The translations under genes were made by a program, and so were the position numbers. The notes beneath the pieces were generated by a model. The model had not been told where the DNA came from. It saw nothing but the letters and a program-made list of their open reading frames with translations, and did no database searches. Shown in pieces: positions 1-64,000 of a stretch of 64,000 nucleotides of DNA; the first letter of the stretch is position 1; the number at the start of each line of letters is the position of its first letter. This DNA comes from Verrucomicrobiota bacterium (GTDB lineage: Bacteria > Verrucomicrobiota > Verrucomicrobiia > Limisphaerales > Palsa-1400). Location: positions 80,345 to 144,344 of the forward strand of contig JBEKYR010000010.1 of the NCBI GenBank assembly GCA_049510745.1, in the 5' to 3' direction.

Positions 1-379
1 CATTGGGCCGGTTGTCGATGAATTTGCCCAGGACTTCCTTGGCCAGCTTGATGCGGCTGAGGCCCTCGCCGAAATCCTCCGAGCGCATGCTGCCGGAGAG
101 GTCGATGGCGACGACGATGTCAATGCCGCTGGCCTTGATGTGGGATTCCCCGCGCACCAGGCGGGGCTGGGCCAGGGCGACAATAAACAACGCCAGCGCC
201 AGCCAGCGCAAATTGGCCAGGATGGCGCCGGCGCGGGATCGGCGCAGCCCGGATATGGGGCGCACCAAATCGATCGACGAATAAACAAAGGAGGCGCTTT
301 GGCCCAGCTTCCCCTTCAGCCACTCCAGCGCCGGCAGCAGAAGCAGCCCTGACAAAACATAAGGATGGGCGAAGGTCAT
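1..379 (-). CDS. BatA-like VWA domain protein (5' part; runs off the window)
   Basis: Manual translation from ATG 379: MTFAHPYVLSGLLLLPALEW...LALALFIVALAQPRL...GIDIVVAIDLSGSM. It has a BatA N-terminus and a MIDAS DxSxS motif, and an ATGA overlap with the upstream stop. Confidence 0.88.
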   Translation of the reverse strand, partial: MTFAHPYVLSGLLLLPALEWLKGKLGQSASFVYSSIDLVRPISGLRRSRAGAILANLRWLALALFIVALAQPRLVRGESHIKASGIDIVVAIDLSGSMRSEDFGEGLSRIKLAKEVLGKFIDNRPN

Positions 380-978
380 GGGGCGGTGGCGGCCGGCATG
401 GCGGCGGCGGGTTGGGTTGGCTGGGGCGTCCAGACAGGTTCGGTTTCGTTGACCAGGCGCAGGGCGGCGTCGTGCAAGGCGCGCAGTCCGATCTCCGCCG
501 GCTCGTATTTGGCGAACTTGATGAGATCGCAACCTTCCAGGAAATCGCCCAGGCTTTGTTTTTGAGCGGCTGTCAATAAATCGGTGCTTTGCAATTCGTA
601 AAGAAACTCCTCCGTCGTGCGTTCGGGCGCGTGGAAATTGAACCGCTCCTCGAGATAGGCCCGGACGGCGTCGGAAACGGCGATGGAAAACGGCTTGGGC
701 TGGCTCAACAGGGAGAGCGCCTGATCGAGGCGGCGGCGCGCCCGCACGTGCGGCGGGACGGGCGGAACGAGCGGGACGGCGGCGGCCTTTTTGCGCCGGT
801 AACGCCACACCAGCCAGGCCGCGGCCAGCGCCGCCAGGAGGGCGGCGATGCAGAAGAACCAAAGCCAGCCGTTGGGAATCTGGATGAGCGGTTTGAGGAC
901 GTCGTGAAAGACCAGCGGAGGCGCGTTGGTGGCGGCGGGCGATTGGGCGGGAATGATGAGAGCGAAATTCGTGTTCAT
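376..978 (-). CDS. MoxR/Bat-operon membrane protein (DUF4381-like)
   Basis: Single TM followed by 'RAYLEERF...ERTTEEFL...DLIKFAK'; lies between DUF58 and BatA genes. Confidence 0.8.
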   Translation of the reverse strand: MNTNFALIIPAQSPAATNAPPLVFHDVLKPLIQIPNGWLWFFCIAALLAALAAAWLVWRYRRKKAAAVPLVPPVPPHVRARRRLDQALSLLSQPKPFSIAVSDAVRAYLEERFNFHAPERTTEEFLYELQSTDLLTAAQKQSLGDFLEGCDLIKFAKYEPAEIGLRALHDAALRLVNETEPVWTPQPTQPAAAMPAATAP

Positions 979-1934
979 GCTCGGCCGTGGCGCCGCCGCT
1001 TTTCGCGCGTTTCGAAGAACCGCCCCAGGGCCGCCGCATACGGTTCGCTGGCCCGCGCCTCGATGGTGTCGATCTTGGCCGAGCGCAACTGGCGGAACAG
1101 CTCGGACTGATGTTTGGCCCGGCGGAGGGCAAAGGCGCGGCGCTTGCGCGCGTCGTGCGTGTTGATCTCGATGGTTTCGCCGGTTTCGGCGTCGCTCAAC
1201 TGCAACCGGCCCAGGGCGGGCAGTTCCAATTCAAAACGATCCACCACCTGGATGGCGATGACATCGTGGCGGCGGTTGGCCTGGCGAAGGGCCGGCAAGG
1301 TGCGCGGACCCAGCGTCGGCGAAACCAGATAGGCCGAGGCGCGGTTGGGATCATTGCGGGCGGCGGCGCCATGCTCGAAGAGGAAATCGGAAATAATCAC
1401 GGCAATGGCGTGGCGGCGGGCCAAACGATTGAGCGCGTCGAGCGCCACGTTGAAATTGGTGCCGCGCCGGCGGGGCTGGAAACAGAGGATTTCGCGAATC
1501 ACGCGCAAGACGTGGCGCCGGCCTTTCCTGGGCGGGATGTATTTTTCCACTTCCTCGGTGAACAGGATCAGGCCGACCTTGTCGTTGTTGCGGATGGCGG
1601 AGAAGGCCAGGACCGAGCCGATCTCGGCCGCCAGCTCGCGTTTGGATTGGTCGCCGGAACCGAAGAGGCCCGACCCGCTCAGATCGACCACGAGCATGAG
1701 GGTCAGTTCGCGTTCCTCGACAAACTTCTTGACGAAGGGATGGTTCATGCGGGCGGTCACGTTCCAGTCGATGGAGCGGACCTCGTCGCCCGGCTGGTAT
1801 TCGCGCACCTCCTCGAAATTCATGCCCTGGCCCTTGAAGACGCTGTGGTACTGCCCGCCCATCGTCTCGCTGACCAGGCGGGTGGTGCGCAGCTCGATCT
1901 GCCGGATTTTCTTGAGGATTTCGCGCGGGATCAT
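975..1934 (-). CDS. DUF58 domain protein (MoxR-associated VWA-like)
   Basis: GQGMNFEEVREYQPGDEVRSIDWNVTAR...VVDLSGS motif; operon context. Confidence 0.93.
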   Translation of the reverse strand: MIPREILKKIRQIELRTTRLVSETMGGQYHSVFKGQGMNFEEVREYQPGDEVRSIDWNVTARMNHPFVKKFVEERELTLMLVVDLSGSGLFGSGDQSKRELAAEIGSVLAFSAIRNNDKVGLILFTEEVEKYIPPRKGRRHVLRVIREILCFQPRRRGTNFNVALDALNRLARRHAIAVIISDFLFEHGAAARNDPNRASAYLVSPTLGPRTLPALRQANRRHDVIAIQVVDRFELELPALGRLQLSDAETGETIEINTHDARKRRAFALRRAKHQSELFRQLRSAKIDTIEARASEPYAAALGRFFETREKRRRHGRA

Positions 1935-1994
1935 GGGGGGAATTGCATGGCTGCAAACTTGCCATCCGTCCGGGTATCAGGTAAAGTTCCTTGC

Positions 1995-2228
1995 ATGAGT
2001 GCGTCGGAAATTCTCGAAGCGGCGAAAGCTCTTCCGCAAGAAGAGCGGATCAAACTTGCGCAAGACTTTTGGGAAATTATCACGGAAGACGGATACGACC
2101 CCGATCTGACGCCGGAACAGGCGGCGGAACTTGATCGCCGTCTCGCTGACTTCGAAGCCAATCCGCACGAAGGAATTCCTTGGGAGCAAGTTAAGGCTGA
2201 ACTCAGCCAGCGTTTCGGTTGGAAATGA
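1995..2228 (+). CDS. Putative addiction module antitoxin (unstable antitoxin type)
   Basis: MSASEILEAAKALPQEERIKLAQDFWE...LTPEQAAELDRRLADFEANPHEGIPWEQVK; ATGA overlap with the downstream toxin. Confidence 0.85.
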   Translation: MSASEILEAAKALPQEERIKLAQDFWEIITEDGYDPDLTPEQAAELDRRLADFEANPHEGIPWEQVKAELSQRFGWK

Positions 2229-2527
2229 GCCGCCGGGACATTTTCAAACGGGCGGCGCGCCTCGAATTCGTTGAGGCTACAGTTTGGTATGAAAAACAGC
2301 GCCCAGGATTGGGGCGGGAGTTCGTCTTGGAGGTCGAGCGCGCGCTGCAACGTGCGCAAGCCAATCCGGAACGTTTCCCAATGGTTCGGCGACAGGCCCG
2401 GAAGATTCGTTTGCGGCGATTTTCTCGTTACAGCATTTATTTCGCCGTCAAAGACGGAGCATTCTCCATTTTGGCGGTTTTTCACGGTTCGCGTGACCCG
2501 GAGGAACTCTGGCGGCGGCTGGGATGA
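2225..2527 (+). CDS. RelE/ParE family toxin
   Basis: AARLEFVEATVWYEKQRPGLGREF...YSIYF...ILAVFHGSRDP, a ParE-type pattern; follows the antitoxin. Confidence 0.85.
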   Translation: MSRRDIFKRAARLEFVEATVWYEKQRPGLGREFVLEVERALQRAQANPERFPMVRRQARKIRLRRFSRYSIYFAVKDGAFSILAVFHGSRDPEELWRRLG

Positions 2528-2607
2528 AAACTTCGCGAGCGCTTCGGCCACAACGTGGTTCGTGTGAATCTCGATCTGCCGGACGTTGTTGGTAATCTCT
2601 TGAGGAA

Positions 2608-2676
2608 TCATGGCTTGGAGAATGCACCTATTGGGTCGTTTCCAAATCGTAGAAATGCCTCACGCATGGACTCCAT
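2608..2676 (-). other. 22-aa coupling mini-ORF between moxR and the bridging ORF
   Basis: MESMREAFLRFGNDPIGAFSKP*; begins 1 nt after the moxR stop and ends in an ATGA overlap at 2611-2608. Confidence 0.45.
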
Positions 2677-2677
2677 C

Positions 2678-3676
2678 TCACGGCACGGGCAGTTCGTTGA
2701 AAATCTTGGTGATGATGGTCTCGCTGCTTTTTTCCTCGGCCTCCGCCTCGTAGGTCACCGTCACCCGGTGGCGCAAGACATCCATCCCGATGCTCTTGAC
2801 ATCCTGCGGCGTGACGTAGCCGCGCCCGCGCAGAAAGGCATAGGCCTTGGCCGCGAGAGTCAAGGCAATGGTGGCGCGGGGCGAGGCGCCGAGTTGAATC
2901 AACCCTTGCAGGCCCGCGATTTTGTAGGCGGCCGGGTCGCGCGTGCAGCAGACCAGATCGACGATGTAATCCTTGACCTTGTCGTCAATATAAATGTCGT
3001 TGAGCACCTGCCGGGCTTCGAGGACTTGCTGGGGAGAGACCACCCGGCCGGGGAAGGCCACGGCGCTGGTGCGGGCCATCAAATCCAGAATCTGCCGCTC
3101 CTCCTGGCGGGACGGGTAAACGATTTTGAGCTTCAACATGAAGCGGTCCACCTGCGCTTCGGGCAGCGGATAGGTGCCCTCCTGTTCGATTGGGTTCTGC
3201 GTCGCCAGGACCAGGAAGGGCTCCTCCAGTTTGAACGTCTGGTCGCCGATGGTGACCTGCTTTTCCTGCATCGCTTCCAGCAACGCGCTTTGCACCTTGG
3301 CGGGCGAGCGGTTGATTTCGTCGGCCAGGATGAGGTTGGCGAAAATGGGGCCGCGCCGGGTGGTAAAAGCGCCGGTCTGCGGATTGTAGATTTGCGTGCC
3401 GATCAAGTCGGCGGGCAGGAGGTCCGGGGTGAATTGGAGCCGGGAAAACTTGACGTCGATGGCGGCGGCCAGAGCCTTGACGGAAAGGGTTTTGGCCAGG
3501 CCGGGAACGCCCTCCAAGAGGACGTGGCCGTTGGCCAGCAAGCCGATGACCAGGCGTTCGACGAGGTAAGTCTGGCCGACGACCACTTTGCCGATTTCGT
3601 TAAAGAGCGGGCGCGCAAAAGCGCTGGCCCGCTGCACTTGCTCGTTCAGGGCGCTGATTCCGGTATTCATAGTCAA
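2678..3676 (-). CDS. moxR: MoxR family AAA+ ATPase
   Basis: HVLLEGVPGLAKT Walker A, LADEINR Walker B, ATQNPIEQEGTYPLPEAQVDRF. Confidence 0.95.
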   Translation of the reverse strand: MTMNTGISALNEQVQRASAFARPLFNEIGKVVVGQTYLVERLVIGLLANGHVLLEGVPGLAKTLSVKALAAAIDVKFSRLQFTPDLLPADLIGTQIYNPQTGAFTTRRGPIFANLILADEINRSPAKVQSALLEAMQEKQVTIGDQTFKLEEPFLVLATQNPIEQEGTYPLPEAQVDRFMLKLKIVYPSRQEERQILDLMARTSAVAFPGRVVSPQQVLEARQVLNDIYIDDKVKDYIVDLVCCTRDPAAYKIAGLQGLIQLGASPRATIALTLAAKAYAFLRGRGYVTPQDVKSIGMDVLRHRVTVTYEAEAEEKSSETIITKIFNELPVP

Positions 3677-3739
3677 AAATTACGTATGCCAAAAAGACAA
3701 CCCAAACCCAATTTTGTTCAGAAAAACCAAGGGTTTCGC

Positions 3740-3874
3740 TCAGGCGCACGTAAAAACAGGAACCGTGATGGCAAGCTGGAATCGTTTCCTGGCCCAAAGC
3801 GCGAAACAGCGGCGGGACTCACCCGGCCAGAAAATGGCGGAAATGACGACGTTGGTGTCAACGACGACGTTCAT
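3740..3874 (-). pseudogene. Truncated PIN-domain toxin
   Basis: Manual translation MNVVVDTNVVISAIFWPGESRRCFALWARKRFQLAITVPVFTCA*. It has the PIN N-terminal VVDTNV motif, stops after 44 aa, and has an ATGA overlap with the AbrB-type gene. Confidence 0.75.
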
Positions 3875-4146
3875 CCCCGCTTCCGCCGTTTTTCGTCGCG
3901 ATATTCGGCGACAACCTCTCGCACCATTTCTTCGTCTTCAGCCGTTTGATAGCGAGTGAGCGATCCGGCGGTGGCGATGACGGCCCGCAGTTCCCGTTCC
4001 GTTGGCTCGGTCAGGGGTGTGACATACAATCCATCTCCGACCTCCGTCACGCGCAGGGTGGCGCCCGGCTTGATTTTCTTTCGTCGGCGGAATTCTTCCG
4101 GCAACTCCACTTGCCCTGTTTGCGAAACACTCACTGTCGTTGTCAT
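3871..4146 (-). CDS. AbrB/MazE/SpoVT family antitoxin
   Basis: VSVSQTGQVELPEEFRRRKKIKPGATLRV swapped-hairpin pattern. Confidence 0.85.
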   Translation of the reverse strand: MTTTVSVSQTGQVELPEEFRRRKKIKPGATLRVTEVGDGLYVTPLTEPTERELRAVIATAGSLTRYQTAEDEEMVREVVAEYRDEKRRKRG

Positions 4147-4176
4147 GGGCAAAGCTTACCTCATGGCTCGCCGGCT

Positions 4177-4527
4177 TTACAGTTCCAAAGTGTGTTTCAA
4201 CGCCGCATCCACGGCTTTCATCCCCGGGAAGTTGCCCAGCACGGAATCAATTTCAGAATCCAGCACCGTCGCCAGATTGTCCGATATGATAACGGAGTCC
4301 AACCGCAGGCCGGTGGTTTTACCGTCCGCAGAATTGACGCCGACAAAAATCCGGCTTGAATGACCGCGCCGGGCAAGGTTGCTCGAAATCATGGCGACGA
4401 TGGTTTGTGTCAAACCGCTGTCGAGGTTGTTCCGCTGAATGACCAACGCGGGACGACGCTTAGCCGCGCGCAGATCGGAATTTGGGAAAAGCACCAGGAC
4501 AACATCACCGCGCCGGGTCTTTGTCAT
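4177..4527 (-). CDS. PemK/MazF family toxin
   Basis: RRGDVVLVLFPNSDLRAAKRRPALVIQ...IVAMISS...TGLRLDSVI. Confidence 0.9.
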   Translation of the reverse strand: MTKTRRGDVVLVLFPNSDLRAAKRRPALVIQRNNLDSGLTQTIVAMISSNLARRGHSSRIFVGVNSADGKTTGLRLDSVIISDNLATVLDSEIDSVLGNFPGMKAVDAALKHTLEL

Positions 4528-4738
4528 AAATGTCGGCTTCAGGTCGTTCCCAATCGTTGGCGAACGTCTTCAATCGCGCGCGCAGTTCGGCGGCTTGAGC
4601 CTCGTCAATTCCCCGCGCCCGCAAGTCAACGCCGCTGGTTTCAAGGAAGGTCACCAGCACGCGTGATTGGTTCACTTGCGGAGGTGTCTCGACGAGTTCC
4701 ACTTTGCCGTTTCTATATGTGCCTTCGACAGTCAGCAT
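4505..4738 (-). CDS. Putative antitoxin of the MazF toxin
   Basis: Small ORF overlapping the toxin start; 'VEGTYRNGKVEL' N-terminus and acidic 'WERPEADIYD' C-terminus. Confidence 0.7.
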   Translation of the reverse strand: MLTVEGTYRNGKVELVETPPQVNQSRVLVTFLETSGVDLRARGIDEAQAAELRARLKTFANDWERPEADIYDKDPAR

Positions 4739-4782
4739 AACTACGATAAAAATAGCATGCGTGGCCGGCTTTGTGAAGCCGA

Positions 4783-5712
4783 TTATGCCGTGGTAAAATC
4801 TCGCGCTTGGGCCGCGTCTTGGGCGATTTGCGCGCGGAGGGCGGCGGCGGACGGGAATTTTTGTTCGTCGCGCAGTTTTTTCAGGAAGGTCAGTTCCAAT
4901 TCCTGACCGTATATGTCCCGGTCGAAATCCAACAGGTGCGCTTCGACTTGAAGCGGCGGGGCGGCGGATGACACGGTGGGACGATGGCCGATGTTGACGG
5001 CCGCGCGCCAGCGGTTCGCGCCGACTTGCGCCTCCGCGACATAGACTCCCGAGGGCGGAACAACGATGCCTGTGACGTCCAGGTTGGCGGTGGGGAATCC
5101 CAGTTTGCGGCCGAAGCGTCCGCCTTGAATGACGGGGCCGCGGAGCGAGTAGGGACGGCCCAGCATCCGGGCGGCGGCGTCGAAATCCCCGGCGCGGACC
5201 GCCTCGCGAATGCGCGTGCTGCTGACCGGCTGTCCGTCCCAGGTCACGTCGGGCAAGGCGTGGACCTGGAAGCGCAACTCAGCGCCCAATTGCCGGAGCA
5301 GGGCCACGTTGCCCGATCGTTTCCAGCCGAACAGGAAGGTGTCGCCCACGCAAATAGTTTCGATTTGACGGAAGTCGCGCGCCAGGGAGCGGATAAACTG
5401 TCCGCCGGGAATCTGGCTGAACGGCTTGTCAAAACGAATGACGCAGGCGGCTTCGAGGCCAAACGCGGCCAGGACCTCCAGTTTTTTGGAAAGCGGATAG
5501 ATCAAGGGCGGCACACTGGCGGGCGCGACGATGGCGTTGGGATGACGGTCGAAGGTGACCGCCACCGTCACCGCCCGATGCCGCGCGGCGTCGGAAAGGG
5601 TCTGGCGGAGGACCTGTTGGTGGCCGAGGTGAACGCCGTCGAAGACGCCGATGGCCGCGCAGACGGGGCGCGAGCCGGCGGGGAGATCGGTGGCGGCGGC
5701 GAGGACCTTCAT
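4783..5712 (-). CDS. ribF: Bifunctional riboflavin kinase/FAD synthetase
   Basis: IGVFDGVHLGHQ, VSSTRIR, GRKLGFPTANL, NIGHRPT, VEAHLLDF. Start set at ATG 5712, overlapping the truB stop. Confidence 0.95.
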   Translation of the reverse strand: MKVLAAATDLPAGSRPVCAAIGVFDGVHLGHQQVLRQTLSDAARHRAVTVAVTFDRHPNAIVAPASVPPLIYPLSKKLEVLAAFGLEAACVIRFDKPFSQIPGGQFIRSLARDFRQIETICVGDTFLFGWKRSGNVALLRQLGAELRFQVHALPDVTWDGQPVSSTRIREAVRAGDFDAAARMLGRPYSLRGPVIQGGRFGRKLGFPTANLDVTGIVVPPSGVYVAEAQVGANRWRAAVNIGHRPTVSSAAPPLQVEAHLLDFDRDIYGQELELTFLKKLRDEQKFPSAAALRAQIAQDAAQARDFTTA

Positions 5713-6437
5713 CCGGGGGACATGTTTGACTGGGCCAGTTGCAAAAAGGGGATGACGCGCTTTTGCAAATCGGCGGACGAAAGCTTGAGCGCCTCCTCGA
5801 AGGGGAGGGCGTTTTGGACGTCGAATTTGCCTGAGGCCACGCGGCGCAGAGTGGCCAGGTGCGCGCCGCACCCCATCTTGCGGCCCAGTTCGTCGGCCAG
5901 GGCGCGGACGTAGGTTCCCTTGGTGCAGGCGACGCGGAAACGGCCCAGCGGTTCGGCGTAGCCGGAAAAGCGGAAGCTGTAAACATGGATCAAACGGGCC
6001 TTGCGTTCGACCTCGATTCCCTTGCGCGCCATTTTGTAAAGGGGAACGCCTTTGATCTTGACAGCCGAGACCATCGGCGGCGTTTGCATCAGGTCGCCCT
6101 GAAACGCGGCGGCGGCTTCGTTGAGTTCTTCCAGCGTCATGGGAGGCACCGGCAATGACGACACCAGTTCGCCGTCGGCGTCAAAACTGTCCGTCGATTC
6201 CCCGAATTTGATCGTGCCTTCATAGACTTTGTCGTCGGACATGAGCTTTTCCGAGAGCTTGGTGCCTTTGCCCAGGACGATGATGAGCAGGCCGGTGGCG
6301 TTGGGGTCGAGCGTGCCGCAATGGCCCGCCTTTTCCAGGCGAAAGGCGCGGCGCAGGGCATCGACCACGTCGTGCGAGGTCGGCCCGGCGGGCTTGTCAA
6401 TAAGAACCGCGCCGTCGAATGGATCGAATTCGCGCAT
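5709..6437 (-). CDS. truB: tRNA pseudouridine(55) synthase
   Basis: DKPAGPTSHDVV, GHCGTLDPNATG, CTKGTYVRAL. Confidence 0.96.
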   Translation of the reverse strand: MREFDPFDGAVLIDKPAGPTSHDVVDALRRAFRLEKAGHCGTLDPNATGLLIIVLGKGTKLSEKLMSDDKVYEGTIKFGESTDSFDADGELVSSLPVPPMTLEELNEAAAAFQGDLMQTPPMVSAVKIKGVPLYKMARKGIEVERKARLIHVYSFRFSGYAEPLGRFRVACTKGTYVRALADELGRKMGCGAHLATLRRVASGKFDVQNALPFEEALKLSSADLQKRVIPFLQLAQSNMSPG

Positions 6438-6439
6438 GG

Positions 6440-7423
6440 TCAGCGGGCGGCGTCGAGGGCTTTTCTGACGGCGGCGATGACGCGGCGCTGGACGGAGAGC
6501 GGCTTGCCGGGGATGCGCGCCCCGGCCGCGGCGAGATGGCCGCCCCCGCCGAACTGGGCGGCGATTTCGTTGACATCGACGCGGGGGGACTTCGAGCGCA
6601 GGCTGATGCGCGTCAACTCCGGCTCGATTTCCTCAAAGACGCACGCCACCACGACCGGTTCGATGGCGCGGATGTGGTCGATGAGTCCCTCGGTGTCGCT
6701 GCGGTCGGCGCCGGTGCGGGCGAAGTCGCTTTTCTTGAGCCAGAGATAGGCAATCTGGTCGCGGTGGGTCAGGTGAAAATGATTATAGACGTGCTTGAGC
6801 AGGCGGACGCGGGAGAGGGAGAAGGACTGATAGACCTCGTGGCAGATCGTGTCCACGTGCGCCCCCAGTTTCACCAACTGGCCGGCGGTGTGATAGGTCA
6901 CCGGTTTGGTGGTCGGATACTGGAACGAGCCTGTGTCGGTGGAAACGGCGGTGAAGAGGCAGTCGGCAATGGCCGGCGTGATGGGCCAGCGGGCGGCTTG
7001 GAGGAGGCGGAAGATCAACTCGCCCGTCGAGGCCTCGCGGGCCGAAATCCAGTTCAAATCGCCGTAGCGCGTATTGCTCGGGTGATGATCGATGTTGATG
7101 AGGAACTTCCGCCGGCCGACGGCCGGCCCGACGTTGCCCAAGCGCTCGAAGGAGGCGCAATCGGCGGCGATGACCAGGTCGAATTCGCGCCCGTCGGCGG
7201 GCTTTTGCAGCAATTTGTCCGGGTCCAGGAAGGTGTATTTTTGCGGGGTGACGTCTTCGTTCCAGCAGGCGACCTCCTTGCCTTGCTTGCGCAGCGCCAG
7301 GGTCAGTCCGAGTTGGGAGCCGATGCAATCGCCATCCGGGCGGAGATGGCCGCCGACGCAAATGGATTGGCTGTCGCCGATTTTTTCCAGGATGCGATCA
7401 ATGATCTTCAAAGTGGGTTTCAT
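6440..7423 (-). CDS. nrnA: DHH/DHHA1 oligoribonuclease/pAp phosphatase
   Basis: HLRPDGDCIGS, NIDHH, TDTGSF, GGGGHLAAAG; located between rbfA and truB. Confidence 0.9.
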   Translation of the reverse strand: MKPTLKIIDRILEKIGDSQSICVGGHLRPDGDCIGSQLGLTLALRKQGKEVACWNEDVTPQKYTFLDPDKLLQKPADGREFDLVIAADCASFERLGNVGPAVGRRKFLINIDHHPSNTRYGDLNWISAREASTGELIFRLLQAARWPITPAIADCLFTAVSTDTGSFQYPTTKPVTYHTAGQLVKLGAHVDTICHEVYQSFSLSRVRLLKHVYNHFHLTHRDQIAYLWLKKSDFARTGADRSDTEGLIDHIRAIEPVVVACVFEEIEPELTRISLRSKSPRVDVNEIAAQFGGGGHLAAAGARIPGKPLSVQRRVIAAVRKALDAAR

Positions 7424-7773
7424 TCGGAGGACGGCGGAGGCTCCAGTTCATCGAGGATGCGGAGGATGCGGTTGCCGCGCTCGACGGATTCGTCCAGAAC
7501 AAAGCGCAGTTGGGGGGTGTATTTGAGGACAATGGCCCGGGCGAGCAGGCCCTGAATGCGCTTGCGGTGGGTGTCGAGAGCTTCCATGGCCTTCTTTTTT
7601 TGGTCCGTGCCGCCCAGCACGCCGATAAAAACGGTGGCGTTGTGCAAATTGGGGGCGACGTCCACGTCGTTGACGTTGATCAAGCCGACTTGATCGACGG
7701 GCAGTTCCCGGCGGACGACCTCGCCGATCTGGCGCTTCAACAACTCGCGCACCCGTTCCAGTCTCAGGGACAT
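7420..7773 (-). CDS. rbfA: Ribosome-binding factor A
   Basis: RLERVRELLKRQI...LKYTPQLRFVLDES. Confidence 0.93.
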   Translation of the reverse strand: MSLRLERVRELLKRQIGEVVRRELPVDQVGLINVNDVDVAPNLHNATVFIGVLGGTDQKKKAMEALDTHRKRIQGLLARAIVLKYTPQLRFVLDESVERGNRILRILDELEPPPSSE

Positions 7774-7789
7774 AGTTCCGTGCTCCTTC

Positions 7790-10345
7790 TCAGGTCAGTT
7801 TGGGGGCGACTTTTTCGGTGCTATAGCACTCGATGAGGTCGCCGGTTTGCATTTCGTTAAAGCCTTCGATGCGGATGCCGCACTCCATGCCGGCGCGCAC
7901 TTCGTTGACGTCATCCTGGAAGCGGCGCAAGGTCTGGATGATGCCTTCGTAAATGAGGCCCTTGCGGCGCAGGACGCGGGCTTTGCCGCGCACCATGCGG
8001 CCGGAGTTGACGAGGCAGCCGGCGACGTTGCCGCCCTTGGACAACTCGAAAATCTTCCGCACCTCCGCCGAGCCGATGATGATTTCCTTGATGACCGGTT
8101 CGAGGAGTCCGGCCATGGCTTCCTTGACCTGGTCGATCAGCTCGTAAATGATCGAGTAAAGTTTGATCTGCACCCCTTCGCGCTTGGCCAGGTCGGCCAC
8201 GTCCACGTCGATCCGCGTGTGGAATCCCAGGATGATGGCCGAGGAGGCCGAGGCCAGCAGCACATCCGATTCGGTGATCGTGCCGACCGCGCTGTGAATG
8301 ACCTCCAGAGAAACCTGGCCCGCCTCGATCTTTTTGAGCGCTTCGACAATGGCCTCGACCGACCCCTGGGTATCGGCCTTGACGACGACCTTGAGGATTT
8401 TCGCCTGGGTCGCGTCGAGGGTGGCGAATAAATTTTCCAGGGTGACCTTGGCGCGCGTTTCGTTCGATTGGGTGCGGGCCAATTCGGCGCGTTGCTCGGC
8501 CAGGTCGCGCGCGTTTTTTTCGTCCTCCAGGACGCTGAACTCCAGGCCGGCTTCGGGCACGCCGTTGAGGCCGAGAATTCTGACGGCGACCGACGGACCG
8601 GCATCTTTTTGGCGGTCTCCCTCCTCGCTGATCAAGGCGCGGACTTTGCCCCAGAAAGGGCCGCAAATGACGACGTCGCCGACGCGCAAGGTGCCTTTGC
8701 GGACCAGGACGGTGGCGGTGGGGCCGCCGGGTTCGAGGCCGGATTCGATGACGTTGCCTTTGGCGCGGCGGTTGGGGTTGGCCTTCAGTTCCAGGAGGTC
8801 GGCCTGGAGCAGGATCATTTCCAGCAATTTGTCCACTCCCTGCTTGGTCAGGGCGGAAACATCGACGAAGATGGTTTCGCCGCCCCAATCGTCCGGCGCC
8901 AGCCCTTTTTCCTGGAGTTGCTGGCGGACTTTCATAGGGTTGGCGTTCGGGTGGTCGCACTTGTTGACAGCTACGATGATCGGGGCCTTGGCCGCCTGGG
9001 CGTGGCTCAGGGCCTCCAACGTCTGCGGCATGACGCCGTCGTTGGCCGCCACCACCAGCACGACAATATCCGTCACCGTCGCGCCCCGCGCGCGCATGGC
9101 GCTGAAGGCGGCGTGGCCGGGCGTGTCGAGAAAGGTGATTTGTTGGAGCTCGTTTTTGCGCTCGGGATGCGGAAAGGAAATTGTGTAGGCCCCAATGTGC
9201 TGGGTGATGCCGCCGGCCTCGCCCGCCGCGACGTTGGACTTGCGGATCACGTCCAGCAGCGTCGTTTTGCCGTGGTCCACGTGCCCCATGATCGTGACGA
9301 CGGGCGCCCGCGGTTTCATGTCTTCGGGCTTGTCTTCGACATCCAGCTCCACCTTCCTGACCGGGGTGTGGGCGCCGGCGCCGCGCTCGCGTTTTTCCAC
9401 CTCGAAGCGGAAGCCGTATTTGGCGCAAATCCGCTGCGCCACATCCTCGTCAATCGATTGATTGACGTTGGCGAAAACCCCCACTTCCATCAGATCGGCG
9501 ATGATCTGGAATGGCTTGCGCTTTAATTGGTCGGCCATATCCCGCACGATGATGGGCGGCTTGAGGGTGATGAGTTGCCCGGTGGCCGGCGGGACAAATT
9601 TCTCCGGGGCCTTGGCGGATACGGGCGCGGGCGCCGCCGTTCTTTGGGGTGCCCTTTGTGCCGGCCTCTGACCGGACTGCGCTGGCGCGGCGGGAGCCGC
9701 AACGCCTGGCCCCCGGCGAATATCGCCGCGGCCAATAACGCCGGTTCGCCCGCCGGCGGACGCGCCTCGTCCGGCGCTTTTGTCCGCCGGCTGCCGCGGC
9801 GCGGGCTTGGGCGGCAGTTGCACCCAACCGACCTTTTCCCCGATCTTCGGCGTGGGGGGAGGCGGCGGCGGGGCGGGCGCTTTCGGGACTTCAACCGGGG
9901 CCGCTGGCGCCGGCGCTTCGGCTGCCGGGGTCTCAGAAATGGCTGGCGCAGAGGGTGTTTCGACGGCTGGCGTGACCGTTTCGGGAGCCGGCACGACAAC
10001 GCTCACCGCCGGGGGAGCCGCAGTTTCGAGCGGAGGCGGCGCGGGCGGCGCGGGCGGGGTGATCGCTTCAACGGCCGGGGCCGCTTCGGTAATCAGGGTG
10101 ATCGGAGGATGCGTTTCGACGGCGGCCGGAGCTGGGGCGGGAGGTTCAGGCGGCGGCGCGGCCGGGGCCGCGGCTGGCGGCGGAAGCAATTTGGCCAACT
10201 CGATTTCGAGGAATTCAGCGGTAATTTTGTCCAGGGAACTGGACGGCACTTTGGCCTGGGCAATGCCCAGGTCCCTGGCCTTGGCAAGGACTTCCTTGCT
10301 TTCGATGCCAAGCTTCTTTGCTAAATCGTAAATGCGAACAGGCAT
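7790..10345 (-). CDS. infB: Translation initiation factor IF-2
   Basis: [28 protein letters not shown]; Pro/Ala-rich N-terminal linker. Confidence 0.97.
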
Positions 10346-10423
10346 ATTCTTCTGTCTGCCAACTGGCCCGCGGAGTTTTCATGCGGTCAACATGTCAACA
10401 GGGCGGCCCTTCAAATCATCTGA

Positions 10424-11704
10424 TCAAGAGGCTTCCGGCTTCTCGCCAGCCTCGCCGCCGTTGCGCCGGGCAGCCTCGGACTTGATCGCTTCCATGATGG
10501 CGGGCACCTGGTCCTTGATCTGTTCGATCTGTTCCAAATCGCTCAATTCCGCCTGTAGCAAGGCGTCCACCGTCGAAAATCCCGCATGCACCAGGACACT
10601 GGCCACTTCGGGCGTCAAACCGATGGCCACGAAGCTCTGCACCGCCTGGGCCACTTTCTGCTCGAAGCCGACCGTCACCACCGCTTCCGGTTCGATGTCG
10701 ATCTGCCAGCCGGTCAGTTTGGAGGTCAGGCGGGCGTTTTGCCCCCGCTTGCCGATGGCGAGGGAAAGCTGGTCCTCCGCCACCATGATCTTGACCCGGC
10801 GCCGGGCCTCATCGACCGTAAAAGACTTCAATTGCGCCGGGGCCAGGGCGTTGGCGATGTAGGTCTTGATGTTGGGGTCCCACTTGATGATATCGACCTT
10901 CTCGTTGTTCAACTCGCGCACGATATTCTTGACCCGCTGGCCTCGCAGCCCGACGCAGGCGCCGACCGGATCGACCTTGGGATCGCGGGTATGGACGGCC
11001 AGCTTGGTGCGGAAACCCGGCTCGCGCGCAATCCCCTTGATCTCGATGGTGCCGTCGTTGATCTCGGACACTTCCAACTGGAAAAGTTTGATGACAAATT
11101 GCGGATCGGCCCGGGACAGGATGATTTCCGGCCCGTGCGTCCCGGTTTCCACCGCCTTGACGTAGCAGCGGATGCGCTCGCCGATCTGGTATTCCTCGGT
11201 GGGAACGCGCTCGCGGTTGGGCAACAGCGCCTCGTATTTGCCCAGGTCGATCGTCACGTCCGAGCGCTCGAAGCGGCGCACCACCCCGCTCATGATGTCG
11301 CCGATCCGGTCCTTGAACTCGGTGAAAATAAGTTGTTTCTCCGCCCGGCGGATGTGCTGCATGAGGGCCTGTTTGGCGTACTGTGAGGCGATGCGTCCGA
11401 ACCCGGCGGGGGTCACCTCCACCTCCAACTCCTCGCCCAATTGCGCATCCGCCTTGAGGCGGCGGGCGTCGAAGACGGAAATCTGATCGTGTTTGGAGGC
11501 GACCTTCTCGGAGACGACCAGCCGGGCAAAAGCCTTGATATCGCCGGTTTTGGTGTCAATAGCGCAGCGCAATTCGCGGGCGGGGCCGACGGCCTTTTTA
11601 GCGGCGGACAGCAACGCCTCTTCCACCGCCTGAACCAGGACGTCACGGCTGATTCCCTTCTCGCGCTCCCAGAATTCCAACACTGCTAAAAAATCGGCGT
11701 TCAT
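10424..11704 (-). CDS. nusA: Transcription termination factor NusA
   Basis: FGRIASQYAKQ, AREPGFRTK, DPVGACVG, AIGKRGQNARL; start set at MNADF. Confidence 0.96.
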   Translation of the reverse strand: MNADFLAVLEFWEREKGISRDVLVQAVEEALLSAAKKAVGPARELRCAIDTKTGDIKAFARLVVSEKVASKHDQISVFDARRLKADAQLGEELEVEVTPAGFGRIASQYAKQALMQHIRRAEKQLIFTEFKDRIGDIMSGVVRRFERSDVTIDLGKYEALLPNRERVPTEEYQIGERIRCYVKAVETGTHGPEIILSRADPQFVIKLFQLEVSEINDGTIEIKGIAREPGFRTKLAVHTRDPKVDPVGACVGLRGQRVKNIVRELNNEKVDIIKWDPNIKTYIANALAPAQLKSFTVDEARRRVKIMVAEDQLSLAIGKRGQNARLTSKLTGWQIDIEPEAVVTVGFEQKVAQAVQSFVAIGLTPEVASVLVHAGFSTVDALLQAELSDLEQIEQIKDQVPAIMEAIKSEAARRNGGEAGEKPEAS

Positions 11705-11730
11705 AATCAAAATTTCCCCACACAGGGAAT

Positions 11731-11762
11731 AAAAAAGTCGGCAGAACCTGGGTCTCCGACTT
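11731..11762 (-). terminator. Leader hairpin with U-tract upstream of nusA (possible attenuator)
   Basis: Minus strand AAGTCGG-N14-CCGACTT followed by TTTT, about 27 nt before the nusA ATG. Confidence 0.5.
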
Positions 11763-11956
11763 GCGCGCTGAAACGAGTCCAGCAAAACAAATTGTGCGAC
11801 CCATATAATAGCCAGCCGCGCCCAATCGTCAACCGGAAAAATTTGCCGCCCAAAGGCCTGTCCAGCGCCGGTTTTGGGGTTGGCTGAAAGAGGCTGTGAC
11901 CTGAGGTTTTAGCGAATCTGCATGGCCAAATCGCCGCGCCGGGCTAAACTGGCGGC

Positions 11957-13213
11957 ATGGAAATCTACGATCACCCGACGTTTCGCATGGCGTGCCGGCA
12001 ATTCGATCTGGTCGCCGATCGGCTGCAAATGCCCGACGATGAACGCGGCCGCTTGAAGTTTCCCAAACGCTCCATGACCGTCGCCCTGCCCATTCACATG
12101 GATGATGGCAGCATCCGCGTTTTCACCGGCCATCGCGTCCAGCATCATTTGACCCTCGGCCCGACCAAAGGCGGGTTGCGCTATCACCCCGATGTCGCGC
12201 TGGGCGAGGTCGCCGCCCTGGCCATGTGGATGAGTTGGAAGTGCGCGCTGGCCGGGTTGCCCTACGGCGGCGCCAAAGGCGGCATTGCCTGCGATCCCCG
12301 CACGCTTTCCCCGTTGGAGTTGGAACGCCTGACCCGCCGCTACACCCAGGAAATGATTCCCTTCATCGGCGACAAAGTCGATGTCATGGCGCCCGACATG
12401 GGCACCGACGAACAGACCATGGCCTGGATGATGGACACTTACTCCGTCCATACCGGCTATGCCGTGCCGTCCATTGTCACGGGCAAACCGGTCAGCATCG
12501 GCGGTTCGCTCGGACGCCGCGAAGCCACCGGGCGCGGCGTCGGCTACCTGATTAACCGCGTCATGGATACCATCGGCCTCGAACCGACCGACTCCCGCGC
12601 CGTGGTGCAGGGCTTCGGCAATGTCGGCTCGGTCGCGGCGTTTTCCCTGGCCAAGTACGGCGTGAAAATCGTCGGCATCAGCGATGTCAGCGGCGGCCTT
12701 TACAACGCGAAGGGAATTGACCTGTGGAAATTGGAGCAATACGCCGCCGCAAGACGCTCGGTGGCGGGCTTCCCGGGCGCGGAGCCAATCGCCAACGAGC
12801 AATTGCTGGTTTTGCCGTGCGAAATTCTGGTGCCCGCCGCGCTCGAGCGCCAAATCACCGGCGACAACGCCGCCAGAATCCAGTGCCGCATCCTCGCCGA
12901 GGCCGCCAACGGCCCGACTACCCCGGAAGCGGACGTTATATTGGATCAACGTCCGGAGATCTTCCTCATCCCCGACATTTTGTGCAACGCGGGCGGGGTG
13001 ATCGTCTCCTACTTTGAGTGGGTGCAGGATTTGCAGAGCTTTTTCTGGACGGAAACCGAAGTGATGGACAAGCTCTTCCGCATCTTGGAGGGCGCGTTCA
13101 TCCAGACGCTGACGTTGAGCCGGAAGCAGAAACTGTCGATGCGCGCGGCCGCGTTGGCCCTGGGGATCCAGCGCGTGCGGGAGGCCAAACGGATCCGCGG
13201 TTTGTTTCCGTAA
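11957..13213 (+). CDS. gdhA: Glu/Leu/Phe/Val dehydrogenase (glutamate dehydrogenase)
   Basis: KGGLRYHP, GGAKGG, APDMGT, GRREATGRG, QGFGNVG, EAANGP, NAGGVIVSYFEWVQ. Confidence 0.93.
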   Translation: MEIYDHPTFRMACRQFDLVADRLQMPDDERGRLKFPKRSMTVALPIHMDDGSIRVFTGHRVQHHLTLGPTKGGLRYHPDVALGEVAALAMWMSWKCALAGLPYGGAKGGIACDPRTLSPLELERLTRRYTQEMIPFIGDKVDVMAPDMGTDEQTMAWMMDTYSVHTGYAVPSIVTGKPVSIGGSLGRREATGRGVGYLINRVMDTIGLEPTDSRAVVQGFGNVGSVAAFSLAKYGVKIVGISDVSGGLYNAKGIDLWKLEQYAAARRSVAGFPGAEPIANEQLLVLPCEILVPAALERQITGDNAARIQCRILAEAANGPTTPEADVILDQRPEIFLIPDILCNAGGVIVSYFEWVQDLQSFFWTETEVMDKLFRILEGAFIQTLTLSRKQKLSMRAAALALGIQRVREAKRIRGLFP

Positions 13214-13377
13214 CCCAGGGCGGCGCGGCACCCGACCCGCCCCGCGAATTTTCAGTCCGGGACACCGCCGCAGCACGCAGGCGGGAGCGGTCCCTCCCGC
13301 CAGCCTCTCACCGGCGGAAATCAGGGCGCGGCGACAGGCACCATTTGGTGAACAGAGCGAGGGCATCGCCATGGATT

Positions 13378-13516
13378 TAGAGCGGTTTAAGAAATAGTGT
13401 AGCCGGTGTTCGACGGAAAATGTGTTCGGCGAGGCGCCGAACACGGCGGGCGAGGGCGCCCGCGCTCCCCAAAACCTCTACGCCTCAGCGGCTACAGTTT
13501 TCATGAAATTGCTCTA
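13378..13516. repeat. REP/MITE-like element with imperfect 28-bp terminal inverted repeats
   Basis: TAGAGCGGTTTAAGAAATAGTGTAGCCG matches the reverse complement of 13489-13516 at 21/28. Internal hairpin GTGTTCGGCG-AGG-CGCCGAACAC. Confidence 0.55.
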
Positions 13517-13781
13517 GGCGAATTCAGAAATGAGACTCCCCGCATTGAACCGGGAATGCGGGGAGTCTAAATTCAAATTTCCCCTCTGTCGAGAAAAATG
13601 TGGAATCCGGGCGGGCCGACGGGCGTCTGTCGGTTTTTGGACCTCCTGCGACCCTGTCCGATCCCTGCCAAAAACTGAGAGGCGCGCGGCGTGAATTAAT
13701 TCTCAATTTTTCACTTGCGCTCCGCGATGATTGCGTTATGATATCATCAAGATAGCAGTCAACCGTCAAATGAAAGGACCT

Positions 13782-14744
13782 ATGAATACCGAAAGAACAA
13801 ACGCCAGCCGCGAGTCCGAAAGGTGCGTCAGCAGTGGCTGGATCATGCTTGGGGCTGACATCGTCTTGATCGTGGGCTCCGCAGCCTTGATGATTTACTC
13901 TGCGGTTCACGGCATCCGAACGCTGGGACATCCGATGTGGAAGTTTCTCATCATTGGGTTGCTGGCGGAAATTGTGAGCTGGATCCTGCTCAATGGCTTT
14001 TTCACATTGCAGCCCAATGAGGCGCGGGTCCTGCTTTTGTTCGGCGCTTACAAAGGAACGGTGCGAAAGAGTGGATTCCATTGGGGTAACCCATTCTATT
14101 CCAAAGACTTGAAAGCGGGCCGGCCTGAGCAGCCGGTTGCGATAACAACCGGGAGGGATAAAGTGTCCCTTCGGGCGCGCACCCTCAATGTGGTGAAACT
14201 CAAGGTCAACGACAAACGAGGCAACCCCATCGAAATTGCTGCCGTCGTCGTCTGGCGCGTGGCCGACACCGCCCAGGCGGTCTTCGATGTGGACGATTAC
14301 GAGGGCTACGTTCACCTCCAAAGCGAAAGCGCCCTGCGCCATCTGGCCAGCGCCTATCGCTACGATGACGGCGAGGAAAACGAAGCGACCCTGCGCGGCA
14401 ACGTGGATGAAATTTCGCAGGCCTTGCGCCGGGAATTGCAGGAGCGGCTGGCCAAGGCGGGCGTCGTCGTTGATGAGGCCCGGCTGACCAACCTGTCCTA
14501 CGCGCCCGAGATCGCCCAGGTGATGCTGCGCCGCCAACAAGCCGAAGCCGTCATCGCCGCCCGGCAAAAGATTGTCCAGGGGGCCGTCAGCATGGTGGAC
14601 ATGGCGCTGAAGGATTTGGCGCAGAAAGAGGTGGTGGCGTTGGACGACGAGCGCAAAGCGGCCATGGTGAGCAACCTGATGGTGGTGCTTTGCAGCGAAT
14701 CGGAAGTCCACCCGGTCGTCAACACCGGCACGCTCTATACTTGA
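13782..14744 (+). CDS. SPFH/band-7 domain membrane protein
   Basis: Two TMs, [38 protein letters not shown]. Start uncertain (13770 or 13782). Confidence 0.9.
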
Positions 14745-14747
14745 CGG

Positions 14748-14930
14748 ATGGCCTCGAGAAAACCCTTCCTGTTGCGGATGGACCCGGCGCTCTGGGCCGA
14801 ATTGGAGGCCTGGGCGCAGGCCGAATTGCGCAGCGTCAACGGCCAGATCGAATATCTGCTCAGACAAGCCGTCGCCAAACGCAAAGGCCCCTCGTCCGTT
14901 CGCAAGGCGGACGATCAAAAGAGGGGTTGA
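14748..14930 (+). CDS. Arc/ribbon-helix-helix DNA-binding protein
   Basis: [35 protein letters not shown]; a usual partner of this SPFH type. Confidence 0.85.
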
Positions 14931-15106
14931 TTTTCAGGGCGCAATTGAAAGTTTCCCGGCCCGGGACACCTTGGATTTCGTCGAAGCAGTTCTGTCTTTC
15001 GTGCAAGGACAGCCTTAGTAAACGTGTCCTCTGTTCAAGGACAAATGTGGAGTGTTGTGAACTCGCCACTGTTCGCAACGCTGACCCAACGAGCAGGACT
15101 TCCTGT

Positions 15107-15135
15107 TTGACACGGGCACCATCGCCTGTCATAGT
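15107..15135 (+). promoter_or_regulatory. Sigma70-like promoter
   Basis: TTGACA-17 nt-CATAGT directly upstream of the prepilin-like ORF. Confidence 0.5.
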
Positions 15136-15141
15136 GAGGCT

Positions 15142-16143
15142 GTGCGAACGGTACAAGACCAACTGTCCGTCAGCACGCTGCCCGCGAACGGCTGGCGGCG
15201 CGGAAGAAATCAGCTTCTTGTCGGGCAACGACTTTGCTCCTTGAGAACCCAGGGCCGCTGGAGGCATGGGCGCGCGTTCACTCTCATCGAACTTTTGGTG
15301 GTCATTGCGATTATCACCATCCTCGCGGGTATATTATTGCCGGCTCTGAGTCGGGCCAAGGAGCAGGGTTACACGACCGCTTGTAAGAGCAACCTGCGGC
15401 AACTGGGCATCGCCCTCGGGAACTACGCATCTGATTATAAAGCGTATCCATACGAATCCTTGGGTCGGGCCGTGCCTGGAGCAACCAATTACTATTGGCA
15501 AGAGCTATTGCAACCCTATTCCGGCGCAACGTGGGATTTAAACACCTTTGAAGGCCAGGCGACTTCAACCGGACTGCTCTACTTGTGCCCAAGCTATGCT
15601 CACCTGACACTTTGGAATCCGGGCGGCGTGCAGCAATGGGACTTTGCGCACGTTTGGGGCGCTTACGGCTATAACTGGAGGGGGGTGTGGAATGCGAACG
15701 CCGATTGGTTTCTTGGTTTGGGAGGCACAGGACCAAATTATGGGGGCGTCAATCCTCCAACCCGGGAGTCCGCGGTCCTCGTACCCAGTCTCATGGTTGC
15801 CCTTAGTGACGCTCCCCTCGCGGCAACGACCACATTCACAACGCCCCCAAATGCCGTTTATGGGAATGCGGAATTTTCGTGCGAGGAAGGCTTCTATGAC
15901 TACGAGGCCGAGTCTAGGCAGAGCAGCCCGGTCATGACTGGAGTCTGGGGTTCGATCGGTGAGATAAATGTTCTGGCGGCAATTCACAAACGCCATTTCG
16001 GAAAATGGAACGTGGTTTTTTGCGACGGTCACGTGCGGGCCAATACGACGAAAGAACTGTTTAATTTCAACGATAACTCGGTCTTGAGGTTGCGAAACTA
16101 CGACCATCTTCCTCATCGGGAGCTTTTCGTGAGTCCGCCGTGA
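15142..16143 (+). CDS. Prepilin-type N-terminal cleavage/methylation protein with H-X9-DG motif (DUF1559-like)
   Basis: [30 protein letters not shown]...CKSNLRQ...[14 protein letters not shown]. Start uncertain. Confidence 0.9.
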
Positions 16144-16274
16144 AAGAGACCTCCGCGCGCCGATCATCCCCGCCGCACGTTTGGCTTTCGAATAAGGGTG
16201 AGCGAAATATTTGACCGGGCGGCTAAAGTATTTGACCGTTGGCCGGGCGAGGCATACATGGGCGGCAATGTTGC

Positions 16275-17759
16275 TCATCTTGCCGCGTTGTGACAGACAA
16301 ACCAGTGCAAGCCTGACAACGGAGCGCTTTGAAATGTCTTTACCCATTCATAGGTGTTGCCGGCGCCGTCCGTGTATTGCTCTCCCGGAGGCGCCGGGTC
16401 TTCAAAAGATTCCTTCTGAGAGATGAACCATTCCGGCCCGCCTTGCGGCCAGGAATTTACAGGGTAGTATCTTGCCGTCTTGTTCCCCATTGCTTCCCTC
16501 GCATAGAACTGCAAGACAGTGTCAATGCGAAAATCATGATCGCCGCCGATTGTCACGACCGGCGCTTTCGTATGTTCAGCTAGAAAGCGCGCGGCTTCGC
16601 CATAATGTCCCCGGCCGAACTTGAAGAGACTGATCGTGTGCCAGCCATTGAGAACAAAATAACCGGCCAGCAGAAGAACGCAGACTGTCCGGCCCCGCAA
16701 ACCGCGTTGATAAAGGGTTGCCAGAACAAAACTGAAAAGAATCAGCAAAAAAGCCATCCCGACAATGAAATGCCTGACATAAAGCACGTCCGAATGGCGG
16801 ATGATCGCCAGCAGGATTGGAACCGCCAGAATCACGCCGATAAAAAATATCCACGAATCGGATTTTTCACGCCGCAGAATCCAGATGCCTGCGATGAACA
16901 GCGCGACGGCCAGAAGGGAAGTTAATAGCATGCCGAAATGACCCGGCGGAGCGCCCAGCGTCCAGGCGAGGGAATCCGCATAAACTCCAGGACCGTTCTT
17001 CGCTCCACCACCAAAGGTCTGATGGCGGATATCAACGAAATAGAGCGCCGTCAAAAACGCCGCCGGTGCGGCATGGCAGGCGAGCATGCCTTTGATCGTG
17101 TGCTTTAATCCGAGACCCGATTTGATGAACCGCCATCCCGACCAAAGAATGGCGGCGAACAGGAAATTGAGGAAGATCAGGTGCGAGGCGATTCCAAGAA
17201 TCGAACTGATTGAAAAGAGGAGGGCGGACTGCCATCCCTGTTTTTCCAAATATGTTTCCAGCGCATAAAAAGAGAGGAATGAAAAAAACACGGCCTCCGA
17301 ATAGCCCCTTGCTTCCGACGAGTAGAGAATCTGCACATACGAAAAAGCAACCAGCAGCATTGCAAACCAGGCGGCGCGCGTGTTCCGGCGGCGCCCGATC
17401 ATTCCCGCCAGCATCACACTGCCGACCCCTGCCACGATGGATGGGATGCGATAGCCCGGCCAGTTGCCGTGAAACCCGCACCAGTAAAGCCACAGCGAAT
17501 TCAAGTAATTGTTGTTATCGTGATGAATCTTTGTGAACACCTGCAAAGGCGATGAAATGTTGCCGACCAGCCTCAGCGACCATATTTCATCCAGCCACAA
17601 TTCATTCAAAGCGCCATAAATCCGAAGCGCCGCGGCGACAATGAGGAGCAAGCCCAACAGCCAGCCCCGGACACGCGGAGAAAAGGGAGATTCCACACCC
17701 TCGTTTGCCGGCTGATCCCCTAAACGGGTTCCTGGCTTTGGTGCATTGTTGGCTGACAT
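16275..17759 (-). CDS. GT-C fold (PMT/GT39-like) polytopic membrane glycosyltransferase
   Basis: LRIY...LWLDEIWS after TM1, YSSEARGYS, multiple TMs. Confidence 0.75.
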   Translation of the reverse strand: MSANNAPKPGTRLGDQPANEGVESPFSPRVRGWLLGLLLIVAAALRIYGALNELWLDEIWSLRLVGNISSPLQVFTKIHHDNNNYLNSLWLYWCGFHGNWPGYRIPSIVAGVGSVMLAGMIGRRRNTRAAWFAMLLVAFSYVQILYSSEARGYSEAVFFSFLSFYALETYLEKQGWQSALLFSISSILGIASHLIFLNFLFAAILWSGWRFIKSGLGLKHTIKGMLACHAAPAAFLTALYFVDIRHQTFGGGAKNGPGVYADSLAWTLGAPPGHFGMLLTSLLAVALFIAGIWILRREKSDSWIFFIGVILAVPILLAIIRHSDVLYVRHFIVGMAFLLILFSFVLATLYQRGLRGRTVCVLLLAGYFVLNGWHTISLFKFGRGHYGEAARFLAEHTKAPVVTIGGDHDFRIDTVLQFYAREAMGNKTARYYPVNSWPQGGPEWFISQKESFEDPAPPGEQYTDGAGNTYEWVKTFQSAPLSGLHWFVCHNAAR

Positions 17760-17820
17760 GAGCAGTAGTCGGCTCCCGGCGTGTTATCCGGGCATTTTTT
17801 GGGTTTTCATTTTTTGGCCC

Positions 17821-17880
17821 GATTTAGCCGGATTTACCCGGATTTGGCCGGATTTTTCCGGATTTGTCCGGGTTTGTCGA
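17821..17880. repeat. 10-bp periodic tandem array GATTTnnCCG x6
   Basis: gatttagccg gatttacccg gatttggccg gatttttccg gatttgtccg ggtttgtcga. Confidence 0.8.
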
Positions 17881-18030
17881 TTGGTTTTCCAGGTTGGTTC
17901 CGGCTTCTTTGGCAGGTTTTCGGAGCAGATGCCGGTGCCGGCGAGGCATGGGCAGGACAAATTTCTTCGTATAGTGCCGATCGGGGAATGGAGGGTTCCC
18001 GCTGCGTAAAAACGCTCCGAGCAGGATTAC

Positions 18031-18262
18031 TCGCGCAGAGGCGCATAGGGCGCAGCGCGGCAGCCGCAACCAAATTTTCAACCACGGATGGACACGGATT
18101 AACACGGATAAAACCATACAGATGAACCTATTCAAAACTTCGTGTTCTTCGCGCGCTTCGTGGTGGGAAAGTCTTCTCAGAAATGAGCGATTTTGGGATA
18201 TTGCACTGTAGAGAGGCAGGAGGAAAACAGTTTTTCTCCGCGCGCTCCGCGCCTCTGCGCGA
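18031..18262. repeat. Nested short-repeat intergenic element
   Basis: 14-bp inverted repeat TCGCGCAGAGGCGC/GCGCCTCTGCGCGA enclosing CACGGAT x3 (10-bp period) and CTTCG x3 (9-bp period). Confidence 0.6.
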
Positions 18263-18756
18263 AAAGGCCGGTTTCCCCCGTTGGCCGGAACAGATTGCCG
18301 GGATGACCGCTTCGCGGCGCAGTCCGCGCCGGGGCGGGCGGACAGGGCCGCTGCCCGGCGACTCCACTTTATGTCAAGCGCGAGTTCACGCACGGCACCA
18401 CTTTCCCATATAAATGAGGAAATGCAAGCATTTTGTTTAGAAATGTGACTGAAGCAGAAGGCCCGGAAGCGTGTCTCCCGATTTTTGGCAATGAGGGGTC
18501 ATCGGCGGCGGCGGCGAAGCCGCGACAAATGGCAAGAGCCTGAGGCGCAATGAGTAATGAATGGTGGCCGGCTGATTGAAGCGGCTGCGAGCCGCCCCTT
18601 CGTCATTGGGTGATTTTGGAATTCATTTATAGTTCTCATTAGGACATCGAAATTCGTCATTTACCCTCGGCGGATGGAGGCTGGCCACGCACCGCGAGGG
18701 GACGTGTCCAAAACAATGAGATGCGCCCCTAGTCCTGGTTTTTTTTCGGTTCAACA

Positions 18757-18996
18757 TTGAAATTCTTCAATTCAAGACCAAACAAGCAAACCACACTTGT
18801 TGTGGGCTGTGAAAAAGGTCGTCTTAAACCAAGCCTTTCCAACGTTGTCAGGAGAGGCGGTATATTCTTCAAAACACCGGACGTGCTTTCTCAATTGGGC
18901 AGAACAAACGAAGCTCTGCGAGAGCTTCAAATCCTGTGCCAGCAGCACCCAGACTTCCAACCAGCCCAGGACCTCTTACGAAAGCTGATGCACTGA
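18757..18996 (+). pseudogene. TPR-like C-terminal fragment
   Basis: DVLSQLGRTNEALRELQILCQQHPDFQPAQDLL resembles a terminal TPR; no convincing start. Confidence 0.35.
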
Positions 18997-18999
18997 TCT

Positions 19000-19644
19000 T
19001 CACACCGGCGATCCAGTACTCCCCTCACCCAATTGCAGCAGCTTGGTTTCGAGTTCGCCCACCCTTCGATTGGCCTGCAAGAGTTGGTCAAAAATCCCGG
19101 TGCGTTCCTTTTGAAGTTGCTCGATGAAAAAGTCTTTGCCTCGATTCGTAATCTTCAAATCCAGATTCTCCTTTTCCAGTTCCTTCACCCGTTCGCCAGA
19201 TTCTGAGACCGGCGCGGAGGCCCCGCTTCGCCCTTCCGCATCTTTCAGAACCGTGCGGAAAGATTCAGGCGGTTGCGGCGTTTTCGAGGCGGCCCTTGCC
19301 TTTTCTTCCGCAATGGCAGTTTCCGCACTCTTGGGTGTGATGTAGTATTTTCGCTCGTTTGGATCGAAATACGAGTCCAAGCGCGGAATCCCCTGACGAT
19401 TCGGCTGGCACCAGTTGACGATGCTCCGCTCCGTCCGGGCAACGCCGGCGCCTTCAAACAATTGTGCCACTTCCCGGACTGTCAGCGTGTGATTTTCTTT
19501 GCGTTCCGAAGATTGCGGAACGTTGCGGAAGCTTTCGGAAACGTGCGGAATCTTTCCGAAGGTTGCGGAATCTTTCCGCACGCTTCCGAACTCTGCGGAA
19601 TCTTGCGGCACCTTGCCGGACGAGTTTTGGTTGTTTTGATCCAT
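19000..19644 (-). CDS. HTH plus C-terminal coiled-coil protein (plasmid maintenance-like)
   Basis: LTVREVAQLFEGAGVARTERSIVNWC HTH; heptad-rich C-terminus VKELEKENLDLK...VGELETKLLQL; start set at MDQNN. Confidence 0.7.
   Translation of the reverse strand: MDQNNQNSSGKVPQDSAEFGSVRKDSATFGKIPHVSESFRNVPQSSERKENHTLTVREVAQLFEGAGVARTERSIVNWCQPNRQGIPRLDSYFDPNERKYYITPKSAETAIAEEKARAASKTPQPPESFRTVLKDAEGRSGASAPVSESGERVKELEKENLDLKITNRGKDFFIEQLQKERTGIFDQLLQANRRVGELETKLLQLGEGSTGSPV
19501..19620. repeat. 10-bp phased array (12 units, core T[GT]C[GC]GAA); second in-register cluster at 19231-19270
   Basis: gcgttccgaa gattgcggaa cgttgcggaa gctttcggaa acgtgcggaa tctttccgaa ggttgcggaa tctttccgca cgcttccgaa ctctgcggaa tcttgcggca ccttgccgga. 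Confidence 0.85.
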
Positions 19645-19725
19645 GAAGGTTTTTGATGAGGACGGGGAAGTCCGGTTTATCCACATTTGGAGCTCGCCTG
19701 GACTTGTGAGATAATCATACCACAC

Positions 19726-20076
19726 ATGAAAACAATAGGGGAAATCCTCAAGGAGAAAAACCTGCAACTTGACACGGAAAATCCCGTGTTGCGGGGCGGC
19801 TTCACCCAGGTCCCGAATTTCATCCTCAAAGACTCCAAATTGTCCGTCGGCGCAAAGGTCGCCTACGCCATGTTCCTGAGCTACGCGTGGCACAATGAGT
19901 CCTGTTTTCCCGGTCAGGAGCGGCTGGCGACGGACATGGGCATGACCCGGCCTCGCGTCACCCAATTGCCCCAACAACGAGGGCTACATACATGGTATGT
20001 AGGGGCGCGGATCGCGCCGGCGACCGACGGGTGGCTCAACAGAGCCATACGACTTCCCCAACGTGTCGTCGGCTAG
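19726..20076 (+). pseudogene. Truncated winged-HTH replication-initiator-like protein
   Basis: GFTQVPNFILKDSKLSVGAKVAYAMFLSYAW...CFPGQERLATDMGMTRPRV resembles a phage/plasmid Rep N-terminus; similarity breaks inside the HTH at about 19970. Confidence 0.6.
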
Positions 20077-20079
20077 CGC

Positions 20080-20159
20080 CCGACTTCGCGCTTTTTCCAG
20101 CAGGCTATCGGGATTCGTTCCGCCTAACCGGCGTCTCTCACCAAAAAGCGCGAAGTCGG
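20080..20159. repeat. Perfect 17-bp inverted repeat, 46-nt spacer
   Basis: CCGACTTCGCGCTTTTT / AAAAAGCGCGAAGTCGG. Confidence 0.75.
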
Positions 20160-20302
20160 CCGCTCCAGTCTGCCGCCGCCGCCGCCCCGCTCTCCGCGCG
20201 AATCAGCCAGACGTCAGACCATCGCGACCCCGCGCCCTGATCACGACGCCCGCCAGGATGGATTTGCCACCGCCGCCAATTGGCACTCGGGACCGGCCAC
20301 AG

Positions 20303-21070
20303 CTACGATCCCCGCAAGCTCCGGGTCTGGGCTGTGGCTTTGCTCAGGGGCTGCTCAAGCGGCAGGCGGATGGTAAATGCGGCCCCGCCCGTCGCACGGT
20401 TTTCAGCGGTCACCTGTCCGCCGTGGGCTTCGGCAAAACCTTTCACGAGAGATAGTCCAAGACCGGTGCCCCCGGTCCGTGCGCTTGGCGCTCGATAGAA
20501 TTTCTCGAACAGGTGAGGGAGGGATTCGGGAGGGATGCCCGGTCCGCGATCGGCCACGATAAGGAGCAATGTTCCAGCTTCGACCTTCACGCTCAATTGA
20601 ACCTCCGTGCCCGCGGGAGTGTGGAAGGCAGCGTTCGATAAAAGATTGGTCAGGGAATGCAGCATCAACTCAAAGTCCATTGGAACCTGCGGCAAGTCCG
20701 GAGCGATCTCAATTGTCAACTTGTGTTGCGCCAGTTCCTTGCGGGTCTCGCCCTCGGCCATCTGAATCAAATCGTTGACTTCACAGGATTCGAATTTTGG
20801 TTTGACGTGGCCGGATTCCAGCCGGGTGATCTCGATCACCTTGCCCACCAGCCGATTCAATCGTTCAGTCGCCTCTTGAATTTCCGCAATCATCGCTTTT
20901 TGGGATGCTGAGAAATCGGATTTCTCGAATTCGGCCATGTAGGCCGTGGCGCTCTGAATGACAGCCAGTGGCGTTCGAATCTCGTGTGAGATGGAGTCGA
21001 GCAGCGTTTTGCTCAGACGCTCCGATTCGGCCAGCACTTCCGCTGTTTTCTCGCGGAAATTCCGTTCCAA
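20303..21070 (-). CDS. KdpD-like histidine kinase core (HisKA + HATPase only)
   Basis: ESERLSKTLLDSISHEIRTPL, NLLSNAAFHTP, DRGPGI, FEKFYR, GTGLGL; no TM or sensor domains. Start uncertain (TTG 21070). Confidence 0.75.
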   Translation of the reverse strand: MERNFREKTAEVLAESERLSKTLLDSISHEIRTPLAVIQSATAYMAEFEKSDFSASQKAMIAEIQEATERLNRLVGKVIEITRLESGHVKPKFESCEVNDLIQMAEGETRKELAQHKLTIEIAPDLPQVPMDFELMLHSLTNLLSNAAFHTPAGTEVQLSVKVEAGTLLLIVADRGPGIPPESLPHLFEKFYRAPSARTGGTGLGLSLVKGFAEAHGGQVTAENRATGGAAFTIRLPLEQPLSKATAQTRSLRGS

Positions 21071-21095
21071 AGTTCTCCGAATTCGCGCCCGTGTT

Positions 21096-21121
21096 TTTAT
21101 GGTTTTTTTATGCCCTTGACC
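21096..21121 (+). promoter_or_regulatory. KdpE-box-like direct repeat next to a -35
   Basis: TTTATG-N5-TTTATG then TTGACC; resembles the E. coli KdpE site TTTATA-N5-TTTACA. Confidence 0.55.
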
Positions 21122-21193
21122 GCCTTTTTGACTACGCGGAGCCGAGTCTCCGGGTGATCCTGCTGTCGTGCAACATCCTGATGACTTAGCCGT

Positions 21194-21928
21194 ATGAAAC
21201 CCTATCCGGTCGCACTGATTATTGACGACGACCGCCCCATCCGTCGTCTGCTGCGCAACCTCTTGGAAGCGGACCGCTACCGAGTTTTTGAAGCCGAAAC
21301 AGCTCAACTCGGAATGAAGGAAGCCGCTGGCCGGTCTCCTGACGTCATCATTATGGAGTGGTCCTTGCCGGATATGGCCGGGCTGACTCTCTTGCAACGA
21401 TTGCGCGAATGGAATCACGCTCCCGTTCTCATCCTCTCCAGCCGGGATGCGGGGTCCGACAAGGTGCTGGCCTTGGACAGCGGGGCGAATGATTATGTGA
21501 CGAAACCTTTCTGCCCCGCCGAACTCATGGCCCGGCTGCGTGTGCTGCAACGCCCGCTGCCCGCGGAACCGGATGGCCCCATCTTCGTGCATGGCGGCTT
21601 ATCGGTCGATGTCGTTGCGCGCACGGTGACTCTTCACGGGCGCAAGGTTGACTTGACTCCGACCGAACAAGCCATCTTCTATACATTGGTTCGGCACGCG
21701 GGAAAAGTGGTGACACGCAAGCACCTCTTCCGCTGCGTATGGGGAACCGATTCCGAGAGCAAACTCCACGACTTGCATGTTTATATCGCAAACCTCCGCC
21801 AGAAACTGCGGGAAGCGTCCGGCCAGGTGCTTATCCAAACCGAAGGCGGCGCCGGTTACCGCCTGTTGGTTCCTTCATCTGATTCCACCGACGACAAACT
21901 TGTCGAGCCGAATCTGGCTGTAACGTAA
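21194..21928 (+). CDS. KdpE-like OmpR family response regulator (phosphoacceptor Asp replaced by Glu)
   Basis: IIDDD...PDVIIMEWSLPD...KVLALDSGANDYVTKPF...HAGKVVT...LHVYIANLRQKL. Confidence 0.85.
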   Translation: MKPYPVALIIDDDRPIRRLLRNLLEADRYRVFEAETAQLGMKEAAGRSPDVIIMEWSLPDMAGLTLLQRLREWNHAPVLILSSRDAGSDKVLALDSGANDYVTKPFCPAELMARLRVLQRPLPAEPDGPIFVHGGLSVDVVARTVTLHGRKVDLTPTEQAIFYTLVRHAGKVVTRKHLFRCVWGTDSESKLHDLHVYIANLRQKLREASGQVLIQTEGGAGYRLLVPSSDSTDDKLVEPNLAVT

Positions 21929-22002
21929 CAAACCTGTCGGCGGCCTTTTTTTAAGTAATCTCTGATTATCTCGGCCAAAAACGGAGATGGCCATTGCCCT
22001 CT

Positions 22003-22019
22003 TTAATGCGATTTTTATG
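22003..22019 (+). promoter_or_regulatory. KdpE-box-like direct repeat upstream of kdpA
   Basis: TTAATG-N5-TTTATG. Confidence 0.45.
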
Positions 22020-22235
22020 CTTCATCCGTTTCTTTGAGTCTCTTTTGTTTCAAATTGTCCGGCTTTGCTCACTTCGGCCACGGGCAACCCCGCCAATTCC
22101 GCGCCCTTCAGTCTTCCCCAAATCCCAGGCGCCTGACACGCAACGATTTGTGTGCGTTTTCGCCAGGCGGCATGGGCCTTGCTAAAGGGTGGGTGCGGTC
22201 ATCGCTGCATTGAGTGACATGAGTTTTGAAACAAT

Positions 22236-24134
22236 ATGAAATCAATTGAAATTATTCAGATTGTCTTGTTCTTCGGTTTGGGCATCGCCCTCACGCCGCC
22301 GGTAGGCCGCTTCATGGCCCGGGTGTTCAAAGGCGAGAAGACCTTTCTCCACCCGATTCTTTCGCCGGTGGAAAGATGGATCTATCGGCTCACGGGAGTT
22401 GATCCCAACGAGGAGATGACGTGGCTGAATTATTTTTGGGCTGTGCTGCTTTTCGCCACAGTCGGTTTCGCGGCGGACATGGCCATCTTCATGACCCAGC
22501 AATGGCTGCCGCTGAATCCGCAAAAATTGCCCAATTGCCCGTGGCATCTGGCCTTCATGCAGGCCTGGAGTTTCACCTGCAACGCCGACTGGCAATCCTA
22601 CGCCGGCGAAACGACCATGAGTTACTTCTCGCAGATCTTTGCCATCATGGTGCATCAATTCCTGAGCGGCGCGTCGGGCCTGGCGGTCCTGGTGGCGGTG
22701 GCGCGCGCCCTGCATCGGGCCTCGGTCAAGACCGTGGGCAATTTCTGGACGGACCTGACCCGCGGCCTCCTTTATTTCGTCATTCCGATTTCGGCGCTTT
22801 GGGCCATTCCGCTGGCCTGGCAAGGCGTTCCTCAAACCTTTCAGCCTTATCAAACCGCCAGCCTGATGGAGCCTTATACGACTCAGGTGCAGAAAACCGA
22901 CGACAAGGGCAATAACGTCACGACCAACATCCAGGTGGTCGTGTCCATGCCGAAGCTCGACGCGGCCGGAAAACCAGTCCTGGCCAACGGCGTTGCCGTG
23001 ATGGTGGATGTGCCGCAAGTCGATGCCAAAGGCGCGCCGATCATGACCAACGTCCCGGTCATGGTGGACGCCAAAGTGGATACCCAGCCGATCCCGCTGG
23101 GCGGGGTGGCGGCGTTTGAGTCCATCAAACAACTCTTCACCAACGGCGGCGGCTGGTTCAACGTGAACAGCGCGCATCCGTTTGAAAACCCCACGCCCCT
23201 GGCGAATTTCCTGGAGTTGCTAGCGATCATTATTGTGCCGATGGCGCAGGTTTTCATGTTTGGTTTGCTCGTTGGGAACAAGAAGCACGCCTGGACTCTG
23301 TTCTACGTCATGCTCGCCATGTATGTGTTCTCCTTCGGTGTCGCCTGGTACTGCGAGGCGCAGCCTAATCCGGTCATGGCCGGCGCGATGCCCAATATGG
23401 AGGGCAAGGAACAGCGGATCGGCGTCATGAACAGCGTGCTGTGGGCCGCCTCCTGCACGGCCATTGACAACGGGTCGGTCAATTCCATGCACGACAGTTA
23501 CATGCCGCTGGCCGGCATGATGCCGCTGTGGAACATTCTGATCGGGGAAATGCTTTTCGGCGGCATCGGCTGCGGGATGTATTGCATGTTGTTCCACGTG
23601 CTCATCACCGTGTTCATCGCCGGGCTGATGATCGGGCGAACGCCGGAGTATCTGGGCAAGAAATTGGACGCCTGGACGGCGACCTGGGCGGTGATTGGAG
23701 TCCTGATTCCCAATGCCGCCTGCCTGCTGCCGACGGCCCTGGCCGTCATGCTGCCGCAAGGTTTGTCCAGCATCGCCAACCAAGGCCCGCACGGGTTGAC
23801 CGAAATCCTCTACTGTTTCGGAGAGGCGGCCAATAACAACGGCAGCGCTTTCGCCGGCCTGAACGCCAATACGCCTTTCTACAATGTCGGCGCCGGCATT
23901 GTGATCTGGATTGGACGGTTCATCCCGATCATTGCCGCGCTGGCCATTGTCGGCCGCCTGGCGTCGCAAAAAACCGTCGAAGCCTCCTCGGGCACGCTGC
24001 CGACGCATGGCTGGACCTTTGGGCTGACGTTGACGGGCGTGATCGTGGTGGTCGCCGCGCTGACGTTCTTCCCGGTGTTATGTCTCGGACCCATTGTCGA
24101 GCACGGGTTGATGCTGGCGGGCCGCGGTTTTTAG
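22236..24134 (+). CDS. kdpA: Potassium-transporting ATPase subunit A
   Basis: WQSYAGE, TNGGG, NSAHPFENPT, MHDS, GLMIGRTPEYLGKK, NNGSAFAGL. Confidence 0.95.
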   Translation: MKSIEIIQIVLFFGLGIALTPPVGRFMARVFKGEKTFLHPILSPVERWIYRLTGVDPNEEMTWLNYFWAVLLFATVGFAADMAIFMTQQWLPLNPQKLPNCPWHLAFMQAWSFTCNADWQSYAGETTMSYFSQIFAIMVHQFLSGASGLAVLVAVARALHRASVKTVGNFWTDLTRGLLYFVIPISALWAIPLAWQGVPQTFQPYQTASLMEPYTTQVQKTDDKGNNVTTNIQVVVSMPKLDAAGKPVLANGVAVMVDVPQVDAKGAPIMTNVPVMVDAKVDTQPIPLGGVAAFESIKQLFTNGGGWFNVNSAHPFENPTPLANFLELLAIIIVPMAQVFMFGLLVGNKKHAWTLFYVMLAMYVFSFGVAWYCEAQPNPVMAGAMPNMEGKEQRIGVMNSVLWAASCTAIDNGSVNSMHDSYMPLAGMMPLWNILIGEMLFGGIGCGMYCMLFHVLITVFIAGLMIGRTPEYLGKKLDAWTATWAVIGVLIPNAACLLPTALAVMLPQGLSSIANQGPHGLTEILYCFGEAANNNGSAFAGLNANTPFYNVGAGIVIWIGRFIPIIAALAIVGRLASQKTVEASSGTLPTHGWTFGLTLTGVIVVVAALTFFPVLCLGPIVEHGLMLAGRGF

Positions 24135-24167
24135 GAAGGCAAACCGAGTATTCAAAGAGAAACGATT

Positions 24168-26348
24168 ATGAGCACCAAAGTTGAATTCAAATACTCCGCG
24201 CTGTTTCGTCAGGCGCTGATCGACTCGTTCAAGAAGCTGCATCCGCGCGACGAGATCAAAAACCTGGTGATGTTCGTCGTGTGGCTCGGCTCGATCTGGA
24301 CGACGATCATTCTCTTCCTGCCGGGCCAGTTTAACCTGTTCAATGTCCAGATTTGTTTCTGGCTCTGGTTCACCTGCCTGTTCGCCAATTTCGCCGAGGC
24401 GATGGCGGAAGGCCGCGGCAAAGCCCATGCGGACGCCTTGCGCGCCCTGCGCACCAAAACCATGGCCCGCAAACTGGTCAGCGGCAAGGAAGTCTCCGTC
24501 AACGCCGTTGAACTGAAGCTTAACGACCGCTTTGTCTGCGAAGCGGGCGATTTCATTCCCGCCGACGGCGAGATCGTCGAGGGCATCGCCACGGTGGATG
24601 AATCGGCCATCACCGGCGAATCCGCGCCGGTCGTCCGCGAAAGCGGCGGCGACCGCAGCGCCGTGACCGGCGGCACCAAAGTCATCAGCGACCGCATTGT
24701 CGTGCGCGTGACCGCCGAAGCGGGCAGTTCGTTTCTGGACCGGATGATTTCGATGATTGAGGGAGCGCGGCGGCAGAAGACGCCCAATGAAATCGCCCTC
24801 AACATCGTGCTCGTCAGCCTGACCGCGCTTTTCATCGTGGTGGTTTTTGTGCTGCCGCCTTATGCCCATTACAATGAAAACGCCGCCGGCCAAAAGGGCG
24901 TCGTGCTCACTTCGATTCCTGTGTTGCTCTCGCTCATTGTCTGTCTGATTCCGACGACCATTGGCGGATTGCTCAGCGCCATCGGCATCGCCGGCATTGA
25001 CCGTTTGATGCGGCGCAACGTGCTGGCGACGAGCGGACGCGCGGTGGAAGCGGCGGGCGACGTGGACATTTTGCTCTTGGACAAAACCGGAACCATCACG
25101 CTGGGCAACCGGCAGGCGACGGAATTCATTCCCGCGCCGGGCGTCAAAGTGGAGGACCTGGCGGATGCGGCGCAACTGGCGTCGCTGGCCGACGAAACGC
25201 CGGAAGGCCGTTCCATTGTCGCGCTGGCCAAGGACCGGTACGGCTTGCGCGGACGGGACATCGCGGAAACTTACGCGACGTTCATTTCGTTCACCGCGCA
25301 AACGCGCATGAGCGGCGTGGACCTTTACGACGAACGGCAGAACCCGCCGCCTGCCCAACGCACGCGCGAGATGGCCGTTGCCAAAGCGGGCGGAGGTGTT
25401 GCCCTGGCCGCGCCCCCGCAAGTGTCGTCGGATGCCAGGCCGATTCGGTGCATTCGCAAGGGCGCGGCCGAGTCGATTTCGAGCTTTGTGCGGGAAAACG
25501 GCGGCCGGGTTCATCCGAGTCTGATGGACAAAGTGGAGGAAATTTCGCGGCAGGGCGGAACGCCGTTGCTGGTGGCGGACCGCGGGCAGGCGCTGGGCGT
25601 CATCCAACTCAAGGACATCGTCAAAGGCGGCATCCGGGAACGGTTCGCCCAATTGCGCAAAATGGGCATCAAAACCATCATGGTGACCGGCGATAATCCG
25701 CTGACGGCCGCGGCCATCGCCGCCGAAGCCGGGGTGGACGATTTCATCGCGCAGGCCAAACCGGAGGACAAGCTGGCCCGCATCCGCAAGGAGCAGGAAG
25801 GCGGGAAATTGATCGCCATGATCGGCGACGGCACCAACGACGCGCCCGCGCTCGCCCAAGCCGACGTCGGGGTGGCCATGAACACCGGCACCCAGGCCGC
25901 GCGCGAAGCGGGCAACATGGTGGACCTGGACAGCAATCCCACCAAGCTCATCGAAGTCGTCGAAATCGGAAAACAACTGCTCATGACGCGCGGGGCGTTG
26001 ACGACCTTCAGCATCGCCAACGACGTGTCGAAGTATTTTGCGATTCTGCCCGCGATGTTCGGCCTGCTCTACGCCACGACCGCCGGTGGACGCGGCCCGC
26101 TGGACAAATTGAACATCATGTATCTGCACTCGCCGCAGAGCGCGATTCTGAGCGCGGTGATTTTCAACGCGCTCATCATTGTCGCGCTGATTCCGCTGGC
26201 CTTGCGCGGCGTCAAGTACAAGCCGCTCGGCGCCGCCGTGATTTTGCGCAACAACATGCTCCTCTACGGCATCGGCGGCATTTTCATCCCGTTTGTTTTC
26301 ATCAAACTCATCGACGTGTTGCTCGTCGCCCTTCACCTGGCCCCCTGA
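24168..26348 (+). CDS. kdpB: Potassium-transporting ATPase subunit B
   Basis: [32 protein letters not shown]. Confidence 0.97.
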
Positions 26349-26367
26349 ATAACTTGAAAGGAGATTT

Positions 26368-26985
26368 ATGATCAAGCTCATCATCCAAGGCATCCGCCAA
26401 ACCCTCGTCTGGAGCCTGCTCGCAGGCGTGTTCTATCCGGTCGCCATCACCGTCATCGCCCAACTGGCGTTCAAACACCAGGCCAACGGCAGTCTGGTGT
26501 ACCGCGACGGCAAACTCGTCGGTTCCGCCCTTCTGGCGCAGCAATTCACCGGCACCAATTACTTCTGGCCGCGCCCGTCGGCCTGCACGTACGGCACCGG
26601 GCCGGGCGGCATTTCCGCCTCCAGCGGCAGCAACCTGGGGCCGACCAGCGGCGCGCAGCAGACCAACGTCGTCAATAATACCGCCGCCTTTCTCAGCGGC
26701 AACAACCTCCCCACCAACACCGTTGTGCCGGCGGACATGGTTTATGCCTCCGCCAGCGGCCTGGACCCGCATATCAGCCCGGAAGCGGCGCGGCTGCAAA
26801 TCGCCCGCGTCGCCGCCGCGCGCGCCATGAAAGAAGAGGCCGTGAAGGAACTGGTGGAGAAATTTGTCGAGCCGCCGCAATGGGGATTCCTGGGACAACC
26901 GCGCGTGAACGTGCTGCTGCTGAACGTGGCGCTGGATCAGCTCGCCGCCCACAAGCCGGCCGGCAGCGCGGCCAAGAATGGATGA
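26368..26985 (+). CDS. kdpC: Potassium-transporting ATPase subunit C
   Basis: QANGSL, YFWPRPS, SGSNLGP, SASGLDPHISP, RVNVLLLN. Confidence 0.95.
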   Translation: MIKLIIQGIRQTLVWSLLAGVFYPVAITVIAQLAFKHQANGSLVYRDGKLVGSALLAQQFTGTNYFWPRPSACTYGTGPGGISASSGSNLGPTSGAQQTNVVNNTAAFLSGNNLPTNTVVPADMVYASASGLDPHISPEAARLQIARVAAARAMKEEAVKELVEKFVEPPQWGFLGQPRVNVLLLNVALDQLAAHKPAGSAAKNG

Positions 26986-27734
26986 GCCACCGCGCCGTGA
27001 GGCTCAGACCGACTGCGTTAATCGTTGACGGCGAACAGGGTATCCGGCGCTTGGCGCGCCTAGTGCTGGAGCAGGAACGCTACAAAGTGGTCGAAGCGGA
27101 CAGCGGCCAGACCGGGCTGGTGGCCGCAGTGGAGCACCAGCCGGATGTCATTATTCTTGATTTGGATTTGCCGGACATGGACGGACTGGCCGTGCTTCGA
27201 CGTTTTCGTGAATGGAGCCGAAATCCCGTCCTGATCCTTTCCGAGCGCGGTGGCACGGCCGACAAGATCAACGCATTTAACAACGGCGCCGACGACTATC
27301 TGACCAAACCATTCGACACCGCCGAGTTGCTGGCGCGCCTGCAGGTGGCCCTGCGACATGCGCAGCCCGCCACCGAGGAAACCATCTTTAGAAGCGGGCC
27401 TCTGACGGTGGACTTGGCCTCGCGCAGCGTCAAGGTGAACGGCAAACCGGTCAAGCTCACCGGCACAGAGTACGCCCTGCTCCGCCTCTTTGTCCGCAAT
27501 GCCGGCAAGGTGCTCACACATCCTCAAATCATGGAAGCCGTCTGGGGGCCTGGGCATCGTGAAAAAACCCACTATCTTCACGTCTATATGACTTATTTGC
27601 GCGAGAAAATCGAAGCCGTCCCCGCCAAGCCGGAATTACTGCTGACCGAGGCAAGGGTCGGGTACCGATTGAAGATGGACTCTTCCGTCCAGCCTGGCAG
27701 TGAGCGCACCGAACCCAAAGGCACCATGAACTGA
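26982..27734 (+). CDS. kdpE: KdpE response regulator
   Basis: PDVIILDLDLPDMDG, GADDYLTKPF, NAGKVLTH, HYLHVYMTYLREKIE; ATGA overlap with kdpC. Confidence 0.88.
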   Translation: MSHRAVRLRPTALIVDGEQGIRRLARLVLEQERYKVVEADSGQTGLVAAVEHQPDVIILDLDLPDMDGLAVLRRFREWSRNPVLILSERGGTADKINAFNNGADDYLTKPFDTAELLARLQVALRHAQPATEETIFRSGPLTVDLASRSVKVNGKPVKLTGTEYALLRLFVRNAGKVLTHPQIMEAVWGPGHREKTHYLHVYMTYLREKIEAVPAKPELLLTEARVGYRLKMDSSVQPGSERTEPKGTMN

Positions 27735-27777
27735 ACGTGATCGGCGAAACGCGCCGCCGTCGGATTCTTCTCATTCT

Positions 27778-28431
27778 ATGAAATACAAAGCTGTCCTGAT
27801 CCTACAGGTGCTGGTCGTTCTCGGATTGGGCGCGGCTTGGATTGTGCTTGAACACAGATCCGATGAACAACAGCGGATGGCCGCCAGCCAGGCCAGACGC
27901 GAGGCCGCCGCCGCTCAACTGGCCAAGGTCGAGGCCGACGCCAAAACCAATGCTGAAGCCACCGCGGCTCAAGTGGCCCGGCTTGACCAACAAATACAGG
28001 ACCTCGAAGCCCACCACCAGAATCTCGACACACAATCCGCCGACCTGCACAATTCGATTACGGAGCTCGATGCCCAAATCAAAGACATCAAGAGGAAACT
28101 GGCCGGTGCCATCGGTGACCGGGAATTGCTGGCCAATGAATTGAAACAGCTTCAGGCGAAAAAGGCCGCATTGGAAAAGGACTTTAATGACCTGGCCACA
28201 GTGCGCAAGCAACTCCGCAAAGTCAAAGCCGAGATCGTCGCCGCCCGCCAACGCGATTGGATTCGTCGCGGCGTCTATGCCAGTTTTAATCAAAAAGGGG
28301 GCGAGAGATTGGTTCATCCCGTCGTCGTGCTGCCGCCCAACACCAATTCCACCTGGAACGTCGAACTCCAGCACGGTGGCAGCGTCACAGACACAACGCC
28401 GGACTCGGCCAACGCGCCGGCCCCGCAGTAA
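27778..28431 (+). CDS. Membrane-anchored coiled-coil hypothetical protein
   Basis: N-terminal TM followed by long heptad repeats. Confidence 0.7.
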   Translation: MKYKAVLILQVLVVLGLGAAWIVLEHRSDEQQRMAASQARREAAAAQLAKVEADAKTNAEATAAQVARLDQQIQDLEAHHQNLDTQSADLHNSITELDAQIKDIKRKLAGAIGDRELLANELKQLQAKKAALEKDFNDLATVRKQLRKVKAEIVAARQRDWIRRGVYASFNQKGGERLVHPVVVLPPNTNSTWNVELQHGGSVTDTTPDSANAPAPQ

Positions 28432-28439
28432 AAGGAAAA

Positions 28440-28952
28440 ATGATCATGCCCGACCAAGTCGATCTCAAAACAGCCCTTCTTCAACCTCTTGAAACCGCCG
28501 TCGTTCCCGCCACCACCACGCCGGTCGTCATCCGGGATTTCTTCAAAAAGAACACCCGGGTGAAATTCTCCACAATTTTTGGCGAATTCAAGACCCGGTT
28601 CTTCGACAAAACCGAAAACCCGGCTGCCCAAGTGGCCTACCGCAAATACAAGCTGCTGCACATCTCGCCAGACGGCCCCATTATTGCGGAACTCGGCGGC
28701 GAAGCCAAAGTCGAAGGGACGGTTACTGCGGCCCTGGCCCTCCTTCAACGCCAGGGAGACGGGGAGGCGGGGTTTCTACAGACCAACGGCTATGCCAATA
28801 TCTTCTACGCCAAGGATAAAAAGGGCGTGCTCTGCGCGATTCGCATCGGTTGGGCCGACGGCGGCTGGGTCATCGATGCCATTTCGGTGCAGGACCCCCT
28901 GGCGTGGAACGGCCAACACGAAATCTTCTGTCCAGTTTCAGTCGCTGGCTAG
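28440..28952 (+). CDS. Hypothetical protein, possible C-type-lectin-fold DGR-target homolog
   Basis: DGPIIAELGGE...LQTNGYANIFY...GWVIDAISVQDPLAWNGQHEIF; AAGGA RBS upstream. Confidence 0.6.
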   Translation: MIMPDQVDLKTALLQPLETAVVPATTTPVVIRDFFKKNTRVKFSTIFGEFKTRFFDKTENPAAQVAYRKYKLLHISPDGPIIAELGGEAKVEGTVTAALALLQRQGDGEAGFLQTNGYANIFYAKDKKGVLCAIRIGWADGGWVIDAISVQDPLAWNGQHEIFCPVSVAG

Positions 28953-29603
28953 ACCTGGATCCGATATTTATCTACGCTGGCCGGAGAATTGGGGGCTGGA
29001 AAGTCTGTAGCTGAAAAGGCCTTCGAGGACCAGTTGTCCAGCCGGCTCATCAATGGTGACGCTGGCGAACTGCGAAAGCAAGCCAGCCCCCAACAGTCCT
29101 GCTTCTCCCGCCAGCAGCTTCTCTGGATGCAGTCCGGTCGCGATGTTCTTGAGCGTGAGGCGGCCAAGGCGCACGGATTGGGTGTTTTGCCGGATTAAAA
29201 CGCTGCTGACGCCCACTGCGAGTTCCTGGGAGGAGCACTCGCCGGCAGCAGCCCGTTCACGGGCCGAACAGTTTCGCCATCGTCTTCAAAATCACGTTGA
29301 AGAGTTCTTGATTTGATAAAACTGATGACTTGGCGCCGGAGTCCAGATCCGCCTGCCTTGCCGGTGTGTCCACTCAGCATCGGAATTCTTTTTCTCGCGG
29401 CGGCGGTTTCAGCAGCCCCCTACACGCTTGCGGTTTTGCCGTCCAGGCCGGCTGTTCCGGCCCCGTTGCCAGCCGACACCGTGCCGATGGGCGATCCGGC
29501 GAGTTTTCCAGAGACGAACATGGCCGTCGTCTTTAAGATCTCGTTGAACAACAATTGAGATCGCCATTCGCAAGCGAGACATAATGGCTCTATGTTCATC
29601 AAA

Positions 29604-29636
29604 GAGACGAGGGTTCGATTCCCTTCACCCGCTCCA
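29604..29636 (+). mobile_element. att core: isolated 3' half of a tRNA-Gly
   Basis: GAGACGAGGGTTCGATTCCCTTCACCCGCTCCA (T-arm, acceptor 3' strand, CCA). No 5' half upstream; the integrase starts 66 nt downstream. Confidence 0.8.
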
Positions 29637-29669
29637 ACAACCACAAGGACTTACGCATATTTCCTCGAT

Positions 29670-29690
29670 TTTAGTGTCAGTTTAGTGCCA
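29670..29690 (+). promoter_or_regulatory. Arm-type integrase binding repeats (candidate)
   Basis: TTTAGTGTCA / TTTAGTGCCA at an 11-bp period, between the att core and the integrase. Confidence 0.55.
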
Positions 29691-29701
29691 AACTTTCAAT
29701 T

Positions 29702-31066
29702 ATGGCAGCAACCATGCAACAGCCGAAGGGAACCCGTCGCAAACCGGCAAGGCGCCCTTCATTCGATGTAAAGCGAGATTCCGTGCGGGTGCATGTGCGC
29801 TTCAGCCCGCAGAAAATCGGTCGTTACTGGTACGAATCTTGGATCGTCGAATATTCCTTCCGCGGTGAGCGGATTCGCGAACGATGCAGCACCGAGCGAA
29901 AGGCAAAGGCGTGCGCCGACGCAGCCGCCACCAAGCTGGCCCATGGCGACATGCAAGCCTTGGAACTCCGGGGTGAGGACCGTCGCATTTATCTGGCGGC
30001 CGTGGCCCAGTTGGAGGGTTTGCAGATCCGGTTGGATGTGGCCGCCCGCGAATATGCGGAAGCCAAACGGATCGCCAAAAACGCCGACCTTCGGAACGTG
30101 GCCGGCTTTTACCAGAAGTATGCGCGCACCAAACTCAAGCCCGTTACCGTTCCCGAGTTGGTTAAAGAAATGATCACGAATCTGGAGTTGGACAAGCGTG
30201 GCGATTATCACGTTCGGGATTTGGAAGTTCGCCTGGGCCGATTTGCCACAGATTTTCCCTGCCAGATCACCGACATCGTCACGGACCAAATCGAAAACTG
30301 GCTGCGAGGGTTGAAATCGCTGGCCAAGGGTGCTCGCCGGGGAGGGGCGCTCAAGGGCCGGTCACGGAACAATTACCGGAATGCCATTGTCGAATTATTC
30401 AACTACGCCAAGAAGCACGGATACCTGCCCAAAGACTTATCCACCGAAGCCTCCAGCGTCAACCGCGTCTCGGAAGCAGACAAACGGGAGAATGAGATTT
30501 TCCTGCCGAAACAGATTGACGAACTCCTGTCGCTCGCGCCACTGCACTTGATCCCTTCCATGGCGATCAAAGCGTTCAGTGGGGTGCGAACAGAAGAAAT
30601 CGCATTTATGGAATGGAAACACGTCCACTTCCGGCGAGGCAAGGGATACATTATTCTTCCCAAATCAATCACGAAGAAAAGGCGCCGCCGTATCATGCCG
30701 ATCCTGCCGAATCTCCGAAAATGGATTGATCCCTTCGAAGGTTTAACAGGGCGGATCTGTGCGCAGTGGTCAACGCCGCAGGGCGTGTTTCAGGCATGGG
30801 ATCGTTTTGCCAAGAAGCGGAATATCCCTGCGGGTGCAAACCGGTTTCGCAACAGCTACATCTCCTACCGGGTCGCACAAACCTCTGACTCCAAGAAGGT
30901 CGCGCTGGAAACCGGCAATTCGGAGGAGGTGATCATGGAGGATTATCTGGAATTGACGACACCCGAAGACGCGGCGCGATGGTTTAAGACAAGCCCATCG
31001 GTAAAACGGATTGCGGCTTTGACAGTTTATGCCAGTAAACTAAAGCGGGCGCAGGCGTCCGACTGA
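29702..31066 (+). CDS. Tyrosine recombinase/integrase
   Basis: RSRNNYR, FSGVRTEEI (Arg I), NRFRNSYISY (Arg II), ETGNS, EDY (Tyr); adjacent to the tRNA att core. Confidence 0.9.
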   Translation: MAATMQQPKGTRRKPARRPSFDVKRDSVRVHVRFSPQKIGRYWYESWIVEYSFRGERIRERCSTERKAKACADAAATKLAHGDMQALELRGEDRRIYLAAVAQLEGLQIRLDVAAREYAEAKRIAKNADLRNVAGFYQKYARTKLKPVTVPELVKEMITNLELDKRGDYHVRDLEVRLGRFATDFPCQITDIVTDQIENWLRGLKSLAKGARRGGALKGRSRNNYRNAIVELFNYAKKHGYLPKDLSTEASSVNRVSEADKRENEIFLPKQIDELLSLAPLHLIPSMAIKAFSGVRTEEIAFMEWKHVHFRRGKGYIILPKSITKKRRRRIMPILPNLRKWIDPFEGLTGRICAQWSTPQGVFQAWDRFAKKRNIPAGANRFRNSYISYRVAQTSDSKKVALETGNSEEVIMEDYLELTTPEDAARWFKTSPSVKRIAALTVYASKLKRAQASD

Positions 31067-31493
31067 CCTGCATCGTTTTTCTCCATCCGGCGGATTTCAT
31101 TTCCCGAGTACAAATAACCTGGCCACTTTCGGACCCCTCTAATTTGCAAACATGTCGTCACCACCACCCAAAATCAAGCCCTTAATGCAGTCGTCTTTTT
31201 CTGCAAGGAGGCCCTCGCCTTCGATCTATAAAACAGCCACGTTTTGGGGGCCAGCCCAGGGTCATTCCCGGCTCTCGCGGTGGCCAGGGCCATCTCACGG
31301 CTACGTTAGCGGCCTCCACAAATGTGCGACCGCTCCCCTCCGGGCCTTTCCGGCTGAGTGACCGACATCGCGGCCCCCGCGTGCCCGGTTGCCGGACCGC
31401 TCAAGCAGCAAGTTTGTGCCGAAGGCGAATTGGGGGAGAAGATTGTTGGTGCATAAACTTGGCCAAGGCCAATGCCCCTATCTCCTCTTGGAT

Positions 31494-32348
31494 CTATCGA
31501 AGTTCGACATCTCTGATGCCCGCACATTTCGTCTCCGCAAACGTCGAGCAACCCCAAAACTCTCGGCCGGCGTGTTGCCCCGTCCTGGCCCGTCGCAGCA
31601 CCATGTCGCTGCCACAGCGCGGGAATTTTGGCCGCGCCGGAGCAGTGTCAGGCAGCGATATTTGAGTCGGCATTGAAGTCGTGGATTCAGATGGAGCTGA
31701 AGCCTGCTTCATCATTGATTGAACCCGCCGTAACATTTCCGCCAGTTGTGCGCCATCCACAAGTTCGATTGGTTTGCCCTGGGCGAATCGTACAGCCTCG
31801 TCGGTGCAAATGCCACTGGTGATAAAAATGGCCCGGTCGGCTTTTTCCGCCGCCATTACCCCGAAAAGCTCCCTGACCGGCTTGACACCGACCTGGTAGG
31901 TTTTCCACCGTTTACACTGGACGATGGAAGTCATGCCGTCGCGTTGAAGTCGGAGGTCAACACCGCCGTCCGGGCCGCCTCCGCCGGTTTCTGCCACCCG
32001 ATACCCGTGATGCCGATGTACCTCGGCAACCTGCCGTTCAAAGTCTTGCCAACTGAGCCTGTTCAGCCAGTCGATGTCCAGATGTTGCCGTAGGAAGGCA
32101 ACCCTTTGCTGGCGGAGCTTCCAGCCAGCCACACCGGCAGCGAGGCTGACAATGGCAGCAAGGGCACTCAGCAGGGCCCCGAGCATCTGAACGCTCGGAA
32201 TATTGATGGCGCGCTGGAACCAAATCACAGGGATGAAGAAGACTGCCATGGCAACCGGGATGCACCATGCCGGATGAACCACGGAAAACAGCCAGCGCAG
32301 GATTTCAAAAAGATCGTCCCACAAATCAGTTCTGCGTCGTCGAGACAT
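31494..32348 (-). CDS. Mrr-type restriction endonuclease with N-terminal TMs and C-terminal topoisomerase-type Zn ribbon
   Basis: LSWQDFERQVAE...GPDGGVDL...VQCKRW...IELVDG; FPRCGSDMVLR...FWGCS...C. Confidence 0.88.
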   Translation of the reverse strand: MSRRRRTDLWDDLFEILRWLFSVVHPAWCIPVAMAVFFIPVIWFQRAINIPSVQMLGALLSALAAIVSLAAGVAGWKLRQQRVAFLRQHLDIDWLNRLSWQDFERQVAEVHRHHGYRVAETGGGGPDGGVDLRLQRDGMTSIVQCKRWKTYQVGVKPVRELFGVMAAEKADRAIFITSGICTDEAVRFAQGKPIELVDGAQLAEMLRRVQSMMKQASAPSESTTSMPTQISLPDTAPARPKFPRCGSDMVLRRARTGQHAGREFWGCSTFAETKCAGIRDVELR

Positions 32349-32469
32349 TTGGTCAGCCTCTCGATTCTTGCTCCCATGTTATTAACGGGTAGGTTGAAAG
32401 GGGCGCGCTCAATTCACAATGCCGCAGCTCTTACTCCTTGGTTCTGACCGCCAGTTTAATTGTCGGCCC

Positions 32470-32561
32470 TTTGGTTTTTGAAACCAAATCACATGGAATT
32501 CTTCAGTTTTAAAGCAAGTCATGTGCCACCGCAGCACATGAATATGGTTTCAAAAACCAAA
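32470..32561. repeat. Perfect 17-bp inverted repeat made of self-palindromic arms
   Basis: TTTGGTTTTTGAAACCA / TGGTTTCAAAAACCAAA. Confidence 0.7.
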
Positions 32562-32712
32562 TTTCCAGCGGTTACATTGGCCGCCAAGACCAAAGATTGA
32601 GAGGCTCGGTTACCACACCAGCCGGGATGACTTATGCATTCGCCGCTCCGGCCAGCGCACGCCGTCGGAGTCTTCATCCGAAATTTCCGTCATCTCCGCC
32701 TTCCTCCTCGCC

Positions 32713-33636
32713 TCAATCATCTTCGTTGCGCATATTCCTGATTTTTCCGCACTTTTCCAGCCACCGGTATGCGGTGCTGAGTGAAATCTCAACGTGCCGG
32801 TTTTTATTGAACCAGCCGACCGCCTTGGGGCCCGTGTCCGCCTCGCCGCTTTCGAATGCCGCCTTCAGGGCATCAAACACCCCGGGTTGCCACAATTCTG
32901 ATTTAATCGACGTGGCGGTGAAAAGATTCAAGTCGCCCTCCACCTCGCGATATCGTTCCACCCAGCGGTACAGCGATTTTACCGGGCAGCCCAAGGCCTC
33001 AGCGATGTTTTTGATCTCATAATCAGGATTCACGTCCCCGCCGCGCCCTTCCTCCAAGGCCCGGCTGCGCTCGTCCAGCCACAGAATTGCGTCCAATCTC
33101 TTCTCAACCTCCAGAAATGGCGACTTGTCACGCGCCTCTTGCCACGCTTTCGGGTCGTCTAATTGGAGGGCCAGCACGCTCTCCGTGTTATGGTTCGCAT
33201 GCGTTTCTTCTTTGCTACCGGGATCGTGCCGCGGACAGGCGAACCCTAGCCGGCGGCGCCAATAGTAAATGTTGCATTTCCTCAGCCCAATCCCCTTTTG
33301 GGCCAGCCAAGCCTGCACTTCACTCGCTGTCATGTTGGCGGCAAATTGCTTCTTGAGGCCGGCCAGGATTTCACCTTCGATGGCAGTTTTTTTGCCGCCG
33401 CCGTGGCGGCGTCTTAAAAGGCCGGTTAGGCCTTCTTGGTTTAGATGTCGCATCCAAGTGAAGAAATGTTGGCGGCTGATGCCAACGCGCTGGGCGATTT
33501 GGGCGGCGTTGAGTTGCCTCTCCAACGCAAGACGAACGGCGGCGAGCTTTTTGGACTGCAAGGGCATCGCGTGGAGATCTGCGCTCTCGATGTCCTCCAG
33601 CCTTAATCCCCTCGGTAAACGAATTCGTCGTGTCAT
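32713..33636 (-). CDS. Protein with two tandem IS630-transposase-like DNA-binding (HTH-winged HTH) modules, no DDE domain
   Basis: QIAQRVGISRQHFFTW...GLTGLL...NIYYWRRRLGF and NIAEALGCPVKSLYRWVERY...ISLSTAYRWLEKCG. Confidence 0.7.
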   Translation of the reverse strand: MTRRIRLPRGLRLEDIESADLHAMPLQSKKLAAVRLALERQLNAAQIAQRVGISRQHFFTWMRHLNQEGLTGLLRRRHGGGKKTAIEGEILAGLKKQFAANMTASEVQAWLAQKGIGLRKCNIYYWRRRLGFACPRHDPGSKEETHANHNTESVLALQLDDPKAWQEARDKSPFLEVEKRLDAILWLDERSRALEEGRGGDVNPDYEIKNIAEALGCPVKSLYRWVERYREVEGDLNLFTATSIKSELWQPGVFDALKAAFESGEADTGPKAVGWFNKNRHVEISLSTAYRWLEKCGKIRNMRNEDD

Positions 33637-33747
33637 AACCTATCTTAACCCCCGCGCCGTAAAAATCAACATACGAACTATAATATTTCTATATGTGTCA
33701 TTAAAAGACAATACACCCATAAACAAGATAATGAAAGCACGGACTCA

Positions 33748-34062
33748 TTGTCCGGCTTTATGCGCAAGAACCGCCAAAGTTACAGGTCGAAGGCCCGGAA
33801 AGGGCGGGCACTTCTCCAGCCGGGAGGATCCGACAGCATTGCACTTGAACCGCAATTGCTGAAAACGCGCCACCAAATGGCGGCACGGTACCAGGTCAGC
33901 GTGCGCACGATCGGTTATTGGGTGCAAGACGGAACGCTTCCGGTGTACCAACGCGGCGCGGTCGTGCGATTCAATCCCCACGAGTGTGACGAGGCGCTGA
34001 AAGCATTCCGTCGCAAGTCCCGCTGGGAGGCATCTGCCGAGGAAGAGGGCGGCAGCGTATGA
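33748..34062 (+). CDS. Excisionase/MerR-like HTH protein
   Basis: LKTRHQMAARYQVSVRTIGYWVQDGTLPVYQRGAVVRFNPHECDEAL. Start uncertain. Confidence 0.8.
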   Translation: MSGFMRKNRQSYRSKARKGRALLQPGGSDSIALEPQLLKTRHQMAARYQVSVRTIGYWVQDGTLPVYQRGAVVRFNPHECDEALKAFRRKSRWEASAEEEGGSV

Positions 34063-34443
34063 ATCCCGCCTGTCCAGACCATCCACTTCCGCCCGCCATG
34101 GGCTGGTACGCCTTCGGTGCCGCAGCCGCCATCAGAGCCATGTCCACCCCTGTCGGCCATGTCCATGGTACGGAGGGCCATGGTGCCGCTGTCGGCGGTG
34201 TTGAGGGCCACGGCGGCGATGGCTGCGGCACCCATGGAGCCGAGGCGGGGTCTTGGGTGCAATCTTCCCGCTGCGGGAAGGTTTCATGGGTGTGCTCGCG
34301 GTTAAACCCCAAGATCAGTCTAAAGTGGAAGGGAGACCCCATACCCGAGCCGAGAGCGGGACTTGCAGCAAACCCAGTCGATAAAGCAAGGCGGCTCCCC
34401 GAACCGGAAAGGATAATCGCCGCGGGTGCCCATTGTACGTAGT

Positions 34444-34483
34444 TGCAGAATGTTACTACGCCCAGATGTAATAACAATCTGCA
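34444..34483. other. Candidate serine-recombinase att site or operator
   Basis: TGCAGAATGTTACTAC-N8-GTAATAACAATCTGCA (14/16 inverted match), 51 nt upstream of the recombinase. Confidence 0.45.
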
Positions 34484-34534
34484 GCAGTCTGGCATCCTTA
34501 CGATTAAGAACTGGGCGAAACAAGAGTTCGCATT

Positions 34535-36556
34535 ATGAGTTGGAAGGATCGTAAGAGGAACGGAGCAGCAGCGGGCTTCATAAGCCTCGATTTCAAGGCT
34601 ATTGAACGGGTGATGGCCGAACTCGGCGAGTGGGCTCCAAGCCACATTGATGCTCCAGTCCGGTTCAGTTCTGTGAAGCAGCAGGAGGGCACTTCAGAAG
34701 CTCGGCAGGTCGCGAACATTGAGAGCATAATTCAGAAGTACTGGCCGGGGATTAAACCGAACTGGCTCAGAGACCTTGCAACTTCCGCCTTTAAGTATTC
34801 CGCAAAAACGGGGCTTCCTCACTGTCTAGATGAGGACAAAGAGCTTGGGAAGTACGTTGCTCGCGCCAGGCGTGGCGGAGTTCCTGCCGGCACGCTCATG
34901 ATCGTTGATAATTTAGACCGGTTCAGTCGGGCGAAAATCGATGACTCCTTTGACGCGGGAATGACGCTCTTGCGCCATGGCATTACAATCCTGGTTTTAC
35001 ACCCGCGGCCTCTGCTCCTCCGTCCTGAGGATCGTAACAACCCGGAAAAACGAGATGCGTTCGAGAGTGAGCTTAATCGCGCGCACAATGAATCGGCAAC
35101 CCGCAGCAAGTACGTGCTGTCATCTGTCGAAGAACGAATCAAGGCAGCCCTGGCTGGTGAACAGGTTAGCTTCGGTGGATACGTGCCGAATTGGGTCCAG
35201 TGGAATACCCAACTCGAAAGGTACGTTCCCAACGAGAAGTTGTTCCCAATCATTGAGCGCATCTGCAATGAAGCTGCCCGCCACAAAGTGCTCTTCCAGA
35301 TCATCCAAGATTTGAATGATGAGCACCAACCCACCTTGCAGAACGCGAAATGCTGGCAACCTTGCACTCTTTATGATGTGTTGCGAAACGAAGCCCTGCT
35401 TGGAACCTTAATCATAAAAGGCGTGAGGATTGAGAACTACCTTCCTCCAGTGATCAAAGACAAGTCCAAATGGGATGCCATTCAAGCACGGCTTGGTATA
35501 AAGCAAAAGAAGGGCGGCGGAGGGAAGGCCAATAGCCTTATTCAAAGTTTGTTTCCGGGGCGAGTCTTTTGTTATCACTGTGGGCTGCCAATGAGGTCGT
35601 CTTCTCACCCGGGCTATTTCGAAAGCCGCATCTATATATGTACGGGTCATCGGGACCACTGCACCAAGACTGGAACAGTCTGTGACCAGACGCGAAACAT
35701 TATGATTAAGGCGATCGAGTTAGACCTGTTTGGCATGATTCTCACAAAACTACCATCTGAGATACTGGACCCGAATCGAGACGTTGAACGTCGCGCACAG
35801 CAGACAGAAATACAAGCTCAGATCGGCAGACTCGAAAAGCAATTGCGCAAAGCGGAGCAATACCATATCGAGAATGATGATGAATCGCGCGATGCCGAAC
35901 TCAAGAAGCGGGCTGACGACATCAACGCAGAGATCAAGGGACTTCGCGCACGGATCGCTGAACTTGCCGCAGAAATTGGCCCGGAAACCGCGTGGGCGGA
36001 TGTCGTTAAAATACTTACCGGGCAAAAGCCTGGCACACTAAAAGAGGTGAAGGAAGCAGTTGCTCTGCTCCAGGCTCAACTCTCGGATCAGGAGAAACGC
36101 AGAAAGCTCATTGGCCCTCTCAAAATGGTGGTGGCAGGCATAGAGATTGACATGCGCTGCAGTACCCTCGGTCGCCTTGATCCGGCTGGGGAAATGTTAG
36201 CACGCTATCGAGTGACACTGGTGGGGGGTGCGGTGCTCGATTGGAGTGATATAACGATTCTTTACAAAGACTTGGTGAGGGCGAATTTCGCGGCGGCCGT
36301 GACCGAGGATCGCGAGCGCCGTCGCCTGGCCAGATGGAAAGCGACTCGCGCTGCCAAACCCTCGACCCCGGAGCAAGAACAACGCCGCTTCGAAGCGATA
36401 CGTAAGGCTCTCAGAACTCCGGAAAGGCGTGCTGCGATGCGGGATCGTATGCTACGGCGCTGGGAAAACGTGCGCAAAGAAAAGGAGTTGCTCAAAAAAG
36501 ACGCACAACAGCAAACCACGTTGCCTCCCAGGGCAGAGGGCAATCCGAGCAAGTGA
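34535..36556 (+). CDS. Large serine recombinase
   Basis: VRFSSVKQQEGTSEARQ (catalytic Ser), DLATSAF, IVDNLDRFSR, RAHNESATRS, Zn ribbon CYHCG...YIC...C, coiled coil. Confidence 0.88.
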   Translation: MSWKDRKRNGAAAGFISLDFKAIERVMAELGEWAPSHIDAPVRFSSVKQQEGTSEARQVANIESIIQKYWPGIKPNWLRDLATSAFKYSAKTGLPHCLDEDKELGKYVARARRGGVPAGTLMIVDNLDRFSRAKIDDSFDAGMTLLRHGITILVLHPRPLLLRPEDRNNPEKRDAFESELNRAHNESATRSKYVLSSVEERIKAALAGEQVSFGGYVPNWVQWNTQLERYVPNEKLFPIIERICNEAARHKVLFQIIQDLNDEHQPTLQNAKCWQPCTLYDVLRNEALLGTLIIKGVRIENYLPPVIKDKSKWDAIQARLGIKQKKGGGGKANSLIQSLFPGRVFCYHCGLPMRSSSHPGYFESRIYICTGHRDHCTKTGTVCDQTRNIMIKAIELDLFGMILTKLPSEILDPNRDVERRAQQTEIQAQIGRLEKQLRKAEQYHIENDDESRDAELKKRADDINAEIKGLRARIAELAAEIGPETAWADVVKILTGQKPGTLKEVKEAVALLQAQLSDQEKRRKLIGPLKMVVAGIEIDMRCSTLGRLDPAGEMLARYRVTLVGGAVLDWSDITILYKDLVRANFAAAVTEDRERRRLARWKATRAAKPSTPEQEQRRFEAIRKALRTPERRAAMRDRMLRRWENVRKEKELLKKDAQQQTTLPPRAEGNPSK

Positions 36557-37096
36557 CTCAACTCCTGTTGTAAGATCGCCATCGCTAGTTTGGACAGCAG
36601 TCATGCCGATCTGGTCGTCAAACTGTCCTTTCACCCCTCGCGATTGGTCGATGGCCGAACCTTGGATAATGGCTTCCTGGACCTTGATGGCCTCCAAGGC
36701 GACTTTGCCCGGAACTCGCCCGTGAATGGTCAGTCAGTTTTTCAGTGTGCTTCTCTTTCTTTGACCCTTGGGTGGGGGAGCACTTTTAATCAAGTCGCGG
36801 TGTACAATACTGCTTTTTAAACTCACAAAGCAAGTCACCATGCAATAGACAGAATCAAGAATGGAACGTGTCGCTTCGGCCGACATGCGCGGCGGTGAAA
36901 CCGGGACGAACCCCTAATCGCCGACCACGGAACCACCCGAACTTTGACAAAGCCCCAGATGGGGTCCACCTCAGTGCGCCGTCGTCACCGGCCAGGGGTC
37001 ATTGGTTAAATGCAAGAACGACGTAGGTTGTTGGCAGCAAGTTTTATCGCAAGTGCGGTTACGTGTCCCCCAACAAAGCGATCTTAATCCTACAGG

Positions 37097-37354
37097 ATGA
37101 GCTTCCTGATCAATTTTGCAAAAGGCGCCAAACAAAATGGCATGATGTCTGAAGCGCTGCAAGAAGCCCACTCTGAGGCAGTTATTCTCCACATGTTGGC
37201 TAAACTGGGAAAGCTCAGGGTCCTCCGCCCTCCAGGGGAGCCACCCCATTATGAGGAGGAAGAGGCCAACGAGATCAGAAAACTGTTAACCGAGACGCGA
37301 ACCGGGTTTTGCGGACCGGAGTCCCCTCCATACAAATGGCGCACGTCCAAATAG
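37097..37354 (+). CDS. Small hypothetical protein
   Basis: ATG-started 85-aa ORF; no family recognised. Confidence 0.3.
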   Translation: MSFLINFAKGAKQNGMMSEALQEAHSEAVILHMLAKLGKLRVLRPPGEPPHYEEEEANEIRKLLTETRTGFCGPESPPYKWRTSK

Positions 37355-37734
37355 TTTGGGGCTCTGTAAATGGCGAATTTATAATCTCAGAACGCAGAAA
37401 TCCGCCGTGTTGGATCGTGTGTTCTTCATTGACGAAGGGTGGCAGCAAGTGCGCCGTTTTTGAGGCATGGCGAGGGTAAAAACGTGTCCCAACCGGCGGG
37501 AAGCTACTCGCCCTGGGCCAATTGACCTGCTATGGCCAGACCCCGCAGGTCAGGATATCGACGTCCAGAACGTAAACATCGACAACGACGCCATTCGGGG
37601 CGGCTGGTGGTGGTTAATGATGACCTGGCCCAGGGACGGTTACAGGGGGGCTTTCGGAGTTGACGCCAACGACGACGCCGCCCTCGCCCTTGCGCACAGC
37701 GTCGCTATGCAATCGCGGCGAAAAACTCTACGAA

Positions 37735-38079
37735 ATGCGCCGGATGGACCAAGCTTGGGAAAATATCGGGGCGGCGATCCTCATCTATGAGCGGCTGGCC
37801 AAAATCCGACCGGAGGCTGTTGAGCCGCATTGGGCGAGAGCCATGTCGCTGAAGGGGCGTTGCTTAAAGGCAACCGATTCTCCTCAAGCAGCGGCAGCCT
37901 CAACCGCAACGGTGAAACTTTTGTCGCGCCAGTTCCTGCAACATCCCCAGGTTTATGCCTCCCTGATGGCTTGTATGGTTCAAGATTACTTGGCAGACAT
38001 GAAGACGACGGGCCAGGAACCGGACAGAAAACTTCTCGGCCCGATTCTTCAAATCTTGAACAGAGTCAAGAAGACTTAA
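37735..38079 (+). pseudogene. TPR-like C-terminal fragment
   Basis: AILIYERLAKIRPEAVEPHWARAMSLKGRCL resembles TPR helices. Confidence 0.4.
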
Positions 38080-38414
38080 CGCATTCTCCATTCGCTTTTG
38101 GCAACGCTTCATCATTTGCATATAAATGATGGGGCATTGCCAGCCGCGCGGATTCCTCGGCACATGCTCATTTCATCCACGGCGCTTTGACTGTCCGGCT
38201 TTCCCCTCCTGCCCTCGAAAACCGTGCAGACAAAGCGCCGTGACAGCGAACATCCATGCGGGTTCCGCACTCAACGCCTGAGCCTCAGCCACGCTCCACT
38301 TCACGCCGCCCCCTTGCTTCCCCGGCTTCGTTACGTTCTGCTTTGGCTTCGGGTCAGGCGTTCAGTGCGTTGAACATAATCCTTTGAATCAATGGACACC
38401 ATAGACTGTCTTTG

Positions 38415-38651
38415 ATGTTGATGAACGAACTCAATCCGTTGACGTGTCCATTATGCGCCGAACCGAATCACTGCGGTTTTGCCCAGGGCCTCACTGACTG
38501 CTGGTGTCGGCATGTCCAAATCCCAATTCGTCGTTTGATGCAGATTCCGCCCGCCTTTATCAACAAGGCTTGTATCTGCCAGACGTGCGCAATGGCACCA
38601 TTGCAGAACCGTTCTCCATTGCCGCATTCACATCCGCGCACATCCGCATAA
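38415..38651 (+). CDS. Cysteine-rich CWC family protein
   Basis: CPLCAEPNHC...CWC...IP...ACICQTCA. Confidence 0.8.
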   Translation: MLMNELNPLTCPLCAEPNHCGFAQGLTDCWCRHVQIPIRRLMQIPPAFINKACICQTCAMAPLQNRSPLPHSHPRTSA

Positions 38652-38662
38652 ACTGCGTCACG

Positions 38663-38761
38663 GCTCCCCGTGGAACCGAACGCGATGACGTGGCGGGTCA
38701 AGTCGTCCGGGCTTAACTCCAAAACGCGCCCCGCAGGCTCGTAGCATGGCAGTTGAATCAT
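38663..38761 (-). pseudogene. N-terminal fragment of a TraD/VirD4-like coupling ATPase
   Basis: MIQLPCYEPAGRVLELSPDDLTRHVIAFGSTGS, broken inside Walker A (GSTGSGKT expected). Confidence 0.6.
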
Positions 38762-38775
38762 GGCGGTGAAAACGG

Positions 38776-39063
38776 TTAGAATGGAACGGCCTTTCGGGCT
38801 TCCTCCGGGTCCGGCGTGGCAGATTCATTCGGTCCAGCGCCGTTTGGCTTGGATGCTGGCAGGATGAAGTGAACGGACTCGGCGATCAAAACAAGCCGGG
38901 AATGGTTCGCCCCATCCTGTTCCCACGTTTCCGTTCGCAGGCGACCGGTTGCCAGAACGGGATCGCCCCGATGCTTTTGGGCCAGATGCTCTGCCGTGCG
39001 ACCGAAGGCGGAACACGGAGCATATGCCGCCTCGTCCTTCCATTGGCCACCTTTGCTCTGATA
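38776..39063 (-). pseudogene. ssb: 5'-truncated single-stranded DNA-binding protein
   Basis: Manual translation (absent from the ORF track): YQSKGGQWKDEAAYAPCSAFGRTAEHLAQKHRGDPVLATGRLRTETWEQDGANHSRLVLIAESVHFI...AVPF*. Confidence 0.8.
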
Positions 39064-39068
39064 TCAGT

Positions 39069-39092
39069 GCAATAGCACAAATGTGCTATTGC
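39069..39092. promoter_or_regulatory. Palindromic operator, copy 1
   Basis: GCAATAGCACA-AA-TGTGCTATTGC, a perfect 11-2-11 palindrome. Confidence 0.7.
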
Positions 39093-39122
39093 GCTCAGGG
39101 GCATTTCAAAGACAATGCCAGC

Positions 39123-40379
39123 GTGAACGAAGCCGCCAGCCTGTCGACGTCTCCCAACCAACCGATCCCGAAACGCTTGATCTCCCTGGACGCTCTGCGC
39201 GGTTTCGACATGTTTTGGATCATCGCCGCCGACCCGCTGGTCGCCGCCCTCAACAAGATGGCTCATGCCGGCGGGCACAGCGGCGGATTCTCGTTCATCG
39301 GCCTGGTGGCATACGAATTGTGCCACGCGGAATGGGAGGGGTTTCATTTCGAAGACCTGATTTTTCCGCTCTTCATGTTTATGGCGGGAATGTCGATTGT
39401 TTTCTCGCTAAGGAAGACCATTGAGCGGGAGGGCCGCGCGGCGGCGGTTCGGCGTGTCCTCCGGCGCGGAATCTTGCTCTACATTCTCGGGATTTTTTAC
39501 TACGGCGGCTTCTCGAACCCATGGCCGCATATCCGGTTGTTGGGGGTGCTGCAACGGATCGGCCTGTGCTATCTGTTCGCCGGCCTGATTTTCTGTTTCT
39601 GCAATCTGCGAACGATGATCGCGATTGCCACGGGGTTGTTGATCGGCTACTGGGCATTGGCCACGTTTGTTCCGATTCGGAACATTCAATTGCAGAAGGA
39701 GGCCTTGGAGCAATTGGCGGCCAAACGCGGCGTGGCGGATGATCCGCAGGCGCTGTTCCAAAGCACGACGGAGCGGGTCACCGGCCGTTTCGAACCCGGA
39801 TTGAATCTTCCCAACCACATCGACTTTCAGTACCTGCCCGGGTTGAAACGGGAAACCTATTTTGATGCTGTGGGGTGCCTAAGCACGTTGCCGGCGATTG
39901 TCACGTGTCTGTTCGGCGTTTTCGCGGGGTTGCTGTTGCTCAATCCTTCGAGCAACGATCCGCAAAAGGTCGTCTGTCTTCTGGCGGGCGGATTGGTGCT
40001 CGCGGCCCTGGGATGGGCCTGGGGCGCGCAATTCCCCGTAATCAAGAAAATATGGACGTCCTCGTATGTCCTGGTCGCGGGCGGCTATAGCGCGGTGCTG
40101 TTGGCGGTGTTTTACCTCGTGGTCGATATGTGGAAATGCCAGAAGTGGTGCCAGCCGTTTGTGTGGATGGGAATGAACTCGATCACCATCTATATGACCG
40201 ACAACATCCTGGGAGGATTCGGCAAGCTGGCCGCCTGGTTTGTTGGCGGGGACATCAGCGCGTGGTTCAACCATCATCTTATCGGCAGCGGAGACCTTTT
40301 GGCGGCCCTGGTGGAGATGGTTCTGTCCTTTTGGTTCGTCCATTTCCTCTACCGCAGAAGGATCTTTCTGCGTCTGTAG
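39123..40379 (+). CDS. Heparan-alpha-glucosaminide N-acetyltransferase-like membrane acyltransferase
   Basis: RLISLDALRGFDM, HAEWEGFHFEDLIFPLFMF, GVLQRIG, IKKIWTSSYVL; GTG start assumed. Confidence 0.88.
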   Translation: MNEAASLSTSPNQPIPKRLISLDALRGFDMFWIIAADPLVAALNKMAHAGGHSGGFSFIGLVAYELCHAEWEGFHFEDLIFPLFMFMAGMSIVFSLRKTIEREGRAAAVRRVLRRGILLYILGIFYYGGFSNPWPHIRLLGVLQRIGLCYLFAGLIFCFCNLRTMIAIATGLLIGYWALATFVPIRNIQLQKEALEQLAAKRGVADDPQALFQSTTERVTGRFEPGLNLPNHIDFQYLPGLKRETYFDAVGCLSTLPAIVTCLFGVFAGLLLLNPSSNDPQKVVCLLAGGLVLAALGWAWGAQFPVIKKIWTSSYVLVAGGYSAVLLAVFYLVVDMWKCQKWCQPFVWMGMNSITIYMTDNILGGFGKLAAWFVGGDISAWFNHHLIGSGDLLAALVEMVLSFWFVHFLYRRRIFLRL

Positions 40380-40403
40380 TCAGGGTTCTGGTTGCAATTC
40401 ACA

Positions 40404-40439
40404 TTTTTGCGCAGCCGCACTTTTTTGCGCAGCCGCACT
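40404..40439. repeat. 18-bp tandem duplication
   Basis: TTTTTGCGCAGCCGCACT x2. Confidence 0.75.
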
Positions 40440-40555
40440 TTCCCAAGGGCAATCACAGCCGACTCCCACCGGCCTTGGGAGATTACGATTGGCGCTCCGG
40501 TGAAGGATAACGATGTGCCATAGCAAATGCTGGATGGGTGGTTTCGCGATCGAAG

Positions 40556-41557
40556 TCACGCGTCAAAGACCTTGAGGTTGCTCAGCCTGTAGTCAGCCGC
40601 ATTCCAATCCGCAGTTACCCGGCCGGATGTTTGAACCCCGAGATACTTCGCCGGCTGGCTGGAGGCCATCGGCAGGATTTCCTCCAGCGGCAAACCGGTG
40701 AATTTTACAGTGTTGGCCACAGTCCGGTCCAAAGTTATCGCTGATCCCGCCAGCCGTAGTGTGCCCGGACGGGAAACCCGTCCGTCTTCACTCAACACCA
40801 CCTGCTCTCCATTCAGTTCGTAAATGCCGGGAACACATCCGGCTGCCGCCACCGCATCGGTCACCAATAAAGTGCGTTGAGGCGTTTTTGCGCGGACCAT
40901 TGCTTTGACAGTCGCTGGCGGCAGGTGATGCCCGTCCACAATAAAACTGGCAAATAAATCATCGGTCGCGAGTTGTTCCCAGATAAGATTCGGGTGTCTT
41001 GGCAACTGATTCTTACAACCGTTGCCCAAGTGCGTCGAAAGCGTTGCCCCCGCCTTTACCGCCTCGCGAATCTGTTCGGGCGAACCTGCCGTGTGTCCGA
41101 TGGCCGCGCGAACACCCAAACCCACGAGATGCTCGATTAACTCGATCGCTCCATGTGCTTCAGGCGCCAATGTCACCAATTTTATCTGCCCTGCAGCAGC
41201 TTCCTGTCGCCGCAAAAAGTCATCAATTGAAGCGGCAACGACATGCTTGCGCGGATGCGCCCCGCGCGCGCCATCTTCGGAGGAGATATACGGCCCCTCC
41301 ATATGAAGGCCAACAATCGCGGCATGCTGTGTCCGGGTTAGTGTCTTTGCGCACTTGGCAAAGCATTCAAAAGATGACGTGATGAGCGTCGGCAGAAAAC
41401 GCGTCACCCCCGTCATGCGCATTTTCTCAATCGCGCGCAACACATCTTCCGGCGTGGCGAAATGGTTGTTGAAGTCCACGCCGCCAAAGCCGTTGACCTG
41501 GAGATCAAACAATCCGGGAAATTCAATTGGGTTCATCCGGTCCATTTTACGGATCAA
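40556..41557 (-). CDS. nagA: N-acetylglucosamine-6-phosphate deacetylase-like amidohydrolase
   Basis: PGLFDLQVNGFGG, HMEGPYIS, TLAPE, IGHT, THLGN, VDGHH, VTDA, LAGS. Start uncertain. Confidence 0.85.
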   Translation of the reverse strand: MIRKMDRMNPIEFPGLFDLQVNGFGGVDFNNHFATPEDVLRAIEKMRMTGVTRFLPTLITSSFECFAKCAKTLTRTQHAAIVGLHMEGPYISSEDGARGAHPRKHVVAASIDDFLRRQEAAAGQIKLVTLAPEAHGAIELIEHLVGLGVRAAIGHTAGSPEQIREAVKAGATLSTHLGNGCKNQLPRHPNLIWEQLATDDLFASFIVDGHHLPPATVKAMVRAKTPQRTLLVTDAVAAAGCVPGIYELNGEQVVLSEDGRVSRPGTLRLAGSAITLDRTVANTVKFTGLPLEEILPMASSQPAKYLGVQTSGRVTADWNAADYRLSNLKVFDA

Positions 41558-43898
41558 TCAATATTTTCGCCGCCTGTCCACCCTGCGAATGGGGAGCCAC
41601 CCACACCGTCAGTTCGCCCGGTTCGACCATTTGGTGCATGTCAATATTCCAAAAAACAAGTTCCTTTTTGGCCAGCACGAATCGAACGCGGCGCGCTTCA
41701 CCGGGGGAAAGCGTGACTTTCTGGAATCCTTTCAATTCGCGGACCGGGCGGGCGACGCTGGTGCCACGCTGGTTAACGTAGATCTGTACGACTTCCGAAC
41801 CTGCGCGCGGCCCGGAGTTCTTCACCGTGGCTTCAACTGTGATCCCGCCATCTTTGTTCAACTCCGCAGCACTGATCCTGGGTGTTGTGATCCGGGTGGT
41901 TGAATAATCGAACTTGGTATAAGACAGTCCCCAGCCGAATGGAAACAAGGGTGTGTTACGCTCGTCGGTGTAGCCCGTGGTGAATCTGTCGCCGGGATTT
42001 GTTTCGAGCGAGGGGCGACCGGTGTTGAGGGTATTGTAATACAGCGGCATCTGGCCGACAGATCGCGGGAAACTCGCCGTGAGCTTGCCGGCGGGATTCA
42101 CTTCCCCATACAAGGTCCGCACGAGGGCTGGTCCTGTTTGCACGCCGGGAAACCATGCCTCCAGAATCGCCGAAACGTGTTCGGCTTCCCATGGGAGAGC
42201 AAGTGGGCGTCCGTTGAACAGCACGAGCACGACCGGCTTGCCGGTGGCGGCCACCGCCTGCAAAAGCTTGAGCTGTTTGCCGGGCAAATCCAATCGCGAG
42301 CGTGAGGAGGCTTCACCGGTCATGTTGCCGGGTTCGCCCAAGGCTATTAACACCACGTCGGCTTTGTTTGCCGCCGCGAGTGCTTCGGCAAATCCAGCCT
42401 CGGACTCCTCCCCCGCATGAATGCCCTCGGCGTAGATGAGCTTTCCCTTCAGACGCTCGGATAACGACTGCCGGAGCGGCACGACATCCTGCCATCTGCC
42501 CCGTAAAGTCCACGCGCCCAGCATATCCGCTCTGTTGTCGGCAAGCTGGCCGATGAGAGCCACGATCTTGTCGTCGGGCAGTGGAAGTATCGGCGTGCCT
42601 TTGAACGGGTCGTTCTTTAGCAACACGAACGATTCTTCGGCGGCCTGCCGGGCTACTGCAAGGTGCTCCGGTTTGATCATGGCCGAGTCGCTCAACTTCT
42701 CGTCGGCATAGGGCTGGTCGAACAAGCCGAGAGCGAATTTGAGGCGTAAGACGCGGGTGACGGCCTCATCAATGGTTTCTGTCTTCACCTTGCCGCTCTG
42801 AACGAGGGCGGGAAGCTTCGTGTTGTAGAGATTGCCCTGCATATCCATGTCCACACCCGCAGTCAGCGCCTTCAGCGCCGCGCCGCTGCCATTGAGCGCA
42901 ACCCCCTGCGGGATCAACTCACCGATGGAATTCCAGTCGCTCACCACGAAGCCGCGAAAGCCCCATTCCGTTCGCAGAATGTCGGTCAGCGTATGGCGGT
43001 TGGCGGAAGCCGGCACGCCTTGCAGGGTGTTGAACGCGCTCATGAAAGTGCCCACACCCGCGTCCACAGCGGCCTTGAAGGGTGGCAAATAGGTTTCTCG
43101 CAGAACTCGCTCGGACACATCGACGAGGTTGTAGTCTCGTCCCCCCTCGGCCCCGCCGTAGGCAACGAAGTGTTTGGCGCAAGCCAGCATCGAGGCGGGA
43201 TCGGACAAATCATTCCCTTGATAACCACGAACCCAAGCGGCGGCCATGACTTCTCCCAAGTAAGGATCTTCGCCGCTGCCTTCCGTGATCCTTCCCCAGC
43301 GCGCATCACGAGCGACATCCACCATGGGCGAGAACGTCCAGCGAATGCCTTCTGCAGTCGCCTCGACCGCCGCCATCCGCGCACACCGTTCAGCGATTCG
43401 AGGATTCCAAGAGGCCGACAGTCCAAAGGGGATCGGGTAAACCGTGCGATACCCGTGGATCACGTCCAAGCCGAAGAGGATCGGGATTTTCAGCCGCGAT
43501 TTCTCGACGGCCTGTCGCTGCAATTCATTGCACGCGTTTGCACCGGAAAGGTTGAGCATGGAACCGATGCCGCCCCGTGCGGCCAATTCGCGTTGATCAA
43601 TCCGGACGTTGTCCGGGCCAGTGGCACGACCATCAGAGAACTGGGACAGTTGGCCGATTTTTTCCTCCAGCGTCATCCTCGCGAGCAACGCGGCCACCTT
43701 TGTATCAATCTCTTTGCTCCCCGCGAACCCGCTTTTCTCCACGGCCCAAACATCCACCGTGGCGCCGTCCGCATCAAGGCGCATACTTGGAACGGCGGAG
43801 GCGGCATGGAATGTGTCGGTCGCCGCAAAAGACCTGCCTGCGAGCGCAAACACGCCAAGGGCAGCGCACAAGAACTTGAGGGAAGTTTGGTGTTTCAT
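41547..43898 (-). CDS. bglX: GH3 beta-glucosidase, signal peptide
   Basis: MTLEEKIGQ, DVIHG, RWGRITEG, KHF, VVSDW, Fn3-like C-terminus RELKGF. Confidence 0.92.
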   Translation of the reverse strand: MKHQTSLKFLCAALGVFALAGRSFAATDTFHAASAVPSMRLDADGATVDVWAVEKSGFAGSKEIDTKVAALLARMTLEEKIGQLSQFSDGRATGPDNVRIDQRELAARGGIGSMLNLSGANACNELQRQAVEKSRLKIPILFGLDVIHGYRTVYPIPFGLSASWNPRIAERCARMAAVEATAEGIRWTFSPMVDVARDARWGRITEGSGEDPYLGEVMAAAWVRGYQGNDLSDPASMLACAKHFVAYGGAEGGRDYNLVDVSERVLRETYLPPFKAAVDAGVGTFMSAFNTLQGVPASANRHTLTDILRTEWGFRGFVVSDWNSIGELIPQGVALNGSGAALKALTAGVDMDMQGNLYNTKLPALVQSGKVKTETIDEAVTRVLRLKFALGLFDQPYADEKLSDSAMIKPEHLAVARQAAEESFVLLKNDPFKGTPILPLPDDKIVALIGQLADNRADMLGAWTLRGRWQDVVPLRQSLSERLKGKLIYAEGIHAGEESEAGFAEALAAANKADVVLIALGEPGNMTGEASSRSRLDLPGKQLKLLQAVAATGKPVVLVLFNGRPLALPWEAEHVSAILEAWFPGVQTGPALVRTLYGEVNPAGKLTASFPRSVGQMPLYYNTLNTGRPSLETNPGDRFTTGYTDERNTPLFPFGWGLSYTKFDYSTTRITTPRISAAELNKDGGITVEATVKNSGPRAGSEVVQIYVNQRGTSVARPVRELKGFQKVTLSPGEARRVRFVLAKKELVFWNIDMHQMVEPGELTVWVAPHSQGGQAAKILIDP

Positions 43899-44224
43899 TC
43901 GGCAGGTTGGCAGATCACTGGGCGCATTGTGATCGATTTGCTAAACTTCAACAGCCAAACGCAAATGAAGCTGCCGCCGTTCGCTTCAAGATACTTCATC
44001 CAAGTTTCCATGCCGGACAACCCTTCGCCGGCCGGAGGCGCAATCATGTTCAACCCTATGGGAATGTAAGGTCGGCCATCGGACAACTCGAAATAGCGCG
44101 AATCGCGCGGGCTGACGCGGACGAAGACATCATTCGTCGGCGAAAGCGATCCTGCAGCAGCTCCGCTCATTCCAATCTGCAACATGAGCGCTGACACTAC
44201 GGCAAAGCGGCGACGATCCATCAT
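43895..44224 (-). pseudogene. Truncated secreted glycoside-hydrolase-like gene
   Basis: Signal peptide plus FVRVSPRDSRYFELSDGRPYIPIGLN...WMKYLEANGGSFICVWL, which resembles the start of a clan-A barrel; ends at 109 aa. Confidence 0.55.
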
Positions 44225-44230
44225 TCCCTT

Positions 44231-44304
44231 ACGCTAGCAAATCCTCCCACCGTGCAGAATAACACATATGTGTCATTGTGCAGCCAAATCCGTCCTGATA
44301 AAGT
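44231..44304. promoter_or_regulatory. Palindromic operator, copy 2, with divergent extended -10 boxes
   Basis: AATAACACA-TA-TGTGTCATT at 44258-44277; TGaTAAAGT (+) and TGcTAGCGT (-), each hexamer 21 nt from the motif. Confidence 0.7.
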
Positions 44305-44377
44305 ATTTACAAAATGTTGTTGCATGTTTCGCAAAAAAGAGTTTTGAAACTCCAGGGCAACGGAGTATTCTGCGGGC

Positions 44378-46540
44378 ATGAGCGGCTGTCATCAGCATCA
44401 AAAGCCGGCTGGCCGAAGCAGAGGGCCAAAGCATCTTTCCACAAATCGCTATCGGTTTGTTTGTTGGGTAGGGATCTTCGCCTTAATACTGGCGGTAATG
44501 CTTCCCCTCCAGACTGCGGCGCAGAATCTGACCGTTTCCACCCCTAATGGCGCGGCGTCACTGCTGGTTCTCACCAACGCCGGAGAAATCAGGCGTCTGA
44601 AACGGGAGGAAGCTTTGCGCGGCTATCCGGTCAAAATACGTGGCGTGGTTACCTGCATCCAGCCGGAATGTCAAGCCATGGTCATCCAGGATTCCACGCT
44701 GGGAATTTACGTGAAAAACTGCTCGTTCCAGGATTCCGTCCCCGCGCAGGTGGGTGAGGATTGGGAAGTCGAAGGGGTCACCGACGCCGGTTTCGCACCG
44801 ATGATCCGTCCCCAACGGGTAACCCGGTTGGGTAAGGGACTCTTGCCGGAGCCTGTGCATCCCACCTGGGATCAACTCATGAATGGCAGCCTAGATAGCC
44901 AATATATGGAATTGCAGGGAATCGTTACGGCCGTTCAGCCCGGAGAAGTGATGCTGCTCACTCGCGGAGGCAAAATTAGAGTTCACTTGCCTGGCTTGAA
45001 ACCCGAGGACATCCAACACGATGAAGGCGCCCTCGTCAGTCTGCGTGGTTGTCTCTTCGCGAAGCATGAGGACGAAAAAATCTCACTACAGGTCAAACTG
45101 GGCGAAATTGAGATTCATAATCCGTCCATTAGCGTCGTCAAACCCGCGCCGGCGGACCTGTTCGCCACGCCATTAAAGCGGGTTGCCGACCTCTTGCTCT
45201 TTGACCCGGAAGCCGGAGCATTTCAAAGGGTCAGAGTCGCCGGTCAAATCGTCCAGATGCGGGACGAAACAGGCTATCTGATGGATGGCACCAACGGCCT
45301 GCGGTTCATTCCCAAGGAGATGGCGGAGCTGCAAGTGGCTGACTTGGTGGAAGTCGTCGGTTTTCCAGAACTCGGTGGCCCTTCGCCCGTGCTGCGCGAG
45401 GCTGTGGTGCGCAAGCTCGGCCAAGCCCCTTTGCCGGCCCCCAAAACGCTGACGCCCGATAATCTGTTTCGCAACGATTACGATTCGACCCTGGTGTGCG
45501 TCGAAGGATTGTTGCTCAATCTGGCCAATAACGGCGCCGGGCAGGTTCTGGAGCTGCAGGCCGGGATGCGCAAGTTTGTCGCGCGGTTGAAGGCCAAACC
45601 CTGGTCCGCCTCGGCCATACCCATCGGCAGCCGGCTACAGTTGACCGGGGTCTATGCCGCCCAGAGCGGGAATCGGGAGATTGGCCGCGACACTGATTCC
45701 TTCGAGCTTTTGCTCAATTCCCCATCGGACCTCCGCATCCTGGCGCAGCCTCCCTGGTGGACGCTGGAGCGCCTGCTGGCCATTGTGGGTGTCCTGGCGG
45801 GGCTGCTGGCGCTGGCGTTGGTCTGGATTACCCTGCTCCGCCGTCAAGTCGAGCAGCGCGCCGCTCAACTGAAACAAGAGATTCAGGAATGCGAACGCGC
45901 TGAATATCGGCACACCCTCGAAGAAGAACGCTCCCGCATCGCCCGCGACCTGCATGATGACCTTGGCTCCACCCTCACCGAAATCAGCATGCTGGCGGAA
46001 ACCGGCCGCGATCAGCCGGCCCCGGCCGTAGATCTGCGGAAACGCTTTGATCGTATCTTGGGCCGGACCCAAACCCTTGTGTGGACCCTCGATGAGATCG
46101 TTTGGGCCGTTGATCCCAACAAAGACACGCTGCCGGCCCTGATCCGTTACCTGGCCGGTTACGCCGAGGAATATGTGACTGCCGCCGAACTCGCTTGCCG
46201 TGTGGAGCTGGCCACCGCCGTCCCGGAAAGCCCCCTCTCCGCCCAGGTCCGGCATCATCTCTTCTTGGAAGTCAAAGAGGCCCTCAATAACGCAGTCCGC
46301 CACGCCCAGGCCAGCGAAGTGGTCTTCCGAATCAATCTGCCGGGGAATGAATTGCATATCTGCATCACCGATAATGGACGCGGGTTCGATCCTGCAGCGC
46401 ACTTTGAGGGCAACGGCTTGGCCAATCTCCATCAGCGCTTGGCCAGCCTGCGCGGGCGTTGCGAAATCCATTCTCAGGCCGGTGCCGGCACTACCGTGCT
46501 GCTGGTTTTGCCCCTCGACCACAACCCCCCTTCTCTATGA
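44378..46540 (+). CDS. Sensor histidine kinase (HisKA_3) with large repeated extracytoplasmic region
   Basis: PPWWT TM, EERSRIARDLHDDLGS, KEALNNAVRHA, DNGRGF, GNGLAN. Confidence 0.92.
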   Translation: MSGCHQHQKPAGRSRGPKHLSTNRYRFVCWVGIFALILAVMLPLQTAAQNLTVSTPNGAASLLVLTNAGEIRRLKREEALRGYPVKIRGVVTCIQPECQAMVIQDSTLGIYVKNCSFQDSVPAQVGEDWEVEGVTDAGFAPMIRPQRVTRLGKGLLPEPVHPTWDQLMNGSLDSQYMELQGIVTAVQPGEVMLLTRGGKIRVHLPGLKPEDIQHDEGALVSLRGCLFAKHEDEKISLQVKLGEIEIHNPSISVVKPAPADLFATPLKRVADLLLFDPEAGAFQRVRVAGQIVQMRDETGYLMDGTNGLRFIPKEMAELQVADLVEVVGFPELGGPSPVLREAVVRKLGQAPLPAPKTLTPDNLFRNDYDSTLVCVEGLLLNLANNGAGQVLELQAGMRKFVARLKAKPWSASAIPIGSRLQLTGVYAAQSGNREIGRDTDSFELLLNSPSDLRILAQPPWWTLERLLAIVGVLAGLLALALVWITLLRRQVEQRAAQLKQEIQECERAEYRHTLEEERSRIARDLHDDLGSTLTEISMLAETGRDQPAPAVDLRKRFDRILGRTQTLVWTLDEIVWAVDPNKDTLPALIRYLAGYAEEYVTAAELACRVELATAVPESPLSAQVRHHLFLEVKEALNNAVRHAQASEVVFRINLPGNELHICITDNGRGFDPAAHFEGNGLANLHQRLASLRGRCEIHSQAGAGTTVLLVLPLDHNPPSL

Positions 46541-47214
46541 CTACCATTGCAATTGTTGAAGACAACGATACCGTTCGCCAAACACTGCGCGAGTGGGTTG
46601 ACGGCGCTTGCGGCTGCCGCTGCGTCTGCGCCTGCGCGACCAGCAACGAAGCTCTGGCCGCCATTCCGCGCCATAGCCCCGACGTGGTTTTGATGGACAT
46701 CCATTTGCCGGGCGGAGAGTCGGGCATTGCCTGCACCGCCCGTTTGAAAGAGTTGCTGCCCCAGCTGCAGATCATCATGCTGACCGTGTACAAAGACCAC
46801 GACTTGATCTTTCAGGCGCTACAGGCCGGCGCCAGCGGCTATTTGTTGAAACGCTCCAGCCGCGAAGAGATCCTTCGCGCCATCGCCGACGTGCATACTG
46901 GGGGCGCCCCAATGACGGGAGAAATTGCCCGGATGCTCGTGGAAACCTTTCAAAAATCTCTCCCCAAACAATCCGAAGGCGGGTTGTCTCCGCGCGAAAC
47001 GGAAATCCTGCTGCTCCTGGCCAAGGGATTGACCAACAAAGAGATCGCCAGCCAGTTGAGCATCAGCTTCGAAACGGTTCGCAACCATCTGCGCCATGTG
47101 TACGAAAAACTCCACGTCCACTGCCGGGTCGAAGCCGTCGCGAAATACATCCACGCGAGCGGAGGCGGGACGAGCAAGGCGCTGCCACTGCATCAACAAG
47201 CGCAAGAGTCTTAG
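46537..47214 (+). CDS. NarL/LuxR family response regulator
   Basis: IAIVED, DVVLMDIHLP, GASGYLLK, LSPRETEIL...NKEIA...VYEKLHV; ATGA overlap with the kinase. Confidence 0.93.
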   Translation: MTTIAIVEDNDTVRQTLREWVDGACGCRCVCACATSNEALAAIPRHSPDVVLMDIHLPGGESGIACTARLKELLPQLQIIMLTVYKDHDLIFQALQAGASGYLLKRSSREEILRAIADVHTGGAPMTGEIARMLVETFQKSLPKQSEGGLSPRETEILLLLAKGLTNKEIASQLSISFETVRNHLRHVYEKLHVHCRVEAVAKYIHASGGGTSKALPLHQQAQES

Positions 47215-47274
47215 CATTACACTGTTTTCCATTTCATGACGCACAGCCCATCCACTTGAGCAGCCAGATCCAGG

Positions 47275-47321
47275 TATGACACATTCATGTCATATCATGG
47301 CGCGCGCCGGTCTGATATGAT
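47275..47321 (+). promoter_or_regulatory. Palindromic operator, copy 3, with extended -10
   Basis: TATGACACA-TT-CATGTCATA, then TATGAT 21 nt downstream, preceded by TG. Confidence 0.65.
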
Positions 47322-47417
47322 CCGTCTTACGAAAAAATGGTTGCACTAAAGCCGAAAACACCCTCGCGGCCCGCCGTTCCGCCATTCAATTGAAATCATG
47401 ATCACCAACATCAACAA

Positions 47418-48404
47418 ATGAAACCCAACCCCTCCTCCGGCCAGGTTCGCGAATGCGACGCCACCAGAATTCTCAAGCGCCATGCCGCCAACCCGATCCT
47501 TCGCCTGGACGACTACCCAGGCGTTGCCCAGATTTATAACCCGGCCCCGGCTCAACTCGGCGGCGAAACGATTCTACTCGTCTCGGTAGTGGACCATGCA
47601 GCCACGCGGGGATACGGGCGGGACGTCGGCCAGACGCGGATTGCCCGCAGTCAGGACGGCATTCATTTCGAACTCGGGAAAGCGAACTTCATTGACACTC
47701 AGGCCACAGGGATGCCTTGGGATCTCTATCACCATTTCATAGACAACCGCGTGACGGCGATCGAGGGCGAGTTTTACATCATCACGCCGGTCATGGTGAA
47801 GGGATTCGACTCTCCGGTTGGCATGCTGGGCAAGACGAAGGACTTCATCAAGTATGAGCGCATCGCCGTGATCACCCAGCCAAAGAATCGCGGCGCCTCG
47901 CTTTTTCCAAGTAAAATCAACGGACGGTATTACAAACTCGACCGGCCTGGCGGAGGCGACGGAGGCAACGGCGATATTTGGATTAGTTCGTCGCCGGATT
48001 TGATCCACTGGGGCAATTTCCAGCCGTTGATTGCCGCTGGTTACCGCTACTGGAATACCCAAAAAATCGGCCCCACTCCTCCGCTTTGGACCCCGGAAGG
48101 ATGGCTGGAAATCATGCACGGCGTTTTCAGCCCGGCGGGTGGAACCTACTATTACGTCGGCGCGCTCCTGCTTGATCTCGAAGAGCCTTGGAAAATCATC
48201 GGCCGCACGAACAGCTGGATCCTTGCGCCCAAAGAAACCTATGAGCGAAGCGGAAATTGCGACAACACTGTGTTCCCGTGCGGCGCTTTGGGCGATTGGA
48301 AAAAGGACGAGATCCGCCTCTACTATGGCGCCACAGACGACAAGATCTGCCTCGCCACCGGTTCGATGCGCGAACTCGTGGAGGCCTGCCAAAAAGGCTG
48401 GTGA
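47418..48404 (+). CDS. GH130 family glycoside phosphorylase/hydrolase
   Basis: RHAANPIL, YNPA, DNRVT, NRGASLFPSKINGRY..LDRP, KIGPTPP, TVFPCG, YYGATD. Confidence 0.85.
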   Translation: MKPNPSSGQVRECDATRILKRHAANPILRLDDYPGVAQIYNPAPAQLGGETILLVSVVDHAATRGYGRDVGQTRIARSQDGIHFELGKANFIDTQATGMPWDLYHHFIDNRVTAIEGEFYIITPVMVKGFDSPVGMLGKTKDFIKYERIAVITQPKNRGASLFPSKINGRYYKLDRPGGGDGGNGDIWISSSPDLIHWGNFQPLIAAGYRYWNTQKIGPTPPLWTPEGWLEIMHGVFSPAGGTYYYVGALLLDLEEPWKIIGRTNSWILAPKETYERSGNCDNTVFPCGALGDWKKDEIRLYYGATDDKICLATGSMRELVEACQKGW

Positions 48405-48448
48405 ACGTGCGTTAACAACTCCAACACCACACGGCGTATCCACACTCC

Positions 48449-49966
48449 ATGAGCAAGATATACGAAGCGTCCGGCGCCAAGCCGGCGAATGCTCCGCATG
48501 AACCGGCGAGTCAGGTTGCGCCATTCCGATTGCCGAATGGCACTGGAAACGCCAACCGCATGAAATCGGCGCGCGTCACAAATCCGAATGACAGAGTCCC
48601 ACTAGCCCAAAAGCTGGCGGTGGGCGCCGGGGGCCTTCCCTTTCACCATGGCGGCATGGTTGTGCAATACATGGCGCAACCCATCTACCAGATCATCCTT
48701 GGCCTGAATCCGGTGCTGTTCGGTCTGGCGATGACGATTCCGCGAATCCTGGATGCGTTTACGGATCCGGTCATGGGCGCGATCTCAGACCGTTTCCGAT
48801 CGAAGTATGGGCGACGGCGACCCTTCATCTTCATGGGCGCGATCACCATGGCCTTGTCATTCTTCCTCGTCTGGATGGTCGCTCCGTCTTGGAGTGAAAC
48901 GGCTAAATTTACATGGCTCCTGAGCACCACGGTCATCTTCTTTATCGCCTTCACCGTCTTTTCGGTGCCGCTCACGAGTTTGACTTATGAGCTAACCCCG
49001 GACTATCACGAACGAACGCGGGTGATGGCCTTCTGGGCGTTCTTCTTTAACGTGGGAAACTTTCTTATTAACTGGTATTCCCCGGTCGCGACTTGGAAGG
49101 GATTTGGCGACGCGCTAACTGGCGCCCGCTGGGTCGCGCTGGCGATTGGAATCGTGTTGTTCATAGGCCTGGGAATACTGCCGGCAATTTTCGGCAGTGA
49201 ACGCTTCTACACCGTTGCGGCCAGGGAGAAACGTAAAGTGGGTTTTCTTTGTGCCGTCAAACAGGCGGCCTCATCTCGCCCCATGCTCGCGCTGGTCGGC
49301 GTGATCATGGCGCTGAATTTCTGCGGCACGATTGCCGGAAGTCTCGCGCAATACATTGTGATTTACCATGTAAAGAGAGGTAATGTTGGCGCCGGGATAA
49401 CCCTCAACGCAATGAACGGCACGGGGTTCGCGATTGTTGGCTTCGCAGCCATCCCGTTGCTTTCATTTCTGGCAACGCGTTTTGGCAAGCGCCGGGCCCT
49501 GCTCCTCGTTCTCATTCTGGCCGCCGTTGGCGGCGCCTCCAAGTGGTTCATTTTCACTCCCGACATGCCGTATCTGCTTCTGCTGGATTCCGTGCTCAAC
49601 GGCCCTGTTTGGGTGGCGCTCGGAATGCTCATTCCGGCGATGATGGCGGATCTCTGCGACTGGGATGAGCATCGCTATGGTGAGCGTCGTGAGGGGGTCA
49701 TTAGCGCTGTCTTCTCATGGATCACCAAGGTGGGTCTCTCGTTCACGTTCCTTTTCTCGGGCATTGCGATCCAGGTCAGCGGGTTTAAGGCGGAGCTCGG
49801 CGCGACGCAACCTGAAGGGACTATCACTTGGATGAGGATCTTGTTCGCCGCCTCGTCGGTTCTCGCTCCCGGCCTCGCGATCCTTTGCCTCTGGCTCTAT
49901 CCCATTACTGAGGCGAAAGCCTATGCAATCCGCGCTGAATTGGAAAAACGACGCGGGACCGTTTAG
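48449..49966 (+). CDS. MFS glycoside-pentoside-hexuronide (GPH) sugar transporter
   Basis: PRILDAFTDPVMGAISDR...GRRRPF, ELTPDYHERT, MADLCDWDE...RREG. The start may be 48560. Confidence 0.9.
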   Translation: MSKIYEASGAKPANAPHEPASQVAPFRLPNGTGNANRMKSARVTNPNDRVPLAQKLAVGAGGLPFHHGGMVVQYMAQPIYQIILGLNPVLFGLAMTIPRILDAFTDPVMGAISDRFRSKYGRRRPFIFMGAITMALSFFLVWMVAPSWSETAKFTWLLSTTVIFFIAFTVFSVPLTSLTYELTPDYHERTRVMAFWAFFFNVGNFLINWYSPVATWKGFGDALTGARWVALAIGIVLFIGLGILPAIFGSERFYTVAAREKRKVGFLCAVKQAASSRPMLALVGVIMALNFCGTIAGSLAQYIVIYHVKRGNVGAGITLNAMNGTGFAIVGFAAIPLLSFLATRFGKRRALLLVLILAAVGGASKWFIFTPDMPYLLLLDSVLNGPVWVALGMLIPAMMADLCDWDEHRYGERREGVISAVFSWITKVGLSFTFLFSGIAIQVSGFKAELGATQPEGTITWMRILFAASSVLAPGLAILCLWLYPITEAKAYAIRAELEKRRGTV

Positions 49967-49990
49967 GTCAATCCGGCCACCTGAAGAACT

Positions 49991-51682
49991 ATGAAATCAG
50001 CAAACTACCCTCAACGCGCCATCGTCCGCGGCGGCGTTTTCTATTTCGAAAATGGATCCGAAGTCAATCTCTGGGGGGTGAATTTTCAGTCCAATCTCTA
50101 CTGGGAACAGGGCTTTCGACGCGCCCCACTCGGCCTCCAGGGCGACCCCGCATCCATCAAGGCAATGAATGACCGGGGTTTTGATGAGATCGCCAAGCTG
50201 GGTTGTGATTTGATTCGTGTCCACCTCACGCCGGCGGATTTCACTGACGAGGCGGGAAATCTCATTCCCAACCAGTGGCTGGACATGCTTGGCTACCTTT
50301 TGGCGAAAGCCAGAGAGCATCGCATCTATGTGGCTCTGACTTTTCTGAACCAGATGGAGTTCAGCCTCGTGCGCCGGTCATTCATCGCAAATTGCCCGCG
50401 GAGGGACTGGCTTTTCGACGCAGGATGTCTCAACGCCGCGCATAATTACATCCGTCAATTGATCAACTGGAAAAACCCCTGCACGGGAATCCTCCTCAAG
50501 GAAGATCTGGCGGTGATCAGTTGGGAGCCTGTCAACGAGCCGGACTATATCCGCTACGACGATATGAGGTTGAATGCCGCCTATCGCTCGGAGTTCGAAG
50601 GCTGGTTGCGCAAATGTGATGGAGCCTTCAACGACTGGTATTTCGCACAATGGCGCGAAAAAAAGGTGCGCGAGATCATTGACGGCTTTCAACGCCTGCT
50701 TTGCGAGGAGGGGGTCCGGCAACCCATGGTATGGAATGCAAACTGGCCGCGCATGATGCTGGGCCATGAAGATGTCTTTCGCGGCATCGCAACATCGAAG
50801 GCGGACGCTGTCTCATTTTGCTGTTATCCGGGGCAAGACGAAGTCAACGAGCCCTTTTTGCAGGGAGCGCGGGACACCAGCGGGAAGAACTACATCGGGT
50901 TTCTCCAGCGTTGTCACGACGATTACGACCACCTCGGCTGGTTAAAGAGCCCTCAGTTTTCAGGCAAAGCAGTGACCGTTTACGAGTTTGAAGCGATGTA
51001 TAACGCGAAGAACTCCTATGTGCATCCCGCGATGGCCAAGCTGTTCCGCGCGCTCCGGGCACAGATGGCCACGCTCTGGACCTACAGTTTTTCCGATTAT
51101 GCGGACCGGTTCAGCGGTTCGCACCTTTTCAACATCGCATGCACGCCGGCCAAAGCCGCCGGCTTTGCCGTGGCCGGAGAGATGTTCCGGCATACCGCAG
51201 CCGGATCGGCGCTGCAATTCCGCAGCCAATCGGACGACAGCTTTGATGGATTTTACCTTTCCTATGACAACGATCTTGCGGTCTCGGCGAACGACGGGCT
51301 TTTGATCCACTCCGGAGACATCACCGGATGTCCGGTCCCGCAGGGGGCGCCGCCCCGGCGGATCATAGGCCGGGGGAACTCGCCATTCGTCGAATATGCG
51401 GGCACGGGCCTTTATTTCCTTGAAATCGACCGCGACGAGATTCGGCTCGAAATCCTGCCGCACGCGCGATTCGTCCGCGACCCGTGGAAATGGTGGATGG
51501 ACGGCAAGCTGGTCACTGAGTTGGACCGGGAAACACCCGCGACTTTCCGCCTCCGGCTGCCGGGCTGGGAAGGTGCGCGGGTGTTCCGCGTTGAGAACGG
51601 AAATCGGATTCCTGTTCCTCTCGCCGGACCGGCCTTCGATCTCTCTCCCGGTGTTTTCCTCATTCTCCAAAGCGACCCATGA
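49991..51682 (+). CDS. GH5-like clan GH-A glycoside hydrolase (no signal peptide)
   Basis: EVNLWGVNFQ, LIRVH, WEPVNEP (acid/base), VYEF (nucleophile). Confidence 0.75.
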   Translation: MKSANYPQRAIVRGGVFYFENGSEVNLWGVNFQSNLYWEQGFRRAPLGLQGDPASIKAMNDRGFDEIAKLGCDLIRVHLTPADFTDEAGNLIPNQWLDMLGYLLAKAREHRIYVALTFLNQMEFSLVRRSFIANCPRRDWLFDAGCLNAAHNYIRQLINWKNPCTGILLKEDLAVISWEPVNEPDYIRYDDMRLNAAYRSEFEGWLRKCDGAFNDWYFAQWREKKVREIIDGFQRLLCEEGVRQPMVWNANWPRMMLGHEDVFRGIATSKADAVSFCCYPGQDEVNEPFLQGARDTSGKNYIGFLQRCHDDYDHLGWLKSPQFSGKAVTVYEFEAMYNAKNSYVHPAMAKLFRALRAQMATLWTYSFSDYADRFSGSHLFNIACTPAKAAGFAVAGEMFRHTAAGSALQFRSQSDDSFDGFYLSYDNDLAVSANDGLLIHSGDITGCPVPQGAPPRRIIGRGNSPFVEYAGTGLYFLEIDRDEIRLEILPHARFVRDPWKWWMDGKLVTELDRETPATFRLRLPGWEGARVFRVENGNRIPVPLAGPAFDLSPGVFLILQSDP

Positions 51683-53451
51683 ATAAATCCTTCTCTCCCC
51701 TGTGCGCGGCCCTGCTGATCCTTGGCTCTTTGGCCGTCTCCTACTCCCGGCCCTCGGAGATGCAGGCCATGAAAGTCCGCGATGGGGTTCTCCGATTTGC
51801 CGACGGCCGCGAGGTCAACCTCTGGGGCGTCAATTTCCAGCCGAATCTGAGCTGGGAACACGCCGCGCGGATGGAACCACAGGGAATTTTCACGCCTTTG
51901 GGAACGGAAGATATGAAGAAGATGACCGACGAGAGTTTCAATCAGATCGAACGGCTCGGCTGCAATGTGATCCGCGTCCACCTGTGTCCGGCCGATTTCT
52001 TTGATGGCGAGGGGCGGCTCGTCGATCGTATCTGGCTTGATCTTCTCGATTACGCGATGGCAGAGGCGCGGAAGCGGGGCATCTACGTCTATCTCACCCT
52101 TATCAACGAGATGAAGAACGGCGGAACCCAGGCGCCCGCATTCAAGGATTCCTTTCCACACAAATTTGCGCGCGTGGAATGGATGGTGGTGCCCGGCGCT
52201 GTTGAAGCGGCGCGTCAATACACCCGCGCGCTCCTCAACCGGCAGAACCCCTACGACAAGACCCTCTACAAGGATAATCCCGCCATCGCCCTGATCGAAC
52301 CCGTGAACGAGCCGGATTATCTGACGCGGGAGAAGCTGGAGGAAATTCCACGGATGCAGCGGGTTTATCAGGATTGGCTCCGTGCAAAAGGCCGGCAGGA
52401 TAATGCGGAGGCATTTGCGGCGTTCCGCTACAAGACGGCCCTCGACTACATCAACGGAATGGTCGGAGTGATTCGTGCAGAGGGGGCAAAGCAGCCTTTG
52501 GTCTGGAACTGCGGCTGGCCGCGGCGCATCCAGCACAACGAGGAAATCTTTCAAGCTATTGCCGATTCCAAGATTGATGCCATTTCCTACTGCCTCTATC
52601 CCGGCCAGGACGACCTGAAAGCGCCTTTTTGGAAATATCCCGAAAATCTGAGCGACCACAACTACCTGCCATACCTCCAGAAAGTTTCCGACCGCGAAGA
52701 TTGGATGGGTTGGATCCGGGCTCCACGCTTTGCGTCCAAGGCGAAGGTTGTTTATGAGTTCGAGACCATGTGCAACCAGAAAACGTATCTTTTCCCAGCC
52801 ATGGCCAAGCTGTTCCGGTCCACGGGTGCCCAGGTGGCTGCTCTCTGGACCTATGCGCTTTCCAGCTATGCGCCTTACTGCGGAGGAACGCACGTTTTCA
52901 ATTTGGAGACCACGCCGGGCAAGGCTGCGTCCTTCATGATCGCCGGCAACGTTTTCCGGGATCTGCCTCGCGGAGTGCCGTTCACGACAACCGCCAACGA
53001 TGCCGATGAATTCCAGGGATTCTCGCTCTCCTATCCGCTCGATCTCAGTGTGGCGGTAACGTCCGACTCCCTCATCCACTCCGGCCCGCTGCCCGAGGGC
53101 TTCGCTCTCCTGCCACAAAAGCCGCGCCGCATCGTGGGCGTCGGCGATTCGCCATTTATCAGTTACGCCGGCACGGGGCTTCACTTCCTTGAGCAGACAT
53201 CGGAGACGCTTTTCCGCCTCACGATCCTCCCTCATGCGCGCTTTCTCTCGCCGCACTGGATTAGCAAGAACGATGGCACCCCCGTCGTTGAATTGGACCG
53301 GACGACGACATTTCCATTGCGTTTGCAACTGCCCGGAAAGCCGATGATCGCCAAGGTCGAACGCCAAGTCGGTAAGAAATGGCAGCCGTTGCCTTTCGAA
53401 AGCGATCAATTCCCTGCTTCACCGGGAGAATACCGGATCACATTGAAATGA
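51679..53451 (+). CDS. GH5-like clan GH-A glycoside hydrolase (signal peptide), paralog of the upstream gene
   Basis: EVNLWGVNFQ, IEPVNEP, VYEF; colinear with 49991..51682. Confidence 0.78.
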   Translation: MNKSFSPLCAALLILGSLAVSYSRPSEMQAMKVRDGVLRFADGREVNLWGVNFQPNLSWEHAARMEPQGIFTPLGTEDMKKMTDESFNQIERLGCNVIRVHLCPADFFDGEGRLVDRIWLDLLDYAMAEARKRGIYVYLTLINEMKNGGTQAPAFKDSFPHKFARVEWMVVPGAVEAARQYTRALLNRQNPYDKTLYKDNPAIALIEPVNEPDYLTREKLEEIPRMQRVYQDWLRAKGRQDNAEAFAAFRYKTALDYINGMVGVIRAEGAKQPLVWNCGWPRRIQHNEEIFQAIADSKIDAISYCLYPGQDDLKAPFWKYPENLSDHNYLPYLQKVSDREDWMGWIRAPRFASKAKVVYEFETMCNQKTYLFPAMAKLFRSTGAQVAALWTYALSSYAPYCGGTHVFNLETTPGKAASFMIAGNVFRDLPRGVPFTTTANDADEFQGFSLSYPLDLSVAVTSDSLIHSGPLPEGFALLPQKPRRIVGVGDSPFISYAGTGLHFLEQTSETLFRLTILPHARFLSPHWISKNDGTPVVELDRTTTFPLRLQLPGKPMIAKVERQVGKKWQPLPFESDQFPASPGEYRITLK

Positions 53452-53466
53452 CAGGAAATTGCAGTT

Positions 53467-53555
53467 TTGTTTTGGCACGACCGGTTGCCGGATTCGCGGG
53501 AGGGAACTTGCTGGCGTCATGTGCTGGAGACTTTGACGGTGTATCGGCTGATCCG
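53467..53555 (+). mobile_element. IS1634-like transposase fragment
   Basis: FWHDRLPDSREGTCWRHVLETLTVYRLI resembles an internal segment of IS1634 transposases (recalled pattern). Confidence 0.5.
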
Positions 53556-53920
53556 GTCGGCGGCAGCGAACTCCCACATCGTCGCCAAACCGCCGCCCGA
53601 AGCGCCGGTGAGGTCGACGCGGCTCATGTCGGCCTCGGATCGGGTTGCCCGGCCCTTTCTGGAAGCAATCCATGCCTTGTTCCTGGGCGATAACCTCGGC
53701 CAGCGTCAGGAACGGCACGCTCATCGCGTTCATCAAGTCCGGGAAATAGGAAGAGGTCATGGCGCCGCCTTGTCCGCAATCGTCCAGCAGGACGACGGGT
53801 TTGGCGGACTTTTTCATGAGTGATGGGCTGGTTGAGGATGACCGGCTTGCAGGGTAAAACAAGGGGAAGGACGCGCGACAGCGCGCCCCCCCCGCCGAGC
53901 ATGTTGCAGTGCCGTCCCGC

Positions 53921-56900
53921 CTACGGGCTGATGAGGCGATAGAACTGATCGCTGACACCAGGCTCGCTGGTGACTTGGAATTGGCCGTTGACGACCGTTG
54001 GCGTGGCGGTGACGTTGGACCAAGGGCCGATGACGCTGGTGCTTGACTGCAAATGAAGGGTGCTCAGGACGTTGGTCGGCCAGCTAATGATGAAGGAGCC
54101 GCTGCCCGCGGAGGCAATCGTCAGCACCGCAGCGGGCAGAGGGATGACATTAGTGTTTAGGACCGTAATGCTGCCAGAGCCGATGTAGTTCGTTGAGCCG
54201 AGTACCCCCGAGCCCCAAGTGGCTGGGAAATTGCCGGGATAGCTGCTGTTCAGTTGGGCAAAGGAATGAGTGCCGCCACTCAGGGGTGTCCCGTTTACAA
54301 ACACGTTGGAGAAGGTGTCGTTCTGGTGCAGAAACATGACTCCATTGCTGATGTTCAGGGTGGCGTTAGGGCTATTGATGTCATAGAGCGTTTCCAATGC
54401 GCCGTTGGCCAATACGGTAATGTTGTTTGTCCCCAGGGAATTGGCGCCGCTGGCCAGCAGCGAGCCTTCGTCAACCTGCCAAGTACCCGTGAAGGTGTTG
54501 GACGTGCCCGTAATATTCAGGCTGGCGGCGATGTTGCTGGCGGCGACAAAATCGCACCACTCGATACTGCCATTGCCGGTCAGGTAGGATTGGATCTGGA
54601 AGGGAGCGCTGTTGCCACTTTGGGTGGCGCTCACATAGATCGGGGTGTTGCTCACAATGTCCATCACGCCCTGAATCACGATCCCAGTGCCGTTGTCGGT
54701 GCCGTTTTCCAGTTCGCCGCCATTCATCACCAGCATTGGGAAGAAATTGGTGGCCCAAAAGCCGCTGCCGGCGGGGTTTTCTTTGAAGCGGATGTCGCCC
54801 TGCGGCGCACCGCTGCTGGGCTCATCGAATAAAACTCCATTCCCATCCACAATCAAAATGTTACCCGGGAAAGCGTCGAACGGATCCGTTGGGGTGCGGA
54901 GCATGGCCCCTGGCAGCACCTCGTAGGTGGAGCCTGGGAAAGCGACCGCGGAATAGGAGGCCGCGTTGCCGTCACTCCATTCACCGAGTGTGTCCCAATC
55001 CTTCCCATAAGATTCATGGTCGCTTAATGTGATAACCTCGGCCGGGCCGACCTGTATGACCGTCACTGTCGCCGGCGAACTCTGGATTACGCCTATCGAG
55101 TTTGAGACGATGCAGACGTAGTCCAGGGCGTTGACGTTGGTGACATTAACAATGGTCAAGGTGGCCGTGTTGACGCCGGAGATATTGCCGCCGTTGTGCA
55201 GGTTGGTGTACTGGGCGAGGCCGGTCACGCTGGCCGCCCATTGGTAGCTTAAAGCCGGGCCGGAGGCCTGGACGGTCAACACCAAGGTCTGCTCGTCGTA
55301 AATGTTCGTGCTGGCCGGAGATACTTGGATGGTAGGCGCGCCAGCTACAGTCCCCCCGGAGGCCGAATAGAGGCCCATCACTTGACTCTGGGTCAGGTTG
55401 GTGTTGAAAATGGCCACATTATCAATCATGCCGCTGAAGCCGTAATCGCCGGTATTGTTGTCACCGGGGTCATCCCCAATGAGCGTATTGCCGTCGAAGG
55501 GCTGCGCGACCGGGTTGGCCACGGGGTTGACGGCCATGAGGAAGGAATTGGTGTTTAACACATAGATTGAGGCGTTCGTGGGTGTAATGATCAGGGCGAC
55601 AAAGGACCATTGGTTGGCCGGGGGGACGATGCCGGAATTAAAGCCGTAGGTCGCGCCGTCATTGTTCCAGGTATATCCGATGGTAGAAGTGTAATCGTGA
55701 AAGTAATTGATGCCGGCAACGGTCGTGCCACCGCGACAAAACACCACGCCGGCGGAAGGGGGCTCAGGCTGCAGGTTGGGATTGATCCAGCAGGTAATGG
55801 TTACGTTGCTGGAACTGGGGCCTAGATTGAGCGGGGGAATGGTGATGCGCGAATTTGGCACAAATGAGGTAAACAGTGCCGCCCAGTTGGTGGACGAAAA
55901 GTCCGGGAATCCATCGGTCGGACGCGGGCCGGCAATGGCGTAACTTGGATTGCCATTTGAGACCATATTTCCGTAGATGCCGGTGTGTCCGCCGGCAATG
56001 TCGAAGGCAGCCGTGTTGGTGGCGGGATCGCCCTGTTCGTTTAAGGTGTAAAAAGCCACGGGATTATCGGACTGGACGGCGTTGTCCGCCTGCTCAATAT
56101 TCTGCAAAAGGAAGGTGAGGGGCACGATGCTGCTGGTGACCACGCCGGCGGCGTTGGAAACCACCAGGCTATAGGCGGCGGCATTGGCGGTCGTGGCATT
56201 GCTGATAGTCAAGGTCGGGGTCGTTGCACCTGAGATATTGCCGCCGTTGCTCAGAGGGGCGCCGTTGATTTGCCATTGGTAAAAGAGTGGGTTGCCGAGG
56301 GCGAGAGCCGAAAAGGAAACAGTGACCCCCTGGTACACCTCCTCGGGCAAGGGCTGTGTTACGATTGCCGGGCTGACCACCGTCGTGTAGGGTTCCACCA
56401 CCAGGACGCCGAAGCCAGTAGGGAAGGTGTCGGGCAGGCCGGTGAAGTTGTTCGGGAATCTGTTGGCAAGAGTGGCGTAAGAATAGGTGCCATTGCCCAA
56501 GCTCTGGCCTTCGATGGTCACGGCACTGAAAACCACCATTCCATGAAGGTATAATTTGCCGCTATTGGTCAGGGTGAGCGTGCCCCCGCAGTTTGCCAGA
56601 GAAGGGCCAAAATCAATTATGGCTGGGCCGTTCTCAAAGACGTCACCCGAGGCGAAGCCCGAAGGTGCAAAATTCGGGTCCACCACAAAGCTGACGGCGT
56701 TGTTGGTGCCCAGGGCGTTGTATCCATCCGAAGTGCCGTCTCCCGCGCCTTGCAGCCAGCCCGACATCACAGTCCATTGTCCGGTGTATGTATTGGACGA
56801 GCCAGTAACCTGCAGCGGCACCAGAGGGGGAGCGTTCACGACGGCGATGCCGCCGCTGCCGGAGAGCTGGGCGGCAATAATGAATCCCTCCCACATAGAA

Positions 56901-57523
56901 TCGGCTATATCGCCAGAAAGGGGGTCGCCAGGATTGAGATAGGATAGAGTGCCCGGATCGGCGTAAATCGTTCCCAGAATCGTAAACATCGCCCCATCTC
57001 CGGCATTCAACAAGCCGCCGTTAAGAACCAGTCCGGGCAGACCGTTGGCGCCCGGAAAACTGTTGGTTGGAATGGCAAACCCAACTCCTTGGGCCGAGGC
57101 GCCCCAAGTGTCCCATATCTTGAACCGCATTTGGGTGTTGGTATCCATAATCAATGAATCGCCAGGAAAAGCGACGATATTGGCAACGCCGTTCCCATGC
57201 GGGGTGCGCACGAGGGTATCGGCGCCGCTGCCCACAGCATTGCCGTTGTACACGGCTTCGTAGGTATTGCCGGCGGTGGCGGCGACCTCCGGGCCGGTTC
57301 CGTTCAATTGCCAAATGGCCGAGTCCCACATCGCGCCAGGGCCGTCACCCCCAGGCTGGTGCTCCGTCGTCGTGTAGAGCGGTTCCTGGGCAAAGACCGG
57401 CCCGGCCAGCCAAAGCGAGCCTAACGCGCAGAGCAAAGACGGAATGGCTAAAACAGGGCGGATCGCCGGCCACGTTGATGCTGGCTGATCGGGAAGCGAG
57501 TTGTTAAATCTGTTCGTTTGCAT
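53921..57523 (-). CDS. Large secreted protein: repeat module - Ig - LamG - Ig - repeat module - C-terminal FYRL domain
   Basis: Signal ending VFA|Q; PAIVTQP...YQWQ...YSLVVSN Ig; PVAFYTLNE...WSFVAL...GMIDNVAIF LamG; NTYTG/NTFTG passenger-like strands; ends IISWP...LQSS...W...QFYRLISP. Confidence 0.85.
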   Translation of the reverse strand: MQTNRFNNSLPDQPASTWPAIRPVLAIPSLLCALGSLWLAGPVFAQEPLYTTTEHQPGGDGPGAMWDSAIWQLNGTGPEVAATAGNTYEAVYNGNAVGSGADTLVRTPHGNGVANIVAFPGDSLIMDTNTQMRFKIWDTWGASAQGVGFAIPTNSFPGANGLPGLVLNGGLLNAGDGAMFTILGTIYADPGTLSYLNPGDPLSGDIADSMWEGFIIAAQLSGSGGIAVVNAPPLVPLQVTGSSNTYTGQWTVMSGWLQGAGDGTSDGYNALGTNNAVSFVVDPNFAPSGFASGDVFENGPAIIDFGPSLANCGGTLTLTNSGKLYLHGMVVFSAVTIEGQSLGNGTYSYATLANRFPNNFTGLPDTFPTGFGVLVVEPYTTVVSPAIVTQPLPEEVYQGVTVSFSALALGNPLFYQWQINGAPLSNGGNISGATTPTLTISNATTANAAAYSLVVSNAAGVVTSSIVPLTFLLQNIEQADNAVQSDNPVAFYTLNEQGDPATNTAAFDIAGGHTGIYGNMVSNGNPSYAIAGPRPTDGFPDFSSTNWAALFTSFVPNSRITIPPLNLGPSSSNVTITCWINPNLQPEPPSAGVVFCRGGTTVAGINYFHDYTSTIGYTWNNDGATYGFNSGIVPPANQWSFVALIITPTNASIYVLNTNSFLMAVNPVANPVAQPFDGNTLIGDDPGDNNTGDYGFSGMIDNVAIFNTNLTQSQVMGLYSASGGTVAGAPTIQVSPASTNIYDEQTLVLTVQASGPALSYQWAASVTGLAQYTNLHNGGNISGVNTATLTIVNVTNVNALDYVCIVSNSIGVIQSSPATVTVIQVGPAEVITLSDHESYGKDWDTLGEWSDGNAASYSAVAFPGSTYEVLPGAMLRTPTDPFDAFPGNILIVDGNGVLFDEPSSGAPQGDIRFKENPAGSGFWATNFFPMLVMNGGELENGTDNGTGIVIQGVMDIVSNTPIYVSATQSGNSAPFQIQSYLTGNGSIEWCDFVAASNIAASLNITGTSNTFTGTWQVDEGSLLASGANSLGTNNITVLANGALETLYDINSPNATLNISNGVMFLHQNDTFSNVFVNGTPLSGGTHSFAQLNSSYPGNFPATWGSGVLGSTNYIGSGSITVLNTNVIPLPAAVLTIASAGSGSFIISWPTNVLSTLHLQSSTSVIGPWSNVTATPTVVNGQFQVTSEPGVSDQFYRLISP

Positions 57524-57668
57524 GAGTGGTGCTGAGTGTGGGGTTGGTGGTTTAGGATTTGTGACAGGCTTTGAGGCTAAATGAGATGAACAGTTCAATG
57601 AGAGTGAGGGCACAAGCCTGATTGGTTGCGCCGCCCTTTTCGGTCTGAATCGTTGTCATTTCATTACC

Positions 57669-57706
57669 TATGACTAGCTGAGTTTCATATGACTAGCTAG
57701 GTTTCA
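57669..57706. repeat. 19-bp tandem repeat in leader
   Basis: TATGACTAGCTGAGTTTCA / TATGACTAGCTAGGTTTCA. Confidence 0.7.
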
Positions 57707-57711
57707 GCGTG

Positions 57712-57790
57712 ATGCTAATGCTGATGCAGGGTTGCGTCTAGGGCTTTTTTGCGCAGAATATGGACTTTTTTGCGCACGTTGAGCGCCGCC
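57712..57790 (-). promoter_or_regulatory. Left promoter module with tandem AraC/XylR-type sites
   Basis: TGCGCAAAA x2 at a 21-bp period, then TAGACG-17-TAGCAT on the minus strand. Confidence 0.7.
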
Positions 57791-57830
57791 ATCTTCCGGC
57801 CACGCGGCGCGCTTATATCCAGAATCGAGA

Positions 57831-59081
57831 CTATCCAGCACGATTCAGCGGCGCCACGGTTGGCCGATTGTCGAGCCTCCGCGGGCTGTTGCGGCTCTCC
57901 TTGCTCGCTGCGCGTCTGAACTTCGCTGGAGTCATCCCGGCGATTCTCCGAAAAACAAGGCGGAAGTGGCGCAGGCCCGTGAAGCCGCAGGCGGCGGCAG
58001 TATTGGTGAGGCTTTGCCGGCTGGGGGCAGCGAGGAGTTGTTTAGCCCGTTCAACTCGCAGCTCGTTGATCGCCGCAGACGGCGTCGAGCCGAAGCTTTT
58101 CCGGAAACGCTGTTCCAGACTGCGACGCGACAGGGCCGCTTGACGGATAATCCGCTCCACGCCAAACGGCTCGTCCAGATGCTGGCGGATGTACTGGACT
58201 GCCGCTGCCACATGCGAGTCTTCGATGGCCAAAGTGTCGGTGGATCGGCGTAACACGACGCCATCCGGGGGGATGAGGATGGGGCCTTCCGAGCGACGCC
58301 CGCCACGGATCAAGTGGTCAAGCAACATCGCCGCCCGGCGGCCGACTTCCCAACCATTGCGCGACACGCTGGACAACGGAGGCACGCAGAATTCACAAAT
58401 CGTTGGGTCATCATCCACGCCAATGACGGCTATGTCTTTAGGCACATGGAGTCCAGCTTGCGCGCAGGCCTCGAGCACCATGTTGGCGCGCAAATCCGTG
58501 TCGGCCATGATCCCCACGGGCCGTTGGAGCCTGGTGAGCCAGGATGCCAGTTCCTCAATTTGGTCCTTCCATTTGTGCCCTGGTTCGGCCAACGTGCCCG
58601 TTTCCAGAACGTCGCAGGGGTTGCCTTTGGCTGCGACGGCGGCTTGGAAGCCCTCTCGCCGCAGCTCGCTATACAGCAAACCGCCTGCCCCATAGTAGGC
58701 GAATCTTTTGAAGCGTCGCTCCAGCAAGTGCTCAGCGGCGATGTGGCCAATTGTTTTGTGGTTTACAGTGACGGTGGGAATAGACGCATCCGCCAAATAG
58801 CACGCCAAATTGACCACCGGCATGGGCAGCGAGCGCGCAATCCGGGCGTCCGCCCGGTTCGTGATCAACACAAAGGCGCCATCACCGGGCCAGTGTCGCA
58901 GCCAGCCGATGGAGGGATCCAGCCGTTCCGGCAGCCGGGTGAAGGCCCATCCACCTTGCTGGCGGGCAAAATCCACGATGCCCCGAAACAGGCTCTCCGT
59001 GAAGGCCATGCCCAGGGGAAAGGCCAGGGCGATCCGCCTGGTGGGCTTCGATTTTCTGAGGCTAGCTTTGGACATAAGCAT
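57831..59081 (-). CDS. XylR-type (LacI sensor + AraC HTH) transcriptional regulator
   Basis: LFRGIVDFA, IGHIAAEHLLERRF, VPKDIAVIGVDD, PPLSSV, RRSTD, SRRSLEQRF, RVERAKQLL, ACGF, MTPAKFR. Confidence 0.92.
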   Translation of the reverse strand: MLMSKASLRKSKPTRRIALAFPLGMAFTESLFRGIVDFARQQGGWAFTRLPERLDPSIGWLRHWPGDGAFVLITNRADARIARSLPMPVVNLACYLADASIPTVTVNHKTIGHIAAEHLLERRFKRFAYYGAGGLLYSELRREGFQAAVAAKGNPCDVLETGTLAEPGHKWKDQIEELASWLTRLQRPVGIMADTDLRANMVLEACAQAGLHVPKDIAVIGVDDDPTICEFCVPPLSSVSRNGWEVGRRAAMLLDHLIRGGRRSEGPILIPPDGVVLRRSTDTLAIEDSHVAAAVQYIRQHLDEPFGVERIIRQAALSRRSLEQRFRKSFGSTPSAAINELRVERAKQLLAAPSRQSLTNTAAACGFTGLRHFRLVFRRIAGMTPAKFRRAASKESRNSPRRLDNRPTVAPLNRAG

Positions 59082-59099
59082 GCGGCTTGGCCGAAAAAC

Positions 59100-59178
59100 G
59101 GCGGCCCTCAACGTGCGCAAAACAGTCCATATTTTGCGCAAAAAAGCCCTAGCCGCAACCATGAACCGGCTTTAGCGT
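59100..59178 (+). promoter_or_regulatory. Right promoter module, inverted copy of 57730-57790
   Basis: 57/61 identity to the left copy; TAGCCG-17-TAGCGT. Confidence 0.7.
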
Positions 59179-59416
59179 TACTCAATGCTTGCGCTAATCA
59201 GGGGATATTGTAAAGAAATAAAGAAAGGAACACGAGATTCACTGGAAAAACCCCGTGGACGGGATCAACGGCACTTCGCACGATCCGATCTTCACGTTGG
59301 AATTCCCGTTGAGCGCAAAGCAGCAGTTTTGCCGGGTGTTTGTGCCATAACGGTTTCACACGTCGCCCGGGACATGCTATAATATGCGTGACCCGGGACG
59401 ATATAACATAACATGT

Positions 59417-60292
59417 ATGAAAACAGCAAATCAAATGAGAGAGCGAGAATCGGAGCAAAGCCCAAAGAAACGGGCCTTTACGTTGATCGAACTTTTGGTG
59501 GTGATCGCGATTATCGCGATCTTGGCCGCGATGTTGTTGCCTGCGCTGGCCAGAACCAAAGAGCAAGGCAACCGGACAAGCTGTCTGAATAATCTGCGGC
59601 AGGTTGGTATCGGCTGCCTGGCCTATGCCGGAGATAATAAGGAAGTCCTGTTCCAGGCCAGCCCGTGCTGGCCTGGAGTTTTTACCACGTGGGTGCAGAA
59701 CTCCATCGACGCAACCAGCACGATTTCCGGGGTGGCGGGATTGCCGTCTTACAACCCGAACATGGGCGACTATTCGCGGGGGCCGACCAACGGCCTCAAG
59801 TCCATCTGGTCTTGCCCCAATCGCCCGGGCCTTCCGTTTTATGAGCCGCAATACAACGGCATTATTATCGGCTATCAATACTTTGGAGGCATCACCTACT
59901 GGAACAACCCCCTCGGCCAGTTTCCCTCGTGCAGCCCGATTACAACGGTCAAGTCTAAGCCGTGGTGGGTTCTGGCGGCGGACACGGTGATGTGTGTCGA
60001 TGGAGTCTGGGGTGGGACCGACTCAGGCGACGTGAATCCTCTTGCCTATGTGAATTGTCCCTCGCATATGCCGAACCGAAAGCCGGACGGCGGCAATGAG
60101 CTCTTCATGGATGGCTCGGCAAGCTGGCAGCGATACAACACCATGTGGTTTCTGACAAGTTGGGTTGCCTCCTCATCTGGCATGGGCAGCCGGGTATGTT
60201 TCATGTACCAGAACCCAAGGGATTTTCCATTCCCGATGAATCAAAGCGAATACCTTAAGAAGCTGAGTCCTGCGGGCTTGCATATCAACTGA
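59417..60292 (+). CDS. Prepilin-type N-terminal cleavage/methylation protein (DUF1559-like)
   Basis: [30 protein letters not shown]...CLNNLRQ...SH...[10 protein letters not shown]. Confidence 0.9.
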
Positions 60293-60401
60293 AGCGGATT
60301 TGGCAAAAAATACGAACTCCTCTGAAGACGCCCCGTGGGCGAGGCTGAAGCACATCCGGGACGGGTGGCGGGAACTGGGCGGCTGATGGTGGAGGCGTCC
60401 G

Positions 60402-60697
60402 CTAGCCCGACTTTCGCAACTGGAGAGCAATTTTCACCTTTTTGGTGGTCTGGATCTGTCAATTCATTGGGGTTTTTGAGAGGTTTTCCCAAAAAAGTCG
60501 TTTGGTGCAGACCTGCCCCCTTCCGCCGTCCTGGCTGATTCGGGTAATATGCCAATCGATGAAAAGAGATGATCCAGACGTGAGCCGTAAGCGACCTGAG
60601 TTGAAAAGGTGAGTTTGGTGCAGACCTTTTCGAGCGTTGCATTGATTTTCAACGACTTATGAAGTGTCGACCCCTCCAGTTGCGAAAGTCGGGCTAG
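60402..60697. mobile_element. MITE (non-autonomous IS derivative)
   Basis: Perfect 24-bp terminal inverted repeat CTAGCCCGACTTTCGCAACTGGAG (CTAG may be the target duplication); internal direct repeat TTTGGTGCAGACCT; no transposase. Confidence 0.8.
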
Positions 60698-60758
60698 AGG
60701 TTGTTGATCGCCAAGCAAACCATGAAAACACCAGAAACAGAACGAAAGCGCAAAACCA

Positions 60759-63509
60759 ATGAAACAAAATCGAACCTTGCGGAATCGCTGGCTTCAAAGC
60801 GCCATGCTTTTGCCCGCCCTCACCTTCCTGGCTGCCACGGCCCACGCTCTCATTCCGGTGGTCGTCCCGCCGGCATCTCCGCCAGTCGTGGTGCTGGCTG
60901 CGGAGGATTTGACGCGCTGTTTGGGGCAGTTGTATCCCCGGGAGAAGTTTGTCCGCGCCGACACTCTGCCGGGCGCCGGCCTGGCGGTCCTGGTCGGGAC
61001 CCTGACGGACCCGCAGGTGCGGGCGCGGGCGGGGGAAGCTCCGCCGCTAGCGCCGGAAAGCTACGTCGTGCGCGTGGCGGGCGAGGACCAGCCGCAAGTC
61101 GGCGTCGTCGCGGGAGCCGATGGGCGCGGGACTGCCTATGGGGTTTATGCGCTGCTGGAGAAGCTCGGCTGCGGCTTCTACCTCTCCTATGACGCCGTGC
61201 CGCCGGCGCGGACGGAGCCGTTTTCGTTTGAGGGCTGGGCGCTGGCCGACGCGCCGCTGGTGCGGGAGCGCCTCGTGTTCCAATGGCACAACTTCCTGAG
61301 CGGTTGTTCGACGTGGAACCTGGCGGACTGGCAGCGCTGGACCGCGCAGTCGCAAAAGATGGGGTTCAACGCCATCATGGTGCATGCCTACGGGAACAAC
61401 CCGATGGCCAGCTTCGAGTTCGACGGGAAGAGAAAGCCCGCCGGCTATCTCAGCACGACCGTCAAAGGCCGCGACTGGGCCACCATGCACGTGAACGATG
61501 TCCGCCGGCTTTTCGGCGGCGAGGTTTTCGACCAGCCGGCTTTTGGCGCCGACGCTGGCCTGGTCCAGGACGAGCAGCGCGTGAGCGCGGCGCAGTCGCT
61601 GATGCGGGAGGTCTTCGCCGACGCGGCCCAGCATGACATGGGCGTTTATTTTGCCGCGGACGTGGACACCCCAAGCGCGAATCCTCAGGAACTGGTGATG
61701 CTGCTGCCGCAGTCCGCGCGATTCGAGGTGAACCGTTCGGCTTCGACAAGTGCGCGCCGATCGTCCGAGCGCGTCTGGCTCCCGAATCCAGAGACCCCGG
61801 AAGGCTACGCATTCTATCGCGCGGAGGTCGAAGGATTGGTAAAGACCTATCCACAAATCACGCGCCTCGTTGTTTGGTTTCGTCGTGAGGATTGCACTTG
61901 GTGGTCTGAGCTTAAGCTGGCCGATTTGCCCCCGGCATGGCAGACAGAATTCGCGGCTGAAATCCGGCGGACGCCGGAGGCGGAACAATTCTGGCACGCG
62001 CCGGGCCTCTTCGCCATTGGCAAGATTATCCGCGCCTTCGACCGCGCGCTCAAGGAGTGCGGCGCCAACCAAGTCAGCCTCGCTTCGGGCACGTGGAATT
62101 TTGATTTCCTTCCTGCTGCCGACCGCTTTTTCCCGGCGGGTGTGCCCCTGATCGGGCTTGAACTCAACCTCATCGAGGGGAAGTCACAGTTGGGCACGGC
62201 GGACTTGCGCGCGTCGCTGCGGCAAATAGGCGGGCATCGGCCCGTGATCCCGGTGCTCTATGTGCAGCACGACGACGGGCAGTACATCGGCCGGCCCTAC
62301 ACGCCGCTGCCGGAGTTTGCCTCAAAGCTCGACGATGCGAAGGCCGCCGGCTTCGGCCTCATCCACTGGATGACCCGTCCTTTGGACCTCTACTTTGAAA
62401 GTCTTGGCAAACAAGTTTGGAAGAGCACCAAGGACCAACCATTGCTTGAGACATGCCGCAGCTTTGCCGCAAGCTCCTTTGGCCTCCAGAACCGGGAGGT
62501 CATGGGCGAGTATCTGGAAGCCTGGGTCACCGGCGCGCCGCATTTCGCTCGCGAGACCGGGGACTGTTTCATCGACTGCCGGCTCACCAACATCGCCGAC
62601 GCCGTCGCCGGTTGCCGCGGGCGAGTGGCGATGATCGACCAGGCCGGCCTCTCCGGCCTGACGCCCGAACAGCGCCGACACCTGGACTATCAACGCGGCT
62701 TGGAGGAATTCATCGCCGCCATCCATGAGGCGCAGGAATATTTTCAAGACTCCCGGGACTTGTGGAAGCAGGGGGACTTGGCTGGCGCGCGAAAACTCAT
62801 GGCCCAGTGTCATCCCGAACACGTGATCGAGCAGTTTGCCCGGTTCAGCTCCATCGGCGGCATCACGCGGGGAGAGCAGGGGTTGATTGTTACGATGAAT
62901 ACGCATTGGTTAAACCACATCGTTTCTCACCGGCAGGCGCTGGGCCTGGAGCCGGTGCGGATCAACTTTGCCCCGACTTCGCACGACCCGCTTGCGCAGT
63001 ACCCGGGCAGATTCACGTTCTTCTTCGGTCCCGACCACGATCTCTGGGAAACCTGGGGCGAGGAGGAAACCGGCGCCTCTGTATTCCGCCTCCCCGCCGC
63101 CATCACCCCTGGTTTGGAGGATTCCGCGCCCGCGGTCTGGCGCGAGATTGGACGCGCGGGCATCCAAAGCGGCACGCCGCTCACCCTGGCCTTTCGGCCA
63201 ATCCTGACGTGGGACAGTCATGGCACAAGTGAATCCGCGCCTTTGCCGCCGGGCAGCTACCGGCTGCGCCTGCTGGTGCTCGATCCGGACTCCACCGGCC
63301 CGGGCCAGCGCCTCTTCGATGTGAAGGTTGCCGATGCCTCCCCTGAGCAGGTGGATGTCTTCCAGCGGGCTGGCGGGGCTAGGCGCATTGCCGCCCTTGA
63401 CTATTCGGTGACGCTCAAGTCCGCCGGCGCCGTGGACGTCACGCTGACGCCTGTCAAGGGCACAGCGATTCTCTGCGGAGCCGTGCTGGAGCCGGAACAG
63501 TTACGATGA
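60759..63509 (+). CDS. Secreted putative glycoside hydrolase with GH20/67-like N-domain and C-terminal malectin-like domain
   Basis: Signal AHA; ESYVVR...VAGADGRGTAYGVYALLEKLGCGF; GQRLFDVKV...VDVFQRAGG...AILCG. Confidence 0.65.
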   Translation: MKQNRTLRNRWLQSAMLLPALTFLAATAHALIPVVVPPASPPVVVLAAEDLTRCLGQLYPREKFVRADTLPGAGLAVLVGTLTDPQVRARAGEAPPLAPESYVVRVAGEDQPQVGVVAGADGRGTAYGVYALLEKLGCGFYLSYDAVPPARTEPFSFEGWALADAPLVRERLVFQWHNFLSGCSTWNLADWQRWTAQSQKMGFNAIMVHAYGNNPMASFEFDGKRKPAGYLSTTVKGRDWATMHVNDVRRLFGGEVFDQPAFGADAGLVQDEQRVSAAQSLMREVFADAAQHDMGVYFAADVDTPSANPQELVMLLPQSARFEVNRSASTSARRSSERVWLPNPETPEGYAFYRAEVEGLVKTYPQITRLVVWFRREDCTWWSELKLADLPPAWQTEFAAEIRRTPEAEQFWHAPGLFAIGKIIRAFDRALKECGANQVSLASGTWNFDFLPAADRFFPAGVPLIGLELNLIEGKSQLGTADLRASLRQIGGHRPVIPVLYVQHDDGQYIGRPYTPLPEFASKLDDAKAAGFGLIHWMTRPLDLYFESLGKQVWKSTKDQPLLETCRSFAASSFGLQNREVMGEYLEAWVTGAPHFARETGDCFIDCRLTNIADAVAGCRGRVAMIDQAGLSGLTPEQRRHLDYQRGLEEFIAAIHEAQEYFQDSRDLWKQGDLAGARKLMAQCHPEHVIEQFARFSSIGGITRGEQGLIVTMNTHWLNHIVSHRQALGLEPVRINFAPTSHDPLAQYPGRFTFFFGPDHDLWETWGEEETGASVFRLPAAITPGLEDSAPAVWREIGRAGIQSGTPLTLAFRPILTWDSHGTSESAPLPPGSYRLRLLVLDPDSTGPGQRLFDVKVADASPEQVDVFQRAGGARRIAALDYSVTLKSAGAVDVTLTPVKGTAILCGAVLEPEQLR

Positions 63510-63611
63510 TGCATGGCAAATCCTTACTCACGCGGCGATTGCCAGCTCAAAAAGCCCGGTGCAGTGCCACTGCCCGGTATAATTCTGGAGACTGGCAACC
63601 TCCTCCTTGTT

Positions 63612-64000
63612 ATGAATGAAGACCATCCACTCACGCAGGCTATTATCGCCGGTCGACGCAAAGACGTTGCCGACCTCATCAAACATTGCCTCGATGCCGG
63701 GGAGAAGGCAGGCGACATCGTTGAAAATCGCCTCGTGCCCGGCATGGCGGCGGTAGGGGAGAAGTTTAAGCGCAACGAGATCTTCGTCCCCGAAATGCTC
63801 ATCGCCGCCCGCGCGATGAAGGAGGCGCTGAGGATTTTGGAGCCGCTGCTGGTGGCCGCCGGTGTCAAGCCGGAACATAGCGCGGTCATCGGGACGGTGG
63901 AAGGCGACCTGCACGACATTGGCAAGAACCTTGTCGCCATGATGTGGAAGGGGGCCAACATCGAAGTCATTGATCTGGGCGTCAACGTGCCGCCGATGAA
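63612..64000 (+). CDS. Corrinoid (B12-binding) methyltransferase protein (runs off the window)
   Basis: Manual translation MNEDHPLTQAIIAG...LVPGMAAVGEKFKRNEIFVPEMLIAARAM...IGTVEGDLHDIGKNLV...IDLGVNV; cap domain plus DxHxxG. Confidence 0.92.
   Translation, partial: MNEDHPLTQAIIAGRRKDVADLIKHCLDAGEKAGDIVENRLVPGMAAVGEKFKRNEIFVPEMLIAARAMKEALRILEPLLVAAGVKPEHSAVIGTVEGDLHDIGKNLVAMMWKGANIEVIDLGVNVPPM

Follow-up and report, generated by a model that had tools for sequence, protein, structure and literature searches.

Bacterial operons broken up by opposite-strand genes have been described as noncontiguous operons or excludons, an example being menE-menC-MW1733-ytkD-MW1731 of S. aureus (PMC7154746, PMC11034616). 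These reports treat the antisense part of the operon mRNA as untranslated; how transcription survives such a length is the open problem of this literature, and the answer given, runaway transcription, is one for Firmicutes. Mobile units known as MIRUs (mycobacterial interspersed repetitive units) insert at start codons and are described as carrying an ORF coupled to the host gene at -4, an arrangement that limits harm (PMC12548453). Termination-reinitiation coupling at ATGA overlaps is reported to be strongly distance-dependent, about 20 nt nearly abolishing it (PMC10666635, PMC6728339). Reverse ORFs occur in ambigrammatic narnaviruses, where a lack of stops has been conserved and codons are always aligned (PMC6884476); for long antisense overlapping genes of P. 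aeruginosa, protein-level selection has been reported (PMC8850804).

The locus described here, in which a toxin-antitoxin (TA) cassette lies backwards within an operon, shares features with each of these systems. Like the noncontiguous operon, it is broken by opposite-strand genes with a promoter of their own, and the two mRNAs would fully overlap. Unlike in that system, the antisense stretch here belongs to an organism with Rho and stays free of stops and linked by ATGA, which speaks against its being untranslated, and the inserted cargo is exchangeable; the single transcript over both flanks and the mutual repression of the two mRNAs that mark a noncontiguous operon are putative here. As in MIRUs, an internal ORF is coupled at -4 to the downstream gene (in 17 of 23 junctions), its role here presumably being ribosome delivery. 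MIRUs, however, are short repeats, while the 226-codon frame considered here runs opposite two real genes, each in a different phase; the cassette brings a promoter and a copied host gene start, and it is not a dispersed repeat. Classic coupling is described for functional gene pairs, whereas here it would form a relay across inverted cargo. The stop-free reverse strand recalls narnaviruses, but it is codon-aligned over the toxin gene only, being staggered over the antitoxin gene and open nonetheless. The P. aeruginosa antisense genes likewise lack reverse-strand stops, but the peptide encoded here is without clear protein-level selection. Our literature search, which covered few subscription papers and main texts only, turned up no account of a bacterial operon in which a stop-free antisense relay crosses inverted cargo.

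Organization of the interrupted operon

All coordinates are positions in the window, the whole 64,000-nt stretch analysed, and the operon strand is read as minus. The operon comprises moxR (2678..3670; AAA+ ATPase, Pfam AAA_3, E 9e-66), DUF58 (975..1934; VWA-like, Pfam PF01882), a DUF4381-like gene (376..978; below the Pfam cut-off) and a VWA gene starting at 379, putatively batA, whose VWA motif is visible in the sequence. The DUF4381-like gene is ATGA-coupled both to DUF58 and to the VWA gene. Opposite-strand genes are present between these co-directional genes at the moxR-DUF58 junction: an antitoxin gene (1995..2228, plus strand; 77 aa; PF09720, E 6.6e-16; TIGR02574) directly precedes a ParE-family toxin gene (2225..2527, plus strand; 100 aa; ParE_toxin PF05016, E 6.7e-7), with an ATGA overlap at 2225-2228. 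Both are intact and score above the Pfam cut-off, so that the TA pair recognized in a first-pass annotation of this DNA inside the minus-strand operon has Pfam support. A promoter-like site, TTGCCA-17-TAAAGT (1959..1987, plus strand), ends 7 nt ahead of the antitoxin ATG, and its motif recurs in relatives; the TA transcript is probably leaderless. The PF09720 (TIGR02574) antitoxin, ParE and the MoxR-DUF58-VWA "Bat" operon all belong to known families (PMC11834572). As proteins, neither the cargo nor the products of the host operon depart from these families; what is new is the arrangement. The genome contains the 870-nt stretch around the insert only once.

Each element of the chain traced in the first-pass annotation was found on the operon strand. 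The moxR stop (TGA, 2680-2678), which opens the junction, is followed after a 1-nt gap by a 22-aa entry ORF (2608..2676), whose TGA overlaps the ATG of a 226-aa "bridge" ORF (1931..2611) as ATGA. The bridge runs stop-free over both TA genes, in register with ParE and staggered relative to the antitoxin, and its stop overlaps the DUF58 ATG at 1934, again as ATGA. An alternative 17-aa entry ORF (2628..2681) starts at a GTGA overlapping the moxR stop and leaves a 16-nt gap to the bridge ATG. The 22-aa peptide is not conserved: the closest relative (locus L011) uses the bridge frame through the same stretch.

Stops are avoided in the bridge frame at the junction

Taken singly, the open frame in the window is modest evidence. 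Recoding gave probabilities of an open frame of 0.16 for the antitoxin, 0.31 for ParE and 0.62 for the other codons, that is, about 3% by chance before phase is considered. The case beyond chance rests on relatives. In this verrucomicrobial order the moxR-DUF58 junction is a cassette hot spot: PF09720/ParE genes occupy 23 of 90 junctions, and all 59 matches (59/59) are inverted. Beyond the order, no PF09720/ParE match was seen at the 29 best DUF58 loci from a phylum sample of 151 genomes, where junctions were mostly short.

The bridge frame is stop-free in 33/33 antitoxin matches (18/53 for the same family elsewhere), in 25/26 ParE matches (32/88 elsewhere) and, by hand count, in 23/24 adjacent antitoxin-ParE pairs (3/37 elsewhere), counts that overstate independence because junction cassettes share ancestry and that were obtained with search profiles built from the junction genes themselves. 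Synonymous shuffles predicted 16.6-20.6 antitoxin stops in this frame and none was seen; for ParE, one was seen against 26.5 expected from control codon usage. Bridge codons outside the TA genes had no stop in 828, with 24 expected, and four additional junction loci retrieved by TA searches all had the frame open. Of the 180 Leu codons in junction ParE genes one is TTA/CTA, and of the 109 Ser codons none is TCA; in the partner antitoxins, where these codons are harmless and which provide an internal control, the figures are 24 of 242 and 12 of 99. Altogether, stop-codon avoidance is specific to the moxR-DUF58 junction and to the bridge frame.

Individual loci add to this pattern. Two genes nested in the junction clade (support 0.98) and located elsewhere (L136 and L141) have two stops each over ParE. 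At L085, ParE itself has internal stops and the bridge is still open; apart from L025 with its truncated ParE, and leaving L038 out, this is the only junction with damaged TA genes. In-frame duplications are found at L032 and L033. L025 has one stop in the bridge frame, and at L088, with a distant ParE, the frame ends 139 nt ahead of DUF58.

Such a pattern could in principle reflect chance followed by inheritance, GC-rich genes being often open in antisense and one lucky ancestral cassette having spread. About a third of control genes are indeed singly open at this GC, and the junction genes are mostly confined to one part of the trees. However, their synonymous sites are strongly diverged (median nucleotide distance 0.46-0.51; 22 and 28 clusters at 75% identity) and yet stops are absent; close relatives outside the junction acquire them, the 828 non-TA codons contain none, and each gene avoids only those codons that are of consequence in it. 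We consider this explanation largely refuted already and very unlikely. The relatives support the earlier proposal that selection kept the antisense frame open: different cassettes recur at the junction with DUF58-start copies and ATGA hand-overs, as that proposal anticipated, and among the outcomes it had named as counting against it, stops in homologous cassettes and open frames explained by shuffling did not occur.

A putative ribosome relay to DUF58

No SD-like motif precedes DUF58 in the window, and among the 90 junctions only 3 have one; genome-wide, SD use is near background and -4 is the commonest gene spacing. The genome encodes Rho. A complete tight relay is present in 18 of 23 junctions, against 8.9 expected. 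Loose rules let relays form readily by chance (21 seen against 15.5 expected), and L033 and L107 have none even so. In most relatives DUF58 opens with ATG-AT, which by phase alone forces an ATGA overlap on one frame in three; bridges end exactly at -4 in 17 of 23 junctions. Where DUF58-start copies occur, their ATGs are in bridge phase (17/17), and 15 of 17 hand over by ATGA to the DUF58 start or copy that follows. Empty junctions with a direct -4 overlap account for 12 of 90, and 52 of 90 junctions are no longer than 100 nt. In spacers of 17-250 nt, a mini-ORF bridge is present in 24 of 38 cases, barely above the 19.3 expected, which suggests that DUF58 can sometimes do without a -4 overlap.

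We propose, with a probability of roughly 78%, that selection keeps translation running across the inverted insert. A self-contained type II TA cassette (promoter, antitoxin, ParE) lies backwards between ancestrally ATGA-coupled genes, a junction in which only cassettes with one stop-free frame on the opposite strand would survive. Ribosomes leaving moxR would re-start on the entry ORF and again on the DUF58-start copy of the cassette, then make a dispensable peptide while crossing the two TA genes, and finish at the true start of DUF58. Such a relay would deliver ribosomes to the SD-less DUF58 and leave no 740-nt stretch of naked RNA for Rho. We infer from the sequence both that the bridge is translated and how re-initiation and anti-polarity share in the effect.

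In a variant of this explanation, which does not exclude it, translation would serve only to protect the RNA from Rho termination or decay, with DUF58 initiating by itself and the ATGA ends being a by-product of its ATG-AT start. The presence of Rho, the many short spacers without a mini-ORF, the bridges that end at +15, +4 or -23 relative to the DUF58 start and a weak terminator-like hairpin within the bridge (2316-2300; two found, 1.3 expected) all fit this variant. It accounts poorly for the excess of ends at exactly -4, for the ATGA hand-over between stacked units too and for the 87 of 90 DUF58 genes without an SD, and we regard it as rather unlikely.

Another view is that the layout is kept for regulation, operon and TA mRNAs silencing each other in the manner of noncontiguous operons and the open frame merely tuning the effect. 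The two transcripts would fully overlap, the promoter motif is conserved, and the uniform inversion in the junction differs from the situation elsewhere, where the same families are often sense-oriented. The inversion may, however, be inherited from a single founder; furthermore, the fast turnover of cargo and the 52 of 90 junctions of 100 nt or less suggest that the host needs no such control. Retention of the layout for regulation seems distinctly improbable. Two RNA runs (share 0.05, contigs only) contained only pieces from relatives, with most of ParE uncovered; one RNA contig joins 1934 to 2678, as in the empty-site form of some relative.

The bridge peptide looks unconstrained

The bridge might also be a real overlapping gene with a functional protein. 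It is long and recurrent (35 members in 24 loci in a BLAST cluster), its sequence is in the ESM Atlas, where the top score of 0.84 is uninformative and a lead at best, and changes that affect the bridge alone are somewhat less frequent than those silent in both frames (0.54 against 0.68 over ParE and 0.37 against 0.55 over the antitoxin, at few sites). On the other hand, lengths vary between 172 and 494 aa, inserts and fusions differ, and NN/NS values over ParE are alike in junction (0.089/0.132) and control genes (0.100/0.149). Differences between DUF58-start copies are mainly nonsynonymous (901 vs 450, compared with 6936 vs 28787 for true starts). The coding score is negative; neither the bridge nor the 22-aa ORF has a Pfam match, and the bridge has no NCBIfam match. 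There is no clear sign of purifying selection on bridge amino acids, informative sites being few. The peptide looks unconstrained, and a functional protein is very unlikely.

Gene-end copies and cassette entry

As the first-pass annotation had noticed, the bridge opens with a decayed copy of DUF58 codons 1-26 (2534..2611, minus strand; 46% amino-acid identity), which has TCCGGCAGATCGAG in common with the true start; no other copy of this kind was found in the genome. The accompanying idea that the cassette duplicated the resident DUF58 start on entry is not supported by the affinities of the copy: over nt 1-60 it is 68% identical to the resident gene, which ranks only 31st among 90 true starts, and over nt 37-108 its nearest matches are copies in other genomes rather than the resident DUF58. 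The copy instead either arrived with the cassette or is far older than the present DUF58 allele. Recent, host-matching copies do exist elsewhere (6/17), and L011 has a 33-nt in-frame deletion inside its copy.

In all five arrays (5/5), moxR-end copies lie to the left of DUF58-start copies, and L017 retains an intact empty junction in mid-array. The end points of copies vary, at about nt 39-82. Both comEC and dprA are found in the genome. Both kinds of gene-end copy resemble short recombination arms by which cassettes could stack. Neither the moxR-end copies and the stacking nor the promoter-like site ahead of the antitoxin gene figured in the first-pass annotation. On balance we favor entry by homologous recombination, in which the full neighboring gene would provide one arm and the 60-100-nt gene-end copy of the cassette the other, so that each newcomer would be added to the array rather than replace it.

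Duplication of a gene end is also the classic scar of site-specific integration, and a recombinase acting in trans on a site in the DUF58 start and the moxR end could leave it; the genome has 14 tyrosine-recombinase matches, 10 of them above the cut-off. However, copies stop at differing places, no common repeat was seen by eye at their ends, comparable scars occur also at unrelated genes, and no integrase was found among 60 junction ORFs scanned (picked from 116 cluster representatives of 308 ORFs). We hold such a recombinase to be unlikely. Duplicated-end matches at other genes proved to be tandem paralogues in most cases. More tentatively than for homologous entry itself, the cassette may be viewed as a recombinase-free, stackable mobile unit with a stop-free reverse frame, whose gene-end copy would serve both as recombination arm and as ribosome re-entry site.

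Bridging elsewhere in the genome

Bridging is not supported as a genome-wide rule. Among small inverted genes flanked by co-directional ones, 20 of 40 have any open antisense frame, similar to the 32/61, 17/29 and 12/27 of other gene contexts. Relays of up to four steps occur at 4 of 26 small inverted genes, the window locus included. An inverted antitoxin-PIN pair ahead of ilvN (L259), with a 285-codon frame from a TTGA overlap, was considered as a second bridge but remained unconfirmed, since ilvN possesses a conserved leader of its own and the sole relative with another inverted pair there (L305) lacks a continuous frame.

Implications

For the survival of transcription over a long antisense stretch, the locus points to another answer in Rho-dependent bacteria, namely that the antisense strand is kept translatable. 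As a natural experiment the junction is unusually clean: it combines dozens of diverged cassettes with empty sites, leavers that gain stops and a dead toxin gene with a living bridge, and in it selection would act on translation as such. If the stackable unit is real, any number of TA cassettes could plug into a coupled operon without silencing it. As a warning to annotators, many "hypothetical proteins" at such junctions may be relays.

Anatomy of the insert

As the first-pass annotation had proposed, an unbroken ORF chain runs on the minus strand from moxR (stop at 2680-2678) through a 22-aa ORF and a 226-aa ORF (2611-1931, hereafter the bridge) to DUF58 (ATG at 1934). The insert measures 743 nt from the moxR stop to the DUF58 ATG, and its GC content of 54.7% is below that of the two flanking genes (61.6% and 64.1%) and of the whole genome (60.3%). 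On the plus strand it carries an antitoxin gene matching the PF09720/TIGR02574 profiles (1995-2228) and a ParE toxin gene with a Pfam match (2225-2527). Because these toxin-antitoxin (TA) genes overlap by ATGA, the bridge is codon-aligned over ParE but staggered over the antitoxin. A promoter-like site (1959-1987, plus strand) has its 3' end 7 nt upstream of the antitoxin ATG; TTG...TAnnnT precedes nearly all placed antitoxin starts at about the same spacing (n = 22, by eye), and TAnnnT peaks 6 nt upstream of ATG throughout the window's genome. Together, these features suggest that the TA mRNA is probably leaderless.

Taken singly, the open frame in the window is unremarkable (chance of about 0.03 upon recoding), and its terminal ATGA is partly automatic since DUF58 starts with ATG-AT. 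Two further small TA-like pairs occur in sense direction between ribF and moxR, one formed by a 77-aa gene and a PemK/MazF gene (4738-4177, minus strand), the other by an AbrB/MazE gene and a truncated PIN gene of 44 aa (4152-3740, minus strand).

Stop avoidance at the moxR-DUF58 junction

The comparison covered the junction in 90 distinct loci that have the end of moxR as well as the start of DUF58, after removal of incomplete loci and duplicates. Twelve are empty, with the moxR stop overlapping the DUF58 start; length is 100 nt or less in 52 and exceeds 250 nt in 32. PF09720/ParE matches occur in 23 of the 90 junctions, and all 59 of them are inverted; none was found at the 29 DUF58 loci sampled from the phylum outside the order. 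Sense cargo (60 ORFs scanned) includes DUF4160, DUF2442, UPF0175, DUF3368, VanY, KilA-N, HEAT repeats and others.

The proposal that selection kept the antisense frame open is borne out by these genes. No bridge-frame stop is present in 33/33 antitoxin and 25/26 ParE matches at the junction, as opposed to 18/53 and 32/88 in controls from the same families at other sites, in relatives and in the window's own genome. The remaining two antisense frames contain many stops. Chance openness is a very unlikely explanation: antitoxins show 0 stops where synonymous-codon shuffling predicts 16.6-20.6, and ParE genes 1 where control codon usage predicts 26.5. Junction ParE avoids TTA/CTA (1/180 Leu) and TCA (0/109 Ser); the partner antitoxin, being out of phase with the bridge, does use them (24/242 Leu and 12/99 Ser). 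Of the TA pairs, 23/24 are open at the junction (counted by hand) versus 3/37 elsewhere. Four additional junction loci recovered by TA searches (L134, L138, L238, L244) are all open, and wider sequence views of three revealed bridges of 248-475 aa. In a tree subset filtered by length and score, open genes amount to 28/28 at the junction versus 12/30 elsewhere for ParE, and 37/37 versus 4/16 for antitoxins. Between genes at the junction, a median 46-51% of bases differ, and clustering at 75% identity leaves 22 and 28 groups; as these genes are still kin, no exact P value is attached to stop avoidance. ParE genes of L136 and L141, nested among junction ParE (support 0.98) and located elsewhere, have two bridge-frame stops each. 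Conversely, L085 has internal stops in the toxin gene and none in the bridge.

The anticipated recurrence of a DUF58-start copy with an ATGA-coupled open frame was found in 17 units opening with such a copy. In these, every TA gene is in phase with the copy ATG, 15 of the units terminate in an ATGA shared with the DUF58 start or copy that follows, and the codons outside TA genes include 0 stops in 828 (24 expected). Altogether, comparative evidence gives good support to a genuine bridge over the inverted TA cassette and to selection keeping its frame open at this junction.

Some cassettes are more elaborate. Antitoxin genes in L032 and L033 have in-frame internal duplications and L031 has three tandem antitoxins, all in a phase that keeps the bridge open. 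The bridges of L038, L097 and L105 also take in long stop-free stretches (60-174 codons) that belong to no TA gene and lie around the DUF58-start copy and TA genes or between them.

Probable relay to DUF58 and its possible role

At 17 of the 23 TA-bearing junctions, the final stretch of open frame finishes at -4 (ATGA overlap); the six exceptions are L010, which relies on an extended start, L022 (+15), L103 (+4), L032 (-23), L088 (+139) and L107, which runs into other cargo. Strict linkage rules yield a complete moxR-to-DUF58 relay in 18/23 junctions (8.9 expected), looser rules in 21/23 (15.5 expected).

The encoded peptide itself looks dispensable. It has no match in Pfam or NCBIfam and no useful Atlas match, its coding score is negative, and bridges vary from 172 to 494 aa. 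Changes altering the peptide alone are nearly as frequent as those silent in both frames, while stop-creating changes number 0 over 17 junction sites and 3 over 6.6 control sites, although these counts are small. Differences in the DUF58-start copies are mostly nonsynonymous, yet stops occur in 0/17; in L011, the closest relative, the copy has lost 33 nt in frame.

Translation over the insert may serve re-initiation at DUF58, prevention of polarity, or both. An SD-like motif precedes DUF58 in only 3/90 junctions; genome-wide, SD-like words before uncoupled genes (91/931, 72/637) are at background (357/3357), and -4 is the commonest spacing of close gene pairs (218/858). Coupling is described as declining within about 20 nt (PMC10666635). 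Untranslated RNA provides a Rho loading site (PMC12548453), and the genome has a Rho gene. A second, diverged Rho-like gene (G000:C1:180548-181636) scores 487 bits, just below the TIGR00767 cut-off. Mini-ORFs in short spacers are barely enriched (24/38, 19.3 expected), which counts against a strict need for coupling; other small inverted genes of this genome are bridged no more than controls, which counts against generality.

Gene-end copies and cassette entry

The suggestion that the cassette duplicated the resident DUF58 start was not supported: the window copy (2611-2534) is only 68% identical to its own gene (rank 31/90) and nearer to copies in other genomes. Fresh duplications do occur, since in 6/17 cases the nearest match of the copy is the host's own gene, with up to 100% identity over the first 60 nt (L116). 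Arrays would grow from both ends, by recombination via a long arm (the gene) and a short arm (the copy). This would fit the position of moxR 3'-end copies, always left of DUF58-start copies (5/5 arrays), and L017, where a whole empty junction persists between left and right cassettes. Variable copy end points disfavor recombinase action at a fixed site; the genome has comEC and dprA, although such common genes prove little. Entry by recombination between gene and gene-end copy appears somewhat more likely than not. With each DUF58-start copy a new ATGA entry site arises, which lets units stack (L034, L085, L110). We tentatively envisage a stackable unit that needs no recombinase and whose gene-end copy doubles as recombination arm and ribosome entry site, an idea we hold with less than even confidence.

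Elsewhere in the genome, short host-gene-end copies flank further small TA-like cassettes, whose families were assigned by sequence appearance except for a PF09720-ParE pair on contig C1. This second pair (L260, G000:C1:185390-186030) lies in sense direction and has stops in its antisense frames; 16 codons from the end of the upstream gene are repeated after it. At L262 (G000:C1:277900-280850), several decayed copies of a gene start, from what we take to be a comM-like gene, are interspersed with small cargo genes of either orientation, and no bridge crosses the inverted ones. Copies of 16-33 codons from upstream-gene 3' ends bracket inserts, several TA-like by appearance, at C4:53700-54590, C14:94190-94640, C18:51560-51680, C22:21500-22270, C23:28780-29730, C29:50760-51370 and C77:2640-4460.

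Other operon-linked loci

The 3' side of a gene that is presumably sucC is another operon hot spot for PF09720 genes: in L168, L180, L195, L220, L233 and L234 related genes, some with ParE, follow it in sense direction, several of them no more than 10 nt beyond its stop. In L259 (1356-2287), from the window's genome, an inverted antitoxin-PIN pair lies under a 285-codon open frame starting at a TTGA overlap, probably by chance. In that locus a conserved Val-rich leader peptide with a terminator-like hairpin lies upstream of ilvN and is shared by most of 30 family loci; it is likely an attenuator.

Relation to known systems

The host is a MoxR-DUF58-VWA "Bat"-type operon (PMC11834572), and the locus has a noncontiguous-operon layout (PMC7154746). 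According to PMC11034616, transcription has to continue across antisense stretches that are untranslated, and runaway transcription is the explanation given; at moxR-DUF58, in contrast, the stretch is kept translatable. Ambigrammatic narnaviruses also keep a reverse frame open, but always codon-aligned (PMC6884476). The nearest functional precedent for bridge coupling is provided by MIRUs, which insert at start codons with their ORF coupled at -4 (PMC12548453); MIRUs are short repeats, whereas the window insert is single-copy in its genome. The literature covered, which was incomplete, yielded no published report of inverted cargo crossed by a stop-free antisense relay. From the sequence comparisons, we estimate at roughly 0.78 the probability that the bridge carries translation from moxR over the insert to DUF58. 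The locus combines known features, the layout of a noncontiguous operon and a MIRU-like coupling.
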